A DNA stretch of 64,000 nucleotides from Eledone cirrhosa (taxonomy: Eukaryota): assembly GCA_964016885.1 (NCBI GenBank), contig OZ024741.1, positions 45,508,001-45,572,000 of the forward strand, in the 5' to 3' direction. Position numbers and translations under genes: made by a program. The notes beneath the pieces are model-generated. The model had not been told where the DNA came from, made no database searches, and saw only the letters and a program-made list of their open reading frames with translations. Of the stretch, positions 1 to 64,000 are shown piece by piece. The first letter of the stretch is position 1, and the number at the start of each line of letters is the position of its first letter.

Positions 1-1262
1 GTGTCTAACATCCTGCTCCCATATTCCTCTCCAGAATGTTTTAGCTTGTTCCGCCCCAGGGATCAAGTCGTTGCCTCTTTCTTTCCCCTCAAGCTGTCCA
101 AACAGCATCTTCTGGTTGTTGTCGAACATGCGGTTCTGTTTATACTGACTGACTCTGTTCTCGTATCGCCTGATTTTGGCACTCTTTGCTACAATGCGTT
201 GCTTCAATTCCTCTATGATAATATTTAGCTTTTTACTCCTAGTTTTGTATTTTATTTCCAGTTATTTTTAGTGCCTATGTTTTTTAGTGTCCCATTCAGT
301 AGTGACTCAAGCTTTCCTATGTCATTTCTCATTTCCTCGATTTGCCCACTCAGTCGCTTCTTCCACCACGGCTCTGCTCTTTCTTGTCTGTTGTTTCCTC
401 TCGCTTTTATACCAAGTAGTTTCCTCACCGTATTTGCTGTTGCTTTGAGGATATTGTTGCACTGGTGAAGACTCCTCGCCTCAAGGTATGGGATGACTTT
501 GTTTACCTTAGCTGTTGTTTCTTTTAACTTTTTCCTGTCTACAAATCTTAGGTTCATAGGTCTCCCACTATCATTGTTCAACTCATCTACCACTAAATTT
601 AGGATGTCAACCGAATCTTGTCCTAGCCCGTCAGCATTCATCTCCTCAGTGGCCGTATCTCTGTTCCAGGTATTATTTATCTCAGTATTCAGATCATTGT
701 CCGCTTCGGGTGGTTCCTCCGTTCTCAGGACCTCCTCACCTTCATTTCCCGCCGGCTAGCTTGTCTGGCATACTACACCCGCCATCTCCAAGCCATTCTC
801 TCTGCTCAGTTCCTCCAGTTCCAGCTCGCTTATCCACCCATTAGTTCTTATTACCCGAGCCTGCCCGGCCAATTTTTGTTCATCTAATTTAAATAAACCA
901 ATCTCGTTCCAGATGTTATGCATCCGTCTCCTGTAGCCCCTCTCCTTGGGGTTACTTTTCAGGTAGCATTGCATAACAGTTCTATTCAATTCTTTCGTCC
1001 AGTTGGTTCTGGCCCCTTTCCTTCTTCTTCTTCCTCCAACATCAGCAGTATTTGGTTGACAGTCAGGTTCCTGCTGCTGAGCCAGGGGGCACCTGTTGGG
1101 TGAGAGTCTGTCACATGACGTTCTAGTCTCCATTTCACCGTTATTCGAACTGTTTATGTTCGATATTTAAACACTCTTATCGAGGATTGGCGAATGTATG
1201 TTTACATAGCCATCTGTGGATCCGCCATCCCACTTGGCCCTTGTGTGGCATTATCACCACGC
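1..1262 (-). mobile_element. 5' part of an R4/Dong-type non-LTR retrotransposon (disrupted ORF, continues off the left edge)
   Basis: ORFs 756..1133 and 252..641 encode WTKELNRTVMQCY..RGYRRRMHNIW..EQKLAGQARVIRTNGWISELEL and PWWKKRL, typical of the R4/Dong/Rex6 N-terminus and homologous to the 2695..5787 protein. The 5' boundary is uncertain. Confidence 0.8.
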
Positions 1263-1707
1263 TGTATACGGACACACATAAACAAACAAACACACGGGCA
1301 GAAAGGGCCCCAAAAATGAATAAGCATAAGTTTCATTGTAATGTAGTATTCGAATGTCTGACTTAGTTTTTGTTTTTTAAGTTTTACTTTTTCCCCCCTC
1401 TTCTCTGTCCGTCCGCCTGCTTCTCTCTTCATTCTTATTTTCTTTACGTTTTTGGGGTGTCTTTTTTTGTTTTTGTTTTTCTCTGTTTGTTTTTCTCGTT
1501 TTTTGCTGTTGTTGCTGTGCTGCTTTTGTTGTTTGTCTTTTCTTTTTTCTTTTGAGTCTATCTATCTATTTTGATGCCTTCCTCTTTGTTAGTAGTAGGA
1601 ATTCTATAATGTGGAAGTGGCAGCCAGCAGAGACTGGCGGCGTTGGCGATACTGAGACAGTGGTGGTGGTGATGTCGATACCGAGGCAGTGCTGGCGGTG
1701 ATGCGAC

Positions 1708-2350
1708 CGTATTACTGTAGTGATGGTGCTGTAGCGGTGGCAGCAGCAGTGAAGGAGTCAAGGGGTGGTGGCGGCGGTGATGGGATAGTGGTGGTAATGA
1801 TGGCCGTAGTGAGCGGTGGCGGTGAAGGTGAAAATGCTGTTGTGTTTAGTGTACACAGATGATGGGGTGGGTGGTGTATCTAGTTTCTGGTGTTGGTGAG
1901 TTTCGCTGTCCTATATAGTGTAGCCAGAGGAGAGGAGGGGGGGGGGGGGTTCTTCTTCTTCCATTTATAGCCATTTTATTTTTTTGGGATATACAGTGTA
2001 CAATACAAAGTTGAATATTTGAATATTTGAGCCGTATTACTGTAGTGATGGTGCTGTAGCGGTGGCAGCAGCAGTGAAGGAGTCAAGGGGTGGTGGCAGC
2101 GGTGATGGGATAGTGGTGGTAATGATGGCCGTAGTGAGCGGTGGCGGTGAAGGTGAAAATGCTGTTGTGTTTAGTGTACACAGATGATGGGGTGGGTGGT
2201 GTATCTAGTTTCTGGTGTTGGTGAGTTTAGCTGTCCTATATAGTGTAGCCAGAGGAGAGGAGGGGGGGGGGTTCTTCTTCTTCCATTTATAGCCATTTTT
2301 TTTGGATATACAGTGTACAATACAAAGTTGAATATTTGAATATTTGAGCC
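1708..2350 (+). repeat. Tandem direct duplication of about 320 bp
   Basis: ccgtattactgtagtgatgg...gaatatttgagcc occurs at about 1708-2033 and again at about 2032-2350, nearly identical. Confidence 0.9.
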
Positions 2351-2516
2351 TTATAACAATATATTTTGGGTCCGAATTTTTTTGGGGCTCAAGCCGGGTG
2401 CTTTACGTAGCATTTGTACTAAGAGTTGTTATTTCACAAATGATTTAAATATGTTAAAAATTCAAAACTTACGGGAGCGATTTCATGACCTCCGTTACCT
2501 CGTGCGTCTTCTTCCC

Positions 2517-2554
<38 letters not shown>

Positions 2555-5500
2555 TGCATTTATCTTGCTTTATGTTTATACGAGTTATCACCAAGTCACA
2601 ACCAGTGACCTCAAGAGACAACAAGGTCCGCCATGTTCAAGAAAGAACACACATATTCACACATGCATCCTTAGTGTTTAGACTTGTGATGTACTTATAT
2701 TGACAGGATCTTCCTTAGTATATGGGCAGTTCCCATTAGTACTATCTTTTGTATTTCTCCTATACGCGGGTTTCCTGGGATTTGCGATAAGTAGTCGTTA
2801 GACCCCTTAGGTATCATTCCCAGAGCGCCTACAACCACTGGTATTGTTTTAGTTCTCAATTTCCACATTTTTCCAATTTCTATCTCCAGGTCCTTATACT
2901 TGCTCAATTTTTCAAATGTTTTTATAGATACATTCTTGTCTATTGGAACAGACATATCAATTAGCAGGCATACCCTCCTTTGAAAGTCCTTCAATATTAT
3001 ATCAGGTCTATTTGCATCTATTTTTCGGTCTGTTTGGATGCTAAAGTTCCACAAGATTGAGATGTGATCTTTTTCAAGTATGGGAGGTGGTTGATGCTCC
3101 CACCAATTCTTTTGATGGGGCAGGTCAAAATGCTTGCACATTATCCAATGTATGTATTGTGCAGCTCTGTCATGCCTGTTTAGGTATTCGGTTGGAGCTA
3201 TAGGACTGCACATTGAAATTATATGGTCAATGGTCTCTGGTTGTTTTTTGCATACACGGCATAATGGGCTGCACCCATTTTTTATTATGTTGGCTTGGTA
3301 ATTTTTTGTTGGCAGACACTGATCTTGTGCGGATATAATCAGTCCTTCAGTCTCCGATTTCAGTCCAGAGGATGCCAACCACTGATGGGTTAAAGTTTTG
3401 TCAACATCAGGATTGTTAGCTCGCTCTGGGTATTTTCCATACAGAGGCTTTTCTTGCCATTTCTTAGCCAGTTTCTGTAGCAGTTCTTTCTTTGCAGTTA
3501 CTTTTACCTGCTTTGCTTTTTCTGTGTTTTCCATTTCAGCAGTAAATGGGACTTCTGAAATTTGTAGTCCATTACTGTATCTTTGTGCATCTTTTGTAAT
3601 GGAATATGATCTATTGGTGCTTTCGTGTTTCAAAACGAGTTTGATCATCCAATCATGTGATTCCCTTAGATATGTGGATAATCCAATTGTTGCAGTTTTC
3701 AACGCAATGTCTAACTGGATTAACCCACGTCCTCCTTCTTTCCTAGGGAGATATATTCTATCTATGTCTGCCTTAGGGTGATGCATTCTGTGCATGGTTA
3801 AGAATTTTCGGATTTTTGTATCGAGCCTACGGATCTCTGTGCTTGACCAGTTGATGACATTGTAACTGTAGGTTACTACTGGTATGGCAAGCGTGTTTAT
3901 GGCATCGATCCTATTCCTTGCATTCAATTCCGTTCTTAAGATTGCTCTGACTCTGCGGTAACATTCCTTCCTTATCCTTTCCCTCATTGTCGAGTGCTTG
4001 ATTCCGTCTCCTTCACAAACACCTAGATATTTGTAAGTTTGTTCTTGATCAAGCTCTCTTATCACGTTCCCCCGATCAAGATTAATGTCTGAACTCTTCA
4101 GCAGCTTTCCTCTGGTGAACGTTGCTTTGGCGCATTTATCCAGTCCAAACTCCATTTTAATGTCATCACTGAACTGCTTCACAGTGGATAATAGCCCTTG
4201 CAATTGTTCATCATTTTTTGCAAATAGTTTCAGGTCATCCATGTAGAACAGGTGATTAATGGTTTTGTCATAGACTCTATATCCATGTTTTGTTTCATTG
4301 AGCATTTTACTTAATGGTATAAGTGCGATGCAGAATAAAAGCGGTGATAAAGAGTCACCCTGAAAAATTCCACAATTAATGTTAACTTCTCCAGCTTCCA
4401 GTGATTTTGTTTCACTATTCAAAAGGAGTGTCGTTCTCCATGTCCTCATACTGAATGACAAAAACCTCCTGATAACGGGGGATATTTTGAAAATCTCTAA
4501 ACATTTTTCAATCCAACTGTGTGGCAAACTATCAAATGCTTTTTTATAATCTATCCAAGCAATCGATAGATTTTTGTGTCTATTATGACAATCTTCCAGT
4601 ATCATTTTGTTAACCAGAAGCTGATCCTTACAGCCATATGAGCCTCGTTTACACCCTTTCTGCTCAATGGGAAATAGGTCATTTGTTATCAGGTGGTCAT
4701 ATGTGTATTCAGTTAGGACTGATGTTAAAATTTTATACATTGTGGTCAAGCAGGTTATCGGTCTGTAATTTTTGGGATTGTTTGTCTCATCATTCTTCGG
4801 TAGCAGGAATGTAATGCCGTTAACTAGCCATGATGGTATCTTTTCTGGCTCCTTAACTATTTCATTGTAAAGTTGGGCTAACAGCTCATGAGACTCTGTG
4901 AAGGCATTTATCCAAAAGTTTTGTATTTTGTCTTTTCCTGGGGATTTCCATTTGCTGGTTTTTCTTAGAGCCAAGCGCAGCTGTTCAACTGTTATATTTT
5001 CCCATGTTTGTTCTTCAAGGTGAGCTGTTTCTTTCATTTGTCTGTCTATCCATGGGGCATGTATGTTATGAACTTTTTCTTCGGCCCAGATCTTTTCCCA
5101 GAATTCTTGCACTTCCTCCTTGGGTGGTATTGATTTAGCAGTTATTGTTGACTTACCAATTTTTCTGTAGAAGTTTCTTTGGTTGTTTTTGAACATATTA
5201 TTGTCCTTATAGAATCTAGATCGTTTTTCAAAGCGCCTTATACGAGCAGCTTTGGCCGACACTTTTTGCTTGATTGTTTCTATCAGCATGTCTATGTCAC
5301 ATGTTGATCTTATACTGTACTTTTTTTTCAATTTTCTAAGTTTAGTTTGTTTAACATGTTCACCTACTTTATAGTTTGTTAAAATTTCTATGTCAGATCG
5401 GAGAAGGTTTATTTGGCGATTGATGTTATCTTGCCAAGTAGATTTCTTGTGGGAATTCCTTTGTTTTTTCATCTTCACTCCACATAAGTGAGTGGTGACT

Positions 5501-5944
5501 TTAGCCGATGCATAATAGAGATGATTTAAGTCAGTAATGCTTAGTTTGTTTGTGATGATAATGTTTTTGAGAATTATGTTTGTCTTGTGTATTATCTTTT
5601 GGTTCTGTTTGGAGTTCTGGATCTTAGGGAGGGTGTCTCGTTCCCCCATGTCAGATTCTTTCATTTTCATCCATTCGATCATAATTTCATCCTTCAAGTT
5701 GGCAAGTTCATTCTCATTCATTTCTTTATCATTTACGATCTCATTATTTTCATTTGGAGTTTCATCCTGAGCATGCACTCCCTCCACTTTTTCGCTCCTT
5801 TCTTTAATTTGTTCTGTTGCCAGTGATTCCGCCCCAACTCTGGGATTCGAAGTGTTACAGTTTACCTCGTTTTCACTGACACATGCTTCATTTTCCCTTC
5901 GCTGACTTTGTGCTACTAGCTTGATCTGATCAATTTCTATATCA

Positions 5945-5946
<2 letters not shown>
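2555..5946 (-). mobile_element. R4-clade (Dong-like) RLE retrotransposon, 5'-truncated, inserted in a (TAA)n microsatellite
   Basis: (TTA)n flanks both sides (2517-2554 and 5946-6005). Single RT-CCHC-RLE ORF followed by a 3' UTR of about 140 bp. Confidence 0.92.
2695..5946 (-). CDS. Reverse transcriptase + CCHC zinc knuckle + restriction-like endonuclease (uninterrupted frame, N-terminus missing)
   Basis: Motifs KSPGKD, NYRPITCL, EQKG, WIDYKKAFDS, GIFQGDSLSP, YMDD, YKYLG, CRVC..ETIDHIISMC, RHD, RPDI..IDMSVP..KLSKYKDL. The frame stays open upstream of the GTG at 5787 to TDIEIDQIK at the TAA junction. Confidence 0.92.
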
Positions 5947-6007
<61 letters not shown>

Positions 6008-6147
6008 ATTTAAGCATTTTTGTAATATTTATTTTATTAACGGAATTGCTGTTTTGTTTCAAAATTTATGATGCAATATTTCTATAAATTTCATGCTGCA
6101 TAAAATCCAATAATCACCATCAGCAATATCTACAAGTTATCGTTATG

Positions 6148-6200
<53 letters not shown>

Positions 6201-6349
6201 TACACATGATTTATATTAAAATATATCCATTGAAACGCGACTGAATATGTTGGCAAAGATATCCTAGTCTGCATATATTTCGTATAACCCGCACATACAC
6301 AGACATTGACACACATACGCACACATACACATATATATATATATATGTT

Positions 6350-6382
<33 letters not shown>

Positions 6383-6508
6383 ATATTTTAGGTCATGTAA
6401 TGGAAGTTTGCTGTGGAAAATGAATTATTCATTCACCATCATATATAATATTCTCGTATTAGGCAGGTAATAACACATCCTGATACAGACACACACACAC
6501 ACACACAG

Positions 6509-6544
<36 letters not shown>

Positions 6545-6578
6545 TTATTTATATATATTCATATATATATGTATGTAT

Positions 6579-6632
<54 letters not shown>

Positions 6633-6638
<6 letters not shown>

Positions 6639-6997
6639 GAAGTGTGACACACGAGTTGTGATATATGAGTAAAAAGGAAAAGAAAATGGTGACAAATTTT
6701 TCCCAGTGAAAAATAGTTTAATTAGGAATAAGTATAAATTAGTAATAAGTATTGGTTAGTATTCAGTTTTAGTTTTAAGATTTTACCGGTTGCGCATTCC
6801 TAATGCTTTTCAAAAGTAATTTTGAGATACAGCTCTATCTCAAAATTATTTTTGAAAAACATTAGAAATGCGCAACCGGTAAAATCTTAAAACTAAAACT
6901 GAATACTAACCAATACTTATTACTTATTTATACTTATTCCTAATTAAACTATTTTTCACTGGGAAAAAATTGCATGCATTTTCTTTTCCTTTTTACT
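6633..6997. mobile_element. Fold-back (palindromic) PLE terminus remnant with two decayed HHR motifs
   Basis: 6668-6997 is a near-perfect palindrome centred about 6832. Each arm has ttgaaaa-(g/a)catt..aatgc-gcaa-ccggta. 6633-6708 resembles 16246-16322. Flanked by (TA)n. Confidence 0.7.
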
Positions 6998-7127
6998 AAT
7001 ATATATATATATATATATATATAAATATATATGTGTATATATATATATAGGTAAGTTATTCCGGGCTGAATCGGGGGTAACCATATATATATATATAAGA
7101 TCAAAAGATGATTAAAAGAGTTCCATG

Positions 7128-7196
7128 TATTTTATTATGCGCATTTCAAAAACAAATATCATCATGCAATAATATTTGTTTTCATCAGATAAAATA
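7128..7196 (-). ncRNA. Type I hammerhead ribozyme motif
   Basis: Mirror copy of 9465-9535 with the CTGATGA/GAAA core intact. Confidence 0.82.
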
Positions 7197-9464
7197 GGAA
7201 GACATGATATGAAGGTTAAAAAACACTTGTGAATAGTGCAGTTTTAAATCAACATATGAAAAGCAGCTTTAGATTGATGTGTGATATTGGGAAAAAAATG
7301 TTTATGGGGGGGAGGTTGGAAAGGATGAAAAATAGGAGGAGATGAGAGTAAAAAGGTGAGGGGGAGGAGTATAATGAGGAAGGATGAGATAGGAGGAGAG
7401 ATGGGTGATAGAGAGAGAGAGATAGCTTTTATAACTGAGAAAAATATATGGTTTTACATAGAGAGGTTGAAAAACCGTTGAAGATAATGTATAAATTAAA
7501 AGAATTTGAAAATTAACGAAGAGAAAAAAATAATGTAAAGTTAAGGTTTGTATATTGAAGGGTTTAATAATAGGTGCGATGAAAAAGAAAATGTTAATAT
7601 GTATTAAGAATAATATGGTTTAATAATATGTGCGATGGAAAGAAAATGTTGATATGTATTATTAAAAAAAACACAAGTAATGTAAGTAAGGATATATTGT
7701 GAGATGAGCATGAGTAAGTTAGATGAAAGGGGGAAAAAATAATTAATTGAGGATGAATAATCTAACGTCAACAAAAATGTTTATGTTTACGAAGGATTTT
7801 TTCAAGGTGATATAAAGTAAGAATATATTGTATTGTGTAATAATTGTTTCAATGTTAGGCACAGTGAGAAAAGGTACAGATTAGGGGTACTCCCGACGTC
7901 ATTGTAAACTCTAGGCTAATTTCTGCAAAGTCAAATACAACGTCAAACACAACTTCGCTAAATGTTCTTAATCCCATTCTAAATCAAGAAACTATTATTC
8001 CTATCGCAAATAACTTCTCCAATCCAATTCCTTCTATAGATAACACTAGGTCACTCGTTAATAATCTCCCTAATCGCAATTGCAATTGCCCTGTTAAAAA
8101 TAAATGTCCTCTCAACAACCATTGTCTTGATAAAAACTTAATCTACGAATGTAAAGTTATAACTGACACCAATTCCTTCACCTATTTTGGCTCCACTTCC
8201 ACCTCCTTTAAAGCTCGTCTTTATAACCATCATTCGTCTTTTAAATACCAACTTAAAAGAACCAACACGGCTCTCTCAGAATTCATATGATCCTTGAAAG
8301 ACAAACATATTAAATATAACATCTCTTGGAAAAAGGTTTCTTCTGCTTCCTCATACTTGAACAGTTCTCTATCCAAGACTTGCAATCTCTGTCTAAATGA
8401 AAAATTTACCATTATATCTAATTTAGATTCTATAATAAATAGACACACTGACTTGTTTTCTCTCTGCTTGCATAAATTCCACAGAACATTCCATAAAGTC
8501 TACAGCTAATATCCAATACTTTATCAATTTAGAATCCTTTTCTCAAAGGCACATATATATATATATACTTCTTTAAAAATATACCCATCTTTCTACCTTA
8601 TTTCAAAGTTATTTATTATACATTATATAATACTTGTTACTCATTCTATATCACTCCTATTTATCACTTCCCTTTCTTCCTTTTCCTTTTCTTTTCTTTT
8701 TCTTTTAATTTCTAACCCCTAATCTGTACCTTTTCTCACTGTGCCTAACATTGAAACAATTATTACACAATACAATATATTCTTACTTTATATCACCTTG
8801 AAAAAATCCTTCGTAAACATAAATTTTTTTTGACGTTAGATTATTCATCCTCAATTCATTATTTTTTCTCCCTTTCATCTAACTTACTCATGCTCATCTC
8901 ACAATATATCCTTACTTACATTACTTGTGTTTTTTTTAATAATACATATCAACAATTTCTTTCCATCGCACATATTATTAAACCCTTAAATATTATTCTT
9001 AATACATATTAACATTTTCTTTCCATCGCACATATTATTAAACCATATTATTCTTAATACATATTAACATTTTCTTTTTAATTGCACATATTATTAAACC
9101 CTTCAATATACAAACCTTAACTTTACATTATTTTTTCCTCTTCGTTAATTTTCAAATTCTTTTAATTCATACATTATCTTCCAACGGTTTTTCAACCTCT
9201 CTATGTAAAACCATATATTTTTCTCAGTTATAAAAGCTATCTCTCTCTCTCTATCACCCATGTCTCCTCCTATCTCATCCTTCCTCATTATACTCCTCCC
9301 CTTCCACTTTTTACTCTCATCTCCTCCTCTTTTTCATCCTTTCCACCCCACCCCCTAAACAATTTTTTTCCCAATATCACACATCAATCTAAAACTACTT
9401 TTCATATGTTGATTTAAAACTGCACTATTCACAAGTGTTTTTTAACCTTCATATCATGTCTTCC

Positions 9465-9535
9465 TATTTTATCTGATGAAAACACAAATATTATTGCATG
9501 ATGATATTTGTTTTTGAAATGCGCATAATAAAATA
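9465..9535 (+). ncRNA. Type I hammerhead ribozyme motif
   Basis: tattttat-CTGATGA-long stem II-GAAA-tgcgc-ATA-ataaaata: 8-bp stem I, palindromic stem III ATGCGCAT, AUA site. Confidence 0.85.
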
Positions 9536-10230
9536 CATGGAACTCTTTTAACCATCTTTTGATCTTATATAATATGTATACTCCAGTCCTACAAACTGTA
9601 GAGTGCTTCTTATCCGATATCTGCATTGCTTTATTGTACTACAATAAAACTCACCTCCTATATATATATATATATATACATATATAAATTTATAAATATT
9701 TCTAGTACGAAGAGCTATTTAATATTTTGAAACTGTGCACCAACGTCTCCAAAGCAACGAAGGCAACACATTGCCTTTAGCTGACGTTTTATGTTATGTT
9801 CTTATAATGTGGCGTTCTTTTGTTTCATCTTTGCTAAATTGCCAAATCTATTTGTGAATCTGCCATCAATCTTGTATTAATTGAGTACATATTTAATTAA
9901 TTTCTATTTGATTCTCAACTGTATATATTTCTAACCTTTACATGATGCCTATAAAATCCTTTAAAATTGATTTCCCTCAGGACCTTAAGAAAACAATCTC
10001 TTATGATTTTAATCGTTCCAGAATATTTTCAGTTACAGTGAGACATAAGAACATTTGAACATCAAAGTATATGACAAAACTCTATCGATAGTGCATACAT
10101 ATCTTTCAATACTCTACGAATATTGTGCACAAAATATATTGATTAATATTTTGATATATACACAACTCTAAGAAACAAAGTAATCACATTATATATACAC
10201 TACGTGCTATATATACGCACTCACTCACAC

Positions 10231-10382
<152 letters not shown>

Positions 10383-10474
10383 ATAGATAGCTAGATAGAT
10401 AGATAGATATAGAATATATATACACACACGCACAGACACACACAGAGACACACACACACACACACACACACACT

Positions 10475-11400
10475 TTTTAAGTATATTTATTTGTTTCCTT
10501 TGGCTGTTTCAAGGTTCTTATGATTTTCAAAAGTAAAATTGTGAAGGAGGGTTTGTGGGTTTTTTCGCCTCTGGTTGGTGTTTCAAAATTATTTCTGTTT
10601 TGTGTGGAAAGAGTGGTTCGAATTGCTGGGAGCTTTTTAAAAAATGGTTATTCTGGTTGATGAATTTCGCGACAGTTCACGTTACAAAGTTCTTATTGTA
10701 TTTGCCTTTAGAAATGTGGCTTAAATTGTTTTTTTTTTATAAGACCATAGCTAAATATACTTTAACATACTTTAATATTTTAACACCTCAACATGCTAAC
10801 TATACCCACACACACATAACACCCTTCCCCATTTCTACTAATGAAATCATTTTCCTACACACACACACACAGACACACACATCCGCACACAAATAAAAAA
10901 ATATATTTCTCCTTTTCTACCCTGCCACCACCATCACCGCCGCCACCACTATCGACACAAACATTTAATTTGTTTCAGTAGAAAGTCTGAATTGTAACAC
11001 CCCAGCACATCAGCCATACTCACTGAACCAGAACGATTTCTCTCTTTCCCATGTCTTGACCATTATCATTTGTTTGGCACAAAGCTCTCTATGACAAACT
11101 ACCTATATTATATGGCCGATCAGTGAAAATGTCAATAAAGACGAATTGGTGTACTTATTCACGTGACAGTCATCAACCAAATTATTATTTGTTAAAACCC
11201 TAGCAATTCGAGCCACTCTTTCCACATAAAACAGAAATAACTTTCGAACACCAGCCAGATGCGAGAAAAACTACAAATCCTCCATCTCAATTCTACTTTT
11301 GAAAAGCATAAGAACTGTGAAACCGGTAAGGAAAACAAATAAATAATCTTAAAAAGACTCCAGTTGCATTTTCGATTTCTTTTCCTTATACTTTCATTCC
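10475..11400 (+). mobile_element. Short 3'-end copy of the Neptune-like PLE family with an inverted arm
   Basis: About 10740-11390 matches the ORF end and 3' UTR of the 16.4-21.4 kb element. 10475-10665 is inverted to 11170-11355. HHR-like TTGAAAA..GAAACCGGTA at 11296-11331. Confidence 0.72.
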
Positions 11401-11764
11401 TGTAGGAGATCTGGTTTTTTTATTAAAAGAAAAATCATTTTCTTATGTATATATATTTATATATATATATATATATCTTATCATGCAGATGAGATGATTA
11501 CTCTAAATGCTAATAATAGCCAAGAATTACATTTGCCGTTGGATTATGTACATGTATTTGTCCCAGTAAATGCATATATACATAGCATCCATAGGTATTC
11601 AATTGCCGATGGGTTATAGAACCACCGTTGTTACATGCAGCATGACTAAGGAATTTAAACCTGGCGAAGCTCATTCCTCTCAAGATATGAATATATAAGA
11701 AAATGAGTTTCTATTAGATAAAAAAAAACGAGATGTCGTACACGAGTGAAAATATAAGCAAAAG

Positions 11765-11858
11765 AATTAGAAAATGCAGCTGGAGTCTTTTTAAGAATAT
11801 TTATGTTTCCTTTACGAGTTTCACAGTTCTTATGCTTTTCAAAAGTAGAATTGAGATG
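11765..11858 (-). mobile_element. Solo PLE terminus fragment with a decayed HHR
   Basis: Reverse complement of 11284-11380, with the HHR-like part at 11810-11845. Confidence 0.65.
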
Positions 11859-12178
11859 AAGTACTTACACTCAACCATTCATAAAAATTAGAATAAAATC
11901 TTAGCCTATTCTCCGCATCCAATGATATATGTTTGTGCGAATTTGTCGATTTACAACTTTTAAGTGACTAGATATTAGAATTAGAGATCGTTGGGGCTGC
12001 ATTATGAGAAATAGGCAGAATACACAGCACCTATCTGAACTATTTCTTGCAGTACACTGATGATTGAATATTTGCCAATCAGATGACTTTTCTTTGGACA
12101 GAAATTGCAGCTCAATTCATGTCTATAGAAAGAAAATATTCCGACTAAGGAAAACAAATACTTGTTGATTACAGAATT

Positions 12179-12268
12179 TGTATGTATGTATGTATGTATG
12201 TATGTATGTATGTATGTATGTATGTATGTATGTATGTATGTATGTATGTATGTATGTATGTATGTATG
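12179..12268. repeat. (ATGT)n microsatellite, representative of dozens of (TA)n, (CA)n, (GA)n and (TACA)n tracts in the window
   Basis: Direct reading. Confidence 0.95.
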
Positions 12269-12822
12269 CAAGTCTATATGCATATATGTATGTTTGTACG
12301 TATGTATGTATGTCTGATGGATGGGTTGATGAATATATGAATTAATGTACTTATGTATGTGTATATATATATATGTGTGTGTGTGTGTGCGTGCGCGCGC
12401 GTGTGTGTGTCTGTGTCAATGTCTGTGTGTATGTGTGTGTGCGTGTGTTTGTGTGCGTGTGTGTTTATTTGTATATATACAAATTCGTGGTGAATCTTCG
12501 ACAATTAGGAAGTATTCATACTTTAAAGATTATGAAATGGGAGTCGAAAAAATAAAAGAATTAAGATTGAAAGAAAAACATTTGAATTATTATGAAGCTG
12601 TATCCTCCACTCGATTCCTTTCCTTTTAAACTTTACCAAATATAGAATTAAATAATTAATACCAATTTTAGAAATATGACGAATATCAAAACTACTAAAT
12701 TATATATGATACATATATATGTTATTTGGATTACCCGCCGATGTCTACTAGTGGAGATTGACTGAAATTTTAATCAAAGTTTAGTGTAAATAATTTAAAT
12801 CAAAGTTTAGACCTGCAAAATA

Positions 12823-13041
12823 CACGGTGGGCCAGAATTCAGGACTCGCTTGTTAGTTATATTTCTTAACATGCTTATTTTATTCGTATTGTATTGTTTT
12901 AATTTATTATTTTATTTCTTAATATGCTTAGCAGGTTTCTTAATTTATATTTTTATTTCTTAATATGCCTCACATATTTTTTTATTTTGTGTTAATAGAT
13001 CTATAAATAATCAAGTGAGTCATGAATTCTGGCCCACCCTG
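12823..13041. mobile_element. Tc1/mariner-type MITE
   Basis: TIRs of about 30 bp, CA(C/G)GGTGGGCCAGAATTCA(G/T)GACTC(G/A)CTTG, with a TA on each side. Confidence 0.85.
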
Positions 13042-13369
13042 TAGTTACCATATCATAAGAAAAAAGGTGGAGATTTCATTTTTTAAATGAATATGGTTGG
13101 ATAAAGGTATTTCTGCAATCATATTTCAAGTATGTAAATCCAAAATAAAATAAAATTAGAGCATTAATACATGAAAAGAAGGTAAGAACTCGTGTGTGAC
13201 CTCCCAAATATTGATAAACAATGCAAAATAATCACACACGGTACGATGTTGGACTAAAAATTAACAAAATGGGAATATTAGAGAAAGTGTCTCTTGAGAG
13301 ACAGAAGAATATAGTATAATATTTATTAATAATACTCTGTCATATATTCTGTTTAGAATGTATTATCGT

Positions 13370-13800
13370 AATTGGCAGTATCAGTAGAACGTCGGACAAT
13401 ATGCTTCGCGGCATAGAGTTACGTCCCTCTAGGTCTGAGTTCAAATGCCGCCGAGGTTAGCTTCGCCTTTCATCCTTAAAGGGTCGATAAAATAAAGTAA
13501 TGCACTGGAGTCGATTTAATCGACTTTCCTCACCCCTTCAAATTGCTGGCTTTGTGCCTAACGTAGAAACAATTTTTTATTATCGTTATTGGTAGTATCG
13601 ATAGAGCGTCCGACAATATATTTCGTGGCATAGAGTTTGGTCTCTTTACATTCTGAGTTCAAATGCCGCCGAGATTAGCTTTGCCTTTCATCCTTAAGGG
13701 GGTCTATAAAATAAAGAACCAGTAACACACTGGGGTCAATTTAATCGACTTTCCCCTCCCCCAAAATGGTTGTCCTTGTGCTTAAATCAGAAATCATTAT
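13370..13800 (+). mobile_element. Two tandem tRNA-derived SINEs (Meta-domain-like family A)
   Basis: A-box-like tggcagtatc, B-box gagttcaaat, central gcctttcatcctt..gggtc(g)ataaaataaag, tail gtgcctaa..agaaac-(att)n. Copies at about 13370-13575 and 13588-13800. Confidence 0.8.
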
Positions 13801-13916
13801 CTTTATCATGATATAAAATCCAAACAAACTGTTCAAATATGAAAATCTGAAAACTGGGTCCAAACTATATTGCCGTTGGATATTTTCTTCATAGGATCAT
13901 TGAAATGAAACGACTA

Positions 13917-14100
13917 ATTATTGTTTCTACTTTTGACACAAGGCCAGCAATTTCCCCAGTGTATTACTGGTACTTTATTTTATCGACCCCGTAAGGATGA
14001 AAGACAAATTAACCTCGGCGACATTTGAACTCAAACCATAAAGGGCCGTAACTCTATGCTGCAAAGCATGGTGTCCTACCCTCTACCGATACTGCTAATG
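13917..14100 (-). mobile_element. SINE family A
   Basis: Reverse complement of the 48803-48998 type sequence. Confidence 0.8.
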
Positions 14101-14173
14101 CACTGATAACGACTAATAATATAAGTGCGAAACAACTGAGTAATACATCACAGTACATGTTTACTTAACTATA

Positions 14174-14347
14174 CAAGCGTCGGCTGAAAATTTCATAGGC
14201 TCACGAAGATACTTTCATAGAAGAATGGCCAAATGAGGTTTCTTTTTCAACATCGACCCTGGAAAGAAACAATAATTAATGCATGGCAGATTTCACTGCC
14301 ATAACATCATTCAATATTCTGCCTATGAGCTTTGCAGCAGACCCTCG
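14174..14347. mobile_element. Degenerate mariner-type MITE
   Basis: ta|caagcgtcggctgaaaatttcataggc ... gcctatgagctttgcagcagaccctcg|ta, imperfect TIRs with a TA TSD. Confidence 0.65.
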
Positions 14348-14974
14348 TATAATTTGGAACAATGTTTCTATCTTTAAGTTATTATATTTGACCCCCCCCC
14401 CCTATGATTTCGTGTTATATGTATAGGAATGTATAAAGAAACAACCCGAATTACAATGACCACAGAAGATATCGTCATGTACCTGGTAGCACAATTTCGC
14501 TTACTTAAGAGGAACGTTAAACATTTGACACCCAGCTCTATGCTATGGTTCTTTTGTCCTCTGCAGAAATTAAACCCGAAACAAAATAAATAATGGTATA
14601 AACAAAACAAAACTCACGGCAATTATTTTCCAGATTCCCCAAAGAACTCAGCATGAATCACAATTGTAAAATGATGACAATTCATGCAGAAAGCACGATG
14701 TAAATACCAATAAGAAACATATATGCCTGACATTGTATAGTTAAACATTATTTGTATTGGAATACTGATCCAGATCAGAACAAAACAGCAATGTTCCGCA
14801 CATTTGTATCACTTAAATGGCGGAATATACACTGATGCTAGAAAGAAAACATATATAGCATATTTTCTTTTTATTATTATTTTTGTTTTTATTTGTTTCA
14901 GACATGAGATTGATTCTAAGCTGGGGCAATATATATATAATAATAATAATATTATTATTAGTTATACTTATATA

Positions 14975-15386
14975 TAAACTATATATAATAATAAATAGGA
15001 AAGGTCAGTATTTTTTTTGTTTTTTACCAGCTTATTACCAGTATGAAAAATAGCTCAGTAGTTAAAAAATTGCTCAAACGTTAGATGTATTACAGAGCAG
15101 GAATATAAATTATAGAACAATCAAATCTATGTTTAATACATTTTATTGCTGACAATCGTTTCTTATAGCTATTGCTTCAGACCACAACACCTTCACTCTC
15201 TTTGAATATGACACTGTTGATAGCAACAATAATATCAACGTATCTTTATGATTGTCCTGTTAAATAGGAATTTAATTATGTGTTTAAACTTTGCCAATGC
15301 TCTGATGATTCCAAACGGCTGTTTGGAAGAAAAGATTGTCAGCAATAAAATGTATTAAACATAGATTTGATTGTTCTATACTTTAT
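14975..15386. mobile_element. Short PLE terminus insertion with inverted arms
   Basis: 15112-15163 is inverted to 15327-15380. The tail 14975-15110 is homologous to 37670-37765 and to 48624-48730 (reverse). Confidence 0.7.
15298..15344 (+). ncRNA. Minimal type I hammerhead motif
   Basis: tgct-CTGATGA-ttccaaac/gtttggaa-GAAA-agattGTC-agca. The mirror arm has the expected GAAACGATTGTC. Confidence 0.75.
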
Positions 15387-15389
15387 ATA

Positions 15390-15442
<53 letters not shown>

Positions 15443-15444
15443 TG

Positions 15445-15523
<79 letters not shown>

Positions 15524-15527
15524 AATA

Positions 15528-15582
<55 letters not shown>

Positions 15583-15789
15583 ATAATAACAAATGGAAAC
15601 TATATTTATAAAACCATATTTATTTCATTATACATATTTCAACTATGGTGCGCTTTCATCAGATAAAATATGATATAGGTTAGTTTTATAAATAAACATT
15701 GACATACCCTGAAAAAATGCAACCATGCGATGAGCAGATCCGGTTGGAATCTGGTCTATAGCAGTTACATAGATCATGTGCCACTCATC

Positions 15790-16185
15790 TGTGAAAGACC
15801 TTATTGCACACTATAAAGTGGTCGTGTACGTATCGCAACAAAAAGCACCCACCGTACACTGTAAAGTGGTCGTATAGTCGTGTAGGTGTCACGACAAAAA
15901 CCACCCAGCCTACACTGTAAAGTGGTCCTGTAGGTGTCATGACAAAAGCAACCAGCCTACACTGTAAATTGGTTGTTTACATGTCACGACAAAAAGCACC
16001 CAGTACACACTGTAAATGTGGTTGGCGTTAAGAAGGGTATCCAGCCATAGAATGCCAGCCAGAAACAGTCCTATATGAGCGAGACACGGTCACCCGACCC
16101 AACCAGCTTCTGATAGGAGAAACCCGTATAACCCACGCTAGCTTGGAAGATAGACATTAAACGATGATGATGAAGATGATGATGA

Positions 16186-16187
<2 letters not shown>
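15790..16187 (+). mobile_element. SINE family B 3' part, with internal tandem repeats of about 55 bp and a (GAT)n tail
   Basis: Repeated aaaagcaccca..tacactgtaaagtggt, then gttggcgttaagaagggtatccagc...gacattaaacgatgatgatg. Confidence 0.65.
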
Positions 16188-16246
<59 letters not shown>

Positions 16247-16405
16247 AAAGAATAGAGGTGTAACACACAAGTTATTATATATTGGTAAACGGAATAGAAA
16301 ATGCTGACAAATTGTTCACAGTTGAGGTAAAGGAACCAAATAAATATATATATTTTTTAAAAGATAAGACTCCAGTTGCATTTTCGATTTCAGCTTTTTT
16401 CTTTA

Positions 16406-16449
<44 letters not shown>

Positions 16450-16520
16450 AAGAAAAAAGCTGAAATCGAAAATGCAACTGGAGTCTTATCTTTTAAAAAA
16501 TATATATATTTATTTGGTTC

Positions 16521-16556
16521 CTTTACCGGTTTCGCAGTTCTTCTGCTTTTCAAAAG
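16521..16556 (-). ncRNA. Minimal hammerhead, U3-A8 core variant
   Basis: ctt-TTGAAAA-gcag/ctgc-GAAAC-cg-GTA-aag. Confidence 0.7.
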
Positions 16557-17640
16557 TAGAGTTGAGATGGTGGGTCTGTGGTTTTTCTCACATCTGGTTG
16601 GTCTTTGAATGTTACTTGTTTTAAATGGAAAAAAGTGGCCCAAAACGCCAGGTTTTTAGAGAAGTAATTTGATTGGATGGTGAATAAGTATAATAAATTT
16701 CGCGCCAGTTCGCGTTACAAAGTTCTTCAAACAAAGGTGGGAGGGGGCTCATGTTGGTTTTCATATATGAGTGAAGTTTGGTTGGTTGATGCAGTCACGT
16801 GAATAAGCACATCAGCTTTCGCGTCAGTTTGTTTGAATTTCTTTTTACTTAAAAAAAAGGTGGCTCACGAAGACTTTTTTTTTATAAATGTAATTTGATT
16901 GGTTATAAATGAAATTATGACTGTCACCTGAACATGTTCATTAAATTTCGCGCCCGTATTTGGGAATTTATTTTGTAGCCTTTTAGAGAATTTTATGACA
17001 AACAAAAGATGGGGAGAATTGTTCTGGTCCAGTGAATATGGCTGGTTCGCTGGGGTGTCAGAATTCAGACTTTCTATTGAAATAAAGAAAGTAGAGATAT
17101 GTATGTTTATTTGTGTGCTTGTGTGTGTGTGTGTGTGTGTAGGAAGATGATTCTGTTAGTAGAAATGGGGGAGGGAGTTGTGTGTGTGTGTATGGGTGTT
17201 ATGTGTGTGTGTGAGGGAGTATGTTAAGATGGAGAGAATATATATATTTTGTGTGTGTGTATGTGTGTAGGAAAGTGATTCTATTAGTAGAAATAGGGGA
17301 GAGAGTTGTGTGTTTGTAGGGGGGTATGCGTGTGTGTGTATGGGCGTTATGTGTGTGTGGGAGTATGGTTAGCATGTTAAGATGAAGGGGATATATATTT
17401 CGTGTGTGCGCGCGCGCGTGTGTGTGTGTGTGTGTGTGTGCGAAAATGATTCCATTAGTAGAAATATTTTTGAATGAACATATTTCCCTTATTTATTCGT
17501 ATTTGTTCTGTTGTATTGTCAGCGCAAACGTATGTTAAGGTTTATTTAGTTCCGGTTTTTATTTTCTAAAGTAGGTGTTATGTGTGTGTGTATGTGTCTG
17601 TTTGGATGGTTAGCATGTTATGGTGTTGACATAATGTATA

Positions 17641-20530
17641 TTAAACTATATTTAATGCTGGTCTATATTTTTGAATAAACATATTTTCCTTATTTATTCG
17701 TATTTGTTCTGTTGTATTGTCAGCGCAAAGGTAAAATGGGAAGACTTGGAATTTGGGTGCCTTATTACTTGCGCATATGTCTAGATGTTCACTTAGTGTT
17801 ATCTGTCTCGTTGTTGGATCTCGTAATTGTTGGCGATGAACTGTCATTCTGTTTCTGAGTGTGAGTTTAGTTTGTCCTATATAATCTTCATTGCATACTT
17901 TACATTTAATGGCATAAAGTAGATTTTTTGATGAGCAAGTGAAGTGATTTTTTACAACAAAATTTTGTCCTGATTGAAATGTATACGTGTTGCCTTCAAT
18001 GAGGTGAGTGCAGGTTCCACAATTAGAGCGACCACATTTTTTGACAGTTGGTTGTGGGTTTGTGGTAGGTAATTTGGCAATGGTAAGTAATGTTTTTAGT
18101 GATTTCGGTTGTCTTTTGCTTTTGATTATTTTGTGTGTTTCAAGGGCATTTTTCATTCTTGGGTCTTGTTTCAATGGTGGGATGTTCTTGTGAATAGTGT
18201 TGCAAGCTTCCGCATTTCTTGGGTCGTGTGTTGAGATATATGAAAGAATATTGGACGTACCTTGAATTTGTTTCTGTTTTCGTAATTCATCAAAGCCTAT
18301 TGCTTTAGCCCTTTCTATTCCATTATTTATTAGTAATAGTGGGTACTGTCTTTCGAGTAGAATTTACTTTAATCCTCGAAGTCTTTTATTTCGCGTTTCA
18401 TGATTGGAGACAATTGTGCAAATTCTTCTTGCTAGGTTAAAAGGAACGTTCGTCTTTGTGTGCGTTGGATGGTTGGAGGTGAATAGCAGGTATTGTTTGG
18501 AATCTGTTGGTTTGTAGTGTATGTAAGTTTTAATATTTGTGTCTTTTTTTAAGATTAAGATGTCCAGAAATGGGAGCTGATCTTGGCTGTATTCCATTGT
18601 GAATTGGATGTGGTTATTGATGCCGTTAATTAAATTTTTGAAATCATTCAGTTGGTCGAGTGTGTGGGACCAAAGAATGAGACAATCATCCAAGTAGCGT
18701 TTCCAATTCTCTGATAAATATTTGTGGAAGTTCAATCCGTATTTTGATTTGGACTGTTCATACATCTGGACTTCTAAGTATGCCATGACTAAGTTGGCAT
18801 AAGTTGGAGCGGCTTTTGTACCCATCGCAGTCCCCGATATTTGCTTGTAAGTACTGCCATCGAAATCAAAAAGTTGTTCTGTAAGATAAATTTTAATCCC
18901 TCGGTGATGAAGCCTTTTTCTATTCTGCCAGGTATCTCATTGGGATATTTCTCTAGCCAGAATCCTATTGCTTCTAGTCCGTATTGGTGTGGGTACGTTG
19001 TGTAGAGATCCACTACATCGAAAGACACAATGATAGTGTCGTTGTTGACATGTTTGGAGAGGTGGTTTAAGAGGTCCAGATCGTCTCTTACAAGGCTTGG
19101 TATGTGTTTGAAAATTGGTTGTCTATAAAGTTGCTCAGTCTGTGTGTTTCACATTGTGGGCCCGCTACAATTGGTCTTAATTTAAGGTCTGTGGGGTATT
19201 GTGTGTTCACGTAGTCTGAGGTGGATTGTGTACAGGCATCGTTAATTATTTTACACTTGTGGATCTTCGGAAGTCCAAAAGGTTGCTGGTTTTGTATTCA
19301 AAATGAGTTAAATAATCGCGTTCCTTTTTAGTTAAGTCTTCCTCGTATCGACAAATCAATGTGTTTATTCTAGTCATCGTTTTTGATTGCTGGTATTTTT
19401 TTACTCTTTCATAGTAATTAGCATAATGTAAGAGAGAGAACATAGAATGTTTATATTTTTCAGCATCCATAATGACAACAGTGCTTCCCTTGTCCGCTTC
19501 CTTAATTATAATGTCCATATTGTTTTTTAGTTCGTGGATAATCTCCCATTCCCTTCGACTTGTGTTGGGTTTGGGTTTAGGTTGCGGTAGTTCATGGTAT
19601 GGGAAAGTAGCTATGTGGTCACAAAATTTGTCCAGAACTCTGTTTCTACCTTTTGTTGGGTTGTAGCTGCTTTTATTCCGTACAATTGATTGGTCGTTAT
19701 TCTCCTTCTCAAAAGATTCCTCTGTGAGACGCAATTTTATACAGAAGTGTGAGATATCGTCATTTATCTAATTGAGGTTAGAGTATTGTGGTGTTGGTGT
19801 GAATTTCAGTCCTTTGGAGAGAATTTTAACTTGTTGGGCTGAGAGGTTTGTATTTGTAAGGTTGATTATTTTCGGTTTTTCAAAATCGGTTTGTGCCACC
19901 GGGTGTCGTGGGTCCTGTAGCCTTGGTCTAAAAAAATGATTTTTCTGGAATGTTTTTTCAATGGTATTATTATATCTAATGGTATTTCCCCTGTTGTTGT
20001 GTTGTCATGTATAGAAGTTTCGGACGTATTGAGGTTCGGTTTGTTGATGGTCTGGGTTGTAGATGTTGTTCCTTTGTGTGGGTTGGGATCTACAATTTTG
20101 GAACAGGTTCTGTGTAGGCAGGGGTCTACGGTTTTGGAATAGGTTTTGTGTGGGTTGTGCTCTGCGGATCGGGTCCTGTCTTGTGTTGGGGGATGTTCGG
20201 TTTTTGTTAGTAGGGTTATAGTTTTGTCTATGGGTTCTGGGATTATCGTCATAGTTTTACTGGGGGTCTGTTTGATGTTTTCTTACTTTTTTTGTTATTT
20301 GTTGTGCATGTGGGGTGTGAGTTTTAGTTTGTTTTTAAAATGGGTTACCTGTATGTTGTTCATTTTTGAAATCCATTTCGTAGTTGTTGAACCAGGTGGC
20401 GTTTTTTTCCCATCGCTGGAGAGATGTTAGTTCTTCATCCTCACAATTTTCTTTCCAAAGTGTTAAGGTTTTTTTCATAGAGAAGGCCTTCAGAGTCCCT
20501 TGAGATTTCTGTTTCCATCTGTTGGTCGAA
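17641..20530 (-). pseudogene. PLE RT + GIY-YIG endonuclease, fragmented
   Basis: LSKGLKFTPTP, IKEADKG, SFDVVDLYT, MGTKAAPTYANL, RYLDD, LPFLD, KPTD, Cys linker CGRSNCGTC, NLLYAIKCKVCNEDYIGQT, spread over several frames. Confidence 0.9.
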
Positions 20531-20789
20531 TGACTGCATCAACCAACCAAACTTCACTCATATTCACCCATATTCACTGAACCAGAACAATCCCTTTTCT
20601 CTTGACCACTATCTGTCCATTGTCATAACATTCGCTATAAAGACTACAGAATAGTTTTCCAAATAAGGGCGCAAATATGTAATGAAAACTTGTTCACGTG
20701 ACAGCCAAATTTCATTTATAACCAATCAAATCACGTTTATTAAAAAAAAGCCTTCGTGAGCCACCGTTTTCTAAAGTAAAGAAATTCAA

Positions 20790-20822
<33 letters not shown>

Positions 20823-21337
20823 CACACAAGCACACAAATAAACACACATATCTTTACTTTCTTTATTCAATAGAAAATCTGAATTCTGACACCCAGCGAA
20901 CTAACCATATTCACTGAACCAGAACAATTCTCCCATCCCTTTCTCTTGACCATTATCTTTTTATCAAAAAATTCTCTAAAAAGGCTAGAGAATGGATTTC
21001 CAAATAAGGGCACAAAAATTTAATGAAAATTTGTTCACGTGACAGCCATAATTTCATTTATAAACAACCAAAAAAAGCCTGCGTGAGCCTCCTTTTTTCA
21101 AGTAAAAAGAAATTCAAACACTCATATATGAAAAAACAACCTGTGACAAACCCGCCCCTCTTATTTGAAGAACTATTGTAACGCGAACTGGCGCGAAATT
21201 TATTATAATTATTGACAAACCAATCAAATTACTTCTCGAAAAACCTGGGATTTCGAGCCACTTTTTCCATATAAAACAAGTAACATTCAGAGACCAACCA
21301 GATGTGAGAAAAACCACAGACCCTCCATCTCAACTCA

Positions 21338-21375
21338 CCTTTTGAAAAGCAGAAGAACTGCGAAACCGGTAAAGG
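21338..21375 (+). ncRNA. Minimal hammerhead, U3-A8 core variant
   Basis: cctt-TTGAAAA-gcag aagaa ctgc-GAAAC-cg-GTA-aagg, with palindromic ACCGGT stem III. Confidence 0.75.
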
Positions 21376-21444
21376 AACCAAATAAATATATATATTTAAA
21401 AAAAAAATAAGACTCCAGTTGCATTTTCGATTTCATCTCTTTTT

Positions 21445-21536
<92 letters not shown>

Positions 21537-21605
21537 GTATATACATATATATTTAGTCTTCAAATTTATTATTATTACTATATATATATATATATATATA
21601 CATAT

Positions 21606-21674
<69 letters not shown>

Positions 21675-21926
21675 GTGTGTATTTGATTAATCGGGATAGG
21701 GTTAGTTTTAGGGTTAGGTATGTATTTGATTTCACTCTACCAGTATTTGCTCATATGACACTAAAGTGGTCAACCCTGTGCTATAGTAGAATATATTTGA
21801 TCACGTGGTTGCCATGTAAGCATCTTCACTACACAGCCATACCTGCATTGTGAAATATTTATATAAAAGAAGATTATACTTCATTGCTAAGCCAACGATG
21901 TTATTTAAAAGGCATAACCAGTACTT

Positions 21927-22220
21927 TACTGGTACTTTATTTCATCGACCCCGTAAGGATGAAAGGCAAAGTTAAGCTTGGCGGGATTTGAACTCAGAAT
22001 GGCAAGGGCTGTAACTCTATGCGTCAAAGCATGGCATCCGACCCCTATAACAATAATTGTTTCTACTTTTGGCACAAGGCCACCAATTACCCCAGTGTAT
22101 TACTGGTACTTTATTTTATCGACCCGTAAGGATGAAAGGCAAAGGATTTGAAATCAGACCATAAAGGGACTTAACTATGTTGCAAAACTTGGCGTCCAAC
22201 CCTCTACCGATACTGCCTAT
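21927..22220 (-). mobile_element. Two adjacent SINE family A copies
   Basis: Partial copy at about 21927-22046 and a fuller copy at about 22053-22220. Confidence 0.78.
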
Positions 22221-22373
22221 TCACCTGGAAATGCTTATGAATTAGGGTGACACATCGTAAAATTCAAACCCGATAATAAATTATGTACGATGAAAGAAAA
22301 TATTATACGTACACACATGTACATACATACACACATTCAGTCTCTCTCTCACACACATATATATATATATATG

Positions 22374-22464
<91 letters not shown>

Positions 22465-22569
22465 ATATATATATATATATATGTGTGTGTGTGCGTGTGT
22501 GTAGCTGTGTGTTAGAGAGACTGAGCGTGTGTGCATGTGCGTATGTGTGTGTATGTATATGTGTGTGTA

Positions 22570-22676
<107 letters not shown>

Positions 22677-23186
22677 GAGAAAGCGGAACATATATATAAA
22701 GAAAGCAGTAGGTATATAAATGCGTAAAATAAGATACAATATAAGAACAGGAAAATAGATAGAAAATATTTTTTTAAATTACTGCAGATAATATAGCCAC
22801 AGGAAATGTTCGCTGTCCAATCTCGTTAAAAGCAAGAACTTGGGTGAATCGATAGCGTTTTCAGATTTTATAGACGATGGACCGAACGATATCTGTCTTT
22901 TTATGATAGGCGATTAGGATTTCTTCATATTTTTTCTATTCCCGTGAAGGCTATAATTTCAGTATCGAATTTTACAATGTTGTAGAAATCTTCCTAATTC
23001 ATAGCTTATGTTCTTATTTTGACTTTAAGACACTTTGGCAAACTTCAATAATATAAAGGGAATATGCATTACACATGGAGACATTCATACCCACATGCAA
23101 AGACACACGCACATACTCATATGCACGTACACACACGGGCAGACACAATTACAGACAGAGACAGATACACAGACTCTCTCCCTCAC

Positions 23187-23266
<80 letters not shown>

Positions 23267-23434
23267 TATATATTTATATACATATACATATATACATATA
23301 TATATATGGATGTATATATAATGTATTTTGCAATACACTTTATGCTTAATTAAAAAGCATTATGAAGACCGTAAGCTATTGTTTTAAAGTAGTGACAAAT
23401 TCACTTACTTTGATCTCAGCAAACAGGGGAGATA

Positions 23435-23478
23435 AGCCGACAAGTCTTGTTTCGCTTTGGTTAAAGCTTATCAAGGCC
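23435..23478 (-). ncRNA. Type I hammerhead, U3-A8 variant
   Basis: ggcc-TTGATAA-gcttt/aaagc-GAAAC-aagactt-GTC-ggct. Confidence 0.8.
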
Positions 23479-23860
23479 AACTACCCCTCCTGTCTACCGA
23501 GATCACTGATGTTATATTCTTATAGAAATCTAGTAAATAATCAGGAGCTGATTATGCAGAGCGGTTGTTGGTCAGGCAGAAATTAAAAATTAGAATTGGA
23601 GCTCTGAGATCAAAGTAAGTGAATTTGTCACTACTTTAAAACAATAGCTTACGGTCTTCAAAATGCTTTTAATTAAGCATAAAGTGTATTGCAAAATACA
23701 TTATATATACATCCATATATATATTGCTATTTCAAAGCTCCAATTCTAATTTTTAATTTCTGCCTGACCAACAACCGCTCTGCATAATCAGCTCCTGATT
23801 ATTTACTAGATTTCTATAAGAATATAACATCAGTGATCTCGGTAGACAGGAGGGGTAGTT

Positions 23861-23904
23861 GGCCTTGATAAGCTTCAACCAAAGCGAAACAAGACTTGTC
23901 GGCT
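23861..23904 (+). ncRNA. Type I hammerhead, U3-A8 variant
   Basis: ggcc-TTGATAA-gctt/aagc-GAAACAAG-a-CTTGTC-ggct. Stem I extends through ggtag/ttatc and acagg/cctgt. Confidence 0.8.
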
Positions 23905-24114
23905 TATCTCCCCTGTTTGCTGAGATCAAAGTAAGTGAATTTGTCACTATTTTAAAATAATAGCTTACGGTCTTCAAAATGCTTTTAATTAAGCATAAAG
24001 TGTATTGCAAAATACATTATATATACATCCATATATATATTGCTATTTCAGAGCTCCAATTCTAATATATATACTAATATATTAATATATATATATATAA
24101 ACATATATATATAC

Positions 24115-24204
<90 letters not shown>

Positions 24205-24205
24205 G

Positions 24206-24243
<38 letters not shown>

Positions 24244-24244
24244 G

Positions 24245-24890
24245 GTAAATATCTTTAAGTCGTTTGGAAGCCTCGACAATGCAAATGGGTAAATCTCCGG
24301 GTAACAAGATCCGGTGGTGGAGAGAGAGATGTGAGTGGGTGTACGTTGAGATGCGTGGTGTGTATTAGATGTGTAAGATGTGTAGAAGAATGAAAGGAAG
24401 AGTATAAAGGATAAAATAAAGATAAAAATAACAACACGAGAGAGAGTTACTTTGGGAGAGAATTAATAGTCCCTATATATTTCGGATTCACATCCATCAA
24501 CTGTTTGTTGTTTTGATATTCAAAACAACAAACAGCGGAGGACGCGTTCCGGACCTGTCCGACAGACAACCTTTCTCCCACCCCGCAAAAAACCCTCAGT
24601 TGATGGATGTAAATTCGAAATATATAGGGACTATTAAATCTCTCCCAAAGTAACTCTTTCTCGTGTTGTTATTTTTATTTTATCCTTTATACTCTTCCTT
24701 TCATTCTTCTACACATCTTACATATCTTATACACACCACGCATCTCAACGTACACCCACTTACATCTCTCTCTCCACCACCGGATCTTGTTACCCGGAGA
24801 TTTACCCATTTGCATTGTCGAGGCTTCCAAACGACTTAAAGATATTTACTTATTATTCCACAATGCTTCAAGCAAACTTCAATACTCTCA
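24245..24890. mobile_element. Non-coding inverted-arm element (PLE terminus type)
   Basis: 24245-24503 is inverted to 24597-24849, and the right arm is about 40 bp longer. Decayed HHR-like ggat/atcc-GAAA-tatata-ggg. A solo arm recurs at 56018-56236. Confidence 0.75.
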
Positions 24891-25919
24891 TATATATATA
24901 GTTTAATTGTTTGTAAATTTACGTCACTATTGGTCACTAACTCGAACACTAGATGCATAGGTGGGTCCGTTTAAGTATAGGGGCGTTGTACATTTGCTGT
25001 TTTACTATAGTCTGTTTCCTTCATAAGCAGTTTCTAGATATTAATAAGTATGAACGAGTTGTCAGAGTATCATCATCAAGTTTATTCGTTCCTCGGCAAT
25101 CACTCGTAATCGAGTATGACATGGTGGTAATTTTTTCTTCAAATTATTATAGTTAAACAATGAAAAAGCTCTATGAATGATGCTTTGCTTTTTTATAAGA
25201 CTGTAAATCACAAGCACTGGCACAACCTCACCCGGAGATTTTGTAAAATAAAGTTGGCTGTGATAGTGTAGTAGATTTTGTTCTCCCTTTCGTTCTTGTG
25301 TTGCCATTAATTTGATTTACTCATTTCTTTACAGCTCTCCTACATTATTAACGGTCAGTATCCATCTTCGTCTATATTGTTGTAATTATAACACCGGTTT
25401 CTTTGTGTTGTTGTTTGAGGACATTCTTATAACGAAGCTTCCGGCATTCTATCAATAGGCTTCCACATGCGTCATTTCTCTACTTTAAAAGAATCAGTTC
25501 AATTGGGGAGAAGTTTTCAATATTTATCTTTGACGGAACCCATCACACGATACGTCTAAGCACGGCGGGTTTTTTTTCCAAACAAATCAGCGCATTGCTT
25601 AAAACAATGGTTAAACGACGAATGTCACTCAAGCTCGATACTAATCTGATGATATGACTGCGACAATTCTCACATATATAAAAAGGAAATTTATTTTATA
25701 TTTCAGAAACAAAAAGAAATAATTCACATGTAATCAAATGTCGATATTGATAATTGATTAAGTGTCCTGTGTGTTGAGGATTTGTACATTTGTACAGGGT
25801 TATATCTGTTTTAGTTAGACTGCTCCTGACGAGGACTGAACATAATAGAATCCAATTCCTATTGTCATTGCCTCCGTCTCTCTCGCACTCCTTATCTCTC
25901 ACTATTATAAGTAAATGGG

Positions 25920-26385
25920 ATTACACGTGCTGACAGCCTCACAGCCCCGGTGGGAAGAATAGAGAAGGTTTTTCCCCGGAGAATTGGGAGGGATACGCGT
26001 GGGAAGAGGCATTCCAGCTCGTGAGGCTCACACCTGCCGGTAGCAATCTCTGTGCCGATGGTGGTGAGTAGATAGGTGGCCCTGGGGCCAAGGACACCAG
26101 AGGTCTCCACTGCTAGGGGCTCAACCGCAAACCTGTCGAGGAGCGACCGATATTTAGAGAGTTTACCCTCCTCGGCCTGAAGTACAGCAGAGCCTGGATT
26201 AGTCGCAGACTGCACCAGGTTGCCACAGGAGAAAGTATCGCTGCTTGTGTTATCCCAGATGAGGCGGTTACCATCGTGGAACGGGAAGATGGTCATGGCG
26301 TAAGGACTTTTGCCGTCCCCTCTTTCCAGTCTCATAGGCACGAGCAACAAACCTGCAGCATCCAAGCCATGCTTTATGGTCACGT
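25920..26385 (-). mobile_element. 3' fragment of a CRE-clade non-LTR retrotransposon (degenerate RLE)
   Basis: RGDGKSPYAMTIFPF..LIWD.T..DT..AEEGKLSKY..PLAVETSG..RVSLPILRG resembles the CRE consensus DGKRPDG..WD.T..K..KY..ET.G..QRGN. Confidence 0.75.
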
Positions 26386-27242
26386 CATAATTTTTTTTCT
26401 TCTAAATAAACTGGAATAAAACCTTGATATACAGATCAGATTCGAGTGAAGGGGTTTCCTTTGCTGAGGAAAATCTCTTAAATGAAAGTGCACCTAGGGA
26501 TTAACATTCATTGTTTAATGTAAATGTACCTAACACATTTTAATACAACGTACTTAATAGAGATTTCGCATAACGTACATAAATTCATATGTGTTTACAA
26601 AACGAAATTATTGAATTATTGTAAACAATATGTTTACATCTATTCTGACTTGACATATATGTTGAAGAGATTACTTTATGTAACCATAGTGGTATTTCTT
26701 TATCGTATTATCATTTGGCCTGTTGAATAGGGGACCGTTTCACAGAGGGGTTACTGTGTCAATTTAATAAACTGCAAGCAATGATAAATTGATGTTGCGA
26801 AGTGTATGCCATTTTTAATGTATTCAGCTATTTTCTGAACAAAATATTTTCGCCTGAGAACTAGAATCGGGTTGTGAACTCGATTCGCAGTAGTAGTTCC
26901 AAACTATGTATGCACAACATATAACATTATAGTTGTGTGTATGTGTGCTTTTGTGTACGTATTGTGAAGGCATATGATAGTAGAAGAGTGGAGCTTCCAT
27001 AGTGGTATTAACAATTCTAAAATCTTCAATAACAAAACCAACACTGCATAAAAGATTCGTTGATAAACGACACAAAACAAGAAAATATCTCCAATGATGT
27101 AATAAATATTTTATATGTATGCAGGTATGTACGTATATATGTATAACCCCCCTCTCTACCCCTCTCTATCTTTGTATATATATATATATATTTATATATA
27201 GAGATGTTCACGTAGACACACAGTCATTCACACACACACACA

Positions 27243-27365
<123 letters not shown>

Positions 27366-27457
27366 CTACGTGAACATCTCTATATATAAATATATATATA
27401 TATATATATGAATATTTATATATATATATATGAATATATATATATACATATACATAC

Positions 27458-27496
<39 letters not shown>

Positions 27497-28514
27497 GACA
27501 CACACACTCACACATATATATATATTTATATATATATATATGAGTATGTATGAGAATGTGTGTATCCTGCTAAGGCATCAATAATATCCATATGAATTAT
27601 GATAGCAGTAAAAGTATTCATCTATAACATCTATCTCTTTCCTATACCATAGGAGAAATAAATAACAAATAGTAAATCTATGGTGGTGTTACAGACAGTC
27701 ATATATCGTATACTCTTTCCAGTCAGCCATATTTATCACGCAGCTGTGGCTACATCAGACTATTCCCACAATTTCCATCTGAATGTTTCGACCCCCTCTC
27801 TTTATTTTCCTGTTTCTATTTCTCTTCTTTGTTTTACTTAAGCCGTCTACTTTAGTAATTTATCTATGTTTAGTTTTATCTCCTATTTCATTTATCTTTC
27901 ATCTTTGTTTTATATTTATTTTCTTCTACTATCTAACGGCTTCCGACTTTTAAACGTATTTCTTTGTTCTTAGACACTGTGGAAATTAATGATAGATAAG
28001 TAAATAGATTAATAAATAAATAAATATTACATAGCTATAAATTATGCTTAGATATAATATATATCTCATATATCAGAAAAAAGTATCAAACACCATTGGA
28101 AAACAAACTTTAAGGAATGAGCCTAAGAATATGGCGTGCATGAAGGTTTATTAAATATTTCAAGACGGCTTCAGTAGTCCACTAATTTGAGTTCGTCACA
28201 ATATGTAGATTCTTTCAGTGACAGCTAAGGTTGACACTTCTTTTATTCGTCTAACGTGTGCAACGTTTATCAAATAAATACACTTAGGACTAGCAGGATA
28301 GCCGTGTAGTTATAGCATTAGCTTCGGAAAACAGGCGATTTAGGTTTGATACAATTGTGCTTTACATAAAATAAACATCTGTGACAGTATCGTCGGGTTA
28401 TGAAATTCATTGTGAGTAGAGATTTCAAGCGGGAATCCTATCTCATAAACACACACACATGCACACATACATGCACACATACATGCACACATCTTATGGA
28501 TATATGTATGTATA

Positions 28515-28589
<75 letters not shown>

Positions 28590-28699
28590 AGATTTGAATG
28601 GATACAGTTTAGTTGAAAGGAATTTATTGACACGTGTTTCTGTAACAGTTACATAACCTGAAAACAGCTGCTATCTACAAAAGTTTTAGTTATGCAGAC

Positions 28700-28743
28700 A
28701 TTCAATATTTCAATGTTATTATTTACTGTCATTTCATCAGAAT
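28700..28743 (-). ncRNA. Hammerhead-like motif (atypical cleavage triplet)
   Basis: att-CTGATGA-aatg..catt-GAAA-tattg-aat. A second decayed motif (ttgtaga-tagcag..ctgtta-ca-GAAACACGTGTC) lies at about 28627-28682. Confidence 0.55.
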
Positions 28744-29603
28744 AATATTATTGAGGACCTATTTGGTTTTTATGGAGAATATTAGGAGGGAGGGGTGAAG
28801 TTGTTAGAAGAATAGTTGAGGGAGTGGTTTGTTGATAGCAGTGAGAATTTTTTGGTGGCAGTGAGTAATTAGATTCCCATCTGTTGTTTTGACATTTTTA
28901 TAGAATATATTATTGGTTATTTTTCTAAATTTATAGAAGGATTAGAGATAGTAAAGATATGCGTGGTTGGTTTTGTGTTTGCACTTAATTAACATTCAGA
29001 CTTAAATTTTTCTTTCAAGTGTACGTATCCTTTCACCCACGCATTCACACACAAATATATTTGCACACCTCTACAAAATACATATACTCACATTCACATA
29101 TTCATATTTACATACATATACAAATGCATACATATATATATACACACATGTATTCATGTACATACATACGCGTTCATGTGTATACATTTTCATACTCAAC
29201 TTATCTTTATATACACACGCATAGACACACACATATATACATACATACTCTAGTCTATGTGTACACATATACATATACATACACACCTATACATATATAT
29301 ATATATATACACACATATATATATACATATATATATATATATAAGCACTTTAATACATGAATGCACTTACATCCTACTATACACATCAAACATATATATA
29401 TTTACTTATTTATATACATTTTCACATATATATACATACTTATGGACGTTTTTAGACACATTCATTATCGCACCTATTTTCATCAGCATATCTTTCCATT
29501 ATTAGTGTGGTAATCTAAGGTTATTAATATATGTTGAGAAGAGATTGTTTTTATATTTTTCTAACTAGAATGAGGTTTATATAGTTGGGGGGATGTTCCT
29601 CTT

Positions 29604-31360
29604 TTATGTAATATTCGGCTTGTAGTGGGAAAAAAGGGTTTTAGTTCTGTGACGGCAGAATAATGTTCGTTCAATTCTGTTATTCAGCAATTTATTCTTG
29701 TGTGTGATTATGTAATAAATCTCAAGATTACATAATTTGCAGAAATTTTGGCTCCTGGAAAAGCTTTGGGTTTTAGCTAATTTCTCCCATTTTAGAGTAA
29801 ACTTTTGATCACTATCCCTGAGCGTCCAAGCTTTTTCTGCTAAGGTTGTTACATTTCTTTGGCTCTGGTGTTTTATTGAGTAAGAATGCCTATATAATCG
29901 AGATTTGAACGATGTTGCCGTTGATCCCACGTAATACCACTCGTTGCCTTCGGATTTAATGGTACACTTATAAATAATATTTTTTTCCAGGCAGTTATTG
30001 CCGAGGGGGCAGTTGTCAGGATAGGTGCAGTTACAGTTGTGTACGTTGGGTTTTCTCTGGAGTAGTATTGCGGACGAACTTAGGTGTGGTTTATTTATGT
30101 TCTGTAGTGTATTGTCTACTGTTTTTTTTTGTGTTTTTTGTACTTAAGTTCTTAGTGTTTTCGTTTGACCTTCTAGTATTGATCTTTTTTATGTGTTGTT
30201 CAAGGTTTAACGCTGTAGAGTATGACAGTCTTATAGTGGTTGGGTTTAGGATTTTGTGGTATTTGTGTGATGTAGGAAAATGTCTCTTAATTATTTTAAA
30301 GAAGAGTACTGGTAAATTTGTACTAATGGAACTATTGTATTCGGGGTTATACCATAAGTACTCTTTGCATCGCTTTCTATTAGTTTTGTTTGTTGGTTTA
30401 CTGGTGTGGATACTACGGTAGTAAGTGTGGTTTGGTGTTGTGTTATTATATCTACCTATGTGGGATTTATTTTGGGTGTTTTGATTGTTCCCATCTATAT
30501 ACTCTATTTTGTTGAGGTAGCCTGCTTTACTAAGGGCGTTATCGTAGTACTCGGCGTGTTCCTTAAATACTTGTATGTTAGAAGATAGACCCGAGATTCT
30601 AAGGGAAATATTTTTAGGGATAGATTTAATTATAGAGATGGGGTGGTTAGATCCAACATTTACATATTTGAGATTTTCATTCAATTTATGAAACGGTTTA
30701 ATCAATCCAGAGTTTAAATTGAGTGTGACATCCAGGAAGTTAACTACTTTAAGGTTGTATTCATATGTTATAGTTAGTCCTATTTCGAGTAGTAGTTTTC
30801 TTATATCTTTGCGTAGTTTTTCTAGTTTTTGGTTACTTAGGTTTTTAACTAGGAGGAGAACATCGTCGCGGTATATTCCGCCGTGGAGATTGCTGAATTT
30901 TTCCTGGAGTCTAAAGGCGATAAATAACCCCACAATATCAGTTATTTCCGCCGAATCGTTAGAGCCCATTGTTATGTCAAAGTTAGAGGGTCTATCTTTA
31001 CGTACCCAATAACTGTTCTCGAATTAGACTATAGTTTTCCTAGCTTCTAGTATAATCTTAATTTCATCGTTTGTAAGGTCAGAGTTATCCTTAGCAAACT
31101 TAATGGCTCTATTCAAAGTTTCAGGTGATATCGATGAGTAATATTCATCGATATCAAACTGGATAAACTTAGATTTATTCTTATTGCTAATGCTATTAAA
31201 CCATCTTATTGCTTCTTGGGTCTTCCCCCAGAGTTTAATGTTAACCTTAGCCCTAATTTGGGGGATGATTCTATCTAAGATATATTTGCTTATTTTACCT
31301 ATATCTGATTTGGAGGGACAGATTAATCTAATTTTAGGGTCATTATCAAAGTTTACCTTA
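29604..31360 (-). pseudogene. Naiad-type RT + GIY-YIG (one stop and a frameshift)
   Basis: RLICPSKSDIGKISK, QFDIDEYYSSI, MGSNDSAE, GIYRDD, NFLDVT, SNHP, WYNP, CNC..CPL..C, IIY..YVGST, CKLCNLE, CRH. Confidence 0.9.
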
Positions 31361-32286
31361 TGGTCCCACTACAAGCCGAATATTACATAAAAGAGGAACA
31401 TCCCCCCAACTATATAAACCTCATTCTAGTTAGAAAAATATAAAAACAATCTCTTCTCAACATATATTAATAACCTTAGATTACCACACTAATAATGGAA
31501 AGATATGCTGATGAAAATAGGTGCAAATATGCGATAATGAATGTGTCTAAAAACGTCCATAAGTATGTATATATATGTGAAAATGTATATAAATAAGTAA
31601 ATATATATATGTTTGATGTGTATAGTAGGATGTAAGTGCATTCATGTATTAAAGTGCTTATATACATATATATATGTATATATATATGTGTGTATATATA
31701 TATATATATATGTATAGGTGTGTATGTATATGTATATGTGTACACATAGACTAGAGTATGTATGTATATATGTGTGTGTCTATGCGTGTGTATATAAAGA
31801 TAAGTTGAGTATGAAAATGTATACACATGAACGCGTATGTATGTACATGAATACATGTGTGTATATATATATGTATGCATTTGTATATGTATGTAAATAT
31901 GAATATGTGAATGTGAGTATATGTATTTTGTAGAGGTGTGCAAATATATTTGTGTGTGAATGCGTGGGTGAAAGGATACGTACACTTGAAAGAAAAATTT
32001 AAGTCTGAATGTTAATTAAGTGCAAACACAAAACCAACCACGCATATCTTTACTATCTCTAATCCTTCTATAAATTTAGAAAAATAACCAATAATATATT
32101 CTATAAAAATGTCAAAACAACAGATGGGAATCTAATTACTCACTGCCACCAAAAAATTCTCACTGCTATCAACAAACCACTCCCTCAACTATTCTTCTAA
32201 CAACTTCACCCCTCCCTCCTAATATTCTCCATAAAAACCAAATAGGTCCTCAATAATATTATTCTGATGAAATGACAGTAAATAAT

Positions 32287-32464
32287 TGTTTCTACTTTAG
32301 GCACAAGGCCAGCAATTATCCAGTGCATTACTGGTACTTTATTTTATCGACCCCGTAAGGATGAAAGGCAAAATCAACCTCGGCGGGATTTGAACTCAGA
32401 TCGTAAAGGGACGTAACTATGCTGGAAAGCATGGCGTCCGACCCTCCACCGATACTACCAATCC
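32287..32464 (-). mobile_element. SINE family A with a 16-bp TSD
   Basis: aatgacagtaaataat at 32271-32286 and 32465-32480. Absent from the mirror arm. Confidence 0.9.
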
Positions 32465-32721
32465 AATGACAGTAAATAATAACATTGAAATATTGAATGT
32501 CTGCATAACTAAAACTTTTGTAGATAGCAGCTGTTTTCAGGTTATGTAACTGTTACAGAAACACGTGTCAATAAATTCCTTTCAACTAAACTGTATCCAT
32601 TCAAATCTTTCTATTTTTCTCCGGATTACTTTTGGAACTACAACTGGAACCGTCGAGCAAACTCTACGTGAGCTGTCAATCTACTGTGTGTAATATTTAT
32701 ATTACAATACAACGGAAAATA

Positions 32722-32766
<45 letters not shown>

Positions 32767-32879
32767 CAGAAGGGATATTCAATTTGTTGCTAATTCAATA
32801 AATATAAATGCTTTATAACTGATTCAGAGCACTATCCAAGGAAAACTTGAACCGTTAAGGTATATTCTCCTTGGTTATG

Positions 32880-33000
32880 TCAAAATTTATAAAACACACT
32901 TCGTATTTTATCTGATGATAGCGTACCAAAATGTTGGTACCCTTGAGATATATATAATAGAATAAATATGGTTTTATAAATATAGTTTCCATTTATTTAA
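32880..33000 (+). mobile_element. PLE terminus remnant with a decayed HHR
   Basis: tattttat-CTGATGA..gtacca/tggtac..GAGA-tatatata-atagaata (32904-32964). A reverse homologue lies at about 15590-15693. Confidence 0.55.
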
Positions 33001-33021
33001 TATCATTATATATATATATAT

Positions 33022-33485
33022 GTAAAAATAACAAAATAAGATGCCAAGGTTACATAGATCGTTTAATAATTATAATTATTTCAACGGTTCTCCATGCAAT
33101 CGAGAAGTCCTTCATGCATTTGTTGTTGTTATGAGAACGGTACTCTCAAATGATACCTAATATGTCTGATATGCCACCGGCAGCAAAAAACACACTTCCT
33201 ATTGGTTGTGTGCCCAACAGATATATGAGTTCCTGAAATGGTCTCCCAGCCGTCTTGTTTGCTAGAGTAAAGTGCTATCAACGAAAGGCGGCATATCAAA
33301 CATATCGGGTATCATCTGAGGATACCGTTCTCATAACAACTTCTCGATTGCATGGAGAACCGTGGAACTAATTATAATGATTAAACAATCTATGTAACCG
33401 CAGCATCATATTTTGTTATTTTTATAAAATATTGAGAGCTTTCTCCTGCTTGCTCCTGTTTTTACCAAAACAATCTCTTCTGAAC
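33022..33485. mobile_element. Short inverted-arm element with a decayed HHR in each arm
   Basis: 33023-33179 is inverted to 33287-33424. The two arms together give atcat-CTGAGGA-stem II-GAAA-taatta-TA-atgat (33311-33381). Confidence 0.7.
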
Positions 33486-34028
33486 ATATATATATAAATG
33501 TATATAAATATGTATTATATTAATTACTAGGATTTTTTTTTCATAACGCTGACGCGTATGTCTATATGTGTGTCCGTATGGGTATGTTCATATTCATACA
33601 TTTATATGTATGCGTATATAAAAATAAACATGTAAACAGAGACACACTTACAAAAATGCACACTCAGACATACATTCACACAAACACATACACAGCATGA
33701 CAAATGGAACGACAGCTGCTATTGTGCTATAGGTTTTTCACCATCACCTTCCTGCCTTTTATACAGACACACATTCACGCTGGTCACAGATGTTAAGAGA
33801 GAGGAGTAGTATGAGGTAGTCAAACTACTCCTCTCTCTTTTGTGACAGAATCGCAGAATTTTATATATAGATTCATGTTCAGACACGAAAGAAAAATGCA
33901 CGATATAATAAATAATATAATATATCAGCTCTCTTCTCTGATTGAGCGGTGTTTTCCTTTTTCCTTTTTTCACATCTACGAATATTCTCTCTCTCTACAC
34001 ACACACGCACACACACAAACATACACAC

Positions 34029-34108
<80 letters not shown>

Positions 34109-34622
34109 ACAGACAGACACACATACACACGTAACTTGAGTGCAAAAAAGTAGAATAAAGGTTATGTATATAAACAAAGCTAAACTATTGTGATTTTTGC
34201 ATACGAATTAATTGCACGCCTTTAGGTTTTCTTCTCTCACGCCAGTGCAATTGTAGTTGTTCAGATATATAGGAAGTGATATGCATGCAGATCGCTAAAC
34301 GAAACTAGGTGAAAGGTCGTGTGGAATGGAATAAGAGAACAGAAAATGTATAATTGGTGCAGGAATGTAACTCCGGGATTAAAATGATTTATTCCTTGCA
34401 TATAGCTAGAAAAATGTGTACTCCAAAGGGAAGCTCAAAGGTTACTAAATACTTAATTGATTGAAAATTTAATAATTATAGGACACACGTAATAGATTCA
34501 TTTATAAAACTGAATCTCACATAGGGAATAATGAGCTTGGACCTATTTGATGCAGTGATACACTGGACGATGTTAGGCGTAATGAAGTTTCAGCGTGATT
34601 TTGTTTATTATTTTGTGGTAAC

Positions 34623-34824
34623 AGAGGGCGGTGGATTGGCAGTATTGGTAGAGGGTCGGATGCCATGATTTGTAGCATAGAGGTACGCTCCTTTACGGTC
34701 TGAGTTTAACTTTGCCGAGGTTAACTTTGCTCTTCATCCTTACGGGGTCGATAAAATAAAGCACTGAGGTCGATTTAATCGACTTTCCCCTCAAATTACT
34801 GGCCTTGTGCCTATACTAGAAATC
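34623..34824 (+). mobile_element. SINE family A with a 16-bp TSD
   Basis: attattttgtggtaac at 34607-34622 and 34825-34840. Confidence 0.88.
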
Positions 34825-35099
34825 ATTATTTTGTGGTAACGCTCTTGTGGTGGAGAATGCTGCTAAATCGTTCAGAAAAACAATCTGACAAGTATTGTCG
34901 CTACAATAGTATTGTACGTTATTCTACGTTTCTGGTTCCTTGAGTGATTGGGTGCCTCTAGAGGTCGGACGAATTCTATCTTTGCTAAAATCTACTTCGA
35001 CAGTGGGCGTCGTTGTAGTACTGCGCATGCTCTTGGAAAATCTGCTTATTTGTAGATAACCAAGATATGTAGATCGTTATACTTTTCGGTATTCTTTTG

Positions 35100-35560
35100 G
35101 GGATAGGGCATGGATTGTTAGAGATTTTGTTAATGTATAAGTAGTAGTAGAGCCCAGTTCAGAGATTCAGCACGACGTTCAGAAAGTCAGATAAGCTCAG
35201 GTATTTTTGGGTCGTAATGCTGAGCTCGATGAGTACTTTCGTTGTCTGGTCAGTTATTCTGTCGGTACAATTGTGCAGGGTGAGCAGGCTATGTTCTAGG
35301 TAGAGTTTTCATCCAATGAAAGGGAAATTGTCCGTTAGTTTTTATACTATGTATAATTCAATAATATCCATAACTTCTGCTTTGTGGGTAGCTCCCATAC
35401 CAGCGTTGAAGTAGGATGCGTGTGACTGCTTGGCCCAAAGCGATCCATCGAATTTTAGAATGGAATGATGGGCATGGAAAATAATTTCGTAGCTTCGTTT
35501 CCTATCCTGGCAAAATCCAAGGCTTTTTTCAATAAGAGCAGAATTATTGAAGCATAGTAA
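35100..35560 (-). pseudogene. Old Naiad-type RT remnant
   Basis: GMGATHKAEVMDIIELY at about 35352-35402 matches MGSNDSAEITDIVGLF of the 30 kb element. Boundaries are rough. Confidence 0.5.
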
Positions 35561-35561
35561 A

Positions 35562-35735
35562 TGTTTCTACTTTTGGTAGAAGGCCAGCAATTACCCCAGT
35601 GCATTACTGGAGCTTTATTTTATTAACCCCGTAAGGATGAAAGGCAAAGTTAACATCGGCAGGATTTGAACTCAGAACATAAAGAGCCATAACTCTAAGC
35701 TGCAAAACATACTGTCTGATGCTCTACCGATGCTA
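35562..35735 (-). mobile_element. SINE family A
   Basis: Same family motifs, reverse strand. Confidence 0.78.
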
Positions 35736-35776
35736 AAAATAGTGTATATAAAACAAACAAAATAACAATAGCAACA

Positions 35777-35809
<33 letters not shown>

Positions 35810-35812
<3 letters not shown>

Positions 35813-36163
35813 CAAAGGAATTGTGGTAAGGAACCAGATGGACCATAATGCACCAGAGTACTCGATACTTAGGGTAGTAGAGTGGGAAATAGGAAAAGTA
35901 TGACCCCGACGGCAGAGCTCAAGCCGTTTCGACGCTTGACCGCTCCACTCACTCTCCTATTGTTCTACAAGCAAGTTCAGCCACCCCTACCTCCCACCAA
36001 AGGCCATGATAGACTTATTTGTGTTTACAACAAATTTTAACCAATCCTCTTGACAACTACAATCTTCCCATATAAGGAAGTACCCCCTTGACAAGCTCGG
36101 CTGTTTATTCACCAGGCTAAAAATAGCCGTCGAAACGGCTTGAGCTCTGCCGTCGGGGTCATA
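35810..36163. mobile_element. Short inverted-arm element (second copy at 38398-38566)
   Basis: 35899-35934 is inverted to 36128-36163. HHR-like TTGACAA..cggctgttt/aaatagccg..GAAAC at about 36085-36144. Confidence 0.65.
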
Positions 36164-36882
36164 TATCATTATCTATAAAAGGCAGATTTTTGTGTCTGTA
36201 TGTATGTTTCAATTTTATACATTTACACAATTCCAAAAATATTGAATGAATAATTAAGCAGAATGTTTACAAATATTCTAACTTGGGTCATGGGCGATCT
36301 TATTGGGTAAAAAATGCCACAATTACGGAAAAATCGATTTATTTCAATAATCGATGATTTCTTCTCTTTCATATGATATACGTTTCCTATATCTACTCCC
36401 ATTCATCACCTCCCCTTAAAATTGCTACCTTCTCTTATAAGTGTTTGTGAAAAAGAGAAACATTAAAAAAAAACATATACACACATATGTGGGTGCATAC
36501 ACACACATATATGTTGGTATGGTTACGATTGACGTCATAGAAACAGGAACGCGGGAATTTCAATCAATCAACGCATACACAGTTTGTTTTAGAAATAACA
36601 ATAGCATATAATGATAAAGAGATCGGCCTTACACTTTCAAGCTAAATTTTTCTGTATAAGTAACTTTAACCCTTTATTTTCGACATAAAAATACACACAT
36701 ACATACAATTACCTGTAAATTTTTTTTTTTTTTTGGGGGGGGGGCCTTTCTTATCAATCTTTTTACATTCAATTATCAGCCTTATACTTTCAAAGTCAAT
36801 TTTTATGTTGAAGTAACTTTCAACCTTTAATACATACATACATACATACATACATACATACATACATACATACATACATACA

Positions 36883-37475
36883 TGGTGGCTGCCAACTCGT
36901 TTTCGAGTACGGCCACTACTTTATATCCATGTAGGAGAACCCCTACCGATGCGCTGAACGAGTGTGACTTTTTAGTCCAGCCAGCGACTTGAAAACTCTG
37001 GTACAAACATGACACCTGTGATAATTATTGACACATAGTGCTGGGCCCATGGTACCATGTGACGACAAGTGCAGAGAGATCTCCAGATATAAAGCAATGC
37101 CTGTGCCGTGAAGCTTTTATAGTGAGCAAAGGCACTGCACAAAGCCAGTCCCACTCTCTTAACCAAGATGATATTTACCAAAAAGAAGAACAAGTCAACA
37201 TCATTGGATACCATCAGGGTTGCAGGTGTTATATCAGAGTTTTCCTTCTCCTAGAATTCTGCCTTGACAAAGGCTAAGGGTTCATCTCTCCCGGTGATTT
37301 TGGATGGCCATTGATTCTTAAGAGCTCCTTTGCCCTTTGACAGGTTTTGTTTTTAGTCCTGCAGGATGTCCAAAGTCACCTTCCTCACCAAGAAACCTTG
37401 GTGGGGTTGCCAGTTTAGACGCCAACGATCCGACCATGAGACAGGTTGTACTGGGATACATATTACCAGTAGCAC
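36883..37475 (-). mobile_element. Non-autonomous RTE-like derivative of about 600 bp, copy 1
   Basis: Near-identical to 39188-39790, (ATGT)n tail, (TACA)n on both sides. Confidence 0.7.
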
Positions 37476-37518
37476 ATACATATACATACATACATACATA
37501 CATACATACATACATACA

Positions 37519-37550
<32 letters not shown>

Positions 37551-37569
37551 CATACATATACATACATAC

Positions 37570-37604
<35 letters not shown>

Positions 37605-38030
37605 GTATTAAGGATACTATTTATGGTTATGTATATACTAAAACCTTTTATAGTTATATATATATTATACCCTAAATAGTGAAAGACAGTAATTTATTAC
37701 TATCTTATTACCAGTAAGATAAATAGCTCAATGTAACAACATCAGTTGTTTTACAGAGCAGTTATATAGAGATTACATGAAACAAAGTTCCGTCCAAATC
37801 ACTGATCTGCTTACAATTGTTTCTTCCAAATTACCATGCTATATTATTATAATGGATGTCAACCCACTGTGGGTCAATATATACATATGTTTCTATATGT
37901 CTCTTGTGTTGAAAAGGAGGTCAAGTATGTTAAAAATCACTGAATAATTGCTCCGAAGACTCCAAACCTCGGTTTGGAAGAAACAATTGTAAGCAGATAA
38001 ATGATTCAAACAGAACCCTGTCCCATGTAA

Positions 38031-38035
<5 letters not shown>
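37605..38035. mobile_element. Short PLE terminus insertion with inverted arms and an HHR
   Basis: 37767-37830 is inverted to 37972-38035. tgct-CCGAAGA-ctccaaac/gtttggaa-GAAAC-aatt-GTA-agca at 37949-37995. Confidence 0.7.
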
Positions 38036-38065
<30 letters not shown>

Positions 38066-38175
38066 GCATGTATATATGTATATATATATGTATATATATG
38101 TATGTATATATACATACATATATATATGTATGTATATATATATACATACATATATATACACATATATATATATAT

Positions 38176-38392
38176 GGGAACGATCGACTTCCGGCAAATC
38201 AGACCGAGGGAACAATGTTTCCGTTGGTCTTTCCAATTGCTAATACTATCTATGGGTCGCAACTCCAGGTAGAAGGAGCAACGTGAAATAAAGTGTCTTG
38301 CTCAAGGACATAACGCATCGCCTGGTCCAGGAATCGAACTCACAACCTTACGATTGCGAATCCAATTATCTAACCACTCAGCCACACGCCTT
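38176..38392 (-). mobile_element. tRNA-derived CORE-like SINE
   Basis: gtggctgagtgg A box, gagttcgattc B box, tccttgagcaagacactt CORE-like motif. Confidence 0.72.
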
Positions 38393-38397
38393 CACAT

Positions 38398-38563
38398 ATA
38401 GCCGTTTCGACGGCCAATTCTGGACTAGTCCAGAATTAGCCGTCGAAATGGCTTGAGCTCAGCCGTCGGGGTCCTACTCATTCCTATTACCCACTCTACT
38501 ACCCTAAGTATTGAGTACTTTGGTGCATTATGGTCCACCTAGTTCCTTACCACATTTGCTCCG

Positions 38564-38566
<3 letters not shown>
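38398..38566 (+). mobile_element. Fold-back terminus fragment, same family as 35810-36163
   Basis: Spacer-less hairpin at 38401-38452, and 38440-38566 is the reverse complement of 35810-35934. Confidence 0.7.
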
Positions 38567-38598
<32 letters not shown>

Positions 38599-39187
38599 AG
38601 CAAAAGAATGGGTGAATGAAAGAGTAACAAGCCGTTAAAACATATCTTTATATAGCTCTTACACATGTTTTGCCCAGAGGGGCTGGTCGGAGGCAGATAC
38701 TCATATAGCAAAGTCCTTAATTACAAACCCTAAAAGGGTATAATAATATCACGTCGCCATGCGTTGTGATTTTAGGTGTTATGGTGAAAGGGGTATAATT
38801 CGCTCACTCATTCCTTTGCTTATTCCAGCTCTGCTTAATCTTTACACAAAATATTAACTTTCTCTAATATTTAACCCTGAGAAACCAAGCATTGAGCACA
38901 TTACGTATCTGCTTTTCGCATGTGATATTCTGTATCACACCTTTATATCTCTTCTTTCTATCCTCTCTTACGATACTGTAAACTATTATCATACATACAT
39001 ATATATACACATATATACATACATACATATATATACATACACATATATATACATACACATATATATACATACACATATATATATATACATACATATATAT
39101 ACATACCCATATATACATACATATATATATACATACACATATATACATACACACATATATATACATACACACATATATATATATACA

Positions 39188-39790
39188 TGGTGGCTGCCAA
39201 CTCGTTTTCGAGTACGGCCACTACTTTATATCCATGTAGGAGAACCCTTACCGATGTGCTGAACGAGTGTGACTTTTTAGTCCAGCCAGCGACTTGAAAA
39301 CTCTGGTACAAACACTACACTTGTGACAATTAGACACATAATGCTGGGCCCATGGTACTACGTGACGACAAGTGCAGAGAGATCTCCAGATATAAAGCAA
39401 TGCCTGTGCCGTGAAGCTTTTATAGTGAGCAAAGGCACTGCACAAAGCCAGTCCCACTCTCTTAACCAAGATGATATTTACCAAAAAGAACAAGTCAACA
39501 TCATTGGATACCATCAGGGTTGCAGGTGTTATATCAGAGTTTTCCTTCTCCTAGAATTCTGCCTTGACAAAGGCTAAGGGATCATCTCTCCCGGTGATTT
39601 TGTATGGCCATTGACTCTTAAGAGCTCCTTTTCTCTTTGACAGGTTTTGTTTTTAGTCCTGCAGGATGTCCAAAGTCACCTTCCTCACCAAGAAACCTTG
39701 GTGGGGTTGCCAATTTAGTCGCCAACGACCCGACCATGAGACAGGTTGTACTGGGATACTTGTTACCAGTAGCACCAACTGGTGACCTGA
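39188..39790 (-). mobile_element. Non-autonomous RTE-like derivative of about 600 bp, copy 2
   Basis: Ends in [23 protein letters not shown] (C2H2-like C-terminus seen in RTE ORFs), a short 3' UTR and an ATGT-type tail. No RT core. Confidence 0.7.
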
Positions 39791-39832
39791 CATACATACA
39801 TACATACATACATACATACATACATACATACA

Positions 39833-39864
<32 letters not shown>

Positions 39865-40238
39865 CATAAAAATACCTGTCACTTAATTTACACACACATC
39901 GGCCCTACACTTTCAATCTATATTTTTCTGTAGAAGTAACTTTAACCCTTTCTTTTCGACATAAAAATACACACATACATACAAATACCTGTACATTTTT
40001 TTTTTTTGGGGGGGGGGGGGGGGGGCTTTCTTATCAATCTTTTTACATTCAATTATCAGCCTTATACTTTCAAAGTCAATTTTTATGTTGAAGTAACTTT
40101 CACCCTTTATTTTTCGATACCCATTTACTTACTAACATTTGTATCACAACAACAAGAACAATATTCATAAACAGACAGTAGACTTTCAAAGTCAATTTTT
40201 CTGTAGAAGTAATTTTCACCCTTTCTTTTGGACATAAA

Positions 40239-42262
40239 ATGCCACCTAAAAAGAGAAGTCGCCTCAGTCGACATACCGCGTCAGCAGTGGCGCAAAAGGC
40301 TACTATAGCAAACGAGTCCTCTGAGGAAAATGCTTCAAGACTTTCACAGACAGCCTTACGTTCAGCAGAATGTCGAGCCGCTGAAAGTTTCCAACAGCGC
40401 ACCGCACGCCTAGCCGAAATGACTTCATACCAGGCTTCTTCTAGGGCTTCAGAGAGCCATGAACAAAGGTCGAAGCGCCTGGCTAGAAACGCTGCGACTA
40501 ATGCTGCTTCCAGGTCTTTGGAACGTTTAAAACAACAGACGGCTCGCCTTCCTACGGACGCTGCGACTATGACTACTTCCATGGTTTCTGAAGATGCAGA
40601 CGGGCGGTCCATTAGCATTGCAAATGTTGCGTCTGCTATTGCTGCCAGACCTTCCCACCAACCACACGACCAATGTTCTACGTTCAAGCGTAACAGTCGA
40701 CGGCGAGAAGCTGCACGCGGTGTGACGAGCCCCAACAGCCCTTACTGGCACCTACGGGCTTTCAAGTATGAGCAAAACGTTAATTACTCGATGCGCTCTG
40801 ACATAAATATAGGCGAGATGCGCTTCAATTGCCAATTCTGCAATGCTACAAAGTGGGCTTGGGAGCCACCTGCAATGTGGTGCTTAAACGGTAACGTCAC
40901 CTTGACCCCTCTTCCGGAACCGCCAGAGCCTTTGAAGGAACTACTGACTGGTTATACCTGAAGGTCAAAAAAAAAAAAAACCCGGATCCCCCAAATAAAA
41001 AACGCTCCTAGGGGTACCGGAAAAACTTTTGTAACGAATTTGATTCTCGCTAAGATTCGTCAGGAGGAAAAAGTTGCGTTGTCCGTTGCATCGTCCGGAT
41101 CGCTGCTACTTTGCTGCCGGGAGGCAGGACAGCACATTCAACCTTTAAACTCCCTTTGGATTTAGTAAAAACTGAGACACCAACATGCAATATCAGCAAG
41201 AGTTCACACAAAGCTCTGGTTCTCAAAAGATGTTGCCTCATTGTTTGGGATGAGTGCGCAATGGCACACAAGGGTGCCCTTGAGGCATTGGACAGGTCCC
41301 GGAAAGACATTAGGGATTCTACGGCTTCTATGGGTGGCGTAACTCTTCTGCTATCAGGGGATTTTCGGAAAACGCTGTCTGTCATCCCCAAATGGACAAG
41401 AGCTGATGAAGTGCGTGCCTGTCTTAAGTCGTCCATGTTGTGGCTCCAGGTGAATAGTTTGTACCTGAGCACAAATATGCGTGCTCATTTGCATGGTGAC
41501 AACATGTCTGCAGCACAGAACATTTTAGCACTTGGTGAGGGCAAGATCCCTGCGGATGACAAGGGCGGCATAGCAATCGACACCCTGTGCAACATTGTGA
41601 GCAGCCCTTCTGACCTTTGGGAAGCAGTTTTTCCTAATGTCTCATCTAACTTTAAAAACCTCGATTGGCTCAGCGAAAGAGCCATCCTTGCTCCGAAAAA
41701 TACCATGGTTAATTTTATTAACGAGCAGCTGATTGATAAGATTCCCGGTAAAGAGCACATCTTCAAATCAGACCCCGACGATATCGTTAATTATCCGGTT
41801 GAGTTATTAAATCTCCTTGAGCCCCAGGGACCCACCTCACATTATTAAGCTTAGGGTTGGCTGTCCCATTATGCTAATAAGGAACTTGCGTGCACCAAAG
41901 CAGTGCAACGGTACTCGCATGGTCGTCAAGTCACTGACACCCACTTGATTGAGGCCACCATTGTAACGGGGTGCGGAAGGGGGGAGAATGTTTTCATTCC
42001 AAGGATGAACCTTTTCCCCTCGGCGTCAGATATCCCGTTCGATTTCCGACGATCCCAATTCCCGGTGAGACCATGTTTTGCCATGTCCATTAACAAGTCA
42101 CAAGGGCAAACATTGTCGGTGGCGGGCATCCATTTGGAGGAGCCATGCTTCTCCCATGGCCAACTTTATGTTGCCTGTTCCCGCGCAGGGAGCAGGAATG
42201 GACTTTTTGCTTACTCTCCTCAAGGGATGACACGCAATATCGTCTACAAAGAGGTGCTATAG
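40239..42262 (+). pseudogene. Helitron RepHel remnant: N-terminal zinc-finger region joined to a Pif1-like SF1 helicase, HUH Rep domain missing
   Basis: CQFCNATKW..EPP..C.NG..PEPPEPL, then from about 41000 APRGTGKT, GGRTAHSTFKLPL, IVWDE, GDFR, TNMR, FAMSINKSQGQTL, FSHGQLYVACSR, NIVYKEVL, with frameshifts. Confidence 0.9.
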
Positions 42263-43113
42263 ATGTTGGTGCAGGTGTTGGAGCTATGCCGTCTGGAACA
42301 CTATTTCCTGGAAGGGTATCCCATGGCGGACAGATCTGACACCCAGCGGCATCAGGGCCACCATCTTGCAACTTTGGTCTACTAAATTCGCTATTGGAGG
42401 ATTATTAACCCATCATTGATTGACCAACATGCTAATTGGTTCGTAACTTTTAATAACCGGTTCAACTACTTTATGCACTTAATTGATAAGCTTATTCGCT
42501 TTCAAACCACGTTTACCTGTATGTAACTTTTCATAGCAAATGAACAAACCCGAGCAACGACGGGCTAAACTGCTAGTATATATATATATATATATATGAA
42601 TAAAATTAGTCCTTCATCAGTGATCTTCCAACCGTCATTGGTAGTTCTTCGCATTAAAGATCATATACCTCTGGTTGGTGCGAGCAATAACTAAAAAAAA
42701 GTTATTGGGACATGTAAAATAGGGTGAAGCGAGCGAGACATGTAAACAAACAGAGAAGGTAATGCAAAGGAAAGAGAGGAAGAGGAGAAACAAGTCCGTG
42801 ATATCTATGAACTTAAGTTCGGTGAAATCATAGACGAGAGATACAGACCATCCAACCTGGGTGAGATGTGAGCGAGAAAAGTATTTCACACAGGTCAAAC
42901 GGGAGGAAATGAGAGAAGGGGAGTAGCAGAGAGGGAGTGAGTGAAAGTGTGAGGAAGAGGCCAGCTAAGAGAGAGTGACTGGCTATACCTCTGGTTGGTG
43001 CGAGCAATAACTAAATATTATTATTTACCTCCGGTCAACACATCAGAGTACGTAGATACTTGAAATAATTGTACAGCCTTATTGTACAGCCAACCATGTT
43101 ACTCTTTATTCTT

Positions 43114-45935
<2,822 letters not shown>

Positions 45936-45949
45936 ATATATATATATAT

Positions 45950-48761
45950 AAATTACACAATTATCAAAGTTATGTTCAAATCATTGTATTGCTCACAATC
46001 GTTTCTTCCAAACTTTCGTTTGGAGTGATCAGAGCACTAGCAATGTTTGTACATATAATTAACCTTCTACAACTGAACAATCATATAGATACATATATAT
46101 TGTGAACAACAGTTTCGTATTTGCAGGGTGGAATGGATGCGACATATATTATACGAGAATTGTACAATAATTCAAATTCAAATTAAAAGCACAGAGTGGA
46201 ATACATGCTACAGATAATACAAGGGCATAGTCTAATAATTAAAGAGGCATTGAGAAGGAATTAGGACACTAGCAGTATATATGCAAGCGTGCAGAGAGTG
46301 CACATGCGTGATACATATATATGAAAGAAACAGGCAAAGGTATTAGGCATATATAAATGCTGTATGGCAAAGGTATCACATAAAATAAAACAGATATACA
46401 AGCATATCAAGCAAAGGTGTTAGTGTATTAAAATTTATGGTGGATGTAATGTGATGATTGTTTCTGTAGTGTTCAAATGTGTATGTGTTGAGAGTATCAA
46501 AGTTATTGTTATCTTTTCCATTACATATGTTAAATTATATTTTAGTTAATGTTTATATTGACTGATTTTAGTTAGTTACAGCAATGGATTGTAAATTGGT
46601 CTTATTGTATTCTTATCCATGGATTAGAGTTGTTCTACAGTGAGTTTTTGTAACGGTTTAATTTCCGGAAGTGAGTATGAGATACAAAATTAAGGGGAGC
46701 TAATGCGTAAGGGGAGGTAACTAGCTAATTAAATTAAATTAAATTATATAGGAAAGTATCAATTATTTAAATTATTTGCTCTAATATACATTATATTTGT
46801 TACAAGTGAATCCCTTCTATATAATGTTATTTATTTATATTTAATTTTAAATACAGTCTATTTTCCTATAATACATTAAATGTCTCATTACATTGCTATC
46901 TATCCATTACTGGACAAGAAATAAGTTATGGAAAAATGTATAGCTGTTTGCAGGTCCAATTAGTTAAATCTCTTGTGTCATTATTATACATTATATTATG
47001 TTAAAAGTTAATCCCTTATATACAATGCTATTAATTTATATATTTAATTATAAATGTATATATAATTTTTTATCACATATTACATTAAATGTCTCTGCAT
47101 ATATATCCATTACTGTATATAATATAAGTAAGCTATAGTAGTTATATTAAAATTTGGCAACTTTATGTTTATTTCTAATAGTTATTGTAGAGTATAAGGT
47201 TTGAGATAAATAGGAGTTGTGTAGAGGAAAGAGCTGATCAAAGAGTTTGATGCTGTGGGGGCTGATAAGTCCTAGAGGTGAAGTGTTAATAGTGGTGAGG
47301 AATTCAAATCTGACATTGTTATATACTAAGCAGCTAGGTTTAAAGTTATGGAAAGAGTGTCGGTAGTGGTGCTGGCATGAGGAAAATATCTCTGATTTTC
47401 TATTTAGGAGGTCTAGTTTCGAAAATATTATACAACGGGTCTCTAGAAAACAGAGGTTACACAATTTATTCGGTGGTTTATACGATGTAGCATACCTACT
47501 ACTTCCTATTGAAGTGTATATGGGCTATTCCTAGTTTTCAGAGACTGTATGTAGCTAGATAAAGAAGTGGAGTTGGCTAGATTGAGACTTTTGAAAGAAT
47601 TGAGGTGCCAGTTGTATCTCCTCTTGAAGCAGTTCGAAGTTGAGCCAATATATGTTTTACAAGAGTTGTTTGTGTTGACCGTGCATGATATTTTTGATTA
47701 GGCAATTTTTACCTAAGGGGCAAGTTCTATTTGTTCTACAGTTACAGTTATTCTGGATGTTTGCTTGCCGGTTACTATGTTGTGTAGAAGTCTGGTTGTT
47801 AGGGATAGCATTAGGGCAATGACGGTTGTCGTTCCTATTGTTATTGATTTCATTAGTGCTATTACCTTTATTATTATTGCTACTAGGATTTAGAGTTCCT
47901 CCTGTTGTTATGTAAGTTTACCCCTGTTGTGTTTTAATTAGTTGGAAATAATTATTAATCTTCCTTTTATTACTACTAGCTATATGGTATGCGATGTTAG
48001 GTGTGGTAGAGTAAGAGATTTTAATGGTATTTTTATTGATAAGGCTATGGTATTTGTGGTCGGTTGGGAAGTATTTTTCTAGGATTGAGAAGAAAGCCTT
48101 AGGCAAGTTGGTAGAGACGTTTAGATTGAAAGGGGGATTGAAGAATGTATTAGTTCTTCTATTTTTGTTTTTTGTAATGTTTTTAGAGGTATTTGTATTT
48201 CTGTTTATATTATTATTGTGGTGTTTACTTTGGTGCGAGTTAAGTTTGATATTACCCTTCGTATTAGACTTAGAGTAGCTAGTACTTTTATTATTTTTCC
48301 TCATGGCCATATTGTGAGAAATAATGTTGTAACTATGTGATTTTATAGGTAGGAATTCAATCTCATTTTTATGGCCTGATTTAGCTAAGGCCTCGTTATA
48401 GTATTGGGAATTATTGTTAAATATGGTTTTGTTATATGATAGATTAGAGATTCTATTATATATTCCTTTAGTAATGGGGTTTAATATGGATTTAGGGTGG
48501 TTAGATTTGGTATCCACATAAAATTAGTTTTTTGTGTGGTTTATGAAAGGGTGTATATATTGTTCTACAGTGAGTTTTTCTAACGGTTTAATTTCCGGAG
48601 TGTGTATGAGATCCCAAATGCAGGTAATTTATATTCCTGGCCTGTAAATCACCTGATGTTCTTAATTTGAGTTATTTCTCTTACTGGTAATAAGGTAGTA
48701 ATACATTACTGACCTTTCCTGTTTATAGTTGTTTATAGTATATACATAACTATAAATAGTA

Positions 48762-48762
<1 letters not shown>
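45950..48762 (-). mobile_element. Naiad-type PLE, 5'-truncated and degenerate, long 3' UTR
   Basis: SNHP..FFNPPFN..KISYSTTPN (47918-48517). CNCRTNRTCPL..YIGST..CNLCFLE..CQH (about 47330-47750). Decayed HHR at 45990-46036. Inverted tail at 48624-48762. Confidence 0.85.
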
Positions 48763-48802
<40 letters not shown>

Positions 48803-48998
48803 TGAGGGCGGTTGATTGGCAGTATCGGTAGAGGGTCGGACGCCATGCTTTCCAGCATAGTTACGTCCCTTTACGATCTGAGTTCAAATCTCGCCGAGGT
48901 TGACTTTGCCTTTCATCCTTACGGGGTCGATAAAATAAAGTACCAGTAATGCACTGGGTAATTGCTGGCCTAGTGCCTAAAGTAGAAACAATTATTAT
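48803..48998 (+). mobile_element. SINE family A, apparently full length
   Basis: tggcagtatcggtagag..gagttcaaatc..gcctttcatccttacggggtcgataaaataaagtaccag..gtagaaacaattattatta. Confidence 0.85.
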
Positions 48999-49029
<31 letters not shown>

Positions 49030-52000
49030 ACTTTGATAGGTTTCGGCCAGTATACGCCCAGGCCATGTCTAACTTAATAGCATCACCTGGCGAAGTCTTA
49101 CAAATCAGTGTTTGGGCAAAGACTTCTTGAACTTGATGGGGTCTGTTTCTGCTTTGATGTGTTTTGGTGTAATCTTAAAGAGAGAGGTGAAATAATTGTG
49201 CCGTATTTTTGTTATGAGATGCGAGTGAGATTTTAGTCGTGGGCGGATAGTATGGGGCCCAAGCCTTGGGTGTACATTAAAGGTGATGCCAACATCATTT
49301 GGGCAAAGCTGATGGAATATTTTCCACATCATGCAGATAATGTAGCGCTCACGGCGACGTTGGATAGAATAACGGTTCAGTTTTTCTAATCGACTCCAGT
49401 AGTCAAGGCCTGTCATGCCATTTATCTTTTTTGTAATAGACCTTTGGGGTGCTTCAACTTTCATGATACTTTGTTTCGTGCGGGGAGACCAAAGTGGACA
49501 ACGGTATTCAAGGTGGGGTCGGGTAAAAGTGGAGAAGAGAAGGATAACAGTGTGGATATCTCTCGATTGGAAAGTTCTGAGAATCCAGGAACACATTCTG
49601 CGGGCTATATCAACTTTACTGTTTATATGAGTGGCCCAGCTCATGTTCTTCTCCACAATTACTCCCAGGTCTCTGATGTTATTGGAAGCCACCAGAGTTT
49701 CACCCGAAGGAAGAGAGTATGGTAGTTTCAGGGCATTCTTCTTTCCAAAGTGGATTAATTCAAACTTATCCTCATTCAACAGCATATTATTCTTTTCTGC
49801 CCATTGGATATCAGGCAGTAGGCCTGACTGAAGGCAAGTCCGATCATCCAACTCATTGATGACCCTTTGGAGCTTGGAATCATCTGCGAAGCTTCTTATG
49901 TTGCTGCGCTTGATGATGTCAGTAATGTCATTAATGTACATGATGAAAAGAAGTGGGCCCAGCACAGTGTCTTTTGGGACGCCACTGCTGACTTTGGCAG
50001 GGCTTGATTTTACTACAACATGCTGGGTTCTGTCTGTCAGGAAACATTTGATCCACTGTAGTAACCTTCCAGAGACACCAACATTGGATAGTTTTTCAGT
50101 AGAATCTTATGATAAACCGTGTCAAAGGCCTTGCTGAAATCAAGGTAGATGACATCAGTGTTGGAGCCCTCTACCAAGGCTCTCAAAACATCGTCAAAGT
50201 GATGCAGGAGCTGCGTTAGGCTGTCCCTTCCATTACGGAACCCATGTTGGTTGGAGTTCAACAGACCGTTACTTTCAAGAAAGTGGGTTATTCGTGATCT
50301 CACGACCCTCTCAAGTAACTTGATAATATGAGAGCTGAGTGACATCAGAGGATAGTTCACTGCAAGGGACTTATTTCTCTTTTTGAAGACTGGGACAACG
50401 GACTGGGACAGAAAGTTTTCAGGTATATAGCCAGTGTCCAGTGAGTTCCTCCACAGATTAGCAAGAGGAGATGCAAGTTGGTGTCGACACACCTTCAGGA
50501 CACAAGCAGGGAACCTGTCTGGGCCTGCTGCAGAATTGTGTTTAATTTCGTTTATTACCGCTAAGACATCAGGGGCGCCAAACATTATGTCTAATACAGT
50601 GTGTTGGGGTTAGTATCACTGATACGGCCCAGATCGGCCATATCAGGGTTGCTGAAAACAGAGCAGTATTGTTTCTGCAGTATCTCGCCCATGGTTTTGG
50701 CATTGTCTTGGAGTGTGCCATTTTCATCAACTAGAGGGGCAACAGTGGAGACGCTGACCTTGTGTTTTTTAGCAAATGAAAAGAACACTTTGGGGTTGAG
50801 TTTTATTTTCTCAATGGCCCACCTCTCTTCAGCTATTCTCTAGTTATTGATGATGGTCATCATGCATTGCTGGAGGTTATATTTCTTGACTCAAGCAGCG
50901 CGATAGCCATCGAATGTGCGTGTTGCTGTTGGCAGTATTTAGTGTGTTAATTTATTTATTTGTTCTTTTTATTTTTCTGATAATTGTTTTTCTGTTTTGA
51001 GGGATACTGTACTTGGTTTTGTTCACAGGTTTTGGTGGGCTGTGTTTTGTACATATATTTATGACAGTGTCTACAAATATCTGCCAAGATGTTTTGATGT
51101 TGGTGGAAATGTGTGCGTGTGTAAAAGACCAGTCAACATGTTATAGTTCGTTCATAATTGCATCCCAGTTGGCATTGTAGAGATCCATGTTATCAAATAG
51201 ATGGGATGGAATGAGGACCCTGGGATTAGCTTTCGGCTGGTGGAATCTCAGATTACAAAGAACCATGTCATGGTCTGAGAGAAAGGTTTTTTCCAGTGTA
51301 ATATTATGGATAGTTTTAGTGTAGTTACTAAACACTAGATCCAGTATGTTCTGATGCCTTGTTGGTGCAAGGACAAGAAAAACTCATTCGTGAAGTCAAG
51401 AAGTGACTTGACAGCCTCTTTGTCAGTGGTTGAGACTGTGGAGCCTGGTTTCAAACTATATATAGACCAATCGACACAGGGTAGATTAATGTCTCCCATC
51501 AAAAGTATGTTGTTGCTAGAATGGCACTGTTTAATAAAGCATTTAATACTGTTGAGGCATTCTTTGAAGCAGATTATGGGTGTTTGTGGTGGCCTATAGA
51601 GCCCAACTAATGTCAGGTCATTGGTTTTATTTTGCACAGTGACTGATTCACAGTAGCCATTGGAGAATGTTGTGTTACCATCTGCCGTAAAGGAAACATG
51701 CAGGAAAATGGTAGTTCTACCCTTCCTTCTGCCAACACGATCCGCATGGATGGTTGTGAAATTCCTCACTCTTACTTCGGCCTCCAAGTGGGAGTTGTCA
51801 AGGTGGGTCTCAGTAAGAATGAAGAAGTGAATGTGAAATGGATGGTTACCAACCCAATCCTCAATGAATTGGATCTTCCATTTCTGTGCATTGATGGATG
51901 GGCTGATACCTTGTGTATTGAGCAAAAATGTGGAGGCTAGTGTGGTGGCTGGGTTTGACTGTTGCAGGGGGGCTTGTTTTGAGATTCTGTGTTCGTGACA

Positions 52001-52075
52001 GCAAGGATGGTGTTGGGTGATGGCTAAAATGTTTTTCTCTATCTCTTTTGCCAGCTTCATAGCTAAAAAAGAAAA
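49030..52075 (-). mobile_element. CR1-group LINE ORF2 (APE + RT), frameshifted
   Basis: LTETHL, GLYRPP, MGDINLP, LSDH (APE). AAGPD, QHGF, YLDFSKAFD, LGPLLFIMYIND, FADDSK, DLGV, PHLEY..WSP, RRRER (RT and CR1-like tail). Confidence 0.88.
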
Positions 52076-52328
52076 AATGTCTTGTTCAGGGAGCAGTTTT
52101 GGGGGTTTCTAATATGTACAGTGAGGGGGAGGGGGGCATACAGCTCCATAGATTTGTTTTTAAAGTTCTTTTGACTACGGCATGGCTGTGGTCGTGATGT
52201 GTGGGAAGAAAGCAGTGGTGGTGACGATGATGATGATGACAACTGTGGTGGGAGAGAAAGCAGTGGTCCATTACTAGCAGTTGATGTGGTAGAAGATGGT
52301 GACGGTGGTGATGGTGATGGCGATAATG

Positions 52329-52385
<57 letters not shown>

Positions 52386-52523
52386 GATATATATATGTGT
52401 TTAATGGTAGCTATGATGCTTCCATAGGCGGTATGACAGTTGAGCACTATGTTTTCTTAGAGAGCAGAGTGTGATATAATATAAAACGAAAAATAAGTGA
52501 TGCATCTGGACTCAATTTATTGT

Positions 52524-52611
52524 GTGTTACAATTGTTTCGCCGGCAGACATCTCGAAACACGAACATTGTATGGATCTGTCTGATTCTAGAACTGCAGGT
52601 TCGTCGGACAC
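52524..52611 (-). ncRNA. Hammerhead-like motif with a long stem II, in a remnant of about 380 bp (52395-52777)
   Basis: gtgt-CCGACGA-acctgcag..ctgccggc-GAAAC-aatt-GTA-acac. Confidence 0.55.
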
Positions 52612-52799
52612 TTGCAATAATTTCGAAAAAAATTTTCTCACTGGGGTTTTAGCTTCAAAAAACATCTTCCTCGCTTGTCCTGCTGTTGGCTGTTGTTTTC
52701 TACGTCATCATAAATTCTGGCCAATATTTGCTGCCTTACTGCCCATCAGCTACTCTCCGTCCAACATACTACAATGATATATATATATATGTATATATA

Positions 52800-52891
<92 letters not shown>

Positions 52892-53723
52892 AAGAGTTAA
52901 ACAAAATTCAATGAGTATATCAAAGAATGAGTGTTACAGTAGATTGGAAGCACGCTACGGAAAATAATTTTCCGGAGTTATTATTAGAATATAAATATTA
53001 ATAGAACATCTATTTTATTAATATTAAAAGAACATCTATTTTATTAATATTTATATTCTCTCTATCTCTATATATATATATGACATTTTCTATAAATCAT
53101 TGCATACAGAAATTTGAACGATTATCAAAGCAAATAATGAGGCATTAATGACTGTTGTTTATTGTCAATTCTACGAAAGGAAAATGACTTCCTGTTCTTT
53201 ATATAATATAATAATGTCTTGATACGTTAAAATGAAATTTATCTATAAAGATATTAATTAACTTGTGCTATATCCTACGATATTCTACTATCAGAATCAG
53301 TGAAATAATTAATCTTTACAATGTTCTTCCTTACGTTGTAGAAATAAAAATAAATATGTTTAAGTGATAAGAAATAATGGCGAAATTTAATTATAAGCAT
53401 AAATATATATATTTACGTGGTACAATATAGCGTAAGAAAATATCGGCTTGAACATTTATTCCGGATGAATAGATCAATATATCCAATGCATGATACATTT
53501 TACTGGACTACTGTAGTCCAAACATTGTATTTATATTGATATTTTCTCATAAATATTTAAGGGATTTACGCTAATATTTTATACAGTGCTATAAGGCTTT
53601 CATTTCAAGCTTATAGTCTCCGGAACAGACGTTAAATGACTATGACAGGGAATTGAATATGCGTAAATATGTTGGGAAATTTTAACTTTACTCGTCAATG
53701 AAGAAACGTGGTGCTCGTCTCAG

Positions 53724-53774
<51 letters not shown>

Positions 53775-55600
53775 TTCAAGAGTAACCAATCTTAAATAGA
53801 GAGATGGAGATAGGAGAGGAGAGATTGGTGAATTAGTTAGAAGCCAAAGCGTAAAGGCATGTGCTCAATGTGCAATATGCAGTAGAAAGCAGCTAGGTGG
53901 CTGGGTTCATGCAGAAGTTAGGTGCGCAGAGCTGGAAATATTCATTAGTTAAGAAAAACAAGACCACAAATTTCACAAGGGAGACATTATTAAAAAATTT
54001 CAACATATTTTACTTTGATGTAAGGAATGTAGAGAATAATAATAATAATATTAATAATAATAATGTCCGTCTACAATTTTTTCGCTACTCCATATAATAT
54101 TTCTGGATCAAATGACTGTATATCATTATTGATATGGTTCAATTGAAAATAATTAACATATTTAAAGACAGAGCGACTCACCGGAACTTCAAAGGAATAT
54201 AAATTAAAATAAGGAAAGAATGTTACATAATGTAATGTTCCATATATTGGTATTTCACTATGGTTTCCTGGGTGTATCAATTGTCTGCCATAATCAAGCA
54301 GTGTTCATCTGTCGAGTCTGCATTGTGTGAGATTTGCCTATGGGTAACAAGATGGCAGCCAATGGACATATTTACCTTACTAATTAGAAGATGGTTTCAG
54401 GGGAAGTAACTCCTCGAGAGATTAGAAATTGTGGGTAGTTTATAGTTAAGTGCTAATTTTTCAATTTTTTAATTGAGAGACAATGTAGGGGGGAGGGGGT
54501 AACTTATAATTATCTAAGTTAGTTATAGCTATTTAACTTATTAGTTACAAGTAAAGATGGGGCTAGATGACTATGCTGGGTCAAATATTCTGTTGGCGAA
54601 GGAATTAGCCCTTCGATGTTGACAGCTAATAGTTACCTCCGTTCTATTGTTAATCGTTAGAGGTCGTCATTGAGTTATGTAATATGCTTCGGTAATACAG
54701 AGATCACAAGATTTTTAACGTCCATTGAACGGTTGGGCCCTAGCTAAGATATCCCATGTTAGTGAGTGTTCAATGTTGGTTAATTTAAGGTTTTTAATGA
54801 GCCTAGCTAGAGATGTCGAACATCTGATTTTAGGGTCTCGGAAGGAAAAAGAGTGCGCGTTAAAGCGTACCTTAAAAGGGTTAGAGGTAGACCCGATATA
54901 GGAGCTGGTATTCGAAGCAGTTTTAACCGTGCACCTATAGACTATGTTGGGTGTCAGGCAGTGTCCATTTAGTGGGCATACATTAGGTTAACGGCAGTTG
55001 CAGTTGCTTCTGTGGTTAGTGAGAGTAGTGTAGTTTGACCTAAGCGATTGGTTAGTGTTATAAGGATTAGATGGGGGAGGTGTGCTACTAGAGTAAGTGT
55101 TGGTGTAGTGGCGTGGTCTATTTGATAGGGGTGGTGGTACCGCGGTGTGGGAGTTATACTGTCTTAGTTTATGATGGTTACTGAATGCGATGTGGCTAGC
55201 TAGGTTAGGTGTTGTGGAGAATGAGATTTTAATGTTATTTACTCGTAACTAATAAGTTAAATAGCTATAACTAACTTAGGTAATTATAAGTTACCTCCCC
55301 TACATTGTCTCTCAATTAAAAAATTGAAAAATTAGCACTTAACTATAAACTACCCACAATTTCTAATCTCTCGAGGAGTTACTTCCCCTGAAAACACCCT
55401 CTAATTAGTAAGGTAAATATGTCCATTGGCGGCCATCTTGTTACCCATAGGCAGATCTCACACAATGCAGCCTCGACAGATGAATACTGCTTGATTATGG
55501 CAGACAATTGATACACCTAGGACACCATAGTGAAATACCAATATATGGAACATTACATTATGTAACATTCTTTCCTTATTTTAATTTAAATTCGTTTGAA

Positions 55601-55719
55601 GTTCCGATGAGCCGCTCTGTCTTTAAATATGTTAATTGTTTTCAACTGAACCAGATCAATAATGATATATAGTCATTTGATCCAGAAATATTATATGGAG
55701 TAGCGAAACAATTGTAAAC
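55601..55719 (+). ncRNA. Hammerhead-like motif with a stem II domain of about 90 nt
   Basis: gtt-CCGATGA-gccgctct..ggagtagc-GAAAC-aatt-GTA-aac. Confidence 0.55.
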
Positions 55720-55738
55720 GGACATTATTATTATTAAT

Positions 55739-55930
55739 GGAGGGCGATGGATTGGCAGTATCGGTAGAGGGTCGGACGCCATGTTATCCAGCATAGTTAC
55801 GTCCCTTTACGATCTGATTTCAAATCCCGCCGAGGTTGACTTTGCCTTTCATCTTTACGGGGTCGATAAAATATAGTACCAGTAACGCACTGGGTGATTG
55901 CTGGCCTTGTGCCTAAAGTAGAATGACAAT
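55739..55930 (+). mobile_element. SINE family A in the right PLE arm
   Basis: Absent from the left arm and replaces about 50 bp of it. No TSD seen. Confidence 0.82.
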
Positions 55931-55981
55931 CTTTTAATAATGTCTTCCTTGTGAAATTTGTGTTCTTGTTTTGCTTAACTA

Positions 55982-56017
<36 letters not shown>

Positions 56018-56023
<6 letters not shown>

Positions 56024-56236
56024 TTAAGTCGTTTGGAAGCCTCGACAATGCAAATGGGTAAATCTCCGGGTAACAAGGGGTCCGGTGGTGGAGAGAGAGA
56101 TGTGAGTGGGTGTACGTTGAGATGCTTGGTGTGTATAAGATGTGTAGAAGAATGAAGGGAAGAGTATAAAGGATAAAATAAATATAACAACACGAGAGAG
56201 AGTTACCTTGGGAGAGATTTAATAGTCCCTATATAT
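56018..56236 (-). mobile_element. Solo arm of the 24.2-24.9 kb element
   Basis: Direct match to 24250-24482. Confidence 0.8.
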
Positions 56237-58162
56237 TTATTTGTGTGTGTGTGTATATATATATGTTTTTGTGGGTATGTATGTGGCTATGTGTATCCTG
56301 ACAAAACGGTATACTTTCTTATATAGACGTCTGACTATATATCAAGAATCTGAAATCAAGAGTATATCTCAGAAGGCACCAAAGTTAGACTAATTTCTGT
56401 ATACCTGTACAGCTGATTTTTATCATTGCATATACTTACCATATAGCAAAGGCTCGACAGGATAAAAGCTTCAATGTCCTACTTTATTTAATTTCTCTCT
56501 TGAAGGGGTAGTGTTACCTACTTGTGTGTTTCAGGGTGACGTACATAAAGTCAAATAAACTCAGGTAGACTTGGGTCGTAATTGACGAAATATGACCATA
56601 AATATAGCTGGACCATGATATATCTCACAGAGCAGGATTTAGAGTTAACCGTATCATATTTTAAGACATGCTTCACACTAATGTTGGGAATTGTTTCTTC
56701 AACTACGGTCCATTTAACAATTGCTGCTCCAATGAATTAGTTCTGAGAAAAAGTAACGATTTATCAGTGCCAGGTTCACACATACAAACGCAATTTTATT
56801 CCCGTATACATGATTATCTGTACGTTATCCATGCCCCAGCAAATTATTAGTCTTAATCAGAGATAGTATATAATTAGCGTCACTATGTAAAATCTATAAT
56901 GTAGTGATTTTATTGGCAGCATGCATTTCCATATACCATTACATATATTACATTTCTTTGACCACACCGAGTGGTAAACGGACCAGAATAAGACCCAAGA
57001 AATCTTATATAGAACAAACATTCTACAAGGATTAGTATGAGATAGAAATCAGACGATCGTTTGAAATAGTCAAGCCTTCATACCAGATGTACTGCTCGAC
57101 TGAGGGGCACCTATGTTTAGGCTAGTAAGACAAACGTCAGCAATATAACTTACACAATATTTGCCGAATTAGCGAATGTTGCGTTATATTCTAGTGAAAG
57201 CGTGACAATATATTAACCAGTTTTCACTACAACAGATTAGATATATTTGCATGCATACCTTTGCAAGTACGTTTGGAGTGTTTTAACATTAACATGTGTA
57301 TAATTATCGTAAAAATCTAAAGTTTTATTCCTATTTTGCTTTTCATGTAGCCTACGTTTCTTAGCTTCTTAAAACATATATCATTCTCATTTACACAAAA
57401 TCTCCATTCAATCACATATTTTTGAAATAGTTCAATAGGAAATATGTTTTTACTGAATCTTAATTAAATGTTTTCTATGAGAAAACTGAAATGAAAATAT
57501 GAGAAATGAATTTATCTGCAACAAGTTCACGAATATTCCAATATGAAGAAACTACAGAAGTGGTAGTATTACATTGGCGCAAATTCGCGTGACACCGAAA
57601 GAGCTTCAGCAATATGACTGATGTACTTACAGGATCAATAATTCAGAGTCTTCTCCAGCACGGGATTGAGCTAGAAAATGACAGATGATAATATTGCAAA
57701 TGAGCCATCTCTCTATCATGGATTATAGTGACAAGCTCTTGTATAGCATGAGTGCCATTCTCTAAGTTTCAGTGATTATTATATGATGATAAGTCTAAAA
57801 ACGATGACCAGTAGTGATGTATACTGCAGGCTTTACTACAGGGTTTCTCATTTCGTTGGATTCTTCATGTCCAGTGAAGATACGGTGAACCCTGACAACA
57901 ACCAGGAGGAATACATGAGTTCCCACGCCCGAATGGATGTTGTCATAATTATGAATAAGGGCACATCAACCCAGGTATTGAAATCGAGTGACTATTTTCC
58001 TAGACAGAATGCCACCCAAGACTGACGAGTTCTGTCTACCCACAGCTGCGCTTCAGTTGTCTGAGTCAGTTTGAGGCTCAAATTGTTTGGAAAATGTTTG
58101 TGGAGAGTAGATACTGGAAGCTACTCCCACTCCGGCAGTATAACCGCATGACACACACACAC

Positions 58163-58210
<48 letters not shown>

Positions 58211-58318
58211 ATGTGTGTGTGTGTATGTGTGTGTGTGTGTAGGTGATTCAGTGAAACGGGCGTAACAGTTCGATACACAATAAATATCTTATACATGTAA
58301 ATAAAACTTAGTCGTTTT

Positions 58319-58361
<43 letters not shown>

Positions 58362-58512
58362 ATACTTTGGGAGGGTCATGTTGCCAATAAGAAACACACG
58401 CACCAGTTGCTTTCACTTCAATTTAATTTAATATATATTTATAAATTTACAAATTTATAAATTTCTGGTTGGTTGGTTGGTTCCACAACCAGATAGTTGT
58501 TTATATATATAT

Positions 58513-58557
58513 AGTCATAGTTCTTTCGTCACACACTCTGTGACCTCTTCAGTGACT
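58513..58557 (-). ncRNA. Minimal type I hammerhead
   Basis: agtca-CTGAAGA-g-gtcaca/tgtgac-GAAAG-aa-CTA-tgact. Confidence 0.82.
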
Positions 58558-58854
58558 GGGGATTTCTTTCTTCGTTTCTGTGCCTTTCCTTTCTTCTATC
58601 CTACGCCATTTTGTTTGTGTGTGGGTTGCGTGCTCAGTTTGCGCATGCGCCACATCCGGGTGTCTGTGTGTGTTTGTGTTCATTTTTCTATTTTTCTATT
58701 TATATTTGTTTGTTTATTTATTTATTTATTGTTGGTTGGTTGTTTGTTCTATGTGTGTGTGTGTTTTCATTTTGTCTTGTGTGTGTTTTTATTTTGTGTG
58801 TGTTTTCAATTGTAAGTTGTTTGTTCTATGTGTGTGTGTGTTTTCATTTTGTCC

Positions 58855-61551
58855 TTAATTGTAAGTTGTGATGTTGCTGTTCCACTCATATTTTCTATTT
58901 AATTTTGGTTTTAATTCTTTTATGCTTACTGCCTCTGTAATTTGCCTAAACATTGCGTCTTTCTTGTGTGTGGATTCTATTTTTATTTCTATGCTCTCTA
59001 ATTTACCCCTGTGTTCTATCTTAGCATGTTGGTAGAGCACAGATGATTCTTTACTATCTTGGAGGTCTCGCCAGTGTTCATTTATTCGTTCCCCTATACT
59101 ACGAGCTGTCTCACCTATGTACACTATATTTTTGTTTCTACATTGTCCTTCAGTACATCTTATGCTATATACTACATTTCTAGTTTTACAGTTAATATGG
59201 GGGCTTATTTTACAGGTTATACATTTCTTATCTATACATGAGGGTCTTTGGAACGGGTATGTCTTGCTAATAAGTGTTTTTACGGAGGTATCAGGTCTTT
59301 CTACTATCTTAATATTGAGATTATGTTTCTTTAGGGCCCTTCTAAATTTGTAGGCTAGTTCGCCTCTAGGGGTTGTATTGATGAACATTACACTCTGGTA
59401 TTTATTGCTATCATACCATGAGTTTATTCTATTGGCCTTGTTCTTAGTTCTTTCTATTCTATTCCAAAATTTGCTCCTATACAAGGGGCAGGTCCCATTT
59501 ATGTCATTATTTACCATTTTTTCCCATTTGGTTCTGGCTCCTTTATACACTCTGATTCTATCTCTCTGATTGTAGCCAGAGAACTGCATACGGTGGATGA
59601 AGTGTTGTATGTGTCTCTCTAGTTCTTCGGGGTTGCACATGCGGGACACATTTCTCATCACCCGTATCAAATCCGCAATCAGTATGTTGATTTTGGTATG
59701 GTCCGAAATGGCCGAGTTTCGGTGGATCAGATGTTTGGAAGTCATGGGTTTGGCATAATGGGAATGGAGGATTTGTTTTTGGTTGTTAATAGTATCTAAC
59801 CAGAGCTCTGTGTCTAGTACAGGTAATCGATGGTTGGGGTATCTACTTGGGTAGTCTATAGTAACTCTAATGCTCTGGTGGATGGAGTTTGCTATTTGCT
59901 GGATGCTTTCCTTTGTGTTTTTCTCTGGTTCCTGACTGTTCTTTAGTGGGGGTGTCTTAACTACGATGTTTATATCATCTACGTAGCGGGAGTACATTAT
60001 CAGGGTTAAGCTGTCTTCTAATTGTTCTTTAAGTTTTTGTTTAAGTCTACTGTCCCACCATACCATGAACAAGTTAGCTATGTCGCCTGCAATGCTAACA
60101 CCAATGGCTGCTCCTTCCTCTTGGGCATATGTTTTACCATTAAATTTGAACATATGTTCCTTAAGGGTTAATTTTATGCTGGCCCCTACCGCATGTGCAA
60201 TCATTTTCTTCAGTTCATCGTGGTTTTCGGGTGTCCGTATGGCTCTGGTCCACCCGTTCCATCTATCTGTGTGGGTTTTCTTGGCCATTGAGGTAATGGT
60301 AGGTGGTCTGCCTCTTGCTGGTCTTGTAGGGCACAGGTTGCTAAGGTCATAAGTGTCTAGGTAAATATTACTATGGGTAAGCTTAAGTAGAAGTCCCAGC
60401 TCACTGGTATCAATCCCACGGAACTCAACCTTGCTCTCGCTGATCATTTCGACGCATTTCTCCACAGCAAAAGCCACGTCAATAGATGGATACAGGGACA
60501 CAACATCCATACTGCCTATTATGCAGTTTGTTAGGTCCCCAGATCGGTTACCCGCGCCGATCCTGCTGAGGAGGTCCTCCGTGCTGTCACACACATCTGG
60601 GGACATCTCAATGATGGGGCGTATGATCAGGGAGAGGAAGTAGGACAGTCTGTAGTTACTAGCAATGTTAGCCCCACAGACTGGCCGTGTTGGTGGTCCC
60701 GCGACAGGGTCCCAGCCCGTTTTATGGTCTTTTCGAAGCCCATACAACGCCGGTACGTCATTGTTCCAGGCCTGGAAGTTGTTGGCAGTCCTTTTGTTGG
60801 GCTGCATTATATTTGTCCACATCACCATATGGGCATTGAGGGTTTTTTCTCTATCCTCATGCTCCTGTGGTGTTACCTCTCTTGTGTTAGTGATGTGGGC
60901 TTGCATTGCCTGGATGTAGTTTGGCAGGCTGTCAACCGACATTCTGCCAGACTTGTCTGTTGGAAAGCATGCTATCTCTCCATTACGTGAGCGCTGCATG
61001 AGCTTACGCAAGCCATTTGCAGATTCTTCTCCCAGTTGCTGGGCCTCTATTCTATTATGCTTCTTGCTATACTGTTCTATAATATTTCTAAGTTCGGATT
61101 TAGCTATACTAAATTGTGCTTCTGTTTGTTCATCGACCTGCGACGGCAACTGCGTGCGTTTGTTAAATGGCAAAGTCGTGGCGTGGACTCGTCGTAGGTC
61201 GAATGATTTATCGGAGGGGTTATAAAACGGAGAGTTCCAGGCTGCTGCTTTATGTGTACTAGTGCTATTGTTAGTTGTGTTGTTTCTATTTCCACCAACA
61301 GCAGCAGCCTCAGCTTCATGGTTGTTTCTATGTCTCTCATAATTACTCCTGTCTCTTTCCACTGGCTCAATGTTGTTATCTACCCTATTTTGTGTGTCTG
61401 TGTGTTCGTCTTGGTTATTCTCTTTGTCCTTAGTCTCCCTACTCCTTTTAATCCTATTACTTTCTCTTATTTCTCTGATTTCTGTGCTACTGTCATTACT
61501 TGTTTTCTGTGTCTGTGTGTTTGTTAAGATTGTAGTGGTGGTGAGAGGCAT
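58855..61551 (-). CDS. PLE RT + GIY-YIG endonuclease (C-terminal 898 aa uninterrupted)
   Basis: PTDKSG, YGLRKDHK, TRPV, SMDVVSLYPSI, GAAIG, SRYVDD, LPVLD, CIDKKCITC, NVVYSIRC..VYIGET, ERINEH, ITEA, LN. Confidence 0.92.
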   Translation of the reverse strand: MPLTTTTILTNTQTQKTSNDSSTEIREIRESNRIKRSRETKDKENNQDEHTDTQNRVDNNIEPVERDRSNYERHRNNHEAEAAAVGGNRNNTTNNSTSTHKAAAWNSPFYNPSDKSFDLRRVHATTLPFNKRTQLPSQVDEQTEAQFSIAKSELRNIIEQYSKKHNRIEAQQLGEESANGLRKLMQRSRNGEIACFPTDKSGRMSVDSLPNYIQAMQAHITNTREVTPQEHEDREKTLNAHMVMWTNIMQPNKRTANNFQAWNNDVPALYGLRKDHKTGWDPVAGPPTRPVCGANIASNYRLSYFLSLIIRPIIEMSPDVCDSTEDLLSRIGAGNRSGDLTNCIIGSMDVVSLYPSIDVAFAVEKCVEMISESKVEFRGIDTSELGLLLKLTHSNIYLDTYDLSNLCPTRPARGRPPTITSMAKKTHTDRWNGWTRAIRTPENHDELKKMIAHAVGASIKLTLKEHMFKFNGKTYAQEEGAAIGVSIAGDIANLFMVWWDSRLKQKLKEQLEDSLTLIMYSRYVDDINIVVKTPPLKNSQEPEKNTKESIQQIANSIHQSIRVTIDYPSRYPNHRLPVLDTELWLDTINNQKQILHSHYAKPMTSKHLIHRNSAISDHTKINILIADLIRVMRNVSRMCNPEELERHIQHFIHRMQFSGYNQRDRIRVYKGARTKWEKMVNNDINGTCPLYRSKFWNRIERTKNKANRINSWYDSNKYQSVMFINTTPRGELAYKFRRALKKHNLNIKIVERPDTSVKTLISKTYPFQRPSCIDKKCITCKISPHINCKTRNVVYSIRCTEGQCRNKNIVYIGETARSIGERINEHWRDLQDSKESSVLYQHAKIEHRGKLESIEIKIESTHKKDAMFRQITEAVSIKELKPKLNRKYEWNSNITTYN

Positions 61552-62358
61552 TGAATGTGTGTGTGTTGTTGTTTTTGATGTGTGTTGTTGTTGATGTGTG
61601 TTGTTGTCTCCGTGTGTGTGTGTGTGTTATCGTTGTTGTGTGTGTTGTTATTGTTGTTTGTGTTTGCGTGTCTGTTGGTGTTGTATCTGGGTATGTTGCT
61701 GTTGTTGTTGTTGTTGATGTGTGTGTTGTTGTTATTGTTGTCTCCGTGTGTGTTGTTATTGTTGTTTGTGTCTGCGTGTCTGTTGTATCTGGGTATGTTG
61801 CTATTGTTGGTGTTGTATCTGGCTATGTTGCTATTGTTGTTGTTATTGTTGTTTGTGTCTGTGTGTCTGTTGTTGTTGGGATGTGTGTTGTATATGTGTG
61901 TGCGTATATTGTTGCTTTTGTTTTTGTTTTTGATGCTCCAGCGTAGTTTCGTAAATGATTTTTCTATTTCTGACAGACAACTAATCATATTTACCTTCTT
62001 GAATGTCGCAAATTTGGGTGGCAGACGTAACACAGACATTTCATTATTATCTATTTTCGTGTTTCCATAAATGTTGGTATTTTCATTGTTGAACTCTTCA
62101 GATAATGAGGTGTCGGCCATGTTGATACCGTCAATTTTGTCGGGATATCTATTGGTATACTCTATAGTATCCCGATGTAGCTTTGCCTGTTTAAGCCACT
62201 TTAATTTTCTGTTAAAGTGCTTATTACATTCTTGAGTAATGTACTGTTCTTCGGGGCGTATAAGGCTTATAAATGTTAGTTTTTCTGCTGGTGTGGTGAT
62301 TTTAGATATTTCATCTATTAGGTTACGCTTTAGTTTTTCTTGATGACTTAATTCTCTA
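61524..62358 (-). pseudogene. N-terminal part of the same PLE ORF, out of frame, with an Asn-rich repeat insert
   Basis: ECNKHFNRKLKW..NIYGNT..LRLPPKF..EIEKSFTKLRW is homologous to 43106-44048. Confidence 0.8.
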
Positions 62359-62362
62359 TAAC

Positions 62363-63580
62363 TTGTTCATGGTATGGTGGGACAGTAGACTTAAACAAAA
62401 ACTTAAAGAACAATTAGAAGACAGCTTAACCCTGATAATGTACTCCCGCTACGTAGATGATATAAACATCGTAGTTAAGACACCCCCACTAAAGAACAGT
62501 CAGGAACCAGAGAAAAACACAATGGAAAGCATCCAGCAAATAGCAAACTCCATCCACCAGAGCATTAGAGTTACTATAGACTACCCAAGTAGACACCCCA
62601 ACCATCGATTACCTGTACTAGACACAGAGCTCTGGTTAGATACTATTAACAACCAAAAACAAATCCTCCATTCCCATTATGCCAAACCCATGACTTCCAA
62701 ACATCTGATCCACCGAAACTCGGCCATTTCGGACCATACCAAAATCAACATACTGATTGCGGATTTGATACGGGTGATGAGAAATGTGTCCCGCATGTGC
62801 AACCCCGAAGAACTAGAGAGACACATACAACACTTCATCCACCGTATGCAGTTCTCTGGCTACAATCAGAGAGATAGAATCAGAGTGTATAAAGGAGCCA
62901 GAACCAAATGGGAAAAAATGGTAAATAATGACATAAATGGGACCTGCCCCTTGTATAGGAGCAAATTTTGGAATAGAATAGAAAGAACTAAGAATAAGGC
63001 CAATAGAATAAACTCATGGTATGATAGCAATAAATACCAGAGTGTAATGTTCATCAATACAACCCCTAGAGGCGAACTAGCCTACAAATTTAGAAGGGCC
63101 CTAAAGAAACATAATCTCAATATTAAGATAGTAGAAAGACCTGGTACCTCCGTAAAAACACTTATTAGCAAGACATACCCGTTCCAAAGACCCTCATGTA
63201 TAGATAAGAAATGTATAACCTGTAAAATAAGCCCCCATATTAACTGTAAAACTAGAAATGTAGTATATAGCATAAGATGTACTGAAGGACAATGTAGAAA
63301 CAAAAATATAGTGTACATAGGTGAGACAGCTCGTAGTATAGGGGAACGAATAAATGAACACTGGCGAGACCTCCAAGATAGTAAAGAATCATCTGTGCTC
63401 TACCAACATGCTAAGATAGAACACAGGGGTAAATTAGAGAGCATAGAAATAAAAATAGAATCCACACACAAGAAAGACGCAATGTTTAGGCAAATTACAG
63501 AGGCAGTAAGCATAAAAGAATTAAAACCAAAATTAAATAGAAAATATGAGTGGAACAGCAACATCACAACTTACAATTAA
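62363..63580 (+). CDS. Inverted duplicate of the PLE RT C-terminus + GIY-YIG (partial)
   Basis: Same protein as the C-terminal 405 aa of 58855..61551 apart from K/M, Y/H and D/G changes. Confidence 0.88.
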   Translation: MFMVWWDSRLKQKLKEQLEDSLTLIMYSRYVDDINIVVKTPPLKNSQEPEKNTMESIQQIANSIHQSIRVTIDYPSRHPNHRLPVLDTELWLDTINNQKQILHSHYAKPMTSKHLIHRNSAISDHTKINILIADLIRVMRNVSRMCNPEELERHIQHFIHRMQFSGYNQRDRIRVYKGARTKWEKMVNNDINGTCPLYRSKFWNRIERTKNKANRINSWYDSNKYQSVMFINTTPRGELAYKFRRALKKHNLNIKIVERPGTSVKTLISKTYPFQRPSCIDKKCITCKISPHINCKTRNVVYSIRCTEGQCRNKNIVYIGETARSIGERINEHWRDLQDSKESSVLYQHAKIEHRGKLESIEIKIESTHKKDAMFRQITEAVSIKELKPKLNRKYEWNSNITTYN

Positions 63581-63877
63581 GGACAAAATGAAAACACACA
63601 CACACATAGAACAAACAACTTACAATTGAAAACACACACAAAATAAAAACACACACAAGACAAAATGAAAACACACACACACATAGAACAAACAACCAAC
63701 CAACAATAAATAAATAAATAAACAAACAAATATAAATAGAAAAATAGAAAAATGAACACAAACACACACAGACACCCGGATGTGGCGCATGCGCAAACTG
63801 AGCACGCAACCCACACACAAACAAAATGGCGTAGGATAGAAGAAAGGAAAGGCACAGAAACGAAGAAAGAAATCCCC

Positions 63878-63922
63878 AGTCACTGAAGAGGTCACAGAGT
63901 GTGTGACGAAAGAACTATGACT
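63878..63922 (+). ncRNA. Minimal type I hammerhead (mirror copy)
   Basis: Identical to 58513-58557. Confidence 0.82.
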
Positions 63923-64000
63923 ATATATATATAAACAACTATCTGGTTGTGGAACCAACCAACCAACCAGAAATTTATAAATTTGTAAATTTATAAATAT

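Follow-up and report, generated by a model that had tools for sequence, protein, structure and literature searches.

A non-coding hammerhead repeat of Eledone cirrhosa with the insertion footprint of Penelope-like elements

Introduction

A link between non-LTR retrozymes of animals and Penelope-like elements was already proposed in 2020, in the part of that paper available to us (PMC7229834), and a 2026 preprint, in its available main text, bases the case on co-occurrence and on similarity to pLTRs (bioRxiv 10.64898/2026.07.22.740005). The kind of element described here is therefore known. In the accessible portions of these sources, and in bioRxiv 10.1101/2021.04.23.441226, the enzyme that mobilises animal retrozymes and the origin of the tandem, inverted and tailed insertions of Penelope are both called open. 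Penelope insertions are marked by a tail of 30-40 bp at one of their ends, by an inverted copy that is truncated and by a preference for (TA)n (bioRxiv 10.1101/2021.04.23.441226; PMC3846280). The tail has been explained as the stretch between two internal reverse transcription start sites, both target strands being nicked and extended (Frangieh 2024, PMC11167929). For anole Penelope the same source reports that ribozyme cleavage is dispensable, that unprocessed RNA is the main substrate and that the start sites are alike between strands.

We analysed a 64,000-nt stretch of the Eledone cirrhosa genome (contig OZ024741.1, positions 45,508,001-45,572,000; 'the window'), in which a first-pass annotation had proposed a 316-bp hammerhead unit, mobilised by Penelope machinery. 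From the sequence comparisons below we think it probable that the element is a non-LTR retrozyme insertion, for which a predicted circular RNA of one unit served a Penelope-like enzyme as template.

Results

The insertion consists of two head-to-head arms. The direct arm (23604..24066, + strand) contains one full 316-nt unit (23605-23920) and runs on through 23921-24066, a 98% copy of the first 146 nt of the unit; the 316-bp head-to-tail period of the first-pass annotation is thus present. The inverted arm (23298..23607, - strand) is 98% identical and reads unit 128-316 followed by 1-120. As had also been described, this near-complete inverted unit is joined through CTGA microhomology, a 4-nt overlap at 23604..23607. 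Both outer ends merge into the (TA)n target (left flank 23227..23297, right flank 24067..24243), the left one at the AT patch of the unit itself. This patch (unit 111-120; 23715..23724 and again 24031-24040, + strand) is the short-end site. What the annotation had overlooked is that the outer ends are not equivalent: the right, direct arm exceeds the left by 26-35 nt and reaches a long ('tail') end. The one-sided tail corresponds to unit 121-146 (24041..24066, + strand); including the whole AT patch, which begins at 24031, would lengthen it to at most 35 nt. Just 3' of the long-end site lies a 26-nt motif (23755..23780, + strand) that is common to a sister family described below and occurs 17,832 times genome-wide; we infer that it is a candidate protein-binding site. 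The unit has a GC content of 34.5%, its longest open stretches are 34 codons on the RNA strand and 87 on the other, and its predicted fold beats 100 of 100 shuffled sequences (z -3.75).

Other repeats occupy the same window. An unrelated two-armed element in (TA)n adjoins the insertion at 24244-24890, with a tail of ~40 nt on its right arm only; further copies lie at ~56015-56238 of the window and at loci L056 and L169, and no hammerhead was found in the 24244-24890 fragment. At 2695-6009 (-) and 40182-42262 there are a reverse-transcriptase frame of 1,104 aa and fragments resembling a helicase, which may represent a non-LTR element and a Helitron-like one.

The unit contains a predicted type I hammerhead with a long stem I (23835..23927, + strand), and a second copy lies in the inverted arm (23412..23504, - strand, core from 23474 down to 23439). 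The earlier description is borne out at the core (23865-23900), a U3-A8 variant: UUGAUAA starts the core at 23865, stem II is GCUU/AAGC, stem III is the near-palindromic ACAAG-A-CUUGU, and the GUC ends at 23900 in the + copy and at 23439 in the - copy, placing the predicted cut after C23900. With one hammerhead on each strand the locus cannot release a monomer, as the annotation had recognized; it is a product of insertion, not a source. The Rfam model HH9 has a gathering score of 52, and its matches to the two copies stay below it at 27 bits (E 2.7e-4) and 24.6 bits (E 1.6e-3); a scan of the whole 64,000-nt window gave no Rfam match at or above the gathering score.

Support for the fold was sought in an alignment of 11 hand-picked sequences, from the 316-nt family and four relatives, on a structure drawn on the window copy alone. 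In this set 92.7% of the alignment cells pair, and sliding the partners lowers pairing to 36-50%. All four pairs of stem II covary, the 3-8 core pair is UA in seven sequences and CG in four, and double-sided changes occur in 13 of 31 pairs, a count that relatedness inflates. Of 185 units, 173 retain an intact core. The mutation rate of the core (0.94%) is no lower than that of the rest of the unit (0.94-1.03%), as expected of dead copies, and conservation of the core therefore adds no support for a ribozyme. Folding prediction favours an inactive rod over the active hammerhead fold by 6.5 kcal/mol (-44.6 vs -38.1 kcal/mol). Self-cleavage is plausible for the predicted hammerhead. Among Xenopus retrozyme dimers just one of nine was cleaved in vitro, according to the available text (bioRxiv 10.64898/2026.07.22.740005). 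Dozens of distinct hammerhead-like motifs are present in the loci compared, including an unrelated inverted pair, also with a UUGAUAA core, at L182:7101 and 7295.

A search of the genome (3.0 Gb) with the unit returned 1,303 candidates, and the 40 that were scored include full-length matches at 95-100% identity. Genome-wide, exact patterns of the 316-nt family occur 199 times for the ribozyme core, 418 times for the long end and 331 times for the short end, which implies several hundred insertions at the least; the family includes several stem variants. It is a young dispersed family and the window copy is one insertion of it. A single-copy unit, which the first-pass annotation had named as an outcome that would speak against its reading, is excluded by the 199 cores and 418 long ends. 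The same applies to a lack of permuted or multimeric copies, since pure-unit arrays are common and their inner ends are permuted. Two or more hammerheads on one strand were found at 32 of 71 loci, which are possible sources. In one insertion the two arms are separated by a LINE (L061:2415-6572) whose open frame is 1,040 aa long.

The sister family has a 310-nt unit that is ~73% identical over unit 49-193 and carries a canonical core and a CGCG loop III. It was seen at L004:2044-3316 and at L101-L162, in arrays of up to ~17 near-identical units, and has 4,587 exact cores genome-wide. This family looks very recent, the 316-nt family being the older of the two, and makes the better experimental target. 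Further diverged sister units are present at L096:616-1036, L163:1907-2990 and L144:4700-5200; among them are one CUGAGGA core, one degenerate core and one perfect palindromic stem III.

The difference between the two outer ends proved to be a rule. Ends fall into two classes, short (unit 111-120, the AT patch) and long (unit 144-154, mostly 146 or 151). We tallied 70 distinct insertions, picked by best match or by exact core, with duplicates dropped. Thirty-eight are two-armed, tail-out insertions with one short and one long end; short plus short and long plus long were each found 0 times. Of the others, 13 have one end that fits neither class and 19 were classed as one-armed, two of which (L061 and L079) are short plus long when inspected by eye. 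An end-pattern scan took the first 100 exact long ends among the matches listed, together with the 71 short ends of that span. Among those matches, tail-out short-long pairs occurred 31 times and both long-long and tail-out short-short pairs 0 times; the scan shares at least three loci with the tally of 70. When 20 unpaired long ends were examined, 12 had a short partner, one had a partner ending at 129, seven had none, and no partner was long. The sister family obeys the same rule at 17 of 17 two-armed loci. At irregular targets the short end can lie as early as unit 111-113. Regarding the target-site duplication of ~8-14 bp that goes with Penelope-type insertion, duplications of 12-14 nt with a non-TA irregularity could be read at three of 28 loci (L061, L068 and L082), the others being unreadable in (TA)n or ambiguous. 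Variable 5' truncation, an inverted copy and an AT-rich target are further Penelope-type features of the insertions. Judged by these ends, the counts show a non-coding 316-nt unit that carries the insertion footprint of Penelope. Together with what has been published on the tail, the footprint therefore indicates that Penelope enzymes made the insertions. Simple twin priming in the manner of L1 was rejected, as the outer end of an arm bears no relation to the inner end of its partner.

The inner ends and the predicted cut site bear on the form of the template. Measured from the predicted cut site, the two start sites are ~140 nt (short) and ~166 nt (long) downstream, and a linear, cut monomer could therefore yield only short arms that stop at unit 297. 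Inner ends are instead uniform round the unit: 4 of 120 fall within 6 nt of the cut site (unit 297), with 4.9 expected. In addition, 195 units span the cut site without an indel scar. The template was therefore either circular or uncut.

Variants shared between units bear on the choice between these two cases. In the sister family (20 loci) divergence is 0.09% within an arm, 0.04% between the arms of a locus and 1.06% between loci; 28 variants are fixed in both arms and none in one arm only. Minor alleles within an array are present in more than one unit in 1 of 14 cases and recur at another locus in 0 of 14. The 316-nt family (71 loci) has 41 variants fixed in both arms vs six in one arm, with divergences of 1.95% within arms, 2.04% between arms and 2.63% between loci. 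Here the gap between within-locus and between-locus values is small, so it is mainly the sister family that carries the haplotype argument. The units of each insertion thus go back to one sequence, usually common to both arms. One haplotype in both arms fits rolling reverse transcription of what would be a single circle. Locus-fixed variants concentrate in the ribozyme region, in the 316-nt family (12 of 18 types within unit 226-292) and likewise in the sister family (10 of 15 types within sister unit 238-291), and several of those in the ribozyme region keep stem I paired. A-to-I editing was considered as a source of the haplotypes and is not supported: relative to the consensus, A>G accounts for only 2 of 18 and 5 of 15 variant types, which are too few and unpolarised.

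The same inner ends and seamless cut site would fit equally well if what Penelope mobilised were a read-through transcript, multimeric and uncut, from a homogeneous array, with no circle and with the hammerhead as a passenger or serving another step. Such a route agrees with the use of unprocessed RNA by anole Penelope in vitro (PMC11167929) and with the rod fold favoured in prediction. A single haplotype runs through all units of both arms, however, whereas loci differ from one another ~ten to twenty-five times more. One haplotype per insertion therefore calls for a bottleneck of one unit followed by re-amplification, while the copying of multimers should pass on mixed arrays. Copied from a homogeneous array, an uncut transcript would yield the same single product, but array-wide fixing of new variants would be left unexplained, and the compensatory changes that maintain the ribozyme fold across the sister families also speak against a passenger. 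We regard the uncut transcript as unlikely. Reverse transcription around a circle, which the annotation had suggested, is favoured by the haplotype and inner-junction tests.

Penelope elements in this genome also carry hammerheads, sit in (TA)n targets and follow the short/long end rule, and the 2026 preprint derives retrozymes from pLTRs in its available text (bioRxiv 10.64898/2026.07.22.740005). One might thus regard the unit as a mere terminal repeat (pLTR) of a coding Penelope-like element, its copies being 5'-truncated. Against this, sequence past the tail re-enters the unit and no open reading frame follows (34 codons at most on the RNA strand). An in-line Penelope reading frame within 900 bp upstream was found at 0 of the 23 one-armed or near one-armed loci tested, so the unit is not always the terminus of a coding element, a possibility the annotation had allowed for; pure-unit arrays, as noted, are common. 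No coding Penelope resembling the 316-nt unit was found as a parent among the loci compared. We therefore consider a mere terminal repeat very improbable, and descent of the unit from an old pLTR possible.

A young coding Penelope-like family in this genome has short and long end classes 43 nt (sometimes 56 nt) apart, paired as in the retrozyme. It encodes a CX4CX2C linker before the GIY-YIG motif, a feature assigned to Neptune and Nematis (Craig 2021, bioRxiv 10.1101/2021.04.23.441226). L205, considered as a long/long exception in this family, was discarded, as its left arm continues into coding sequence. A broken copy of the family that is fused at L165 lies in the window at 43497-45751 (95-98% protein identity), with the tail inside the start of the coding region. 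A different Penelope-like element, at 58360-63580, has a 923-aa frame on the - strand (58855-61626), a head-to-head second arm (62306-63580) and its own hammerhead in the 3' repeat (core from ~58552, - strand).

At L165 a long-end arm of the coding Penelope family is joined in line to the 316-nt unit at U295 with a 2-nt overlap; the predicted cut, after C296, is one base further on, and the opposite arm is the 316-nt unit with a short end. This single case reads as a template jump onto what would be a ribozyme-cut end, within one reaction; it could instead be a later deletion between nested inserts. L163, L056, L088, L146 and L228 were discounted as further fusions because nesting and deletion explain them too. 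At L146:4228-5264 and L180:1352-1480 retrozyme arms are fused to another hammerhead-bearing family, by template switch or nesting. The mobilisation by Penelope that the annotation had proposed is thus backed by the one-sided tail (38:0 and 31:0), by the same pattern in a coding element and by one fused insertion.

That single units inserted once and arrays then grew in the manner of a satellite, by DNA-level duplication or unequal crossover, is hardly credible: array growth at the DNA level after insertion did occur at L085 (G000:C1:293635237-293643479; 26 units with a duplicated 6-unit block), and local amplification is proposed in the available text of the 2026 preprint (bioRxiv 10.64898/2026.07.22.740005), but young sister arrays are multimeric in both inverted arms and almost free of variants, only one in 14 minor alleles occurs in more than one unit, and the outer ends are fixed at two sites.

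Discussion

Copying of a circular retrozyme RNA by a Penelope-like enzyme could proceed as follows. Source loci with two or more hammerheads per strand would be transcribed, and the ribozymes would excise a monomer that is then ligated into a circle. A Penelope RT/GIY-YIG protein would bind the circle, for which the conserved motif 3' of the tail is a possible site, and would nick both (TA)n strands; priming would use the short site for one strand and the long site for the other. Both cDNAs would circle the template for anything from a fraction of a turn to many turns and would finally be joined head to head through microhomology. We tentatively suggest, as a possible geometry, that one Penelope complex primes both nicked strands at two sites of a single RNA circle with both polymerases rolling, and that L165 represents a captured ribozyme-cut end. 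If true, this geometry of one circle and two sites would explain why Penelope-like elements in general show a tandem, an inversion and a tail on one side. Any model is constrained by the strict pairing of short with long ends and by the single haplotype per insertion. For an in vitro test the 316-nt family provides a template of 316 nt, a target, two start sites that have been mapped and a candidate for the coding partner.

In the literature searched, which included few subscription journals and neither Repbase nor preprint supplements, we found no report of a retrozyme with the one-short/one-long rule, a single haplotype in both arms or a cut-site fusion. Head-to-head insertions with a one-sided tail were not found in the available passages of PMC7229834 (0 occurrences each of 'tail' and 'inverted'), and 'tail' and 'inversion' have no match in the main text of bioRxiv 10.64898/2026.07.22.740005.

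By its sequence features the 316-nt family fits the metazoan non-LTR retrozymes, with cleavage and circle as predictions. As far as the available text describes them (Cervera and de la Pena 2020, PMC7229834), these share with it a non-coding tandem unit in the 150-450 bp range, low GC, one type I hammerhead per unit, dispersed copies from monomers to long multimers and coexisting Penelope-like elements. The U3-A8 core and a 4-bp near-palindromic stem III set the 316-nt unit apart from the retrozymes in those passages, and circular RNA and cleavage were shown there, whereas the 316-nt family is known from sequence. The nearest precedent for the core is provided by the U3-A8 hammerheads of the Schistosoma Penelope element Cercyon (Cervera and de la Pena 2014, PMC4209133, available part), which have the same core covariation; those motifs are minimal and lie in pLTRs, whereas the 316-nt unit has full stems I-III and stands alone.

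Endonuclease-bearing Penelope-like elements (Craig 2021; Arkhipova 2013, PMC3846280; Frangieh 2024, PMC11167929) resemble the family in their partial tandems, inverted 5'-truncated copy, 30-40-bp tail at one end, (TA)n bias and hammerhead upstream of the ends. Unlike them, the 316-nt unit has no ORF. The strict pairing of one short with one long end was counted for the 316-nt family, whereas the in vitro work of Frangieh 2024 revealed no difference in start site between strands. Li, Clavereau and Pollet (2026, bioRxiv 10.64898/2026.07.22.740005) draw the same inference, that Penelope moves retrozymes, for units of similar length. In the available text their basis is co-occurrence and pLTR similarity; ours is an insertion footprint, with no parent pLTR found. 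The 316-nt family thereby joins retrozyme mobilisation and Penelope insertion by footprint, not by co-occurrence.
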